Source: Eledone cirrhosa
Lineage: Eukaryota
Reading direction: 5' to 3'
Assembly: GCA_964016885.1 (NCBI GenBank)
Contig: OZ024743.1
Span: forward strand, 62,372,001-62,436,000
Length of the DNA stretch: 64,000 nucleotides
In this document: positions 1-64,000 of the stretch, piece after piece
Position numbering within the stretch: the first letter of the stretch is position 1
Layout of the letters: each line of letters starts with the position of its first letter
Program-made: the position numbers and the translations under genes
Notes under the pieces: generated by a model
Told to the model about the DNA's origin: nothing
The model's database searches: none
The model's input: the letters and a program-made list of their open reading frames with translations, nothing else

Positions 1-150
1 TGAAAACACTCTGTGCGAACTTCTAATTTTTGAGAAAATCCAAGGAAGCTATGATAAAAGACCATCCTCCACCTTCCACTATCTTTATTATTTTTGAATT
101 AATTTTATCGTCACTATCATAATTTTCGTTTATTTTTCTGATCAACCCAG

Positions 151-255
151 TTAAAATCTCCAGAGGAGATACCCCAGTAACCCCTGAATCAACTGCTCCT
201 ACTCTCACACACTCAGACACTCAGTCACACGAAAGAGTACCCACTAAAAATAAAG
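151..255 (+). CDS. MEGF6: MEGF6-like gene, linker exon (xKISRGDTPVTPESTAPTLTHSDTQSHERVPTKNK), phase 1-1
   Basis: T-rich tract then cccAG at 146-150; AAG|gtatgt donor at 255/256. 105 nt and open; the terminal G joins AT of the next exon to give Asp-Cys. Its position matches the S/T/P linker that precedes the laminin-type EGF array in MEGF6. Confidence 0.7.
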
Positions 256-676
256 GTATGTAAACAGTTTTTCCAGTTCTACGTAGTGTGGTTCCCCCTG
301 GCTTCTATAGACGTTACCAAATAACAAGAGAAAAGAGCAGTGGGCCTCTCTGTTTCTATCCCCAGTGCAACGGGCCATGAAGCAGATATAATATAGAGTA
401 TCCTTGCTCTTACTTCTCACTCTTCATTTCTCTGTTTCTTTCTTTTGTTCTTGCTCTTTTAATCTCTGTTCCTTCGTTTTCTTTCCCTTTATTTCTTTCC
501 CTATTTGTTGGCTGGCTTTGTGTGCCGTGGTGTGCTTTGGTGAAGATTTTACAATAACAAACATTCACATTTTCTAGGGAAATTACAGAATACTTCTGTC
601 TTTGGTGATTTTCTTTTTTTTTTCTTTTTTTTTTGGTGGAGGTGGTTTTAATTATTAATAAGAAAGAGCAAGCTTA

Positions 677-711
<35 letters not shown>

Positions 712-2649
712 ATATCACATCCTAATAATACATTGGTCAAACTACTACAACATATAGCATTGCTGTTACTACAGTATAACTGATACCCTTGTGATGGTCA
801 AACTACCATCAAAGGAGTACCAACTAGTCAAACCAGACCATTGTCAGTTTGTTAGACCAACTGATACTCTATCACAGGAGTATCAACTTGTTTAACCAGA
901 GTTTTGCGTAAGCTTCCTTTTTTTTTCTTTTGTTTGTTGTTGTTTTTTTACATTCTAATCACTCATAATTGCATCCAGAATAAATTGACATTAGAGAAAC
1001 TAAACATAATTTTTAAGTGACAACTCTTGTTATAAGAATATTTTAAGGAAATAGTAAATACAGGTAAAACACCAATGTTCTAGTAACTGATGGCCAGATC
1101 TGTCTTTTTATCTGGATTGAGTTATGAGCAGAAACTCCAATATCCCAGTGATAGAGCAGACTAGAAGGTTACTGCGTGGCATTAGATTTAATTTTAAACA
1201 TTTGCACCCTCATAATATTATAGCCGATGAGTAGCGAAAGCATTTCTAACTTCAAAATATGCTTCTAATGAATTTTATATCGTCCTGAAAAACAGATAAC
1301 CCAGCATAGGTCTATGTAGTACCTGTATTGGGTGAATTGTTAGATACTCTGGGGGTGAATTTCCTATCATTTTCTCTGTTCTTTTCTCAAACTCTAACGA
1401 GTCTCCATTAACATTTAGTTATACTCTCAATTAGTGGTGAATTGGCAGAATGGTTCGAGCGTCAGATTAAATGCCTTGATCTTTGTTCCGGTTCTCTGAG
1501 CTCTAAGTTGAAATCCTGCCATAATCAACTTTGCCTTTCATCCTTTCATGGTCTTTAGTACCAGTAAAGAGGGTAGTGGATTAGCAGTTTTGTTAAAGAG
1601 TAGGACAGGATATTTTGCTGTATCTGAAATGGCTCTGAGTTCAAATCACGCCTTCTTCTGCCAGGAGTTGCGAGCAGAAGACAGTATACACAATAGAAAG
1701 TCCAATGTAAACATTATTTCTTTAGTCGAATCTTACGATCGGCTTCTTTCCTTTTTCAATTAGTTACTCTCTGCAAAACTTAAATCCATTTCTTTAGAAA
1801 AGATAGAAAATGTTTATCACGAAATCAAAAGAAAATAATAAACTTGAAAAATAATTTAGATCTGAAAATCTTGAGTAAAAAATATCTCAGTTTTGTAGAA
1901 GAAAAGATGTATGTGTGTGTTCAGGTCGCACAGCAAAATATATATTGAAAATATACGAACATTTACAAAATACATATAGACTTATCTAACAACTCCCCTA
2001 TTCGGTTTTACATTAATCCAACTTTATTAATTGAGCATGATTCTTAAAACATATAACTAAATGGGAGTGATGTTGGGGTATTCCAAGTGATTTTGTGAAG
2101 TTGTAAATGAGAAACAGTTCGATGATTGCATAAACGAAGTGTTTTTGTTTGTTTATTTGTTGTTGTTTTTTGTACTAGTTGGCTTATAACAGTTAAAAGG
2201 TAAACATATGAAACCGGAGATATATGTTAGTAAAGAAGTTGTGATATTCCTATCTAACCTAAGATTATTAGTGACGTACGTGAAACAGTTTAAACTGTGA
2301 TGGTTTGTCAGTTCAAATTTCGCGCTAGCGAGCTATGAATCCACGTTGATATGGGCTAGGGTAGATCACTCTCAAAGAAGTTAGGAATAAAGGGGAGATA
2401 ATTATAGTCACATGTCAAACATTAACCTGTTTGAAACAGTTCCTAGTTCTAGCATACAAACCTGTTTTAAAGTGTTTTATCTAAAAACATTGTCATAATT
2501 TTATGTAAGAATCATTGATAAATTATGTTCCAAACACCAACTTAATAATGTGAAAGTTAGTTATATTAATAAATCTTTCAAAACCATTGATTATTTTCCA
2601 AATGATTTTAAAATCGTAAACAGTGTTTTTCATTAGAAATAGAGTAATA

Positions 2650-2742
2650 ATAATAATTGTTTCTACTTTGGGCACAAGGCCAGCAATTATTTCAGTGTAT
2701 TACTGGTACTTTATTTTATCGACCCCGTAAGGATGAAAGGCA
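2650..2742 (-). mobile_element. 5'-truncated SINE family A copy abutting a LINE (ATT)n tail
   Basis: Reverse complement of the shared core GCCTTTCATCCTTACGGGGTCGATAAAATAAAGTACC...GTAGAAACAATTATT. Confidence 0.8.
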
Positions 2743-2789
<47 letters not shown>

Positions 2790-4590
2790 AATTATTGTGT
2801 AGAGTGCTCAGGTGCACTACAACTCGTCAAAGGTGCATGTATAGTACATAGAATAATATACAAATGTCAGGGAAGTGAATAGTGTATGAGTCATGATATA
2901 CATGTGTGCATGTGTATGGATGGGGGAATATTCGGTGTAGTGTTGGCGAATCTCAGGAGGTTTTAAAGGATGCAGTGTCTCGACAGCTAACAACCGATGC
3001 AGGTAGTTTGTTCCATGCTTCAGCAACTCTGAGCGTGAAAAAATGTTTCCGAAATTCATGGGAGCTGTGCTGTTTTCTGACTTTGTAGGGATGCCCATGT
3101 GTGTTAGACACATGGAAATCAAAAAGGTTCTCAGGGTTGTTGTTGGCAAGATGGTAGTAATGTTGTGGGTGTTTACCAAGTCAGTTGCCAGACGTTGGAG
3201 CTTCAGGGAAGCAAGGCATTCAGAGTATGGTAGATGCCTGATGGAGGGTATTCGCTTGGTTGCACGTCTCTGAACAGTTTTCAGGCGGTCAATGTTCTGA
3301 GCAAGATAGGGGTTCCAGACTGGTGATGCAAATTCTAAATGTGGCCACACCATAGCTATATACAGCTTTAAATAGATAGCTGGAGAGCGGCTGACAAAGG
3401 TCTTGCTGAGTGATGCTAAAACACCATCGGCCTTCTTGACAATTTTAGAGACGTGTTTCGTCCAACGCAAATTGCTGCCCAGGTCACGTCCACAAGAAGA
3501 CTTCTTGATATTAGTTCTGTGGAGGGAGTATGTGGGCGCTGGGTTTTTACTCCCAAAATGCTTGGTGGTACACTTGTCCACAGCCAACTTGAGTTGCCTG
3601 TCTGTGATCCATTGCTGCATTGTATCCAGGTCAGATTGCAGGCAAGATCTATAGTGTTCAGGATCGGTCCTTTTTATCTCAAGGTACACCTTGATGTCAT
3701 CTGAATATTTCAGTACTGTGGCATTCTTTAAGTTGGCATTTATGTCATTAATATATGCCACAAACAAAAGGGGGCCAAGAACAGATCCTGTGGTACACCA
3801 GATGACATCTCATATGGTGAGGAATGCTTTCCTAGAACCGTGACTATCTCTCTTCGACTGAGAATGAAGAACTTCAACCAGTTAAAAAGATCATCCTTCA
3901 CACCCATTGCAGAGAGTTTTGCCATAAATCTTTTGTGTGGCACAGAATTGAAAGCTGTAGCAAAGTCAAGGTAAACAACATCCACCCATGAACCGCCATC
4001 AGGGATCCGGGTGATGTCTTCAAGAAACTCGATAAGTTAATCACAGCAGCTGGAGTTAGGGATAAATCCAAATTGCGAGGGCTGGATAAGACTGTGAGAG
4101 TTCCAGAAGTTCCAGAGCGTTTCTCTGACACAGGATTCCATCAGTTTGGCAATGCAGCTAGTAAGATTGACTGGACGATAGTTCACAGGTGATGTGCGGT
4201 CACCCTTTTTGAACAGAGGAATGACACTGGCCGTTTTCCACTGTTCTGGAGTAGCACTGTTGTTCAGACAGAATTGGAAGAAGCGTGATAACTGGTGCAG
4301 AAGTAAGTACCCACCACGTTTGAGAAGCAGGTACGTAACACCATCAAGACCAGAAGAGGCATGGTTGCGCTTATTTTTAAGGTGACGTCGCAGCATTGCA
4401 GGTGTAAATTCCATATTTGTAATAGAATCCGATGTCAGGGGTGGTGGAGACGGTACACTCTGGTCTTCAATAGGGAAAATGCCTGCATAGCATTCAGCAA
4501 TGAGCTCTGCGCATTCCTTGGGGTCGTCAAGATTAAAGTTAGAGATGCACGAATTCTGACCCACCCTTCCTCACGCATTTATCAACATAG
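2743..4590 (-). mobile_element. 5'-truncated CR1/L2-like LINE (RT domain, frameshifted) with (ATT)n tail
   Basis: Minus-strand ORF pieces with KKGD..PVNYRP, QFGF, VYLDFA.AF.SVPH, GVPQ, KYSDD, HLEFASPVWNP and VQRRATK motifs. Confidence 0.9.
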
Positions 4591-4607
4591 CGCTAACGAC
4601 ACACACG

Positions 4608-4659
4608 CACTGCGTGTGGTAAACGTCATATATATATATGACGTTTACCACACGCAGTG
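4608..4659. repeat. Perfect 52-bp palindrome centred on (TA)n
   Basis: cactgcgtgtggtaaacgtca + tatatatata + tgacgtttaccacacgcagtg. Confidence 0.9.
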
Positions 4660-4752
4660 TAACGTGAAGTTACTGTAAGTTCACCAAGGTGAGCACTCAA
4701 TGTTTAGGTTCACGTTAGTGGCGAGGTATAGAGCTAGATAGATTGTAATATA

Positions 4753-4933
4753 ATAATACAAGGACGATTTGTTAAGCCTTCATTAGGTTTATTGATTGGT
4801 GACGTGCGTTTCGCTATTGATCAGCTCAAGGTTCGATCTGTAACGATCTGGCCCAACTCTGGAATCAAAAAGCGAAACGCGCTTCACCAATCAATAAACG
4901 TAATGAAGGCTTAACAAATCGTCCTTGTATTAT
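4753..4933. repeat. Inverted repeat (about 65-bp arms) resembling Penelope-like pLTR 3' ends
   Basis: Each arm read outward has CGAAAC-GCRC-(G/T)TC, a hammerhead 3' half, followed by AATAAA; (TA)n follows the right arm. Confidence 0.7.
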
Positions 4934-5171
4934 GTATATATATATATGAGAGGGAGAGATAAGTCATAGATAGATAGATGTATGTGTGTGTTAGGCTATA
5001 TTAAATATGTATGTGTGGAGGGGTGGTGATGCCACGTTAGAATACATCTGAGAAAGCAGTGTGCTGGCTCGTTCCACTCTGAGTCAAAAACATAAACACA
5101 TTTTTCCCTCTTTCTTTTGTCTGTGCTTTTTTCCTTAAAGTCTACCACCATTCCGTTGGTATGCATCTATT

Positions 5172-5244
5172 ATGCAATTTACACCTGAAGATGTCAGCGG
5201 GTTCTTACGCAACCTGGTCACTGAAATGTGCATAGTATTTGCAG
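5172..5244 (+). ncRNA. Degenerate type I hammerhead-like motif
   Basis: CTGAAGA (5185-5191), hairpin GGTT/AACC, GAAA (5223-5226), T-GTGC-A-TA, flanking TGCAA/TTGCA pairing; stem I is imperfect. Confidence 0.45.
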
Positions 5245-5459
5245 AAATTAGAAATTAAGGAAATTCAACATATTTGGCCTCCTGTCTTTTCACTCTATAA
5301 TACATTTACTCCGTTTACGCACCACCAGCATGATTCAACATCAAAGATGGATGAGTTGCACAACGTCGAGTGGTTTTATCGTATTACGTCATGATTAACA
5401 TTGCAGAATGACCCATTCTACCCAGTAGTAAACCACCAAATTTAAACGAGTATATATAT

Positions 5460-5480
5460 GTGTATGTGTGTGTGTGTGCG

Positions 5481-5578
<98 letters not shown>
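5460..5578. repeat. (GT)n(GA)n microsatellite
   Basis: Directly visible. Confidence 0.95.
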
Positions 5579-5959
5579 TTTGAGATATTCTGCACAACAA
5601 AAATATAAATGTGCTCGTTACATCCTTGTGTTAGAAATGATAATTGCCATAGGTCCTACAATGTCCTTCTTATACAAAACCTGTTGCAAATATCCTAATA
5701 TCTTCATCCTGTATATTGTTTGAATATGTTATCAATTAATCTTAAATGATAACCTATCTAATTAAATATAAATTAAATGATAATAAAGAATGCTACAGAA
5801 TTCTGATATAATATATATGTAAAATACCGACTTTCTTATTCTACAACCAGGTGTTTCGGGTTAAATATTACATTAAAAATTAGATTTTGCGAGCATGTTG
5901 TTAAAAAACATTAGAATTAAACCTGCATCGATGTTTGTATCTGTTTTGTCGTTTCCTTG

Positions 5960-5962
<3 letters not shown>

Positions 5963-6045
<83 letters not shown>
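5963..6045. repeat. (TA)n microsatellite
   Basis: Directly visible; similar tracts near 8170-8232, 9245-9279, 10830-10905, 38208-38251, 53814-53845 and 60118-60172. Confidence 0.95.
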
Positions 6046-6048
<3 letters not shown>

Positions 6049-7002
6049 GTTAGAAAGGGAGAGAGAGTGACGGAGGGTAGTGTTGGAAAGACAACATGAT
6101 ATTAACTCTTTTTCTATATTTCTAATGAAAGACACTGTCTATAATTTTCAAATAATTTTGAAAATAATCAAGAATTTTGAGAGATTTAGTAAGATTTATA
6201 AAGTTGGTGTTCGGAAGATAACTTAACAAAGGTTCTTTTAAACAACTGTAAACAGTTTTGTATCATAGAACCAGGGGCAGTTTTAAGCAGTTTAATATCA
6301 AAATATTTAAGGTCAAATTATAGCTGTTGTAAGAGAATCCAAACAATTACGATCAAATTCTGCTTGTACATGGTAAATACCAAAAGATTGAAGGTCAAAC
6401 ATTGGATGTCTGAGAAGAAATAGAAACAAGGTTTAGGTTATTATATAAATAACGAGAGTATTGGTGTAATGTAACAATTGTCTTTGATATATTATTATCA
6501 GGGTTTAACGTTAAAACTGGTTGCCTCTAGAAGAAAATATATATTTCGTTTGAATATGTAATTAAGTATGTATATATGCGAATATATTGGAATTGTATGG
6601 AATATATATATTTATGTGTCTATATGCTAGTATATATGTACATAATTTCGTGCACATGCATGTATGTATAGATGTAGATACAGGTATATGTAAATATATC
6701 TATAGACTGCTGTGTTCACATGAACATGTGTGTTTTGTATATATGTTTGCATGGGTGTATATTAGACATGGTTCTATTTCGATCATTGGTGTTATATTTC
6801 ACTGTAAAGTTGGCTAAAGCCCATCAAAGTCTATACATACATACACCACATACATACACATAACATACATACATATCTACATGCATGTATGCATACACCA
6901 CACACACTCATACATACACACACACATACATACACACATACATACGTGTATGTGTGTATGTTTAGATATAGTCAATGCATATAACATTATTATTAAGAAG
7001 GG

Positions 7003-7197
7003 CGTTGGATTGGCAATATCGGTAGAGGGTCGGGCGCTATGCCTTGCAGCACAGAGTTACGCCCCTTTATGATCTGAGTTCAAATCCCGCCAAGGTTAAC
7101 TTTGCCTTTCATCCTTACGGGGTCGATAAAATAAAGTACCAGTAATGCACTGGGTAATTGCTGGCCTTGTGCCAAAAGTAGAAATAATTATTATTAA
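7003..7197 (+). mobile_element. SINE family A (tRNA-like head, Deu/Nin-like core, (ATT)n tail)
   Basis: A-box-like TGGCAATATCGGTAGAG, B-box GAGTTCAAATCC and core CCTTTCATCCTTACGGGGTCGATAAAAT. Further copies near 1435, 12055, 21730, 26283, 29060(-), 34850(-), 37565, 41510, 47920(-), 56390(-), 59282 and 62045(-). Confidence 0.85.
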
Positions 7198-7246
7198 GAA
7201 AGAAAATTGATGATTGAATCATCAACAAACAATTCATTTATAAATA

Positions 7247-7347
7247 CAGGGTATCCCTCAAAAATGTATACACACTTCAACAGCATTCTAATAAATATTA
7301 CCTGTACAGGTAATCAAAGTGTGTATACATTTTGCGGGGACACCCTA
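7247..7347. mobile_element. Tc1/mariner-type MITE
   Basis: TA|CAGGGTATCCCTCAAAAATGTATACACACTT ... AAGTGTGTATACATTTTGCGGGGACACCCTA|TA imperfect TIRs with TA flanks. Confidence 0.7.
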
Positions 7348-7746
7348 TATATGTATATGCATGTAAGATGCGTGTGTGTATGTGTGTGTTATAAATGAAA
7401 TCAGTGAAATATTTACGAAAGAATCACCACACTCCATCCATCACCTGCTCTATCGCATGCTATGCTTTACTATTGGACGTTATTATTTCAAGATATATTT
7501 GCATGTAAACTGTTTAACTTACGCTTTGTTATCTCACCTGTCAATCAAATATTAATAAGTGGGCGTTAACATAATTAATATAATGAGACAAGAAATTATA
7601 ATTAGTTAAAATTACTCTCATAATGAGGAGAAATAAGCTATTATCTTAATGTTTAATTCTGGTAAAGAATGACGGTTGAGAAACCATGAAATGTAAATTA
7701 ATAACAAATTAATTGTATATAGAATGCAGTAAAAAGAATCGATTTA

Positions 7747-7801
7747 GAGACAACTTCGGATATGTTTCAATATTATTAGACCTCATCAGCAAAGGTTTCT
7801 C
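7747..7801 (-). ncRNA. Degenerate minimal hammerhead-like motif
   Basis: Minus strand: ctttg-CTGATGA-ggtctaataatatt-GAAA-catatc-cgaag. Stem I pairs; stems II and III are weakened. Confidence 0.4.
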
Positions 7802-8064
7802 TAACTGGTATAGCCAGATCTTTACTAACTTCAGAGATGAACGTCTTTCAGATCATTAAATTAAATATGTTAGCGCCCACTTTACTACTTGTTCTACACA
7901 TGCAGCAGGCGTCCCTGGGTAATTTTCTTCTTGTAATCTTACTAAAATTGTATAAGCATGTTTAGCATTTTGTAACATTAAAGTTGTGTATAAATATGTG
8001 TAGTCTACACTGATATCTTTATATATATATGAACATTAATTGAAAAGGTTTGAAGCGATGAGTG

Positions 8065-8165
8065 TATATAAATATTCGTAAAATTGGAGTATTCTCAGCG
8101 CGATTCATATAGTATCCAGCAGTTTACGGCTACCCTGCGCGCTGAGAATACCACAATTTTACAAA

Positions 8166-8176
<11 letters not shown>
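8065..8176. repeat. Inverted repeat (about 37-bp arms) between TA tracts
   Basis: tataaatattcgtaaaattggagtattctcagcgcg ... cgcgctgagaataccacaattttacaaatatttata. Confidence 0.8.
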
Positions 8177-8234
<58 letters not shown>

Positions 8235-8693
8235 GGTTAAGAATGGTTTTCTGAGGCAGAACGCAGGGGAAAACGGTTAAATAAGGTATTCAAAAAGATA
8301 AATGGAGAGAGAAACGAATCATATATCGTTTGAGAAGCTCAGTATTTTATACATATATATATATTATATATATAAAGCAAATACTATTCAGGAAAATATA
8401 AGTATTTTATATGTGTACAAAATATTACATAGGATAGATGATTCTCTCTCTACATATATCTTTTAAATTCAAATTATTGATGCTCTGAACTAAGATCCAT
8501 TGAGCTTATTTATTGAGCAACATGATTCTCATACATATTAGATATGTATTGATACCTTAACATAGTATATATATGTGTGTCTGTGTCTGTGTGTAGGTGT
8601 AAAAGGTAAACAGAAATAACAAAAATAACTAAACAAATGACACAGTACATGGTAGAAATATATTAGTTTAACATTTGAAATAGCAGGAAGACA

Positions 8694-8732
8694 GACTTAA
8701 CGTTTCGGACACTAGTTCTTCATCAGAAGATA
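8694..8732 (-). ncRNA. Minimal hammerhead-like motif with palindromic stem III (ACGT)
   Basis: Minus strand: ctt-CTGATGA-agaactagtgtcc-GAAA-cgtt-aag. Decayed relatives at about 40296-40330 (+) and 44635-44668 (+). Confidence 0.55.
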
Positions 8733-9235
8733 GAGTTATAAATAGAAGATAAATGGAAGGTAAAGAGTGCTGAGAGGAATGAACGAGAAAAATGAGAAAA
8801 AGAAATTGGGGAGAAAAAAAAACCATTCGGTGTGTATATATACACATACACTCACACAGGTATATCATCTAATAATAATGATGAAAATGATACTATTTCA
8901 GTGCTGTCATTTAACATAACAATAATATTATGTTGCATTATCCTCACACCGTAAATATTTGCTAATATTTCGTTTGACACTCATTGTAGCATGCTGTATT
9001 GTATATTGTCTAAATTGATATAATAATTACGTAACATCTAACGTTGTAACAATGTATTATTAATATATGAATGTGCTATTGTATTATTTTGACACAATAA
9101 TACTGTATTGTGTCTATTTTGTTGCTGTTGTTGCATCTTATAATGTATGATCTGACAATGCATTGTTATGCTTCGTTCTTTTCTTTACTTGTATTGTTTG
9201 TGTCGGTGTCAGATATTGTATCATATTGTGTGTGA

Positions 9236-9281
<46 letters not shown>

Positions 9282-9540
9282 AAGGTATATATTGAGTTAG
9301 AAACTCAAAATAGTCTCTCACAATAAAACAGCTCCAGGAAAGAGATTTTTCCGAGCCGTATATTATAATTGAATATAAAAGAAAAACGAACACAGACATA
9401 TACATATATGTGTTCAAATGGTAAGGGACCAGATTCGCTAAGGTGAAAAGAATACTAACTATAGACAATAGGGTTTGCCAGACTCAATTTAAGAATAAAT
9501 CAAGAAAATAAATACAAACCGGAATTGTGGTAACTACCAA

Positions 9541-9620
9541 TCACCCAGACAGCTTTGGTAATGCTGTTTCGCAAAATTAATTGTGAAGAGGAATACCAAT
9601 TCTTGCTCATCAGTGGGTGA
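9541..9620 (-). ncRNA. Canonical type I hammerhead ribozyme
   Basis: Minus strand: TCACCCA-CTGATGA-GCAAGA...TTTTGC-GAAA-CAGC-attaccaaa-GCTG-TC|TGGGTGA. All core nucleotides, three stems and a GUC cleavage triplet are present. Confidence 0.9.
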
Positions 9621-10120
9621 AGAATTAGTATCCTGGACACTTCTAAGTATATTAAAAAACTGAATAGTGTGTGTATATATATAATAACGCACATGGTATC
9701 TGAACTTAGTGCGTCTCGCAAACTCACACTACTAAAAATAGCAGCCAGGTTTACTCGACATTTGAATTAGCTCAATAAATTAACGGAGCCGAATATATCA
9801 AAGGTATATATTGAGTTAGAAACTCAAAATAGTCTCTTACAATAAAATAGCTCTAAGAAAGAGATTTTTCCGAGCCGTATATTATAACTGAATATAAAAG
9901 AAAAACAAACACAGATATATACATATATGTGTTCAAATCGTAAGGGACCAGATTCGCTAAGGTGAAAAGAATACTAACTATAGACAATAGGGTTTGCCAG
10001 ACTCAATTTAAGTGGTGTGAGTTTGTGAGACACGCTAAGTTCAGATATCATGTGCGTTATTATATATAGCACACTATTCAGTTTTTTAATATACTTAGAA
10101 GTGTCCAGGATACTAATTCT

Positions 10121-10200
10121 TCACCCACTGATGAGCAAGAATTGGTATTCCTCTTCACAATTAATTTTGCTAAACAGCATTACCAAAGCTGTCTGGGTGA
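10121..10200 (+). ncRNA. Hammerhead ribozyme copy with catalytic G12 changed to T (predicted inactive)
   Basis: Same sequence as the 9541-9620 motif except GAAA to TAAA at 10171. Confidence 0.8.
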
Positions 10201-10399
10201 TTGGTAGTTACCACAATTCCGGTTTGTATTTATTTTCTTGATTTATTCTTAAATTGAGTCTGGCAAACCCTATTATCTATATTCAGTATTTTTTTCACCT
10301 TAGCGAATCTGGTCCCTTACCATTTGAACACATATATGTATATGTCTGTGTTCGTTTTTCTTTTATATTCAATTATATATATACTCGTATATATATATT

Positions 10400-10722
10400 T
10401 AAGTTAAGTTCTCCTTCGGTCAAGGTTGACCATGGGTAGTACCCTGTTGTCAGCTCGGCTGGAGCAGCGTCTCCGGTGGCTAAACAGACCTATACGTAAG
10501 TGAAAGTCTCTGTCACATTGAACACATCTGTATATGGTCTCTTGTCTGTTAGATTTATTGCGCTCCTCTCGCTGGGCTCTCCTGTCCGCTGCTGCAGTCA
10601 TCGAACTCTCCTCCCCTGATTTGAGGTGTTGATTCAGGGTGTTTCTCCATCTTGACCGGTCAGCTGCGAGGTCCTCCCAGACTCTGTGTTGATCTCAATG
10701 GCCTTCATATATCTCTTCACAG
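10400..10722 (-). mobile_element. 3' end of an RTE-type LINE (C-terminal C2H2-like finger)
   Basis: CVQCDRDFHLRIGLFSHRRRC and [13 protein letters not shown] on the minus strand. Confidence 0.65.
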
Positions 10723-10827
10723 TGTATATGTATATACATACATACATACATACATACATACATACATACATACATACATACATACATACATACATACATA
10801 CATACACACACGATGTTACAATCCATA

Positions 10828-10923
<96 letters not shown>

Positions 10924-11734
10924 GTAAGGTGGTGCCATAGACCAGAATGCCACACAATACTTTTTTTTAATCTGAGAAAAGAGAGCCAACGCTTTATTTT
11001 GTCATCTGAGGGTGTTTTCTCCCATTGTATTTTGATATTGTCGTTGATCGTTCTTTTATTGTACATTAAACAATATGAAAACGTCAGTGATTGTATCTTG
11101 TCATATGCCATCACCATATCATACATCTGTCATCTTTTGTAACTTTGCAAAGTCATGTCAAAAATATGTACACAGAGACATGGATATAAGCTAGCGCTGA
11201 GTCAACTGCAAAGTGTTCACACTGAGCTGGTCTTTACATCTATGATTGACGTGTTTACAGGGCTGGAATCTAGACTAATCCTATTATGTACGCCGCCTCT
11301 TCCATTTATGTGCCCTCTTTCTCTCAAAGAAAATAATTTCAACTTACAGTCTGGCAAACTGACGGACCTAGTTTTTGACACTTCTTGCTCTAGCCATACT
11401 AAGAAAATTATTTTCTATTACAGTCTACACTTTAGTAAGATCGTATGACATGTCATAGCCTCCAACCTCTAAAAACCCAAACATGAAGTACCATGAAAAA
11501 AGTGCCCCGAAAGCTATACCCATTTTCACAAGAGAAGCCATCTCTCACTCACTTCAAAGTGGGTGGGAGATCTCCCCGTCGGACGAGGAGAGTTGACAGG
11601 TCTGGCATGTCATAACACCATGCGACTCTCTCCACGGCTTTCGATATTTCCACAATGTTGTTATACAGCACAGATGTTAAGCGATTTATTTATTGAACGC
11701 AGGAAAGTATTATCTCTAGGTATGTCCCGACACT

Positions 11735-11945
11735 TTCGTGTGTCACCGAAAATCTCTAGGTGAGTCACGACCGCCAATAATCTCTAGATGTGTCACGACA
11801 TTTTAATGTGTCACCAATAATCTCTAGATGTGTCACCAATAATCTCTAGATGTGTCACGACATTTTAATGTGTCACCAATAATCTCTAGATGTGTCCTGA
11901 CATTTTAATGTGTCACCAATAATCTCTAGATGTGTCCTAACATCT
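11735..11945. repeat. About 40-bp minisatellite (ccaataatctctagatgtgtcacgacattttaatgtgtca)
   Basis: About five imperfect tandem copies are visible. Confidence 0.85.
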
Positions 11946-11949
11946 AGGC

Positions 11950-12433
11950 CAGGGGTGGGAAACCTTTTCATGCTGAAAGGCTTCATTAAGTTACTTGTAA
12001 TATAAGGCCGCATTCAAGAAATCTTAATCACATATTCTTAAAATCTACAGGGGGCGGTAAATTGGCAGAATCGGTAGAGCGTCGGACACAATGCTTAGCG
12101 GCAAAGAGTTACGGTCCTTTACTTTCTAAGTTCAAATCCAGCCGAGGTCAGCTTTGTCTTTCATCCTTACGGGATCGATAAAATAAAGCACCAGTAATGC
12201 ACTGGGGTCGATTTAATCAACTTTCCCCTCCACTTCAAATTGCTGACCCTGTGCCTAAAGTAGAAACAATTAATTATCTAACAAATGGAAAAAATATGTT
12301 TGTCTTGTGATTTAAATTAAAATAATAAGAGATAGACAAAAGACATTAATAAAAATGTTTAATTTGCTGGAAATGTTGATTCTTCAAAATGCCGCATGGA
12401 ATAGCATAGAAGGCCACAGGTTCCCTATCACTG
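11950..12433. mobile_element. hAT (Charlie-like) MITE with a nested SINE A
   Basis: CAGGGGTGGGAAACCT...AGGTTCCCTATCACTG termini; near-perfect 8-bp TSD atctaggc/ctctaggc. Confidence 0.75.
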
Positions 12434-13089
12434 CTCTAGGCGTATAACGACTTTCACTGTGATACGCCTAGAGCAATGTGATAGCCTAATCTATAGATGT
12501 GTAATCAAACCTGATCAGTTTTTACGAATATTTGACCGTAGAGTATATTTTTTTAGATCTGACAAGTCTGCGTACAATTAGATATACCAGTAAACACAGT
12601 TCATCTGACATTTATAGTCCATTTCTTTATTTTCCTACACAGCCAGATCTGCCCTTCTTTATCCCCCCCCCACACACACACACACACTTTTTTTTTCATT
12701 ATTTATATAATTAATTATGAAAACTTAATAAATAATTTAATTTCTATAATAAACATCAACCAAAGAAAATCAAAAACTATATGTTAATTTTCTTAATGCT
12801 GCATCTCTCTTCATGCTTTTGCAGAGATACGTTTTCCACGAAGATTACAATTGTGTCAATAACTTTTTTAACGAATTCTTTTTTGTTAATAAAATTATAT
12901 ATAGTTCAGTTCGTTAATCTTTATTTATTAAATACAATACTTTCGATTTGTGTTTGCAGTAGGTTAGACGTAAACTCGGAAATACCTTATTTTATGTTGA
13001 CAATATTATAGATTTGCTACAGGAACGTAAATGTCATTTCTACAATTATGAATTGCAAAAAAAAAAAAAAAAATTACTACTATTTAATA

Positions 13090-13940
13090 GGGCGGTGGAT
13101 TGGCAGAATCGGTAGAGCGTTGGACAAGCTTAGCGGCATAGAGTTATGGCTCTTTGCGTTCTGACTTAAAATCCCGCCGATGTTAGCTTTGGCTTTCATC
13201 CTTATGGGGTCGATAAAATAAAGTACCAGTAATGAACTGGTTCGATTTAATCGACTTTCCCCTCCCCCAAATTACGAGCCTTGTGCCTATACTAGAAATT
13301 ATGGCAGTATCGGTAGTGTCGGACGCCATGCTTTGACACATAGAGTTACGACCCTTGCCATTCTGAGTTCAAATCCCGCCGAGGTTAACTTTGCCTTTCA
13401 TCCTTACTGGGTCGATAAAATAAAGTACCAGTAATGCACTTGTGCCAAAAGTAGAAACAATTATTATGTAGGCGCAGGCATGGCTACATGGTTAAGGAGT
13501 TCGCTCTGCAACCACAATTTTGGTCTTGTGCCTATAGTAGAAGGATTGGCAGTATCGGTAGAGGGTCGGACGCCATGCTTTCCAGCATAGTTACGTCACT
13601 TTACGGTCTGAGCTCAAATCCCGCCGAGGTTAACTTTGCCTTTCGTCCTTACGGGGTCGATAAAATAAAGTACCAGTAATGTACTGGGTAATTGCTGGCC
13701 TTGTGCCAAAAGTGGAAACAATTATTAATAATAATAATAGTTTTTGATTTAGGCACAAGGCCAGCAATTTGGAGGAGGGGAAGTCGATTAAATCGATCCC
13801 AGTGTATTTATTTTATGGACCCCGTAAGGATGAAAGACAAAGCTAACCTCGGCGGGATTTGAACTCAGAAGGTAAAGGGCCGTAAGTCTATACTGCAAAG
13901 TATCTTGTCCGACGCTCTACCGATACTGACAATCCAATAA
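13090..13940. mobile_element. Cluster of four SINE A copies (three +, one -)
   Basis: Copies at about 13092-13300, 13302-13465 and 13543-13735 (+), and 13745-13935 (-). Confidence 0.85.
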
Positions 13941-14044
13941 TAATAATAGTTTTCTTTTTAAAATTTCATCAACATTATCATAATTTATATCGTAAACTGT
14001 GTAGTTCGTCAAAATTTCAAAAAAGAGTATGTATTATTAAGAAG

Positions 14045-14200
14045 GTTATAAGGAAACAAAGTCTTGTGGGTTGGACACTAAACTAGTTCCTGTCATCGTT
14101 GGTGGCTTGCCTTACTAAGGTGTCAGGTGAGGCCTGTGAGGGTGCCTGGTTATTTTAGCGTCTTAGCCTCGCCATCACCCGCGGTAATGCTGCTTATTTG
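14045..14200 (+). mobile_element. 3' fragment of a CRE-like non-LTR retrotransposon
   Basis: Translates to GAWLF*RLSLAITRGNAA, matching the end of the 35670-36100 fragment (WLMERVSLAILYGNA). Confidence 0.55.
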
Positions 14201-14473
14201 TTTTTCTTTCCCTCGCTTTGATCGTATATTTTGGTATGTCGCATTTGTGAGGTTCCTTCCTAGCAATAGTTAATTGTATTTATTAGATGTGTTTATATTT
14301 GTATTTATATTTTCATTCTGAAAGAATTGTGAACAATGTGTAATGTTTTTTTATACAACTGTGAATAAAATTATTTTTGTACAGCTTGTTATCGTAACAA
14401 AGTTTGGTGTGAGTTGCTTTTTTCTGTTTTGTTTGTTTTGAATCGCTACTAATGCTATTTGGGTCGTTTCTAG

Positions 14474-14616
14474 ATTGTGATCACGGTTACTTTGGACCAA
14501 GCTGCCATTACACCTGTAGTAACTGTGTGAACGGAGGACAGTGCAATGAAGACAGAAATGGTTGTGTCTGTAAACCTGGATTCCAAGGAATTCTTTGCAA
14601 CAGTACATGCCGACAG
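14474..14616 (+). CDS. MEGF6: MEGF6-like exon, first laminin-type EGF repeat (DCDHGYFGPSCHYTCSNCVNGGQC...CNSTCRQ)
   Basis: ttctAG acceptor, CAG|gtgtgt donor, 143 nt, phase 1-0. Cys spacing resembles the first post-linker repeat of vertebrate MEGF6 (from recall). Confidence 0.9.
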
Positions 14617-14884
14617 GTGTGTTTACCTAAAAAAAATATTTTTTTTAATTCTCCTATGATACCATACTGTTTCTATTAACATTTTCTCTTTGATGTGTTG
14701 TTGTTCTTGTTCCTATTGTTGCTGTTGTTTTTGTTTAAATTTTTGTTGCTATTCCTCTTTTTGTTCTTGTTGCCATTGCGGTTTTTGTTGTTTTGCCACT
14801 ACATTTGTGGTTGTTTAGACGGAAGTCAATCCCTAATCCAGTGGACAGGCACCATCCCGTCTTTTATTTTAACATAGAGCATTT

Positions 14885-16310
14885 AACTGATGGAATCCTG
14901 TGTCAGAGAAACATTTTGGAACTTCTGGAACTCTCAGTCTTATCCGGCCCTCACAATTTGGATTTATCCCTAACCCCAGCTGCTGTGATCAACTTATCGA
15001 GTTTCTTGAGGACATCACCCAGATCACTGATGGCGGCTCATGGGTGGATGTTGTTTACCTTGACTTTGCTAAAGCTTTCAACTCTGTGCCACACAAAAGA
15101 CTTATGGCAAAACTCTCTGCAATGGGTGTGAAGGATGATCTTTTTAACTGGTTGAAGTCCTTCATTCTCAATCGAAGAGAGGTAGTAACGGTTCTAGGAC
15201 AGCATTCCTCACCGTATGAGATGCCATCTGGTGTACCACAGGGATCTGTCTTGGTCCCCTTTTGTTTGTGGCATATATTAATGACATAGATGCCAACTTA
15301 AAGAATGCCACAGTACTGAAATATTCAGATGACATCAAGGTGTACTTTGAGATAAAAAGGACAGATCCTGAACTCTATAGATCTTGCCTGCAATCAGACC
15401 TGGACACAATGCAGCAATGGATCACAGACAAGCAACTCAAGTTGGCTGTGGACAAGTGTACAACCATGCATTTTGGGAGTAAAAACCCAGCGTCCACATA
15501 CTCCCTCCACAACACTAATATCAAGAAGTCTTCTTGTGAACATGACCTGGGCATTACTGTCAGCAGCAATTTGCGTTAGACGAAGCACATCTCTAAAATT
15601 GTCAAGAAGGCCAAGGGTTAGCATCTTAGCATCACTCAGCAAGACCTTTGTCAGCCGCTCTCCAGCTACCTATTTAAAGCTGTATATAGCTATGGTGCAG
15701 CCACACTTAGAATTTGCATCACTAATCTGCAACTCCTATCTTGCTCAGAACATTGACTGCCTGAAAACTGTTCAGAGACGTGCAGCCAAGCAAACACCCT
15801 CCATCAGGCATCTACCATACTCTGAACACCTTGCTTCCCTGGGCATGGATACATTGAAGCTCCGACGTCTGGCAACTGACTTGGTAAACACCCACAAAAT
15901 GATTAACCATCTTGCCAACAACAACCCTGAGCACTTTTTTGATTTCCATGTGTCTAACACACATGGGCATCCCTACAAAGTCAGAAAACAGCACAGCTCC
16001 CATGACTTTCGGAAACATTTTTTCACGTTCAGAGTTACTGAAGCATGGAGCAAACTACCTGCATCAGTTGTTAGCTGTCGAGACACTGCATCCTTTAAAA
16101 CCTCTATGCTTCCTGAAATTCGCCAACACTACACCTGATATCCCTGCCTCCATACACACACACACATGTATTTCATGACTCTTACACTGTTCATTTTCCT
16201 GACATTTGAACATTTTTCTGTGTACTATACATGCACCTTTGATGAGTTGTAGTGCACCTGAACACTGTACACAATAATTTCATTGTTATTATTATCATTA
16301 TTATTATTAT
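14885..16310 (+). mobile_element. 5'-truncated CR1/L2-like LINE, same family as 2743-4590, opposite orientation
   Basis: QFGFIP, VYLDFAKAFNSVPH, GVPQGSVL and KYSDD motifs; same 3' UTR and (ATT)n tail. Confidence 0.9.
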
Positions 16311-16450
16311 GGAGGCACATGGCTTAGTGGCTAGAGCATTGGCCTTGCAATCGAAAGGTTGTGAGTTCAATTCTCAGACCGGGTGATGTGTTGTTTCCTT
16401 GAGCAAGGCACTTTATTTCACATTGTTTCAGTTTACTCAGCTGTAGAAAT
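16311..16450 (+). mobile_element. SINE family B (tRNA-like head with CCTTGAGCAAG.CACTT core)
   Basis: TGGCTTAGTGGCTAGAGC A box and GAGTTCAATTC B box. Relatives near 22430(-), 23450(-), 26600(-), 40700(-), 52950, 58470(-) and 61130. Confidence 0.75.
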
Positions 16451-18050
16451 GAGATGATAGGGACTGGGGTCCCTATCATTCCACTGCAAAGTGGATGTTT
16501 AGGTGCCACAGCAAAAAAGCACCCTTCCCACACTGCAAAGTGGACATGTAGGTGCCACGGAAAAAAGCATCCAGCACTCACTGTAAATGAGGTTGGTGTT
16601 AGGAAGGACATCCAGCTGTAGAAATCAAGCTAGAATCAGTTCCCGTCCCAACCTTGCAAACAGGGAAAAGCGGACGTAAAATGATGATGATGGTGATGAT
16701 TATCTAATGATTCCTTTCCTTTTTTAAGATGGTAGGGTGGAATTTAAGTGTGATTCAGCTGCTATTTCTAGCATGTAGAGTGACTACATGGAAGCTTCTT
16801 TCTTAATTAGAGTACCCCCTTAGCTAGGGCTTATTTGGAACTACAGTACTCTTGTTAGCTACATCATTCTTGTTATCTTGGTCTCCCTCATTATCTAGGG
16901 TTTCCTCCTTAGCTAGGGTTCTCCTGTTAACTCAGAGCCACTCATTCCGTCAGTCACCCTGAAGAATTATAGTAACCTAGGTTTTGAACTCTGAAATAAA
17001 GAATTGATATCACTGGCTGCTTTGTGTGACACTAAGACACCCTGCCCCAATTGCTGCAGGTCAAGACCTGAGAGTAAGTGGTAGCACATGTGACTAGAGA
17101 GTACCAGAAAGTTGCCATCCTTGCAATCCTGTTTATATAAAGGGCTTACATTGTTGTTTAACTCCAGGTCTGCTCAGATTGAGCATGCCTATAACTAAAG
17201 GTGTTCCAAAAGTGACCATTCTGTCTTTTTTTATTAATCTAGGATGTCAAATATATCCTTTTATTTTTAGTGTGCTTTTATAACATTTGGTTGCTACTTC
17301 CAGTAGGTCAAGCAACTGCATAAAGGTTCCTCTATTGCCTGAGGTGTTTATTGTAGGAGATGATGTAGAGGGTGAGAAATAATAAGGATGACAAGAGCAG
17401 GGGTATGGATGGTAATGGTACACTGTGACTGGTTGTTACAGTTTGAGTCTTTATTCAGAGTTACTACCCTAGACTGGTTGGCGGACATATTCTACTTGTA
17501 CGCTATATATTTTAGTGTGGATGCCCTTCTTAATACCAACCACTTTACAGTGTGTACTAGGTGTAATTTATTGTGACACCAACACTAGAAAAGTTAACTT
17601 GTTCCTGGCAAATCATGACTCATGTATTTCATGATTCATCACTTCTCTCTACATATATCCTCTCCATTATTTCTTTTTTCTTTTCTTCTTTTCACTCAAA
17701 CAGGTGAAGGGAAGGGAAGAGAGACTGATTGGATAGAGCTAGAGAGATATCTGCAAGATGATAGAAGGTGATGTTATGGGAAAAGAGGGATTGCTACTTT
17801 AAGGTTGTCTTGTAAGGAGATTGAATAGAAAAATAGTATCAGCAATAGAAAGACTAATGTAGACATTGTTTCCTTGGTCTGATCTAACAATTGATTCATT
17901 TCTTTTCCTAAATAGGAAGAACATAACCAAGAGACAGTTATATGAATATTTGTATAATGGAATATTATATAAGGTTTCTTTGAAATATGTAGAATATGAA
18001 TCTTAACTATATTTTCAACCCAATTCATTTTCAAATTCTTCTTTTCTCAG

Positions 18051-18383
18051 GGTACATTTGGCATTGACTGTAATAGTCTATGTACATGTCAAAATGGAGG
18101 TACTTGCAACCCTGAGACAGGTACATGTACATGTCCACCTGGTATAAAAGGTGTGAGCTGTGAAATTGGTTGCTCACCTGGTTACTATGGTGAGAACTGT
18201 GACAAAAGGTGTCCTCAGCAATGTCCAGAAGGTTACTGTAACCGTATGTTAGGTAACTGTGAATGTGAACTGGGCATGTTCGGTCCTTCATGTAACCGCA
18301 AGTGTCCAGATTTCTCATGGGGACGAAACTGTATGCACGAATGCTCCTGTAACCGTAAATATAGTTCAGAATGTGATCCAACA
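18051..18383 (+). CDS. MEGF6: MEGF6-like exon, EGF repeats (GTFGIDCNSLCTCQNGGTC...SECDPT)
   Basis: cttttctcAG acceptor, ACA|gtaagt donor, 333 nt open, phase 0-0. Confidence 0.93.
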
Positions 18384-19379
18384 GTAAGTACAATCCTTTG
18401 ATTAATTCATTTATTTAATTTGATCTTGTCATTATTTCTATTTAACAATGATCAACCGTAGTAATATAACATGTGTTTTTGTATATGTATTTATTTAAAT
18501 ATACCTGTCTGTAACTTTTTTTAAATTTCCACATGGAAACACATACACACATTTACTATTTCAGTGATTTAGCTACAATAAGAAATTCACTTTCCAATCA
18601 CAAAGTCCTAGGTTCTAATCCTACATTTGTTCCTTTAAATAATAATTTCTCTAATGTCGCACATATATTCTATCCTGTGTGTCATTTATGTAATTATATC
18701 TTAGAAATAAGTTATTAAAATATTCTTATCTTTAATAACTTCCATGTTTCAGTAATCAACTTAAACTATAAGGTTTCTCTTATGCAAACTACTCAGTTTG
18801 TATGAGTGTCCATATATCCAGTAATCCTGGTATATATGGCATTTCATACCTGTACTAAAAAATTATATGGCAAAAATTGATGGCACTGGTTCACTTTCAC
18901 TACTTACTAAATATACATTCCGAACTGAATTCGTTTTACAGACATCGATCATATAGAACACTGAAATATTACAAACCCATTAATTTCCCTATTAAATAAA
19001 CTTCCTCATACACAGCACTAAGTCTTGCACACATTTTACTCTTTGACATTTTTAAAGGGATTTTTGTCCACTATAACCACTCCAGTATATATTTTATTGA
19101 TCAGTTTTTTTTGTCAACCCACTTATTTTGGGGACAGACACAAACACAAATACAGGCACTGATGCACAACATACACATATATGACAGGCTTTTGCAGTTT
19201 CTGTCTACCAAATTACACGTAAAAAGCATTGATCCACCCAGGGCTGTAGTAAAAGACACCTAAGGTGCCATACTGTGGGACCATTTGGTTGCAAAGTGAA
19301 CCCTTTAACCACACAGCTATTATTTACAATTTGATTATTAATTCTCGTAAGTATTTTATGTATTATTATTATTTGAGCT

Positions 19380-19992
19380 TTGTAGAAACAGTAGACAGCT
19401 TGTGCTACCTAGGTGCCCGAATTAGCAGCGGAGGTGGGTGTTCTGAAAGTACAGTAACCAGGGTAAGAATGGGATGGAAGAGGTTCAGGGAGCTACTACC
19501 ACTGCCAGCTGCAAAAGGCTTTTCCCTCAAAATGAAAGGCAGACTGTATGATGCGTGCTTACAAACAACAATGTTGCATGGTAGTAAGACTTGGGAATTG
19601 TGTGCAGAAGACTTATGCAGATTAGAAAGAAATAAAGCTTGCATGCTCCGATGGATGTATAATAGTAATATACACGAATGGCAAAGCGTAAATAAATTGA
19701 GAGAGAGACTAAGCATTAAAGGAATCAAATGCTGTGTGCAGGAGAAGAGATTACACGACAAAAAAGCACCCGGTCCACACTGTAAAGTGGTCGTGTAGGC
19801 GCCACAGCAAAAAGCACCTAGTACTCACTGTAAATGAGGTTGGTGTTAGGAAGGGCATCCAGCTGTTGAAAGCAAGCCAAAATCAGTTCTGTATAAGCAA
19901 GACATGGTCACCCAACCTAGCATTGCCCACAACAGGACAACCCGTCTAACCCATGCTAGCGTGGAAGAATGGACATAAAATGGTGATGATGA
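19380..19992 (+). mobile_element. RTE LINE 3' fragment with 3' UTR and (ATG)n tail
   Basis: VDSLCYLG...KGRLYDAC...MLHGSKTW...LRWM; homologous to the 3' part of 31436-34490. Confidence 0.85.
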
Positions 19993-20704
19993 CTTATATT
20001 TATATGTATTTCAATACCTTATATGTACTAAGTTAAAAGGTGATCATCATTTGCAGTAGCAGCAGCTAACATCTATTTCTCTCTGCTAGTAAGAGTTGGA
20101 TGGGTCCAATTGGTTTCAAATATATTTGCCTATTTTTTCCATATATATATATTTTTAAAAAGTTGAATATGCTAGTTTTTGTGTTAACTAAAATGTTTTT
20201 AAATGCTGCTTTATAATATGTTATAAGTGTGTATGTGACAATATAAGTTAATGCATACATAACTCTTATACAAAGTAGTTGAAACAATGAAAACCAATAT
20301 TGTGTTACTCTATTCAATACTACTACTACTACTACTAAAGAAAGGAAATAAACTGATTGTCAATGTTTCCGTTGGTCTTTTCATTACTGATACTATCTAG
20401 TTGCAATACCTAGTAGAAGAAGCTGTGTGAAATAATATATATTGCTTAAGATCACAACTCACTTCCCAGTCAAGGAATTTAACTCATGACCTTATGATTT
20501 TAATCATGACCTTATGATTGGGAGTCCAAAACCTTAAGCACTAGGCCACATCCCTTCACTACTCCTACTACTACAACTACCTATGATAACTATTACAGCA
20601 TATATTACAACCAACAGAATACCTCTACAACAGCAATCACAACCAATAATTATAACATAACCACAATAACTATAGTCACAAACATTTTCAAAATATCAAT
20701 ATTT

Positions 20705-20952
20705 GTGGTTAGGAAAATTTGAACAATATAAGTTAAAACTACCAGAGTGAAAACTAGAGTAGAGTAAAATAAGAAAAACAAAACAGTAGTTTACATTTTT
20801 TTGTCATATATTTCATGATATTTCAGGGTTAGGACCACTTTTTCAAGAAATTGATGATGAGGTTAAGTGAAGCAGCTTTTATTTTACTCTAGTTTTCACT
20901 CTTTTATTTCTAACTTACATTGTACCATCTTTCCGAAAACAACCATGACCAC
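20705..20952. mobile_element. Long-TIR MITE (family also at about 39810-39932 and 60172-60478)
   Basis: GTGAAAACTAGAGT / ACTCTAGTTTTCAC inverted core and a shared ..CCNAAA.CAA.CAT.RCCA terminus. Confidence 0.6.
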
Positions 20953-21003
20953 ATAATTCACAATGCTTCATATTATCAATATGTTTCCTCTTCCATTATA
21001 CAG

Positions 21004-21190
21004 AATGGTAAATGTATATGTCTTGCTGGATACCATGGAAGTAGTTGTCACCATAGATGTCCACAAAACAGATATGGCATTAAATGCCAATCAACATGTA
21101 ACTGTCCCAAAGACACAACTTGTGACCATGTTAGTGGGAAATGTAATTGGAATTGTCCTGCAGGTCGTACAGGCTACAGGTGTCAGGATG
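21004..21190 (+). CDS. MEGF6: MEGF6-like exon (NGKCICLAG...SGKCNWNCPAGRTGYRCQD)
   Basis: acAG acceptor, G|gtgagt donor, 187 nt, phase 0-1. The irregular GKCxxxCPAG spacing is also recalled for vertebrate MEGF6. Confidence 0.92.
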
Positions 21191-22914
21191 GTGAGTTTCA
21201 TTTTTTCTCTTTAATTAATGTTGTTGTTAATCTTCCTAGTCTACAACATTGTTAGACTATACCTGTTTTTAGTGTTTTTTGTTGTTTTTCTGTTTGAATT
21301 TTTGGAGACTAGAATTTTTTCAACACGCTGATATGTGTGTATGTGTGTGTCTGTCTGTGTATATGTGTGTGTGTCTGTGTATGTGTGTGTGTGTCTGTCT
21401 GTGTATGTGTGTGTGTGTCTGTCTGTGTATGTGCATATGCATACATTTATATATATGAGTATATAAATATAAACACAAACACACTTACAAAAATACACAC
21501 TGACAGACATTCATTCACACAAACACACACATACACTCACACACAGCATAGCAAATGGAACGCCATCTGCTGTTTTGCTATAGTTTTTTCACTATTTCAT
21601 TATTCCCCTTCCTTCCTTTTACACACGCATACATTCCTACAAACACACACATTGTGTTACGGATGGACGGAAGTCACGCAAACTTATATATAGATAAGGA
21701 TTTCCCATTATTACACTCTGATAAAGGCTGGTGGGTTTAGAATTATTAAAGCATCAGACAAAATGCTTTGCAGAATTTGGCTCTTTAAGTTCTGAGTTCA
21801 AATCTTGCCAATATCAACTTTGCCTTTCATCCTTCTAGAATAGGGATAATCTACCTGTCAGTCAATTTAATCAACTTTCCTCTTCCCTAGAAATGCTGAC
21901 TTTATTCCTAAATTAGAAATCATTATTATACATTGATCTATTCAAACTGACGACCTCACCTTAGTTGTTATAATCACAACATTTCAATCATGGTGTTGCC
22001 CACAAGTCTTTTGCAGGAGCCTGTTGTATAACATATAACATTACATATGACATTTTGTGGCAAAACCCTACACATAACATATGGCAATCTCTTGTAATAA
22101 TCTCACATATATAACATATGATATTACATATGACTATCTCTTGTGGCAACCTTCTATACATCACTTGTTGAAATCTCATATATAATATCTTATGGTGACA
22201 TCACATATCATATGTTGTGGTAAAGGGTAAAGAGTAAGGACCCCCTTCGGTCACGAATGACCATGGGATTTGCACCTAGAAAGTTCCCCTCCTAGGCACC
22301 AGTCTAGACAAGGTTTATGAAAGACCAGTAGTCACCCTATGCATACCAGCCTCCCCTCTCCACACCACCGATGTTGTCCAAGGGAAAGGCAAAGGCTGAT
22401 ACAGCCTGGCACCAGTGACGTTGCAACAGATTTCTACAGCTGAGTAAACTGGAGCAACGTGAAATAAAGTCTCTTGTTCAAGAACACAGCACAATGCAAA
22501 GCCCAGCCCGAGAATTGAACTCATGCCCTAACCACTTCATACACTTGTATTATAAATATAATATTCAAGCAGTTTCAATTACAGACCCAATCCAACAACA
22601 CATCATCCGGTCCAAGAATCAGCTTCACGATAGACTATATCCTAAATGTGATATATTTTTATCCTTTGGGTTTGCTAAAATAAAGAACCTGTCCATGACA
22701 GTGGATTATTGCGATTGTTAGATCATTAGTAGTTGTTCTAATTGTTTGCACTCTTTAGTTCTTGGGGGCCAGATTTCAGAATAACTTCCTTCCTTTGCCC
22801 ACCCTTCTCTTGGAGGGATTGAAACAATGACATGCATGCTGCCTTTCTCTCCTTAAATGAAACAGAGGAAAAAATAAGCCTAACGTCTCACCTCCCTTCC
22901 TTTCTATTTTACAG

Positions 22915-23040
22915 TATGTGAACGAGGAAAATATAGCAGAAACTGTGAAAAACATTGTGAATGTGGTAACAGTGGCTGCAATCCTGAGACAGGTACATGT
23001 CTCTGTGAAGCTGGACACCATGGTAGACATTGTCTGAAAG
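22915..23040 (+). CDS. MEGF6: MEGF6-like EGF exon (VCERGKYSRNCEKHCECGNSGC...HCLK)
   Basis: ttttacAG acceptor, AAG|gtatgt donor, 126 nt, phase 1-1, 8 Cys. Confidence 0.9.
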
Positions 23041-24029
23041 GTATGTACACTAGTAACATTCTCAGGAGTAATAACGAATATTCACTCTAACTCTGGTTTT
23101 CTTTCCATTAATCACTTTGACCAGTAAATGATGTGCAGTTGTTGATACAGTGAGTTCAATACCTGATATTAACTACCTCCTTGGGACTGTCGTTTCATTT
23201 TATTTATGTAATTTTCCATGCTGGCATGGGTCACATTCTGATATTTGGCCGGTGAGATGATTACGCCTTGCTCATACATTTTATATTGGCATGGTCTCTA
23301 CAACTGTGTATCTTCGTCTACCAAAACAACAATAGGATTTATTACTCATGAAACACATGGACATTCATGAAACACATAGAGGCAAAGCTTTATAGCATTT
23401 ACACCCATATTTTTAATATCTCTGAGGAGGAGTCTCCGTGAGTTCTGACTATGAGTGTCCCAGTTGATTTATCAATCAAACAGCCTACTTGTGAAATTAA
23501 GATACAAGTAACTGAGCATTCCACAGACACATGTACTATTAATTTAATTCTCAGGGAGATTCAGCTTGACATACTGTGTGACAAGGCTGGCCCATAGAAT
23601 TACAGGTACAACCTATTTTTGTCAGCTGAATGGACAGGCACAACATGACATAAAGTGTCTTGCTCAAGGACACAATGCACCAACAGGAATCAAACTTATG
23701 ATCCTACAATTTTGAGCCCCAAACCCTAGTCATTAAGTCACATACCTCCCAGAAGGAGTATCTGACTAATCAAAGACTGTATATTAATCTTTATACAATC
23801 ACTGTTGACATCAGTGAGAGATGAATGGCTTTTATAGGATATTGCTGGAGAACTAAGCAAGAACTAATTGGTGATATACTCCCATGGACACCACAAGACC
23901 ATTTATTTTCCATGTTAGCATCAGTTGGGTGGATCATCATGTTTTGTTATTAAACGAGTCTTATGACCACGACTGCTTCATAGGTTTCATTTTGGCATGG
24001 CTTCTATGGCGGATGCCCTTCTGAATGTT

Positions 24030-25662
24030 AACCATGTTACATTGTGGGCTGGGTGCATATTATTCGAGCACCAGCACTACCACTTTACAGAGTGAACTGG
24101 GTGCATAATATTGTGGCATTAGTGCTACCACTTTACAGAGTGAACTGGATATATATCATTGTGGTACCAGCACTACCACTTTACATAGTGGGCTGGCTGC
24201 ATCTTATTGGGCACCAGTGCTACCACTTTACAGAGTGGACTGGGTGCATATCATTGTGGTACCAGCACTACCACTTTACATAGTGGGCTGGCTGCATCTT
24301 ATTGGGCACCAGTGCTACCACTTTACAGAGTGGACTGGGTGCATATTATTGTGGCATTAGTGCTACCACTTTACAGAGTGGGATGGGTGTTTATTATTGT
24401 GGCACCAGCATTACCACTTTACAGAGTGAACTGGGTATATATCATTGTGGTACCAGCACTACCACTTTACATAGTGGGCTGGCTGCATCTTATTGGGCAC
24501 CAGTGCTACCACTTTACAGAGTGAACTGGGTGCATATTATTGTGGCACCAGCATACCACTTTACAGAGTGAACTGGGTATATATCATTGTGGTACCAGTG
24601 CTACCACTTTACATAGTGGGCTGGCTGCATCTTATTGGGCACCAGTGCTACCACTTTACAGAGTGGACTGGGTGCATATTATTGTGGCATTAGTGCTACC
24701 ACTTTACAGAGTGGGCTGGGTGTATATTATTGTGGCACCAGCATACCACTTTACAGAGTGAACTGGGTATATATCATTGTGGTACCAGCACTACCACTTT
24801 ACATAGTGGGCTGGCTGCATCTTATTGGGCACCAGTGCTACCACTTTACAGAGTGGACTGGGTGCATATTATTGTGGCATTAGTGCTACCACTTTACAGA
24901 GTGGGCTGGGTGTATATTATTGTGGCACCAGCATACCACTTTACAGAGTGAACTGGGTATATATCATTGTGGTACCAGCACTACCACTTTACATAGTGGG
25001 CTGGCTGCATCTTATTGGGCACCAGTGCTACCACTTTACAGAGTGGACTGGGTGCATATTATTGTGGCACCAGCATACCACTTTACAGAGTGAACTGGGT
25101 ATATATCATTGTGGTACCAGTGCTACCACTTTACATAGTGGGCTGGCTGCATCTTATTGGGCACCAGTGCTACCACTTTACAGAGTGGACTGGGTGCATA
25201 TTATTGTGGCACCAGCATACCACTTTACACAGTGAACTGGGTATATATCATTGTGGTACCAGCACTACCACTTTACATAGTGGGCTGGCTGCATCTTATT
25301 GGGCACCAGTGCTACCACTTTACAGAGTGGACTGGGTGCATATTATTGTGGCACCAGTGCTACCACTTTACAGAGTGGACTGGGTATATATCATTGTGGT
25401 ACCAGTGCTACCACTTTACATAGTGGGCTGGCTGCATCTTATTGGGCACCAGTGCTACCACTTTACAGAGTGGACTGGGTGCATATTATTGTGGCACCAG
25501 TGCTACCACTTTACAGAGTGGACTGGGTGTATATTATTGTGGCACCAGTGCTACCACTTTACATAGTGGGCTGGCTGCATCTTATTGGGCACCAGTGCTA
25601 CCACTTTACAGAGTGGACTGGGTGCATATTATTGTGGCACCAGTGCTACCACTTTACAGAGT
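24030..25662. repeat. About 47-48-bp minisatellite with higher-order periodicity, derived from an RTE 3' UTR repeat
   Basis: Unit ccactttacagagtggactgggtgcatattattgtggcaccagtgcta; preceded by GGATGCCCTTC, as in minus-strand RTE 3' UTRs. Confidence 0.9.
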
Positions 25663-25896
25663 GTGATAGATGCAAGAGGAAAGGGCATATTGTGAGGGGC
25701 AGGACCTAAATATTGATATACCTGTCAGTTTCTACATTATGATTATCTGCATGGAGGGGTAGGTCTTTTATAGTATGGCAATGTAGTAATGCTGTTATTT
25801 AACTATGAGTAACTTGTTGGTTACATCTCATCACATTTTCTTTAAGATTGTTCTTTATGTGAATGTTCTCTGATTTTAAATTTTCCATTCTTATAG

Positions 25897-26025
25897 AATG
25901 CAAGCCTGGCCGATGGGGTATAAACTGCCTTAATGTATGTGAATGTCAAAATAGTGCTACATGTGATCCAGCTACTGGAGAGTGTATATGTCAACCTGGG
26001 TGGTTTGGTCTCATGTGTGAACAAG
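25897..26025 (+). CDS. MEGF6: MEGF6-like EGF exon (ECKPGRWGINC...MCEQ)
   Basis: ttatAG / gtaagg, 129 nt, phase 1-1. Confidence 0.92.
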
Positions 26026-26427
26026 GTAAGGGAAATTATTTCTCATAAGCATGTGAGGTTAGGTGGTTAAGGATTTTACATCACAACTATAAGGATTTAG
26101 GGGTCAGGTTTCACTCCCACTGGGTGGCATCTTGGGCAAGTGACTTCTACTATAGCCTTGAATTGACCAATGGTTTGCGAATGAAATATGATAAACAGAA
26201 GCTCTGTGCAAATCATGATATATATATATGTATATATATATGTATATATATATTATATATATATTATATTATATATATAATATTCTGAGTTCAAATCCTG
26301 CCGAGGTTAACTTTGCCTTTCATCTTTACGGGGTCGATAAAATAAAGTACCAGTAATGTACTGGGTAATTGCTGGCCTTGTGCCTAATATAGAAACAATT
26401 ATATATATAATCGAAAGTAGAAACAAT

Positions 26428-26463
<36 letters not shown>

Positions 26464-26728
26464 GTGTGTGTGTATATATTGATCACCTTGACCGACCAGT
26501 GTGTCGGGCGCCAATCGGCGCCGCTGGTCACAGCACATCGTGCTGTTTTAGCCATAAGATAATACCATCCCACTGGCTGGGCGGGCAGGCCAGTACTCAT
26601 ATCTACAGCTGAGTAAACTGGAGCAACGTGAAATAAAGTGTCTTGCTCAAGGAAACAACACATCACCCAGTCCGAGAATTGAACTCACAACATTTCGATT
26701 GCAAGCCCAATGCTTAAACCACTAAGCC

Positions 26729-26810
26729 ATGTATTTTATTATGCACATTTCAAAATCAAATATCATCCCATGATGATATTTGATTTTGAAATGCGCATAA
26801 TAAAATACAT
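26729..26810. repeat. Near-perfect 82-bp hairpin
   Basis: atgtattttattatgcacattttcaaaatcaaatatcatc ... gatgatatttgattttgaaatgcgcataataaaatacat. Confidence 0.85.
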
Positions 26811-27201
26811 AGAACTCTTTTAACCATCTTTTGATTTTATATTATTTATACTCCAGTCCTATAAACTGTTGAGTGCTACTTATCCGATATTTGCATTGCT
26901 TTATTGTGCTACAATAAAACTCACCTCCTACATTATATATATATATATAGAGAGAGAGAGATTCTATGGTTGGATGCCCTTCCTAATACCAACCAGTTTG
27001 CTGAATGCTTCTATAATTGAAATAGAAGTTCCATTCTATTCTCAATTTGTGCCATATTTATTTGACAGAAAGAAAGATCAAAATGTGTGTGTGTGTGTGG
27101 GGGGGGGGGTTCAAAGTAGAAATTGTTATTACTATCATTCATCATCATCATCATCATCATCACTGTCGTTGTTGTTAATGTTGTTGTTATATTTCTTTCA
27201 G

Positions 27202-27330
27202 AATGCCCCAGTAACAGATATGGAGAGAAATGTTTGGAACGCTGCAGATGTGAAAACAATGCAACCTGCATTTCAACAAATGGTTCATGTATTTGCCAAC
27301 CTGGATGGCTTGGACAAGTCTGTGACAGAA
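27202..27330 (+). CDS. MEGF6: MEGF6-like EGF exon (ECPSNRYGEKC...VCDR)
   Basis: tttcAG / gtaagg, 129 nt, phase 1-1. Confidence 0.92.
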
Positions 27331-28624
27331 GTAAGGCAATTGAAAAATGTTCATGTTCTTATATTGAAATAAGCTTTCTACAGAAAAAATAAACATGAGT
27401 GGGAGAGTTAACTCAACTAAACGTACCCAATGACCAGGTGGTGGTATAAAATATGATGTGCTTGGTCTACTACTCAAAGGGAACTCAAACACAAAGGACA
27501 AAATGAAGGTGCATGGTCTAATGGTTAAGATATTGGGTTCATGAGCACAATATCATGTGTTTAATTCCTGGACTAGGCAGCATATTTTGTTCTTGAACAA
27601 AACATTTCATTTCATATCATTCTAGATTACTAAGCTAAACATGTGTACCAGCAGCAGAAGCTTATGGTTAACTCTGCGATGGCCTGGCAACCTTTTCAGA
27701 ATAGTATCTTGTACACTCAATCACTTAACATTAATGAAACCAGGATAAGCTCTAGCCTGTTGAGCCTACAGCATTTTTTAAAGGGTGCTGGTAATAAATG
27801 AGGAGATATACTAAACCTACTACACAATGTGAACTCAACTAAAGGCACTCAGAGACCATGGAATGGTGGTTAACGCAGGGATGTGTTAGGCCTACACCTC
27901 AAAATATGTTGGTGAAAAATAGAAAGGAAATTAGGTTAAATGTAGTAAAATATGGGAGAAAAAACAATAAAGAGAATATAGAGAAAATAGGATGGAGTTA
28001 AATGAGATTTGGACATAAGAAAGAAGTGGAAAAAATGGTAACTCAAACAATTGAATGTTGTTGTATAAAGCAGATTAATGATTAAGGAATGGTAATATTT
28101 GAATAAATTAAACAAAAGAAGATTAAGTAAAATACAAAACAAATTATTTCAAAGCTGTACTTGTCTGGCATGTAACTTGATTTGAAAATGTGTTAAAACT
28201 AAAGTGATTACATTGTAGAAGAGTGTTTTTAGCCACAGCTGCACTTATTTTGCAAATAACTTGATCTGAGACCATAATTTGAAACCAAAGCAATTACACT
28301 GTAGAAGAGTCCTTTTAGCTCCAGTTGTACATGTCTGTCAAGTGTTGTAATCTGAAACTGTGAGTGGAAGAGTCATTTTAGACATTCAAAAATATACAAA
28401 AGCTTAATTCACTTTCCATTTATCCTTTATTTCTTGGGGTCAACATTTTTATCCCACTGTTTGTGACTTGGTCACTGACACCAATAAATACATGATAAAT
28501 GTAAAATGAAATTTACAGTTTTTGTGTGTTTTTGAATGACTAAAATGTCTCTTCAACATTGTAATTAATCAAATAATATATTGTGGGCTTTATCTATTTA
28601 TATTTTCTTGTTCTACATTTGTAG

Positions 28625-28753
28625 TGTGTGCACCTGGTACTTATGGCATCAACTGCAGGAGTAAATGTTTATGTAGGAACAGTGCCGAATGTGACCCAGT
28701 GTCTGGAGAATGTAACTGTTCTCCAGGATGGACAGGTATTGGCTGTGATGAAA
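28625..28753 (+). CDS. MEGF6: MEGF6-like EGF exon (MCAPGTYGINC...GCDE)
   Basis: tttgtAG / gtaagc, 129 nt, phase 1-1. Confidence 0.92.
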
Positions 28754-29018
28754 GTAAGCATTAAATATTCTTTGGTCTTTTATTTACTTTACTTTTCACA
28801 TTCTGTAATGAGTTAGTAAGCAGAAAATGGTTAATTCTTTTGATACCAAAACTGCCTCTGGTTCTATGAAACAGTTCCTATTTATTTTAAAGTGTTTATA
28901 TTTATCTAAAGACCTCCCATTGTAATTTTATGTAAGAACTTATGTTATGTTGCAAACTCTAGCTTAAAATGAGGAAGTTATATTATTTAATCTCTTCAAA
29001 TTTTTGAATGTTTCAAAA

Positions 29019-29545
29019 ATGAAAGACAATGCCTATGATTTTTAAATAATTTTTTAAATAATTGTTTCTGCTTATGGCACAAGGCCAGCAATTACCCAGT
29101 ACATTACTGGTACTTTATTTTATTGACCCCATAAGGATGAAAGGCAAAGTTAACCTCGGCAGGATTTGAACTCAGTCCATAAAGGGACGTAACTGTGCTG
29201 CAAGGCATGGCGTCTGACCTTCTACCGATACTGACCACCTCTTAAAATAAATAATAAATATTTTAAAAAATAATGGAAGTATGTTTGGAATGTGGCTAGC
29301 GAAGTTTAGAAGTGAAATAGAAATAGAAGCTTTCACTGTAATATTTTTTACTATAATATAATCTAATAATGGGACATATATGTGCTGATACCCATCTTTT
29401 TCCCCATTATAAGACTGTATTATAGTAAAACATATTATGGCGAAAGTTTCTATTTCTATTTCACTTCTAAACTTTGCAAGCCACGTTCTAAACATACTTC
29501 CATTATTTTCAAAATTATTTAAAAATTATAGGCATTGTCTTTCAT
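29019..29545. repeat. Fold-back inverted repeat (about 150-bp arms) within a TTAA-type MITE; left arm interrupted by a SINE
   Basis: atgaaagacaatgcctat...ataatggaagtatgtttggaatgtggc versus gccacgttctaaacatacttccattat...ataggcattgtctttcat. Confidence 0.8.
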
Positions 29546-29628
29546 TAGAAATATGGTAACAAAAGAATTAATACTCTCCATTCATGTAACAAACTAAAAC
29601 TTCCTCTCCTCCATTTTGCCTTTATCAG

Positions 29629-30015
29629 AATGTCCAGCGAACATGTATGGACCTGGGTGCTCCATGAAATGTGCTTGTGAAAACGCAGCTTATTGTGACC
29701 ACATCCATGGTGTGTGTATCTGTCAAGCTGGCTGGCGAGGGAAGCTATGTAACAAAGCTTGCCCTCAAGGTTTCTATGGCATAGAATGTTTAAAGAAGTG
29801 TGAATGCAGCAATGGAGCAGAGTGTGACTATGTAACTGGTGTGTGCAGCTGTGCACCAGGCTGGATGGGCGACAAGTGTATGACCCCTTGTCCAGATGGT
29901 ACCTATGGAAAAGACTGCCAGAGGACTTGTGAATGTCTCAATGATGCAAAGTGCGACCCTGTATCTGGCATATGTATATGTGAACCTGGGTATAAAGGAG
30001 CACAGTGTGCAGAAG
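29629..30015 (+). CDS. MEGF6: MEGF6-like exon with three EGF repeats (KCPANMYG...QCAE)
   Basis: ttatcAG / gtaagt, 387 nt = 3 x 129, phase 1-1. Confidence 0.93.
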
Positions 30016-30416
30016 GTAAGTACATTATCTTTCAAGAAATTATCTGAAATATTATGATTGTAGTTAACCAAGAATAGTATTAGAGTAATACATGCAGTCA
30101 GATTTAGGACAAATGAGGCCTTGTGCTAGTTAAAGTTATTGGGCCCCAAACATTTGAAAAATTCATGATAAAAACTTTTTTTGGCAGGAAGATGGGCCCA
30201 TTTCCCCTAGCCAACAAAGCCCTGTGCTTAAGCATACCTAACCACAATGGTAAACTCAGCACTAAACCCGGACAGACAATAGCTGATTATAATAAATAGG
30301 ACACAACCCATTCTTTTACAGATTGAATAAATATCACTCAGAGTTTTTTTTGGGGGGGGGGGTCACTATCAATGATTTTATTATCACCAAAAAATATTAT
30401 CATTTTTACTTCTCTA

Positions 30417-31317
30417 TCATCATCATCATCATCAACGTTTAACGTCCGTGTTCCACGCTTGCATGGGTTTGGACGGGGGTAGTCCCACTTGAGGCAAGAG
30501 TGATTGTCTTGCTCGCATAGGACTGTCTGGCAGGTTTTCTACAGTTGGATGCCCTTCCTAACACCAACCACATTTACAGTGTGGGTCTGGGAGGTTTTTA
30601 CCGTGTTGCCTACACGGCCACATTACAGCGTGGACTGTGTGTTTTTTTGTCGTGACACCTACACGATCTCATTTGTTTCGGCCTCGATGGCGCGGCACCA
30701 ACATAACTTTACATAGAACGGGGTGGTGCGGATGGGGTGGGGGGGGGGGGGGGTATTTTGTTAGAGATGCCTACTGGCTGGAGTAGGTTTTACTATGTAT
30801 TTAGGTAAGGCGGGTCTTCTCTGTTACTGAGTACCGCCAAAGGTCTCGGTCCAGTGACATTGTCTTGGAGAGGTATAAGTGTGTGAGGTCGGAGTTTATC
30901 AGCTCGTCCCAGGTTTTTCTAGGTCTGCCTATTCCGTGGCTACCATCTATCTTTATTGCCCTGCACTTTGTTATACAGCTATCGAATTTCATGCGCATCA
31001 CGTGTCCATACCAACGTAGCCTTCTCTCGAGTAAACAACATCTGATCCCTCTTATCTCTAATTTTTTCCTTAGTTCGTTTATGCTTTGCCGTTCACGTAT
31101 ATTACTGTTACACATCCAGCGGAGCATGCAAGCTTCGTTCCTCTCTAGTCTGCGTATATGCTCTGCACACAATGCCCAGGTCTCACTGCCATGCAACATT
31201 GCTGTTCGTATGCAGGCATCGTACAACCTGCCTTTCATTTTTAGGGAGAACCCTTTAGCAGCTAATAGTGGTATAAGCTCTCTGAACTTTTTCCAACCAG
31301 TTCTGACTCTAGCTCTA
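30417..31317 (-). mobile_element. RTE LINE 3' fragment with UTR and (ATG)n tail
   Basis: MKGRLYDACIRTAMLHGSETW...RRLRWYGHVMRM...GRPRKTW. Confidence 0.9.
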
Positions 31318-31435
31318 TGAATATTATAATATAATGCTTGCAGAATGAAAATATAGACACAAATAATATATACAGTACTTAATGAATACTTTTTACAGAA
31401 TGAAAATATAAATACAATAAATTATACAACAAAAT

Positions 31436-34400
31436 ATGAAGACGTCGCATCTCAGAGTTGCAACACTTAATGTTGGCACTCTCAGAGGTAGATCTGCTGA
31501 AATAGTGGAGATGCTGGAGAGAAGGCATGTGGATGTGTGCTGCATGCAAGAGGTGAGATGGAGAGGTGCCTCTGCGAGACTAGTCGTAGGCAAACATCTT
31601 AGCTATAAGCTTTTCTGGGTAGGTAAGGATGATGGGTTAGGGGGAGTAGGCATTTTCCTGGCTGAGAGATGGATCAATAAGACAATAGAGGTAGTTCGAG
31701 TTAGTAATCGAATAATTAAGCTTAGATTAGTTGTAGGCAGGAGACTACTGACAATCATCTCTGCCTATGCTCCCCGAGCAGGCCTAGGCAAAGAAGAGAA
31801 AGACTGCTTTTACGAGCAACTTTTACAAACAACCGCAATGACAGAGGACGGAGACATCGTTATGCTAGCAGGGGACTTCAATGGTCATGTTGGACAGCTC
31901 CAGGATGGTTACACTGGGGTACATGGTGGGCACGGTTACGGCTCAAGAAATGAAGAAGGAGTGAGACGTCTTGAATTTTGTGATGCAAGTACAATGACTA
32001 TTTGCAACACTAACTTCCAGAAACCTGCCAACCACCTAATAACCTACAAATCTGGCGAGCACATAAGCCAGATTGACTTCTTACTAGTTAGGCAGCAGGA
32101 CAGGCAGATAGTGTCAAATACCAAGGCATACCCTGGGGAAGAATGTACCCCACAGCATAGGTTAGTCGTTAGTGATATCTCAGTAAGCAAGAGATGGAAT
32201 GAGACATACAGAAAGGTGTGGAGAAGAAAGGTCTGGAAGCTAAAAGACCTTTCACTAAAATACAAATTTAGGAAAGCCGTTCAAGATGTGTATGACGAAA
32301 AAGAAGACGATTTAGAGATGTATGACATAGATAATAACTGGAATTTCTTACGTGACAACTTACTGCAGGCTACTGATGAAACTTGTGGCTGGAGCAAAGC
32401 TCCAACCAGACAGAGAGTGACCTGGTGGTGGAACAGCAAAAGACTAGCATGGAAGGCTTGGAAAAAGGGCGGGAGTAGAGAAGGATATACTGCCGCTAAG
32501 AGAGAAGCTAGACGTCTGGTGTACTTAGCACGCAGGAGAGTAGGAGGTTTGCCAATGTTCTGCGACGGGAAGATCAGAGGTGTGCCGTGTTCCACATTGC
32601 AAGGCAGTGTGTCAATGCAAATCAGGATGTTGTTGAAGATAAATGTGTCCGGAATGATGCCGGTGTACTTAGTGTCACGAATGATCAGAAAAAGGAGGCC
32701 TGGAAATGTCATTATGAGAGACTGATGAATGTGGAGAACGAATGGGAGAGAGACAGATTACCCTCAGTAGATCCGACAGAGGGACCAGCTATGGAGATTG
32801 ATGAATATAGGGTCCAAGAGGCAATTAAGGAAATGAAAAATGGTAAGGCTGCTGGACCATCGGGGATAGTTGCTGAGATGTTGAAGGCATCAGGGGACGT
32901 AGGCACTAAGCTGGTTGCACGCATCATCAATCAAGCTATTTATGGTGGTGTCATACCCAAAGACTGGTGCAGCAGTATTCTCATAAATTGCTACAAAGGT
33001 AAAGGGGATGCTCTGTAGAGGAGCAATTATAGGGGTATAAAACTGATGGATCAGGTTATGAAAGTGGCAGAAAGGATATTAGCACAACTAATTAGAGAAA
33101 GGGTTAAAACTAGATGAGAAGCAGTTTGGTTTTGTGACTGGGAAGAGTACAACAGATGCCCTCTTCTTGGTGAGACAATTACAAGAGAGGTTCTTAGAGA
33201 AAAATAAGCCACTATACTTAGCCTTTGTTGACCTAAAGAAGGCCTTGGATAGGGTACCCCGATCTGTCATCTGGTGGTCCCTAAGGAAACTAGGTGTTGA
33301 AGAATGGCTTGTGAGGACAGTGCAAACTTTGTACAGAGGTACTGTCAGTAAAGTCAGGGTAGGAATGGAGTTTAGTGAGGAATTCCAGATACAAGTAGGA
33401 GTACATCAAAGCTCGGTCCTCGGCCTGCTCTTGTTAATTATAGTCCTCCAAGCCATAATAGAGGAATTTAAGACTGGCTGTCCATGGGAACTTCTCTATG
33501 CTGACGATCTGGTTCCTATAGCAGAATCAGTAGAGGAGCTAGAGAATAAACTCTGGCTATGGAAACAGCAGTTGGAAGCAAGAAGACTGAGAGTGAACCT
33601 AGGTAAGACAAAATTGTTGATGAGTAGAAAAGAGGACAAAACTCTGATTCCATCAGGGAAATGGCCATGTTCGATATGCAGAAAAGGAACTGGCATAAAG
33701 TCTATAAAATGCACATAATGCAGATCCTGGGGACACAAGAGATGTAGTGGGATAGCAGGCAAACTAACAGGTAGGGAGAAATACGTATGCAGTAGATGTA
33801 CAGTGAAATTAGACAGTAGAAGTCGCATTGATAGACACATTTTTCAAATGCAGGCGGGTGCTATAGAAGTGGTGGATAGCTTCTGGTACCTAGGAGATCA
33901 GATTAGCATGGGACGGGGTGTTCCGAGGCCATAGTATCTAGAATAAGGACGGGTTGGAAGAAGTTTAGGGGGCTGCTTCCTCTGCTGACAAAGAAGGGTT
34001 TCTCCCTGCGTACGAAAGGCCGGTTATATGATGCCTGTGCGAGGAGCGCGATGCTGCATGGTAGTGAGACATGGGCAGTAACTGTAGAGGATATGTAACG
34101 GCTGGAGAGAAATGAGGCAAGCATGCTCCGTTGGATGCGCAATGTCAATGTGCGTGAACGACCCAGCATGAATGTGTTGAGAGAGAAACTGTGTCTGAGA
34201 GGGATAGAATGTAGTGTTCGAGAGAGGAGACTGAGGTGGTATGGACATATGATGCGCATGGAGGATGACCGATGGGTGAAGAAGTGCCAGGAAATGCCAT
34301 TTGAAGGAAGACGTGGTAGAGGTAGACCACGGAAAACATGGGCGGAGGTGGTGAGAACAGACCTCAGATCACTGAAGCTCACAGTGGAGATGACGAAGGA

Positions 34401-34490
34401 CCGTGACAAGTGGAGAGATGCTGTGCTAAATAAGACCCATCCCACCCTTGCAAGCAGGGAAAAGCAGACGTAAAATGATGATGATGATGA
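31436..34490 (+). mobile_element. Near full-length RTE-clade LINE (APE, RT, PHD-like finger), inactivated by several stops and frameshifts
   Basis: APE: TLNVGTL, CMQEVRW, GDFNGHVG, QIDFLL, PQHRLV. RT: KAAGPSG, FVDLKKA.DRVPR, GVHQ.SVL, LYADD. C-terminal RLRWYGH and GRPRKTW; (ATG)n tail. Confidence 0.95.
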
Positions 34491-35669
34491 TATTGCTAGG
34501 AACCTTATAGATATAATGCACAAAAATATATGATCAAAGCGAGAGAGAAAAAAATAACAAAAAACATTAATTCACCAAGTGTATCAATCGGTCGCATGCC
34601 ACAAGGGCTTTTACCAAACATTAACAAACTTGTATTTATCCCTGGTGATATTTAGTACAAATAAATAAATAAAAAGAAAAAGAAAAAAGAAAAGTAGATC
34701 ATCAGATCAAACCAGGGAAACTGTTTCCATTGCTGTGGTAACTCCTGGCAGAAACCTTGCTACTTTTCAAGTAGCAAGGAGTGGTATTTGAACTCAGAAT
34801 GCACAGAACCAGAACAAATACTGCAATGTATTCAGTCAGACATCTTAACAAATCTACAAATCCACCGCCCTTGGAATAGTACTTTTTTATCGACCCTGTA
34901 ACGATGAAAGGCAAAGTTGGACTCAACAAGATTTGAACACAGAATGTGAAGAGCTGGTACTAATATAAAGGCATTTAATCCAACGCCAATATAATAAAAA
35001 TCGCTCCACATTCGGAATTCTAATATCACAGGACTTAACTTTGCCATTTTTTCATTCTTTTGGCACCTAATAGGAATGGATGATTAGTGTCCCTGATGTT
35101 CAATCAACAGATAAGCTCGCTCATAAAATTAACGTATAAGTGACAGAGCATTCCACAGACACGTGTATACTGAACGTAATTATCAGGCAGATTCGGCTTG
35201 ACTCAGTTTGTGACACGGCTAGCCCTTTGAATTACAAATTCAGTTCATCTGACACAGCTTTCAAACATTTTCTGTCTACCCAATTTCACTAACACGTCTG
35301 GGGTCGATTCGAGGCTTTGGTAAATGACAGTCACCCAAGATGCCACGCAGTGTGATCGAACCCGAGACTTTATGATTGCAAAGCGCACTTTTTAACCATT
35401 CGGCTATGCTGCACCCATGGTACATGTTTAAAGAACTCTCGTACGAATTACATTATATCATCTTTTTAAGCAGCCTTTTCTCAGCGAAATAAAAAGAAAA
35501 TAGAGTAATCTCCCTTGTTATTTCCGATGCAATTTATGTAAGGGAGATAATTAACAAGTGTTTAATTCAATTATTTCCATTGCTTTATTTTATATATTTA
35601 TCATTGTGGAAGCCATTGTTCTAAGTTCGGATTTTATCCGCTCTCTTGTCACTACAATGCAAGTCAATT

Positions 35670-36100
35670 CCCTCAGCACGCATCCTTGAATGGAGCATCG
35701 CCGTTGCCGGTTTCCCATCATAACTAGAGCCTGCTGGCTTCGACCGTGGGGATGATAAGCGTGCAGACGGGATAACTCTTTTTCCCGTTCGAGGAGGCTA
35801 AACCTCTAATCTGAGAGGACAACGCTGTGTAATGCTTTCCAGTTCCAACCATCCTGCCTGTAACGCAAAGAAGTGGAAAATATCTACATACTGGAACTAA
35901 ACCAACTGCTACATATTCGTGACTGTTGCCGTCGAGACCTCTGGTGTCCTCGGTTCCCGAACTGCCGTTTCCCTTCGCAAAATTAGGAGTGCATCCTGCC
36001 TGAGGAATGAGCCCTGTGATGTGGAATGGCTGATGGAACGTGTGTCGTTAGCTATTCTCTATGGCAATGCTTTCGCCATCTTGTCTGCAGAGCACAACTG
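35670..36100 (+). mobile_element. CRE-like non-LTR retrotransposon remnant (restriction-like endonuclease domain)
   Basis: LEPAGFDRGDDKRADGITLF...FVTVAVETSGVLG...WLMERVSLAILYGNA matches the recalled KRPDG / VETxG / RLSxAIxRGN pattern. Confidence 0.7.
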
Positions 36101-36669
36101 AGATATACTCTCCAGCCAAAAGTGTAGAGTTTTCTCTTTACACTTTTTTCATTAAGAAATCACTATTTAACTTTTTCTCACTTCCTCTTTTTCTTCGTTT
36201 TATACTTCTTTTCAACAATAAATTAATCCCTTCTTTTGTTAACCTATATTTGTAATATGATGGCAGTTGAATTACACGCTACTATTGTTTGTCGTGTATT
36301 AACTTCCTTATATGGTTATTTTAAGTTCAAATCCCGTTCTGAGCGACTTTCATATTCCTTGTAATGAATTGTTCTTACTGAGAAGGGGGATAAAAAATCG
36401 GCATTTATTCGTTTTAGCATGGCATTTTTTAATTTCCTTTAAGTTTTTGTCCAGGTTATATTTATCGATGCTGTGGTACAAACTATGACCACATGCATTT
36501 AATCGCTTTATTTGTTCCTGTTACACTTTCTTAACCTTGTGTTTTCTCTGGACGAAAATGTATTAACTTTTCGCACCATTGAGTGCTTTGTGATTGCCTC
36601 AAACAATTCGATTGGTACCTGCTATATTGCGGCTACAACTTCGATTCATACATATTATATATATATATA

Positions 36670-38200
36670 ACACCAATAAACCAAAACTCCAGCCTGTCCC
36701 AAACAACATACAGAACTGCAACGTGGAACCTGTACACAGGAAGGCCTCTAAGTGTAACTGCCACCTACCGGATAAATGCCCACTGGAGAATAGATGCCTG
36801 AAGTCAAGTATAGCATACCTGTGCACTATCAAATCTGGCAACATAGCATGGCACTACATTGGTTCTACGGCTGGTAATGTAAAAAAAAAAGATGGTATGT
36901 GCTTAGACATTCCATAAAAAAAACGAAAACTCAGTAATACAATGACGATGACCAATAAAATCTGGCAGCTTAAGGTCATCAATCGGGAATATGAGATTAG
37001 CTGGTCGGAGTTATCGAATGCAAGGGCCTACAAAAATGGAATGTCCCACTGCGGACTTTGCAATATGGAGCTGCTCCATATTCTAAAATATAATAAAATG
37101 CTGCTCAATAATAAGATCGAGCGAACAATTTTCTGTAGGCACAAAGCAGCCACCAAATTTTCCAACTTCAAACCGCGACCGGCATAATTCGATCTAGCGA
37201 TCTCAGTATCCAGTCTAAACCACCCGGATTAGACCAACACCAATGAACCAACTTTATACCCCCTCACTGTTGTTAGCTGTCAGTAACTGGTTATTAAATC
37301 ATCCTCGGCAATCCCTCAACTTTTTTTTCCAATAGTCGCATCATCTCCATTAAGATAAAACATTCAAACTACCCCAACCTTAATCACCCATATGTCATCA
37401 TTGTCCCCTTTACTTTTTTATTCTCTATTTATCAATTTACCGTTTTCTTATTCTCATCTTTTATTTATTATTATTCGTTTGTCTCCGAATCCTTATTCTT
37501 TATTTTTATCTCCTACTCTTTATCTTTTACTTTTTATTTTTACCTTTTATTATTTTTTACCACGGGGATTGGCAGTATCAGTAGAGGGTCGGACGCCATG
37601 CTTTCCAGCATAGTTACGTCCCTTTACGATCTGAGTCCAAATCCCGCCGAGGTTGACTTTGCCTTTCAGCCTTACGTTGTCGATAAAATAAAGTACCAGT
37701 AATGCACTGGGTAATTGCTGGCCTTGTGCCTAAAGTAGAAACAATTATTTGTTACCACTTAGTCAATTCATGAACTCATCCACTATATTAGAACGGCGTC
37801 AATACACCAGACCACAAGAGAGCAACATTTCGCCTATCATATATTGTCTTTCCAAAAATTCTTTTCATGCTATTATTATCATTACTGTCATTACTATTTT
37901 ACACATCTATCTACTCGCGATAACTACGACCACCACTACTACTATTATCAGAAACAGTATTTTTGTTGTTGTTATTATCATTGTTTATATTTATGTTATT
38001 CTCCGATGTATCTATAAATGCCAGTGCCCTGTGTTATACACACATCAGTATTCTGATGATTTGATCAGGAAAACACTGTAATTAAGATCAAGTGACGTAA
38101 CTTCTAGCGATCAGCGGCTTTTAGACTCACCTAATTAATGAAACAATTGTTAATACTGTAAATAAACCTTTTTTGTACAGCCGACCATGTTATTCTTCAC
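36670..38200 (+). mobile_element. Penelope-like element 3' part: GIY-YIG endonuclease remnant plus 3' region with hammerhead motif
   Basis: CNCHLPDKCPL...CLKSSIAY...HYIGST, IWQLK, CGLCNME, LLN..E...CRH (frameshifted). Bounded by (TA)n on both sides; a SINE is nested at 37565-37748. Confidence 0.85.
38046..38158 (+). ncRNA. Type I hammerhead-like motif with long stem II insert, in the PLE 3' region
   Basis: CAGTATT-CTGATGA ... GAAA-C-AATT-G-TT|AATACTG; perfect 7-bp stem I, palindromic stem III, AATAAA directly after. The base of stem II is a T-T mismatch. Confidence 0.65.
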
Positions 38201-38205
38201 TCGTT

Positions 38206-38255
<50 letters not shown>

Positions 38256-38800
38256 AATTCGGAATCCCGACGGCTGAGCTCTGGCCGTTTCAACAGCTAG
38301 CTCCGAACATTCTTTTTTTTTATCAGAAACCTAATTAGGCTTCAGGTGTTTTTTTACAATTGGAGTAATTTTTGTTTTATATATATAGTCACTACTCACT
38401 TAACGACCAAGTTTCGTTCCACGCTCTTTGCAGTAAAGCAAATTGGTCTCACTGAATTCCTCACTTAACCATTAGGTTCTGTTCCACCAACATAGTGGTA
38501 GAAGTGTCTAAATATATATTGTTTACATTTGTAATTAGTTTCATCGTTAATATATTGAAACTGAAACGAGCGTTTTAAATCTTTTAGAAAGTGAAACAAC
38601 CATGTTAACACAATTTCAAATGTTTACAGGCGAACCCTAGCATTCCCTGTTGGATGAAATTGAATGTGCTTGTCTTCTCACCTTGTTTCTTTTGTAAATT
38701 ATATTCATTATAGAAATCGTGTTTTCGTTTTAAAAATGTTGAATTCACAGAAAATATATCTAAAAACAAAATGTACTGAATCTGTAAATATATTCTAATC

Positions 38801-39328
38801 CAGTGAACCCCAACCTGTGGCCGCATGCGGCCTTTAAAATAAGATAAGAATTATGCTCTTATCCAGCAGATTGCACAAAGCCAGCAACTGCATGATAGGA
38901 GTTTTGGCTATGTTTCAAATATTTACGCCCATTTAAAAATAAATTCAAACTATTTTGCAAAGAAGAAGAAGTAGTAGTAGTAGCAGAAATGGTAGTAATA
39001 GTAAAAAGAAACCTGGTTGTCTCTCGCTTAGTCCATCACACTCTATATATATATATATATGTGTGGGTGTGGAGAAAAAATTCAACCTGTAGGCAACGCA
39101 ACTTCAAAAAAAGACAAAAGACCTATATGTGTCTCTCTGTGTCCTTCAACATACAGGTGAGAAATGTGTGTCTACAGAGTTTTGATTGAAAACGCAGCAA
39201 TTTTAAGTGCAAGTCTGTCATCATAAAAACATAAACTGTCTACGATAGTAACGATAATTCTATGTAGCCCTCATCTATATTTAGAATGTTAATGTGACCT
39301 TGTCATGCAAAAAGGTTGGGGACCCCTG
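38801..39328. mobile_element. hAT (Charlie-like) MITE
   Basis: CAGTGAACCCCAACCT...AGGTTGGGGACCCCTG termini; TSD ttctaatc/tcctaatc. Confidence 0.75.
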
Positions 39329-40043
39329 TCCTAATCTAATCTTTTTTTTTTTTTTTTTTTAAATCCTAAGACTGTTTTTTTCTTTGGGGTGGAAGGGGGT
39401 TATAAAATTATTTTTTAAAATTCATGCTAAAACAAATAAGTGTCAATAACAGACATGGGAAATAAGTCATTTCTCACTCTTGGTACGGCTGATACCTAAA
39501 TATAAGTATGTATACGTACATACATATATGTGTACAGACGCACCGAACATTATATACATATATGTGTACAAACAAACCGACCATTATAATAAATGTTCGG
39601 TAAACCCATACGTACATATATATGTGTGCATGTATGTATATATATATACATACTACTGTGCGTCTGTACACATATGTATGTACGTATACATATTTATATA
39701 TATATATATATCTTTGTCAAAATTGACCTAATGTCCAATAAATAAATAATTGATTAAAGATATGCAGTATGGAGTGGCAAGACCCATTCATTAGCAACGT
39801 GGAGTCCTAACCTCAAAATATGAAATATAAAGTAAAAGTGTAAAGTATTGTTTTATATTTTTCTTACTTTACTTTATTCTTATTTTCACTCTCATATTTC
39901 TAATTTGCATTTCCCAAAACAATCATAACCACATATTTCACAAAGCTACATATAAACTATACTGTTTTATTTATTAGATATTTTTACTCACTGTATTCAA
40001 TATTATGGACTTGACTTTAACTTATGTTTATTATTGATATTAG

Positions 40044-40172
40044 TCTGCAGTCCTGGGTTCTTTGGAATTGGTTGTCAGCATCGATGTCGATGTCTAAATA
40101 AAGGAGATTGTAACCCAATCAGCGGTTCATGCAACTGTCAAAATGGTTGGATGGGAAATTCCTGTGAAAAAC
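40044..40172 (+). CDS. MEGF6: MEGF6-like EGF exon (VCSPGFFGIGC...SCEK)
   Basis: attAG / gtaagt, 129 nt, phase 1-1. Confidence 0.9.
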
Positions 40173-41967
40173 GTAAGTCTATTTCATTTCCATTTTATTG
40201 CTATCAATCTCATTGTTTGACTAATTCACTGATTGTTAGTTTATTATTATTATTTGTCTAGTTTTTGTCTGTATCTATTTTGTATCTATTTTAATTCTCT
40301 GTTGAGGAACAATAGTCCAAAATGTTAGACTTCTCACTTACCAAGATTCTTTGTGTGGAAGACACTTTTTTTTTACCCAAAATAAACCTGGAAAAATTTA
40401 TCCTGCATCTTGAAGGCTGAATGTTACATTAGTCAGGGGTTTAAACTTTTTTTTTTTTAATTTAGCAGTTCAAAGAGTGACAAGGTTCTTGAGGAAACTT
40501 TAGGCATTAAAATGAACTGGCTAGTCTGTTCCAGAGGACTTCCGCTCTCACTCTGATTGATTGACAAGATCCCAGACCTCATTCACTTGCCAAGTGGGGT
40601 GGACCTTGTCAAATCGGACCAAGGAAACAATGTTTCCATTGATCTTTCAATTGCTGATACTATCTTACCTGTCACAATCCCTTGCAGAAAGAGCAATGTA
40701 AAAATAAAGTGTCTTGCTGAAGGAGACAACGCATCACCCGGTCCGAGAATTGAACTCGCAACCTCACGATTGCAAATCCAACTCTCTAACCACTAAGCCA
40801 CGTGCCTTCACCAGTTGCTATGGATAATTTCCAGAAATCCCTGGCCTGGCAGTGCTATTAGGGCACACTACCAATTCAAGATACACTCTGTACAGATATG
40901 GAATTGCTGTTAGACAAGCCTGTTCTAGATGCACACACAACTATGAAACCATTGCTGACTTATGAAGTTTTGTCAAACAGTTGTTGCTGCACCCAGAACA
41001 GTTCTAGCTGCTGACCAGTTCCATAGTGAAGATTGCCCCACCACCTTTTGGGGGCCAAGAAGGGCAGGCAATTTTCCTGTCTGGTGACTATAGCGAAAAG
41101 GGTTGTGTGGGGACATATCTGAAAGGACTAAAGACAGGCACATTCCTTTTCAGCCAAGCCCTCATTGACTTTTCAGGAAGTAAGTTCTGCCACGCAGTAT
41201 AGTTGTTAACATGTGGATTAATGTAACATGAATGAGCCTACAGGCTCTAGAAAATAGAGGAGAGATGGGCACTTGTGTATGGTGCCCTTGGTGATCAAGG
41301 TGAGTTCTATAATTACCACTGGGTGGGCCTCCCCATCATTTTGGGAATTCTGTTGTTATATATTTAGTGATACTTTGTATTTTTTCAGTTTACTCATTTG
41401 ATGTAAATCCCCTCTGTCCTAGTTTATTTCTATTGTCCTTAATGTTTTCGACTCCAATGGCCAATAAAGAAATTATCATTAGTATTAATGTTATTGTTAT
41501 TGTGTTGGATATTATGCTTTGCAGCACAGAGTTATGTCGCTTTACGGTCTGAGTTCAAATCCCGCCGAGGCTGACTTTGCCTTTCATTCTTATGGGGTCA
41601 ATAAAATAAAGTACTGCTAACGAACAGGGGTCAACTTAATCGACTTCCCCTCCCCTACAATTGTTGGCCTTGTGCCTAACTCAGAGACCATTATTATGTT
41701 ATTATGTATAGTTAGGACAGTAGATATAATTACTAGATCTTCTACAGCCTGTCAGGTCTCAACAATGACCTTAGGCAGACTGATTTCCTGAAGATATGAG
41801 CAGTGCCCAACAGGGTAGTCTTTTGTAGGAGAGCAATTTATGACTTGAAGTCTATTTGCTTAAGATACCCTATAAATATTAGTGATATCAAGCCCAAATC
41901 TTTGATGACAATTGGAATTATGTTGATGTTGTTAGGTGGTATCAACCACATTCATACAATTTCAGCT

Positions 41968-42061
41968 GAGGTTAACTTTGCCTTTCATCCTTATGGGGTC
42001 GATAAAATAAAGTACCGGTAATGCACTGGGTAATTGCTGGCCTTGTGCCTAACGTAGAAAC

Positions 42062-42099
<38 letters not shown>
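41968..42099 (+). mobile_element. 5'-truncated SINE A inserted at a splice acceptor
   Basis: SINE core plus (TTA)n tail flanked by AGCT at 41964-41967 and 42100-42103. Confidence 0.85.
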
Positions 42100-42100
<1 letters not shown>

Positions 42101-42101
42101 G

Positions 42102-42230
42102 CTTGTCCCAGAAATACCTATGGTCCTAACTGTGAGTTGACTTGTGGATGCAACAATGGTGGTGACTGTAATCCAGAAACAGGGGAATGTTCCTGTGAAG
42201 ATGGATACATTGGAAGGTTCTGTCAAGACA
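42102..42230 (+). CDS. MEGF6: MEGF6-like EGF exon (PCPRNTYGPNC...FCQD); acceptor context supplied by a SINE tail
   Basis: (TTA)n-aAG acceptor, A|gtaagt donor, 129 nt, phase 1-1, intact 8-Cys repeat. Confidence 0.85.
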
Positions 42231-43144
42231 GTAAGTTGCAATTTTACCTTGTCTATATGTGTGTATATATATGTATTAAAGTGTATATGTATGTTTTTAT
42301 GTATGTTTGTATGCTTGCATGTATGTATGTGTAAATATGTACATACACATGTACAAATGTTTGTATATGCATGTGTGCATATATGCGTGGGGGCATAGAA
42401 ATAGTTGGGCTGGATACCCGATTGCGCGGTTAAACGACTGGGAGTGAAGGACCCCTAGCCTTTGTCAGGGCATTATTCTAGGAGAAGGCAACTCAGGAAA
42501 CTGGGATAACTCCGATATAAAACCTGTGGCTCAGTAGTTACCAATGATGTTGATCTTTTCATCTTTTCGGGTTATAGTTACTGTCGCTCAGAGAGTGGGA
42601 TTGGCTCAGTGCACAGTCTTTCCTCACTTTAAAAAAAATCTTCACATACAGGCATTGCATGATAGACTTAATTAATAATTATTAACAATGGTATATTGTG
42701 CAATGGCCATACTCGATAACGAGGGAGCAGTCATCATGTATGTATGTATGCATGCACACACACACACGCACGCACGTAAGTTTCAAAAATAGACAAGGCA
42801 AACCTAAAGGAAGCAAAAACACAAAGCCTTATTAGTTTCATGTTTGAAAAGAAGTAAATGAGGGTTTTGACATATCGGACATAGGTCCTTCCTTGGGAAA
42901 TGGAGAATTTGATGAGAGAGAGAAGAGGTTGGAACAACAGAGTTTGGAAAAAAAACTTTTAACAAGGCTGGGGAGGGTAGGTGGGCATCATCATCATCAT
43001 CGTTTAATGTCTATTTTCTATGCTAACATATATATATATATATATATAATGAGGAAGTAGAGGGGGGAGAGAGTGTGTGGAGAGACAATATATACGCCAA
43101 ATGTTAAGGTTCCTCTGTTAATGTCTTGTAATGTTTTCTTCCAG

Positions 43145-43273
43145 AATGTCCAAAAGGTCTCTATGGAGAAAATTGTGAATATAAATGCAAATGTAAGAAC
43201 AATGCCAGTTGTCATCACACATCTGGTCGATGCCAGTGTATGCCAGGATGGAGGGGCAAATACTGTGATAAAA
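43145..43273 (+). CDS. MEGF6: MEGF6-like EGF exon (KCPKGLYGENC...YCDK)
   Basis: ttccAG / gtaagt, 129 nt, phase 1-1. Confidence 0.92.
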
Positions 43274-43574
43274 GTAAGTCATTATCAAGTTTTGGATACA
43301 CTATCTATCTACCTGTATGCCTGTCTTTCTAACTATATGTCTGTCTGTCTATCTCTCTGTTTGTCCATCTTTCTTTCTGTCTCTTTGTCTACTTGCTTAT
43401 CAGTCTGTCTGTCAATCTGCTTAATTGTCTGTCTGCCTATCTGTCTGTCTGTCTACTGACCTATTTATCTATCTGTCTCTCTGTCTTTCTGCTTCTTGGT
43501 CTTTCTATCTGCCTGTCTAGTTGCCTATTTGTCTGAATCTCTGTCTGTCTCCCTATCTATCTGTTTCTCTTTCT

Positions 43575-44252
43575 AATGGAAAAGTGTAAATGAACTAAGA
43601 GAGAAACTGGGCATAAGAAGAATCAGATGCAGTTGTGTTGGTATGGCCATGTGATGCATATGAAGGATCACAGCTGTATAAAAAGGTGCAGGGCAATCAA
43701 AGTTGATGAAAGCTATGGAGTAGGAAGACCTAGAATAAAGTGATAAAATCATACCTTGCACAATTACAACTCTCAAAGGCGATGACACAGGATTAAGATC
43801 TTTGGCATTCTTCAGTAATACAGAAGACCTGCCTTCTCGTGCGCACGGGTTGAGACATGCATCTAGTATGCACCACTTAACCTCTATCTTCCCTCCTCCC
43901 TTCCAAACATGTCCCACACCCTAACACTTCACCCACATCCTAATCACCCTACCCTTCTCCCACACTTTTACACCCCTTACCCAGTCCCCAGTCCACATAG
44001 TAAAGTGGTCATGTTGGTATCATGACAAAAAGCACCTAGCCCATACTGTAAAGTGGTCATTATGGTGCCACAATAAAAGGCACCCAGTCCACCCTGTAAT
44101 GTGGTTGGCATTAGGAAGGGCATCCAGCCATAGAAACCAATCCAGAAACAGTTCTGTATGAGCAAGACATGATCATCTGACCTGACTTGCTTCAAATGGG
44201 ACAACCCGTCTAACCCATGCTAGCATGGAAAATAGTGGTTAAATGATGATGA
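43575..44252 (+). mobile_element. Decayed RTE 3' fragment and UTR
   Basis: VNELREKLGIR-like translation; UTR motif GGTTGGCATTAGGAAGGGCATCCAGC and tail AACCCATGCTAGCATGGAAAA. Confidence 0.75.
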
Positions 44253-44880
44253 TATATATATATATACAATTTGGAAAAGACACCCCTGTGTCCCATCATT
44301 TCTGATCCCCCAACCAATCTATTCAACACTTCTCTGTCTCTGGTATCATTTTACACAACTCCACACACTCACAGTAACCAGTTCAGTTCCAGCCTAATGC
44401 ACATCCATTCACAGCTTTGCACAGACAAATAAACAAACCAACATGCGCACACACTTGTCCACTCAAAATATTCAAAGATCATCTCCCTTTCAAAACCTCA
44501 CTAATATCTAAGGTACCCACTGACCAAAATTTCTCAAAAATGGCTGACTGAACACGCATGCTTTTTCACTAAATTTTTTTTTCTCTTTTCACACTCTATC
44601 TTTCTATTTCATCTTTTATTTTTTATTCTATCCATTCTATCTTCTGATTAGTGTCCAAAACGTTAATACTCTTTTCCTACTATAGCAAGAGTTAAACTAA
44701 TATATTTCTTTATTGTACTGTGTTGTTTGCTTTGTTGTTTCCGTTTATTTTTGACACACTCACATACATATATCATCATCATATGTCCATTTTTCCACCC
44801 TAGCATGATATATATATATATATACATGCAAGTGTATGTCAGAAGACTTTATTGAATTTTCCTCTTCTTTGTTTCTTCAG

Positions 44881-45009
44881 TCTGTCTTCCAGGATCATAT
44901 GGTGAAGATTGTTCTGAACCATGCAACTGTTCTGGTGGTGAACCCTGTGACCATATTACTGGCAAATGTGGATGTCCACCTGGCTATAGGGGCTATGGAT
45001 GTCATCAAA
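44881..45009 (+). CDS. MEGF6: MEGF6-like EGF exon (ICLPGSYGEDC...GCHQ)
   Basis: ttcttcAG / gtaagt, 129 nt, phase 1-1. Confidence 0.92.
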
Positions 45010-45688
45010 GTAAGTAAACACTTAATATCTACCTTATTTATGATTCTGCTAGTGGTGAAGGTGCTGTTATATCCTCATGTAAGACACTTCATTTCACATG
45101 GTAATAAATATTATATAACTGAATGTACACACCAGTACACTCTGTAAAGTGGTTGGCATTAGACAGGCATCCAGCTATAGAAACCATGTCCAAGAAAGGG
45201 TTAAGAGGACCCTTCAGTTGTGTCAAGGATGTGACAACCTCCCTAGTACCAGTACCATGATAATATGCACTCTGTCTAGTCTGTAAAGTGCCGGAGTGTA
45301 TATGAGATACAGTATCTTAACATTTTGGGTCATCATCATCATCAATTAACGTCTATCTTCTATGCTAGCATGGGTTAGATGGGTCCCATTTAGAGGCAAG
45401 TTGGGTCTGGATGCCCTTCTTAACGCCAACCACATTGACAGTGTAAGCTGGATGCTTTTTGCTGTGTTTTTACACATCCACTTTATGGTTCTTATATAAA
45501 ATTATGTTGAAAGATTTAATTTAATTAGGAACCCTATAAAATGGGTTGTTTTGTTTCATAGAACCAGAGCTGGTTTTGGCTGGGCTAGTATCAACAAGGG
45601 CTAAGAAATACTTTCAACTATAAATTAGAAACAAATTAAATTTTTAATGTATTTATTAAATTTTCTTAATTTTTTTTTTTCATTGTAG

Positions 45689-45817
45689 CATGTTCACCAC
45701 GCACCTTTGGTGCTGGATGCAAGAAGAAATGCAACTGTGGTCGAAAATCAGTCTGTGACCACGTCACTGGCAAATGCATGTGTAAATCTGGACGTAAGGG
45801 CAAAGACTGCAACAGAA
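45689..45817 (+). CDS. MEGF6: MEGF6-like EGF exon (TCSPRTFGAGC...DCNR); last confident exon in the window
   Basis: ttgtAG / gtaaga, 129 nt, phase 1-1. Confidence 0.92.
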
Positions 45818-46419
45818 GTAAGATAATTATTTCTACTGATTTACTCTGAGTAAAATAATGACAGAATTTATATTACTAATACATTCACTCATACAGACTC
45901 ACACATGTACATACAGGCATGCGCACATAGAAACATACATATGTACATGCATGCATACACATACATAAACACACACCTGCACATGCATCTATACACATGC
46001 ATGTTTACACAATCACTCACATACTCATTAATACATACATGCATGCAGGCATATAAACACAGATACATCAATACACACACATTCATGTTTACACACACCT
46101 AGATGCATGTAGACATGCTCGCTTGTGCATACATACACATATACACACACAAGTGTATGTGTAGAAGTTATACATGGTTGTAAAGAATTCCAGTAAAAAC
46201 AATTGCATGTGTAATTCTGTTTTTTGGTAAACTAACCTGATTCTTGGCAAAACTACTCCATAGATGTATTCTTGTAGGTTCTTAATTCTTGTGATTAATT
46301 TCAATTGATTCACAGAAAAATTCTTCATTCAGACAATTTCTTAATCAATACCAACTTGGTAGAAGACGATTTGGCAAAGTTGTTAGAATGTCACATAGAA
46401 TGCTTTGCAGAATTCATTA

Positions 46420-46650
46420 TCATCATCGATTTTATGTTCGTTTTTTCCACGTCTGCATGGGTTGGACGGGTCCTTTTCAGCACAGCATCTCTCCACTCAC
46501 TGCGTTTCTTCGACATCTCCTCTGTGAGTCTTAGTGATTTGAAGTCAGTTCTCACCTCTTCTGCCCAGGTCTACCTCTACTGCGACTTCCATCCACTGGC
46601 ATTTCCTGGCACTACTTTACCCCTTGATCATCGTCCATGCACATTACATG
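46420..46650 (-). mobile_element. RTE 3' end fragment
   Basis: Reverse complement resembles 34260-34490. Confidence 0.7.
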
Positions 46651-46744
46651 TAAACTTTCTGAGCTTTGAGTTCGGATCATGCTGAAGAAACTTTGCCTTT
46701 CATTGTTTTGAGATTGAAAAATAAAGTAACCATGCAATACTGTG

Positions 46745-46751
<7 letters not shown>

Positions 46752-46826
<75 letters not shown>
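46752..46826. repeat. (CT)n microsatellite
   Basis: Directly visible. Confidence 0.95.
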
Positions 46827-46829
<3 letters not shown>

Positions 46830-48914
46830 GGCTGTGTTTAGACCTGAAGAGGGATGAACTCCACCAGTTTTAAATGCCTAAGACACACTGTGTGTCATGG
46901 CACCCCTCCAACAACATTAGGAGGTCATTGCCCATGGGTGGCAACTGATTGGCAGAATTTCATTACAATAGTCTCTTGTGGCTATATTGTTAAAAAGTTT
47001 GGTCCATAACCATATGGTTTCTGGTTCAATCTCACTATGGGATACTTTCAGCAAGTATCTTCTAATATAGCCTCAAATTGACCTATGATTTGCTAAATGG
47101 AGACTGTGCAGAAGGTCATCATATATATATATATTGGAAAAAGTATGACCCCGACGGCAGAGCTCAAGCCGTTTCGACGGCTATTTCTACCCTAAGTATT
47201 GAGTACTCTGGTGCGTTATGGTCCATCTGCTTCCTTACCACAATTCCTTTGTTATATATATATACACACAGTTACAAAAGAAAAGCTTGCATGACTAAAT
47301 CGTTAGAATATGAATTCAAATAGGGGTGCACAGGACAGAGACAGTGGAAAAGCGACAGAAAGACAGTCAACCTCTGGAAATCACTACGGTTTCTGGGAAT
47401 TAAGGTTGATACCATTCATTCCAGTGCACATGTGAACATAGCAAAACAGGTAGACAGGTAGAGACAAGTCATTCCTTTAGGCGAATTACACAAATACAGA
47501 AGAAATAGCATCTAAAGTACATCAACTGACAAAGAAGACACAGAACAGTGTGCAAGGGATTAGCCAAAGCAGAGAAAAATATAGAAAGGTGAGAAATAGT
47601 AAAACAGAAAAGAATAGTCCAACTTGCAGAGAAAGAGAAATTACATTGAGGCATAGAAAAGGTAAAGAAGGGAGACTAGAGGAAGACAGACCAGATAGCA
47701 TGATGTCTAATAAATGATAGTTTCAACAACAAAAAATATATATATATTAGTAAAAAGGAGGGAGTAATATATCCTCAAGACAGAGACATAGCCTTGATGC
47801 TTACAACAGTATAGCTAAAGCACTCAATGGTCAGGTGGTGGTGTTAAACCAGGTAACAGATTAAGTCTACCACCCAACTAAGCTACCACGGGATTTCAAA
47901 AAATTCTGGATTGATACTTTATTTATTGACAACTGAAGGATGAAAGGAAAAGTTAACCTTGGCAGGATTTGAACTGAGAACACAGAGAGTTGGAACAAAC
48001 ACCACAATATATATGATCTGAGGCTTTAATGGTTCTATTAATTCACTACCTAACTAAATAGAGATGTATTAGACTTTTCTACTAATTAACTTGTATGTGT
48101 TAGAGAGATTGTTACAGACCAAGTTTGTACTTAATTCAAGCTACTTTCCTCCTTGGTGGGCCAGTGGACCACATCTAACTGAGATACATTCCATTTTGGC
48201 ATTATTTCTAATGCTGGATGCCCTTCCTAATGCCAACCACTTTATAGAGCATACTGGGTGAATTTTATCATGGCACCAGCTCTAGAATGGTTGTCCTACC
48301 CTTGATCGAATTGAATAGATCTCTCTTCCCATTGACCTGATCTCAATGGTTGGAGGGTCTTCCTAATGCTAACCACTTTATAGAATATACAGGGTACATT
48401 TTATTGTAACACTAACACAAGAGGGATTGCTACATCTTTGGCAGGACTGAAGAGTCCTTTATACAAGATATTGTTAACATTCAACTCCTTTTTGTAGTTT
48501 TTTTTTTTAATCTATATTCTACTAATGAACCCTTTATCGGCATACTACAAGTTCACCATTGTTAAGAAATTGTCTATTCTCACAGTACTCTCTCAAAATT
48601 TTATTTTTCCTATTTTTTCTTTTTCCTTTTCCTGTCTTCATGTTTGCCTGCCTTTTTATAATTGCTTTGTGTATTTTTACATACTGCTATATATATAATT
48701 AGTGTGGAGATATGGATATCTATGAACTGTGTGTTAGCTACATCTCCACCACTACCACATTCTCCCCTCCCCATTTAACAGCCCACTTTCAAGGAAGCTT
48801 CCTATGCCTCTGCACTTTAAAACGAATAAAAATAGTTTGGCACACTTTCTAAGTAAAGTAGAAATATAGATAACTAAAAATACAGAAAAAAATAACTTGT
48901 ACTTCCTTCCTTAA

Positions 48915-49327
48915 CCCTTTAGCATTTACATTACTCTATATATACTATTGTATTTTCACAGTAAAGGCTTTACCTCACATAATATCTCACATAACATTTA
49001 CATTACTCTATATATACTATTGTATTTTCATGGTAAAGGCTTTACCTCACATAACATTTACATTACTCTATATATACTATTGTATTTTCATTGTAAAGGC
49101 TTTACCTCACATAACATTTACATTACTCTATATATACTATTGTATTTTCATTGTAAAAGCTTTATCTTTCATAATTATCTCACATACTATTGAATCTATG
49201 AGATTTTAATACTATTTATTTTAAGAACAATACCTTAACATCAGTGTGAGCAACCAGTTATGGCCGGTTTGAAAAGAAAGAGGTGAGAGAATTCTGGCCG
49301 GATACAGCCAGTTTAAATGCTAAAGGG
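48915..49327. mobile_element. piggyBac-type MITE containing a 60-bp tandem repeat
   Basis: TTAA|CCCTTTAGCATTTA ... TAAATGCTAAAGGG|TTAA (14-bp perfect TIR); about four copies of a 60-mer at 48923-49175. Confidence 0.85.
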
Positions 49328-49438
49328 TTAATAATATATGGAGCAAAGCTATCTATGAGAATCTTACAGTTGGTATTTTTGTACTCTATTACTCTATTAT
49401 GTGTTCCAGTTTAGTTGTGCTTCTTACTTTGACAGTTA

Positions 49439-49810
49439 CTCTCGGGTTCCAAATAATAAGGGGTGGGGGTGGGATAAGTGTGGTGGGGGGGGGGCAGTAA
49501 TTTTTCTAGGTTGTCTCCATTGGTTTTTTTTAGAAACCAGAATTATTCGTTTAGTTTACATATTGAGACCCCCAACCCATATTTATTTTATAATGTATGG
49601 GATTTTTTGTAATGTACTTTTTTTGGCATGTATAATGTTTTTTAATGCATAAAGAAAAATGTTGCAGGAATGCTACCACTAAAATTAGTAAGTTTAATAA
49701 GTGTAGGAGTTGGAATAAGAATGGGAGTGGGGTGGAATAAGAGCAGGGAGTGGAGGAAAAATCTGAAAAATTAATAAGGGAGAGCAGGACAATTATTCGA
49801 GACCCAAGAG
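49439..49810. mobile_element. Tc1/pogo-type MITE
   Basis: TA|CTCTCGGGTTCCAAATAAT ... ATTATTCGAGACCCAAGAG|TA. Confidence 0.6.
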
Positions 49811-51503
49811 TACATTTGAGCTTTATTACAAATTTAAATTTGTATTTTTCACATTTTGAAATATAATCTTCCTCTTTTGTGAGACACTAAATTACATTTC
49901 ACAGCGCACAGTTTGGGAACCACTGCTCTAAGCAGGGGTTTGACCTGCTAGAATTAGCTGCAAAATCTCTTTCAAATCACACTCCACCAATTTAAAAAAA
50001 AAGGAATAACATAATAAAAAATGTAGTCCAAGACATCTATAAACATGGGTTCACACCTGCTATAATGTATCTTGAGCAAGTATCTCGTACTATAGTCTTA
50101 GGTTGACTAATGATTGTGATTGGAATTTTGTAGATGGAAACTGCAGAAGTGCAACGTGTATATGTGTGTGTGTGTGCTTATGTTTACATTTGTGTCTGTG
50201 TTTATGTCCTGTAACTTAGTATTCAACAAAAACGAGATTGATACGATAAGTACTGGAATCGATATGATTGATAAAATCAAGATAGTGTCCCAGCTGACCT
50301 CTGTCTAATGACTGAAATCAATAAAATTGTAAACAATGGGATATTTAATAGTCATTTTAGCCATTTAAAACACACACACAAACTGCTTTCTTTACTTTTT
50401 ATTTATTTGATGGTTGACATAGTCACTGATAATTTCTCTACAAATGGAATTGTTATTGACCATGTCACAGAAGTGTGGGGAAAATTTTGACACTATAAAA
50501 TAAATGAAAAGTATTTTTTTGAATGGCTAAAATTATTCTTTCCGTGATGTAATAGTCAGGTCAAGCTTCTGACTGCTTCTTGTATCATGTAACTCAGTAC
50601 AACCTACTTCGTGGTCAAGTGATCAGTAACTAAACTGGCTTCTTCACCAGACCCTGGTCTAGTGAGGAGGGTAAGTGGAACCCCAGCAGCACAAAAAACA
50701 AGAGTTGTTAAAAGGGCAGACAAACTCCTCAGGGTCAACAGCCATCCACTCCAACAATTGGTTAAATAGCCTCACCAACCCACAATTGGCCAAGCATGAT
50801 GAGTACAGTTACACCCCTGACATGACCAAAACCTAACAGAAAGCAGTTGAGGTCAACCAAGGAGAGATTCCTCCAACAGGAATGAGAAGGCCCTGAATTA
50901 GATGTAATTTTTTAAACATTATCTACATCTAACAGAGCCTGGGTGTAGGTATTTAGCTCTATAGGCTAGCTCTACAATGTCAACTGCCTTATCCTAGTTA
51001 TGTGCCCATTCTTTCAAATAAAATAATTTCAGTTTACAGTTAGGTAAGTTAACGAACCTAGTTTTAGATACTACTTGCTCTGATCCCACTAAGAAAATTA
51101 CTAAGTCTGCTGTGTCTACTACACAGTCCAGAATCACCCCTGCCAAATCGTGTACCATAGAACCCTCTCTACTGCTTTGAATATTTCCACATGGCAAAAA
51201 TGTTTAGTAATTTGTTTATTGATCATAGGAATCATTATATATTTCATTTAATTATATACACATTTGTATAAAACTGTGATCCTTTAAAGTTTAGTAATGA
51301 GCATGTTTGAAGTCTGCATCCTAGGCAGCTGTTAAGTTGGCTTTAATGATAACACCAACCCTGCTATCTAGTAATCCTCCAGTCCAGGAAGGTTTACAAA
51401 TTATATGGTTCCTAACTGACCCCTACCATTAAAACAGAAACATCCAGTTGATAGACTTCTATGTAGTTGTAATAACGTTTATTCTGTTTTTCTATTTCTT
51501 TAA

Positions 51504-51738
51504 CCCTTTTGATACAAACCACATGAAACTACTTCTGGTTCTACAATTCAAAACTGATATTGTAAATTGTTTATGTTTATCTAAAAATATTCCATCGTAA
51601 TTTTATGTAAGAACCTTTCTTAAGTTATGCTCCAATTATCAGCTTAATAATATGAAAATTATTTTCATAAATCCCTCCAAATGTTTCATTATTTAAAACC
51701 ATTGACATTCTTTCATGAATAATATTATAACGAAAGGG
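51504..51738. mobile_element. piggyBac-type MITE (relatives near 2420-2650, 6100-6310, 28830-29570, 45480-45600, 54090-54445)
   Basis: TTAA|CCCTTTTGATA ... TAACGAAAGGG|TTAA, with shared internal ctggttcta and aattttatgtaagaa motifs. Confidence 0.75.
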
Positions 51739-53496
51739 TTAAAAAAAAATCTTTTAATATTTCTTTTCTTATGTTTTCCTTTTCTGTTTGCTTTTATTGT
51801 ATGTTTCTTCATGTTTTCTATCTTTCTTTTCAAAATTAAAGTGTATTGTAATAGTTTCATGTAATGTCTTCCTTAGAATAATTAAAAAGATTGTTCCTTG
51901 ACCCCTACCCCAAACTCCCAAGCATTTCAGCTACCCTCACTCATACATATGCTTATGTAACAAACATATAACACATTATATGATGTAACATACATATATC
52001 ACATTATATGATGATTTTATATATATATATATATATATATGAGTCCCGGGTTCAATCGGGAGTAACCACAGTTAGCAAGGTGCCAATATATTAGTGTCAA
52101 CACACATACATACATAATGACTGCAACTCAATTTTGAGGAACGCCATCACTTAATACTTAAGCATGAGCATCATGGATGTGGGTTCTAGCCTATGGCCAG
52201 CAATACCATGCATCGCAAAAAATGTCCACATATCAAGCAATGCCTGTGTTTGAAGCTTTTTTAAGTGAGGATAGTCTTTGTACGGGGCCCACTCTCTGAA
52301 CATTTGCCACAAAAGAAGAACTGGTCTACATCATTAGATGCAAACAAAGTTGCAGGTTTTATATCAGAGTGACCTTCGAGAGAGATGACTTAACAAAGAC
52401 TAGGAGTCTCTAATTCCACAAAAAAAATAAAAAACTTTATTGGATGGCCGTTGACTCTGTGTTCTTCTGCCCTTTGATGGGTTTTATTTTTCATCTCGCA
52501 GGATGTCCAAATTCACCTTCCTCACCAAGCAAGCTTGGTGGGGTTGCCGGTTTAGTCGCCGGTTTAGTCGCCGACGATCCGACCATACATAGGTTGTACT
52601 GGGTTATATGTTACCAGTAGCACAGAAAAGCGACCTGACATACATACATACATATATACATATTCATTACTGTTTAACCATGGTTGCATGGGTTAGAGGT
52701 GTTGTCATGTTATGCAGCTAGATAGGCCCGGTAACCATGTCTTATTGACACAATCCATTTTTTATTTGGATTTCTAATGCTGGATGCCTTTCATATTGCC
52801 ACCTACACTTCAGCTTGTACTGGAAACTTTTTTATAGGCACCAGCACTACCACATTACAGAGTGGACTAGGTGTATTTTGTTGTGGCACCAGTTGACCAC
52901 CTTACAGGGTGGACCTTACAGATACATACATATATATATTTGCTATAAGTGAAGGTGGGTGGCCTCGTGGTTAGAGTGTTCAGTTCACAATTGTAAGGTC
53001 ACGGGAGCTCATTTTTTTCCTTGAGCAAGACACTGCTCCAGTCCACTTAGCTGAAAAACATGAGATATACCTATAGTTCAAAGAACCAGCTATGTCATGC
53101 TAACTCTCCCTGAGACCTACATTATGGATACACGTGTCTGTGGAATTATCAGCCACTTGCATGTTGAAACAACGAGGACACTTGTCATTGCCAACAGAGA
53201 TCCAATAACACTTATTCCATCTTGCTCACCCCTGGGTCTCCTGCCAGTTGGTTTTGCCTGTAAAATCTGTCCAGCGATTATTTCCTGAGACATAGTTAGA
53301 ATATATATATATACACACACATATATATATATATATATATAAATTTTGAGTATATGTTGGTTGTTTACCGACACCTCAGTATGCAGATTGGAGCACTCGA
53401 CGAAGTACGCAGGTTAGTTTGTTTACTCTGGAGTAATATAAAATAATTATGTCAAATATGTAAAATTTGGCTTCGTTTATTACAAATTATAGATAT

Positions 53497-53551
53497 ACTG
53501 CTATATATATTTTGGTGACAGCCATCATTGGCTGTGACCTCTTCAGGCAGT
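53497..53551 (-). ncRNA. Hammerhead copy with catalytic G12 changed to A (predicted inactive)
   Basis: Minus strand: ACTGC-CTGAAGA-GGTCACAGCCA..TGGCTGTCACC-AAAA-TATATATA-GCAGT. Confidence 0.75.
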
Positions 53552-53702
53552 CTCTTCAGTTATTTCTCTTAGGAACTGGAATCATATGATTACAGTTCCT
53601 AAGAGAAATAACAACACTACCAGGAGCTGAACATATCGATGGATTGACGGAGTAAAACACACTTCAACAACATGTGTACCTGTCCTTCCCACATCAATTC
53701 GG

Positions 53703-53757
53703 ACTGCCTGAAGAGGTCACAGCCAATAATGGCTGTCACCGAAATATATATAGCAGT
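53703..53757 (+). ncRNA. Type I hammerhead ribozyme with minimal palindromic stem III
   Basis: ACTGC-CTGAAGA-GGTCACAGCCA-ataa-TGGCTGTCACC-GAAA-T-ATAT-A-TA|GCAGT; intact core, AUA triplet, predicted cut after 53752. Confidence 0.85.
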
Positions 53758-53808
53758 ATATCTATAATTTGTAATAATTGAAGCCAAATTTTACATATTT
53801 GACTGAAT

Positions 53809-53854
<46 letters not shown>

Positions 53855-54281
53855 GCACACATACATATATATATATATATATAGTAATAATAATAAATTT
53901 GAAGACTAAAATCCAAAGAGGGCTCGATAAGGATAAATATATATCAAATATATAAGAACTGTAGAGCAAATATTTATTAAAAATCTGTTATTTTAATAAA
54001 TATATATATATATATATAATCATCATCATTTTCCATAGAATTCTTGACAAATTTCTTAAGTTAAATTTTCTGCAAGTGACAATATATTTGAGCCTTTTGA
54101 TACCAACTCAGTCACAGTCAGTTTTGGTCCTATGAAATAAAATAACTCATTTTAAAGAATTCCTATTAAATCAAATTTTCTAAAAACATTTTATATAAAG
54201 ACCATAAGTTAAGTTACTGACTTACCTTCCATATTATGTATCCTCCAAATGTTCTTGTGACAAAGTTTTGATCTTATATTT

Positions 54282-54355
54282 GTGTTTAACTTTTTTATTA
54301 ACTCTGATGAATCTGGCCTTGTGCTTGGATGAAACGATCATCAGTTATTAAACAC
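54282..54355 (+). ncRNA. Type I minimal hammerhead-like motif
   Basis: GTGTTTAA..TAACT-CTGATGA-ATCTGGC..GCTTGGAT-GAAA-C-GATC-A-TC|AGTTA-TTAAACAC. Two-part stem I; C-A mismatch in stem III, likely CpG decay of CGATCG. Confidence 0.7.
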
Positions 54356-57199
54356 TCTTTGATTATTATTTACATTATATTTACATTGTATCTTAGTCAT
54401 TAATAATTTTAGTAAATCCTTAAAAATACAGTCATGAAAAGGTTAAAAACCAGAATTGTTGAAAAACATAAATTTTGTAATATGTAACCTAAAAAAATGG
54501 GTTAAAAATGGAAACTGTTACAATACACAATTTGTTTTGTTCTGTAGTTGATATTTGGCATTGGTGTGTCTTCTCTCCTTCAATTCTACCTAATTCTACC
54601 ATTCATCTAATGTCTTGTATATATTACATACTTGCTTGTATTTCATAGTACCTCTGATATGTTGTATACATTTCTCTGCTTGTTCTGTTAACTCTTATAT
54701 ATCTGTGGCTTGGCCAGGTGGATTCGGGATGTTCTGCATACAGGGAGAGAAAGTCAGCTATTTTATTCCATCTCTCTCTCCCTCTCTCTCATACACCACC
54801 ACCCTCATACACATATGCACACACACACACATATATGTGTGTTTAATGTATGTAGCATGTATATATATATATGTAATTATGTGTGTATATATATATATGT
54901 AATTATGTGTGTATATATATACACACATACATATATATATATATGCACACTCACAACTAATTTTTTTTTTTTTTTTTTTTGCCTTTTCTCAAATATGACT
55001 TGGATTGCTTTCAGACACCTTTTAATGTGTTAAAATTTTAACCGAATGTTTCATAAATCTTCTAGTTTGTTAATCCAATATTAACCATATAATTCCCTTC
55101 TTAACCTACTATTAACTATATATATGCCTCCTTTCTAACCTAATATTAACTATATATGATCACCTCCTCCCCCACACTTTCTTAACCCAATATTATCTGT
55201 AACTACCCACTTCCAGTATTAACTACAAATTTCTCCTCTTAACCTAAAATTAACAGTATATTTCCCCTGTAAACCCGATATTAAATATGTTTTCCCTTTC
55301 TTCATATAACATACTGCAATATCTACCCCGTTCTAAATTCAGCTACCATAAATACTTGAGTATAAATCCGATCGCGACTGTAAGTTGATATGCTAATCCA
55401 AGTAATAAAATGGCTTGAATTTATGTTGAGTTCAAAATCAGTAACTATAACTCAACATAAAACTTTATTTATTTATTTAATTTAAACGACTGTGTAGAGC
55501 TAGTAAGTACTCTTAATAGTTGGTAAGCAAAAAGAGCTAGTGAGACAAGTAATTAAAAAAATTTAAAGAAGGGAAAAATATCAAATGAAATAAAATTAAA
55601 ATAAAATGCTAAATATTGAAGGCCAATGGGAGGCAGTTATGTTTAAGAAAACAAAAAAGAAAAGGAAAATAGGAAGCAAGGGAAGCTGTAAAACAGAAGT
55701 TTCTGTTGTTGAATCTTTTCATAGCTTCCATCTACTCAAAGATTTTGTCCATATTTGGTAGACCTGTAATCAAATATTGAACTTCTAATCTTGGTAGTTT
55801 TTAAAGATTGGTTTCCCCATGGCCTCTCTCTCAGACTGAGTTTCTACATTGAAACAAATAGTGTCAAAGACTTTCTGGAGAGTCACCACAAGAACATAGA
55901 GGTGAATCTCTACAACCTGTTCTTGATAGAATGTAGTTCAAAGGTATATGTCCAGTTCGAAGCCAGCATAGTCTTTTTATTTTTGCATTACTCGGTGATC
56001 AATAAGTTTGGAATGTTGTCAAATCTGGTTTATTTATTTACTAGTGGTTCTGTGCCATCAATAATGGCATAAGCACTGAACATATTTAATTTTTGGAGTC
56101 CAGGATTGGTTTCCATATTTACTAGGATTACTAGATATATGAACAGTCATACAAACTGGGTAACTTGTGTTTTGATAAATTAATAGTCTATATAAGAGAA
56201 ACCCTATAGTTTATGTTGATTACTAACACATAGAAATGATTAAGGATAAGAATGATATTCTTTTAAACATATTTCTAGGATGTAGGTAGTCGTAGAGGAG
56301 CTGTATTGACATACAGCATTTCTTGGGCATTTTAAGCCTGGCGGAGTCCATCCCTCTCCATCAGATTTCTTCCAGAGAGAGGAAGAATTGACCCCAGTAC
56401 TAGACTGCTACGTTTTTAATCAACCTCGAAAGGATGAAAGGCAAAGTTGATCTTGGCGGAATTTGAACAGCAGAGAGCTGGAACGAATACTATAAAATAT
56501 TCTATCCGACATTCTAATGACAGCCAATTAGGATATAATTACATAAATAAATATTCCACATAGATGTTCAAATGATATACAAGATTAAATGTGTTAATAA
56601 CTTTGAAGAAATAATTATTTACAGGGACAAATGTAGGATTATAACCAAGATCCTAGCAATTAGAAATCAAACTTCTTATTGTAGCAACATAACTGATATA
56701 GGAAATGCATTATGTGTATTGGTGTATGTGTTTGAATATTTTATAGAATCACAAACAGATAATGTTATATATGTGTGTATGTGTGTTATTATATGTAAAT
56801 GTACAAACACACAGTGTATTATTATCGTTCATTGAAAAACACAAAAAGAACACAGATTAAGCAGTTGAAACCATAGTTGTCTTCTTCATCAGACTCTTCA
56901 AACAATTACTCAGGTAGTTTATCTGTCATGAAGTCATTTTGAGGGCAATCCTCTTCTTTTTCTGAATCCTCATCATTATTAACACACGATACCCTGTAAT
57001 GCATGAAACCACATTCATAAGACATTTTTGAAAACTATAAAACAGCTCTGTGACTGCATCATGTTAGAAAGTAAAGTCTTTACTGTAATATTGTAAATTT
57101 TCACAATGATCTGTCCACCAACGAACACACTATAAACATTTAAATTAGCAAACCTATATTTAGATGTTTTCTGCAAAATCATTATACAATATTAGAGTT

Positions 57200-57875
57200 G
57201 AATAGTGTGGCAATTACATTTAAGTGTAAAGTTTGTATAGAGCTAGCTACAGATGCAGAGGATGTTGAGCTGAATCTTGGGAGTGGTGTGATAGAAAGTA
57301 TGAAAACCTTGATATCTTGGAGACGTGTTGAATGGAAAAGGTGGATTATACTTGGTGACATGAAAGACATTCTTGGAACTGAATTGCATGCTTATAAGGA
57401 AGGGAGTGCTGCTGAAACTAAAGAGAAATATGTATACTGCATGTGTGAGAAGTCTCATGATTTATGGTAGCAAGACATGTGTGAAAAACTTGGAGCAACA
57501 GAGACGGCTGGAAAGAATGGAAATGCGAATGGTCTGGTGGATGAATGGAATATAGCTCAAAGAGAGGAAATCAAACAATGATTGGTCGAGGATCTTGAGA
57601 TAAATTCAGTGATGAATGTTGTGAAGAGAAATGGAATGAGATGGTTGCGTCATGCATTGAGGGAGGATGAAAGTGACTGAGTGAGACAAGTGGTGGAAAT
57701 GAGTGTGGAAGGAAGTAGAGAAAGACTAAGAAAGGCATGATTAAAAAGAATGGAGAAAGAAATGAAAGTCTAGAAGTTGGTGAGGAGAGATGCAGATGAT
57801 AGGGAAAAATGGAGAAGCTCATCATAAGGCCTGCATGGCCAACCTCTGCTTTACCAGGGAAAATGGCCTTAAAAT
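57200..57875 (+). mobile_element. Old RTE-like LINE 3' remnant
   Basis: LKLKRNMYTACVRSLMIYGSKT...RLERMEMRMVWWM. Confidence 0.65.
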
Positions 57876-60111
57876 GCTTGTTATTATGCAGAGTCCTCTG
57901 GTATTTATCAGGCTCTTACCCAATAATATCATCTTCTCTTCCCTCTAAGGATTTGGACCACAAGCTATCATCTTCTTTCTCATATATAGTATAGCTTTCC
58001 AAAAAACTGCATTTCACCATGTTTATGTTGGTTCTGAATCAAGCAGTCACTACTCATTTTGCAAGTACTCTTAGTATGGGCCTCTTCAAGCTGTCTACAT
58101 TGATTTCTGCAGCTTGTCCAGGAGAAAGCCATAATCCTCACTTCTCATGGAGATGGTCTATGAATGGCTTGTTGCATTTTATTACAAATGCAGACTGAAT
58201 TTCTTTAAACTCTATGCCCAATTTTGTTTATTTTTTATCTATAAATGTTTGTTTACATTTGTAATTTTTTTATCCTTGCAAAAGATATGCTTCCCACTTC
58301 ATTTTAGAAATTAAGATCCTGTACTATGTGAAACTGCATTAGCAAGACATTTTTTAAATATACAAAACAACACTATGACTGTATTACATTAAATATTAAA
58401 GTCTTTAGTCTAATTTTCACAACTTGTCCACTAGTAAAAATACTTTATAGATGTTTGAATTGTAGTGGCACTCCATCAGTTACGACAATGAGTATTCCTG
58501 TTGATATGATCAACAGAACAGCCTGCTCATGAACTTAATGTACAAGTGGCTGAGTATTTCACAAACACACATACTGTTAACATAGTTCTCAGGGAGATTC
58601 GGTGTGACACAGAATGTGACAAGGCTGGCCCTTCGAATTACAGGTACAACTCATTTTTGCCAGCTGAATGTACTGGAGCAACGTGAAATAAAGTGTCTTG
58701 CTCAAGGACACAGTATGCCGCCAGGAATCAAACTCATGACCTTATAATCCAGAAAGCTGCGCACCTTCACAGATATTTGAATTAACAAACCTTTTAATAA
58801 ACATATTCTGCTAAATCATTACAGGTTGTTAAGAGTTAAAAGCACAAGTATTACAGAAAACTACAACATTTAGTTAACTTAGAAGTATCCAAACAAAAAC
58901 TTATTAATTTTAGTAATTCAAGAAAACAATATTTTTTTTTACAGTCCCCATTACTGTTTTATTTTTTATTATGCACGTGATTGGCAAGATTTTTCTTCCT
59001 TTATTTATTTCTTCCTATTACTTCAGTGGGCCAACACACTTCTAGCCACTGATTTCTGTCCTTTGGGGTAATTTTTACCCGACCCTGTCATTGACAGCAT
59101 TTTGCTGTTTTAACAGCTATTCTTGGGTTGAGTTTTTCTCATTATTTTATGAATTCTAATACACTCGTGCTCCATCTCGGTCTTTGAGACAAGATTGCTA
59201 ATAAAATTAATGCAATGACCTGTCACTCAATTTGGCTAATTTTTCTGAGCATTATTTTAGCTACATTATTCTTTCACTTATGGCGGTGGATTGGCAGTAT
59301 CTGTAGAGAGTCGGACGCCATGCTTTCCAGCATAGTTATGTCCCTTTACAATCTGAGTTCAAATCCCGCCGAGGTAAACTTTGCCTTTCATCCTTACGGG
59401 GTCGATAAAATAAAGTACCAGTAATGCACTGGGTAATTGCTGGCCTTGTGCCTAAAGTAGAAACAATTATTCTTTCACTCCTATTTTCAATGTGCGTCCA
59501 GTTTAGAATTGGTACACTGTTTCCCTGCATGTTGTAAAAGGCAACTAAAACCGTTGATGCCAGGAAGGGTATCCAGCTGTAAAACATTGCTTCAAAAAAG
59601 ATCCTGTGATCAGCATGAACCCTTTCATGAAACGCGCAAGGCTAACCCATGCTTCAGCAGGAATACATGATTAAATATATTATATGTATTTAAATATATT
59701 ATATATATATAAATATATATATAATATATACACATACACACATATATATATATACACATACATATATATATATACACACACACATATATATAATATATAC
59801 ACATATGTATATAATGTATACACATATATGTATATAGTCATTACCATTTAACGCCCATCATTGTTTGTAGCTTGTTAATTTGTTATCTATTCATTAAATC
59901 CACTGCATGGACACTATTCCAACCCTTTCACTAAAATGTTTTGTCTTTTTTTAACTTTGATAATAACGATTATAATCGCTTATTACTGAGAGAAGGTCTT
60001 TTGTCTGCCAGCCAATCCACAGGCATCTCATTCCCATCCCTGAACAAATGGTATGTAGTCAAGATTAAATGGCTGACAGTCAGGCTCATTCACACACACA
60101 TGCAATATATT

Positions 60112-60174
<63 letters not shown>

Positions 60175-60587
60175 GGTTGTTTGGGGAAAAACAAGTTCAG
60201 TGCAAATTTGAAATACAATAGTGAAAACTAGAGTTAAGTAAGGAAATACAAAACAACTGTTTACACTTTCACCTTCTATTGTTAAAGGTTTATTACCTCT
60301 TTTTCAAAGTGTGGTCACATGTACCAACATTTTGATGTGCAATGCACCACTACAACAACTGCACATTAAATATTCAGTGTAAACTGCTGCTTTGTTTTAT
60401 TTTTCTGACTTTACTCTAGTTTTCATTATTGTATTTCTAATTTTCATTGTTACATCTTTCCCAAATCAATCATAGCCATATATTGTGTGTGTTTGTATGT
60501 GAATGCAAACTGTGTCCCTGTCCTTTCTTGCTTTATGCATATACTAACCACCTCTCCATTGGCCTCTGTTGTATGCACTTTCTACAG

Positions 60588-60596
60588 TTGGCAAAG
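60588..60596 (+). CDS. Candidate 9-nt microexon TTGGCAAAG
   Basis: Consensus branch point TACTAAC (60542-60548), pyrimidine-rich flanks, TGC just upstream of tttctacAG, AAG|gtaaaa donor, frame-preserving length. Confidence 0.4.
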
Positions 60597-61489
60597 GTAA
60601 AACATTTAAAATGAGAAGGAAAATGAAGAAGCGGAAAATGATAATGTTGACACCAAGCCCTGAACTTCATGGAGGTAATTATGAGTGAGAGACCCTTGCA
60701 AAGAATGGTTAATCATTCCATAATGGGTTAGGTAAAGAGCTTGCTCTGAAATAGTGTACAGAATTTTCAATGTGTGAATTATTTGCTTGTTCTAAATGTT
60801 TTATCAACTCTTAATGTCCTGTACCATATAAAACTACATTAGCAAGACATTCGTGAAAAGTATATAAAACATTATGACTGTATCACACTAAAAGTTGAAG
60901 TCTTTACTCTAATATTGCAAATTTTCATGACAATTTATCCAGTAGTAAAGATACTATAAACATTTGAATTAACAAACCTGTTTTAAAATTTTTTTTTTTT
61001 GCTAAATCATTATAGGATTTTAAGAGTTAAGATAAGAATTTTTCACAATAAATTTCATTTATGCAGCGTATATTTACACCATCTGTATCTACAACTGCAT
61101 TTTTAGAATATATGTATTTACAGTTTATGAAGGCATATGGCTTAGTGGTTACGGTGTTCAGCTCACAACTATAAGGTTATGAATTCGATGCCCAATGGTG
61201 TTCTTGAGCAAGACACTATTTTTAAAGATGCTCTAATCCACTCAGCTGGAAAAAAATGAATTATACTTGCAATTCAAATGGCTAGTCTTGTCTCTCTTTC
61301 TCTCTCTCACACACACACAATGTGTCGTGCTAAATCTCCCCATAAACTACATTAAGGGTACACACATGTCTGTGGAATGCTCAGCCACTTGTACGTTAAT
61401 TTCACAAACAGGCAGTCCTGTTGTTTGAACAACTGGAACACTAGTCATTGGAGCCAATGAGGGTCCAACACACATACACACTTCTTCTT

Positions 61490-61850
61490 TGCCCACTTAC
61501 TCCTGAGAGGGTCGTGGGGGCAAAGTCTTCAAACCCTCCTTCCAGTGGGTTCTGTCAGAAACAACCATCTCCAAATGATCCAGCTGGATCCCCAAATGAG
61601 ACCAACTGAGCTCATGGATAATATCAAACTATCTTGCTCCGGGTTTACTTCTGGGTCTCCTGCCAGTTGGTTTTGCTAACAAAATCTGTCCAGCAATTCT
61701 TTCCTGAGATATTCTAACCACATGTCCGTAGTATCAGAGCTGTGGTCTCTCAATTCAGAGAAGTTGTGGCTCTACCTGAAGTGACTCTCTGATTTGCGAG
61801 CTACACACTTTATTAAGTAATGGTAATCCAAGGACTCATCAGAGAAGCAT
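61490..61850 (-). mobile_element. RTE (Expander-like) 3' remnant; related piece at 53190-53295
   Basis: Minus strand GHVVRISQERIAGQILLAKPTGRRPR. Confidence 0.6.
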
Positions 61851-62519
61851 ACCATTTACAATATATTTAAGGTGGTGAATTGGCAGAGTTATTAGGGTGT
61901 CAGATAAAACGTGTTGCAATATTTCTTCCAACTCTTTCCACTCAGTGTTCAAATCCTGCTGCGATCTAATTTTTCTAAATATTATTCCACTTATTGCATT
62001 TCATGATAGCGTGATAGCACCAACTATAGAGAGAAATATAGATATAATTGTTTCTACGTTTGGCACAAGCTCAGCAATTATCCCAGTGTATTACTGGTAC
62101 TTTATTTTATCGACCCCCGTAAGGATGAAAGGCAAAGTTAACCTTGGCGGGATTTGAACTCAGATTGGCAAGGGCCGTAACTCTATGCATCAAAGCATGG
62201 CGTCCAACTCTCTACCGATACTGCCAAATGATTGAGAGATAGATAGATGAGGATGGTTGGAGCCAGATAGGTATAGAGAGTGAGAGAGACAGACCAACAG
62301 ACAGATAGATAGATAAAGTGAGATAAAGAGAAAGGTAAACATATAGATAGATAAACAGAGATGGGGAGACAGACAGATAGCTAGGAGATCCCATCAACAT
62401 TAACCAAAGCAAATTAGATGGTTTATGTAAAACTGTAGTGATGTGTGTATTGCTGGGGGTAACCTGTTATGTTTTGTTTTGTTTTTGCTGTGAAAACAAA
62501 ATCTTTTTCTTCTATATAT

Positions 62520-63890
62520 CCATCACCAATGTCATGACAACATTCCTCCTCCAGCACATCCTCTCTAGCATTGCTGGCTGAATTTCCCCTGCTTCCAACT
62601 AGATGTTATTTTCAAGAACACCCTTTAGTGTGGTGGTTGGTCTCTCAACTCATCTGCACATATCAGATTTCCAGAAAAGAATTCTGCCAGCATGTTCATT
62701 GTGATGTTTCACATGTCTGGTTAATGCAAGCCTCTTATGACATATGATGTCAGAAGTGCAAAGAGCGATTTATTTGCTATGTGTTGTCTCCAGTCCAGAA
62801 TATGTTCTAGACCTTTCCCAACATCCGGATAAATGTGCCGTTACTCCTCTTTGTGAGTGATTTTGTCAGTGTCCACAACTCACATATGTAGAGGAGAATG
62901 GACTCAACTGTTGCTTTGAATAGCCTCATTTTGTGATTTTCTTCATTGGAGACACCCACACCTTTTATAGGGAGTTGAAAGCACACATACACATAGCCCC
63001 CCCCCCCCCCCCCCCCCCCTCCCCATGCCTTGCCTATTCTGGTGTCCACATCGTGCTCAGTGTTCATAAAACTGCCAAGATACAAGAAGTCATCCACCTC
63101 CTCAATTTATGAACCATCCAGTGCATGCATTTTTTTTATTTGTCATTGCATTGAGATGCATGTATTTCAGTTTGTCAGCATTCAAGAAGAGTGGAATGAA
63201 CTGTGTTGCAGCTTCTATTCTGTTTGGGCATGTTCTCAGCTTCTTTGCAGGTGTTTTCCAGGATAGCTATGTCATCTGTGGAAGCCATTTTCAGATAGAT
63301 CTTCCTCCGGATTTTGAGTTCTTTGTTGACTTTTCAGCATTATTCCATCTGACGGTGCAATGGCATTATGCAGTACTTAATCAAGGCATATCACAAAAGG
63401 GAAAAGGGCCAGAGGATCTCCCTGGAGGGCTCTGGTATCAATGAAAAATATGTCTGAATTTCCTGCAGGTGTCATTATAAGTGCTGAAGTATTCTCATAC
63501 ATGACTTTAATTGTATTCATGATCTGATGGGGTATCCCCATATGCAAGAAGAATTTTGAGCATCTTCTTTTCGTCGATTGAATCAAAAGCCTTCTTGAAA
63601 GCTATTAATACAATTGCTGCTTCCTTCTTGTGATTCTGTACCTTCTCAACCATCCTCCTTGGAGCCAAGATGTGTGAGGCTGTCCAAAATGTCCAAAATA
63701 CATTTTGGCTGGAACATAAAATGTTGTTGATACATAGACTGATCCTATTCAGAATCATCCTATTGTAAGTCTTTGCTGCAATTTGTGAAACTCTGATGCC
63801 TCTATAGTTGATGTAGATGGTAAGGTCACCTTTCTTGGGTACTATTCCTGATATTCCCTTTCAAAGGTTTTGATGCAGAAGTCCTTTAGA
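62520..63890 (-). mobile_element. Decayed RTE-type LINE RT region
   Basis: FKKAFDSI, LQGDPLALFPFVICLD, ADDIA, DDFLYLGS and LFKATVESILLY motifs across frames. Confidence 0.8.
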
Positions 63891-64000
63891 AACTATATAT
63901 ATATATATATAATCTTTATCAAGAAATACAGATTAGATGATTAAATTAGTTACACAGAGCTGAGAAGACATTAACAAAAAATTTAATGGACATTGCCATC

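What the first reader, a model, noticed from the sequence alone, without database searches (positions are those of the whole stretch)
53436..53818. Second inverted hammerhead pair: intact plus copy, G12A minus copy, able to sequester itself
Seen: arms of about 115 bp, unrelated in sequence to the 9.3-10.4 kb element. The plus arm has a complete hammerhead with a minimal palindromic stem III (ATATATAT). The minus arm has GAAA changed to AAAA, and a separate hairpin of about 54 nt sits in the spacer. Known: minimal PLE hammerheads with palindromic stem III can cleave as dimers. Inference: on a plus-strand transcript the upstream arm is antisense to the ribozyme and could lock it in a long duplex. 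ADAR editing, which is extensive in coleoids, could in principle loosen that duplex. Both inverted pairs in this window lose the same catalytic nucleotide in one arm, but here it lies in a CpG, so decay is a simple alternative.
Basis: partly seen in the sequence, partly recalled or inferred. Interest (0 to 1): 0.75.

Follow-up and report, generated by a model that had tools for sequence, protein, structure and literature searches.

The report
Back-to-back Penelope retrotransposon ends with hammerheads
This is one of thousands of leftover, back-to-back end pieces of a Penelope-type jumping gene sitting in a predicted intron; the damaged ribozyme copy looks like ordinary DNA decay, and the layout likely records how the element copied itself into the genome rather than a switch used by the host.

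Summary
The description holds: 117-bp inverted arms, a complete type I hammerhead on +, G12A on -, and a hairpin between them. The boundaries and the reading need changing. The insertion spans about 53341-53815 between (TA)n runs. It is two head-to-head terminal repeats (pLTRs) of a Hydra-clade Penelope-like element (PLE); an 892-aa RT/GIY-YIG copy carries the same end. The hammerhead 3' motif matches 8,071 times in the genome. In this subfamily (572 matches) G12A (35) is as common as the mirror CpG change that spares G12 (32), so it is neutral decay. Most pairs (16 of 24) keep both cores. The 'separate' hairpin is the inversion junction, left stranded by an 89-nt loss from one arm. Self-sequestration is predicted (about 69 kcal/mol) but would apply to every such pair. 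Modelled editing does not release the ribozyme. Opposite-strand hammerhead pairs, the one-sided tail and palindromic junctions are published PLE features. What remains of interest: 42 of 42 classifiable pairs join one tailed and one tailless arm, which fits copying from both cut strands. The scan noted this footprint before on other DNA of this genome. No RNA data were available.

The parts
53341..53438 (-). Tail (about 98 nt) beyond the short 3' end of the pLTR; in full elements it leads into the ORF start.
53436..53552 (-). Tail-bearing pLTR arm, hammerhead to short end
53497..53551 (-). Type I hammerhead copy with G12A (base 53513; CpG to CpA), predicted inactive
53552..53559 (+). 8-nt copy of 53539-53546 at the place where 89 nt of the left arm are missing (templated insertion)
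   Evidence: sequence
53559..53612 (.). 54-nt hairpin = inverted junction, centred between 53585 and 53586, where family copies mostly begin
53586..53815 (+). Tailless pLTR arm, whole from junction to short end; 91% identical to the pLTRs of L178 and L238, which follow RT/GIY-YIG coding sequence
53703..53757 (+). Complete type I hammerhead motif, 2-bp stem III, predicted cut 53752|53753
53321..53340 (.). (TA)n run, left target flank
53816..53845 (.). (TA)n run, right target flank
45818..64000 (+). Predicted intron of an EGF-repeat gene (calcium-binding-type EGF exons upstream, laminin-type EGF exons around; MEGF6-like by recalled architecture); next exon about 5.2 kb beyond the window

Best explanation
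This is a decaying, non-coding insertion made of two back-to-back end repeats of a Penelope-type retrotransposon, likely formed when the element's enzyme copied its RNA from both cut ends of a (TA)n site and the two copies were joined at a short palindrome. Shown: family membership, high copy number, (TA)n flanks, one tailed and one tailless arm, a junction at the family's commonest 5' end, and symmetric CpG decay. Inferred: the two arms start at the two reverse-transcription start sites that bracket the tail; both stop at the RNA's 5' end (likely the pLTR transcription start); one arm lost 89 nt during or after insertion; the G12A change came after insertion. In host pre-mRNA the pair is predicted to fold into a long duplex that silences the intact hammerhead and may be edited, as a by-product with no selected role.
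For: 8,071 exact matches to the hammerhead 3' motif, 0 for the reversed control; 572 in the window's subfamily. L132 reads (TA)n, inverted tailless copy, 892-aa ORF, pLTR with hammerhead, tail, (TA)n. Subfamily copies L178, L238, L249 and L173 carry its C-terminal coding sequence upstream at 79-87% aa identity in the best pieces. Hydra-clade motifs are present. 49 of 88 loci have an abutting inverted partner; 42 of 42 classifiable pairs are tailed plus tailless; 72 of 137 5' tips lie within -8..+16 of the junction centre. CA 35 against TG 32, p = 0.81. Other CpGs of the pLTR decay at like rates. G12A loci are paired no more often than others (9 of 29 against 26 of 87). Core positions change at 2.6% against 3.6% elsewhere, p = 0.23. 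Published.
Against: Exceptions to the tail rule exist: 4 of 60 pairs in a wider, non-random sample are tail/tail or tailless/tailless. Pfam did not reach its cut-offs: GIY-YIG 20.6 bits against 22.6 on a fragment, and no RT or GIY-YIG family on the full protein, so the clade rests on motifs. Priming from both strands is inferred; snap-back on one cDNA with later trimming is not excluded, and solo copies with short 5' fold-backs favour some snap-back. The transcription start is untested.
Confidence: 0.9

Rival explanations
1. Same element, but the inverted arm arises by snap-back: one cDNA folds on the junction palindrome and copies itself, and the tail is then lost from one end during resolution.
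For: Solo copies with 5' fold-backs of varied length (L017, L019, L021, L259, L275). Arms of a pair are closer to each other (median 4.5%) than to other loci (6.4%) and mostly agree at diagnostic columns. Self-priming was proposed from junction palindromes in rotifer Penelopes. L002 has two tailless arms and inverted flanks.
Against: A pure copy-back should give two equal 3' ends, yet 42 of 42 pairs differ. In many pairs both arms are cut at unrelated 5' points. The anole protein extends both strands and starts at two sites that bracket the tail.
Confidence: 0.3
2. Host-selected switch: the dead antisense arm locks an intronic ribozyme in the EGF-repeat gene's pre-mRNA until ADAR editing frees it to cut.
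For: The intact copy is sense to the predicted host transcript. Duplex penalty 68.7 kcal/mol against 3.3 for the + arm alone. Octopus has very high hyper-editing of double-stranded repeats.
Against: G12A is neutral and common. Sequestration needs no dead arm and holds for any head-to-head pair. Full editing of the antisense arm leaves 30.6 to 60.1 kcal/mol by model, and at 50% editing only 3% of molecules would keep five core A. Stem III has 2 bp and such ribozymes are reported to need a dimer and to cut weakly. Polarity is reversed in the other pair.
Confidence: 0.03
3. A foldback/MITE-like DNA element or a non-LTR retrozyme that moves as a fixed palindromic or tandem unit.
For: Many copies are near-perfect palindromes with one centre, with about 300-340 nt between hammerheads.
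Against: The arms end at two different 3' points; junctions vary from inside stem II to 7 kb apart; copies run into RT/GIY-YIG coding sequence. No tandem monomer array was seen at this locus.
Confidence: 0.04

Closest known systems
Hydra clade of C-terminal-endonuclease Penelope-like elements (Craig et al. 2021, PMC8557442; passages, section 11 and supplement rows read; Hydra-1_Obim is listed there)
   Same: RWK, DKT, CxCX5C linker, CxxC and CxH in the nuclease, canonical hammerhead, (TA)n targets, inverted 5'-truncated copy, tail at one end.
   Different: The ORF (892 aa) has a long low-complexity insert and the element is about 4.2 kb (paper: mostly under 3 kb). The tail is about 100 nt against 30-40. 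Not compared by sequence with Hydra-1_Obim.
[quoted passage not shown]
   Same: Type I, long helix II, 5-bp helix I, small palindromic helix III; the paper reports dual hammerheads 100-700 bp apart on opposite strands.
   Different: No extra base between positions 9 and 10.1 here. Activity untested.
Penelope elements of Adineta vaga (PMC3846280; passages read)
   Same: Head-to-head pLTRs, palindrome at the inverted junction, tail on one inverted pLTR, internal deletions.
   Different: No target duplication can be seen in (TA)n; thousands of copies here against few there.
Anole Poseidon PAc (Frangieh et al. 2024, PMC11167929; parts 1-2 of 4 read)
   Same: Two fixed 3' ends bracket the tail; AT-rich target; no pile-up of copies starting at the hammerhead cut (3 candidates among 10 hits).
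   Different: Other clade; here the ORF starts about 220 nt past the hammerhead, not inside it.

Membership tests
Penelope-like element (EN+) | Single ORF with RT and C-terminal GIY-YIG linked to this repeat | tested here: met
   892-aa ORF in L132 with YRDD and VY..YIG motifs. GIY-YIG E 5e-4 on a fragment, below Pfam's cut-off; none on the full protein. Subfamily copies joined to the coding 3' end.
Penelope-like element (EN+) | pLTR at both ends of the ORF, direct or inverted, with hammerhead | tested here: met
   L135 has direct pLTRs plus inverted copies; L132, L133 and L137 have an inverted 5' copy.
Penelope-like element (EN+) | Tail at only one end of the insertion | tested here: met
   42 of 42; 56 of 60. 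About 100 nt rather than 30-40.
Hydra clade | RWK and DKT motifs, CxCX5C linker, CxxC and CxH in the nuclease | tested here: met
   MRWK, DKT, CNCRNPESC, CKLC and CRH in the L132 protein, against section 11.
Hydra clade | Insertion into (TA)n | tested here: met
   Flanks of this copy and of most loci.
Hydra clade | Placement in the Hydra branch of an RT tree | not tested
Type I hammerhead ribozyme | Core CUGANGA / GAAA / NUH with three stems | tested here: met
   + arm. 52 of 55 nt kept against a diverged subfamily whose adjacent stretch keeps 83 of 117. Rfam gave no hit.
Type I hammerhead ribozyme | Self-cleavage | not testable with these tools
   Needs an assay; no RNA run was listed.
Non-LTR retrozyme | Head-to-tail tandem monomers, each with a hammerhead | tested here: not met
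   Head-to-head pair, no tandem unit here; the repeat is the end of a coding element.
Naiad clade | N-terminal endonuclease, no canonical hammerhead | tested here: not met
   Endonuclease motifs are C-terminal and a hammerhead is present.

The most novel reading that the evidence does not exclude
Each back-to-back insertion of this family is made by coupled priming from both target strands: one reverse transcription starts at each of the two sites that bracket the 100-nt tail, and the two cDNAs meet at a palindrome at the RNA's 5' end. The near-strict one-tailed/one-tailless rule (42 of 42; 56 of 60) would be the genomic record of a dimeric enzyme using each site once. As a side effect, paired insertions would silence their own ribozyme in host introns.
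Probability: 0.45. Interest if true: 0.45.

Novelty: new member of a known kind. Interest (0 to 1): 0.17.

Why it matters
As a locus it is ordinary: one of thousands of decaying retrotransposon ends. The family is useful because it is abundant and has unbroken ORFs, so it offers counts on an open question, how Penelope-type elements make inverted ends and one-sided tails. It is also a likely large source of short double-stranded RNA in introns. It gives no evidence for an editing-controlled ribozyme switch.

Tried and rejected
Rfam scan of the window: no hammerhead family; only sub-threshold microRNA-type hits on simple repeats. RNA: no RNA holder listed. Contigs of three runs from one sample covered the stretch in short pieces from many copies, none spanned it, so the junction could not be checked independently. 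PDB sequence search with the ORF: nothing below E 0.19. The protein atlas gave no answer. Pile-up of copies starting at the hammerhead cut: 10 matches, 7 of which keep the upstream hammerhead with a longer TA run; 3 are candidates; rejected as a main route. A first regex count of tails (22 mixed, 4 tailless pairs of 26) dropped rows wrongly and missed mutated tails; it was replaced. The first folding penalty (82 kcal/mol) used mis-set pairs; it was replaced. 'Both pairs lose G12' as a pattern: chance about 1% for two given pairs, picked after the fact among many pairs and core positions, with opposite polarity; rejected. Lunse et al. on dimer cleavage was not held; it is known here only through the review PMC6765202. 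One search for Penelope + twin priming + inverted gave 2 unrelated-looking papers, seen as listing only; that does not show the idea is unpublished.

Full report
Observation. The inverted repeat is there: 53436-53552 and 53702-53818, 117 nt, 95% complementary, far beyond shuffles. The + arm holds a type I hammerhead motif at 53703-53757 with a 2-bp stem III and a predicted cut at 53752|53753. The - arm has G12 changed to A. That G12 is catalytic is recalled knowledge. The 54-nt hairpin at 53559-53612 is real. Rfam lists no hammerhead here.

True extent. The - arm continues for about 98 nt to 53341. This tail is seen behind the hammerhead in many other copies. The + arm stops at about 53815. 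(TA)n runs flank both ends. The hairpin is centred between 53585 and 53586. Complete copies are one long palindrome around that point; this copy lost 89 nt from the left arm, with an 8-nt local duplicate at the break, which leaves the centre looking like a separate hairpin.

Family. A 27-nt pattern from the hammerhead's 3' half matches 8,071 times, and the reversed control 0 times. A longer, subfamily pattern matches 572 times. Widely spaced pairs contain RT and GIY-YIG frames. A protein search found frames of up to about 890 codons. L132 reads (TA)n, an inverted tailless copy truncated in the nuclease, the ORF (892 aa from Met), about 1.1 kb of 3' sequence, pLTR with hammerhead, tail, (TA)n. 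Copies of the window's own subfamily (L178, L238; 91% identical to the + arm) carry this ORF's 3' part upstream. The protein has RWK, DKT, CxCX5C, CxxC and CxH, the marks given for the Hydra clade. An earlier scan note pointed me to that clade, and I checked the motifs myself. Pfam scores stayed below cut-off, and no tree was built.

Layout statistics. I took all loci under the first 100 of the 572 matches: 90 records, 2 dropped as the same place, 88 left. Of these, 49 have an abutting inverted partner. In 42 both 3' ends could be classed, and all 42 join a tailed and a tailless arm (41 if one likely duplicate is dropped). Seven had one arm ending elsewhere. The 39 solo copies split 18 tailed, 20 tailless, 1 other. 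Of 137 5' tips, 72 lie within -8 to +16 nt of the junction centre. In a wider, non-random set of 117 loci, 56 of 60 pairs were mixed, 2 tailed/tailed and 2 tailless/tailless; some duplicates may remain.

The dead arm. In the subfamily, CG to CA (G12A) occurs 35 times and CG to TG (G12 spared) 32 times of 572, p = 0.81. Four other CpGs of the repeat show changes of the same order. Across the family G12A is 121 of 8,071. Of 26 pairs with two hammerheads among 87 loci, 24 could be scored: 16 have both cores intact, 6 have one hit and 2 have both hit; independence predicts 8 and 1. The anchor arm's 3' core was fixed by the search pattern except at G12, which favours intact anchors. Of 35 G12A matches, 30 were fetched and 29 kept; 9 are paired, no more than other loci, and the mutant arm is tailless in 6 and tailed in 3. 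In the 9.3-10.4 kb family G12 is changed in 4 of 87 matches, it also sits in a CpG, and its dead copy is the host-sense one. The shared loss is a coincidence at a mutable site.

Host context. Eighteen EGF-repeat exon frames lie on + from 14.4 kb to about 87 kb in window numbering, none on -, and none between 45.8 and 69.2 kb. Calcium-binding-type EGF frames lie upstream. The insertion is therefore predicted to be intronic and read on +. The name MEGF6 fits by recalled architecture only. No RNA run was listed, so transcription, editing and cleavage are untested.

Sequestration and editing. Forcing the hammerhead fold costs 68.7 kcal/mol in the whole element and 3.3 in the + arm alone, so the lock is predicted to be strong. 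It does not depend on the dead copy and applies to any head-to-head pair. Modelling every antisense A as non-pairing leaves 30.6 kcal/mol, or 60.1 if inosine is treated as G. The ribozyme has 19 A against 12 on its antisense side, and at 50% editing 3% of molecules would spare five core A. Editing is plausible, since octopus repeats are heavily edited (PMC5625713, passages), but it should damage the ribozyme sooner than free it.

Mechanism. Most likely the enzyme cuts (TA)n, and both ends prime reverse transcription at the two sites that bracket the tail. The copies run to the RNA's 5' end, likely the pLTR start, where a palindrome lets them join head to head. This fits the anole protein, which extends both strands and starts at two sites around the tail, using uncut RNA (PMC11167929, parts 1-2 of 4). 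It also fits the lack of copies beginning at the ribozyme cut. Snap-back on one cDNA is the main rival. The hammerhead is kept in the master lineage (52 of 55 nt against 83 of 117 beside it), while single copies drift.

Comparison with print. Inverted 5'-truncated copies and a one-sided tail: PMC8557442 (passages). Opposite-strand hammerheads 100-700 bp apart, and weak dimer cleavage: PMC4209133 (parts 1-2 of 4). Head-to-head pLTRs with junction palindromes: PMC3846280 (passages). Dimer need: PMC6765202 (passages). Retrozymes as PLE derivatives: bioRxiv 10.64898/2026.07.22.740005 (part 1 of 5; its supplements were not seen). The supplement of PMC8557442 lists an octopus Hydra family; I did not compare sequences with it. 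Earlier scan notes describe the same footprint in other families of this genome; they are unchecked notes, not support.

Verdict. A real but ordinary PLE end pair; new member of a known kind; interest 0.17. The only part worth following up is the near-strict tail rule.

Noticed in passing
window 9271-10390: The other hammerhead element has both a direct 220-nt repeat and a 381-nt inverted repeat. Its dead copy (G12 to T) is sense to the host gene, and its G12 also lies in a CpG.
   Followed up: partly
window 36669-37160 (+): Diverged GIY-YIG-like fragment, 32% identical to the L132 protein's C-terminus.
   Followed up: no
L132, L133, L131 and other matches: Several copies keep unbroken frames of 850-896 codons (896 includes flanking TA repeat), so the family is young; about 60 of the first 100 hammerhead matches carry T at position 11.1, a subfamily trait that turns the G-C pair closing stem II into G-U (counted by eye).
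   Followed up: partly
L068, L069: Pairs folded back inside hammerhead stem II (33 nt between motifs); junctions also recur near a second short palindrome upstream of the hammerhead.
   Followed up: partly
L002:1314-2064: Two tailless arms, with about 190 nt of flank also inverted on both sides: a possible copy-back into the target, or an insertion into another palindromic repeat.
   Followed up: no
G000 C7-C10, C13, C19 and small contigs, within 57 kb of the contig start: The 9.3-10.4 kb family's hammerhead motif recurs on the - strand about 25-62 kb from the start of several contigs, as in a shared subtelomeric block.
   Followed up: no
L144 (about 40 kb past the window): A near-full, more diverged copy of the same PLE family (83% DNA identity over 3 kb) lies downstream of the last EGF exon found.
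   Followed up: no
window 4602-4668, 26726-26811, 29294-29483: Other strong DNA palindromes, picked up as sub-threshold microRNA-like hits; likely further fold-back repeat remnants.
   Followed up: no
L131:400-2610: Tandem array of a unit of about 480 nt, with internal TA runs, upstream of a PLE copy.
   Followed up: no
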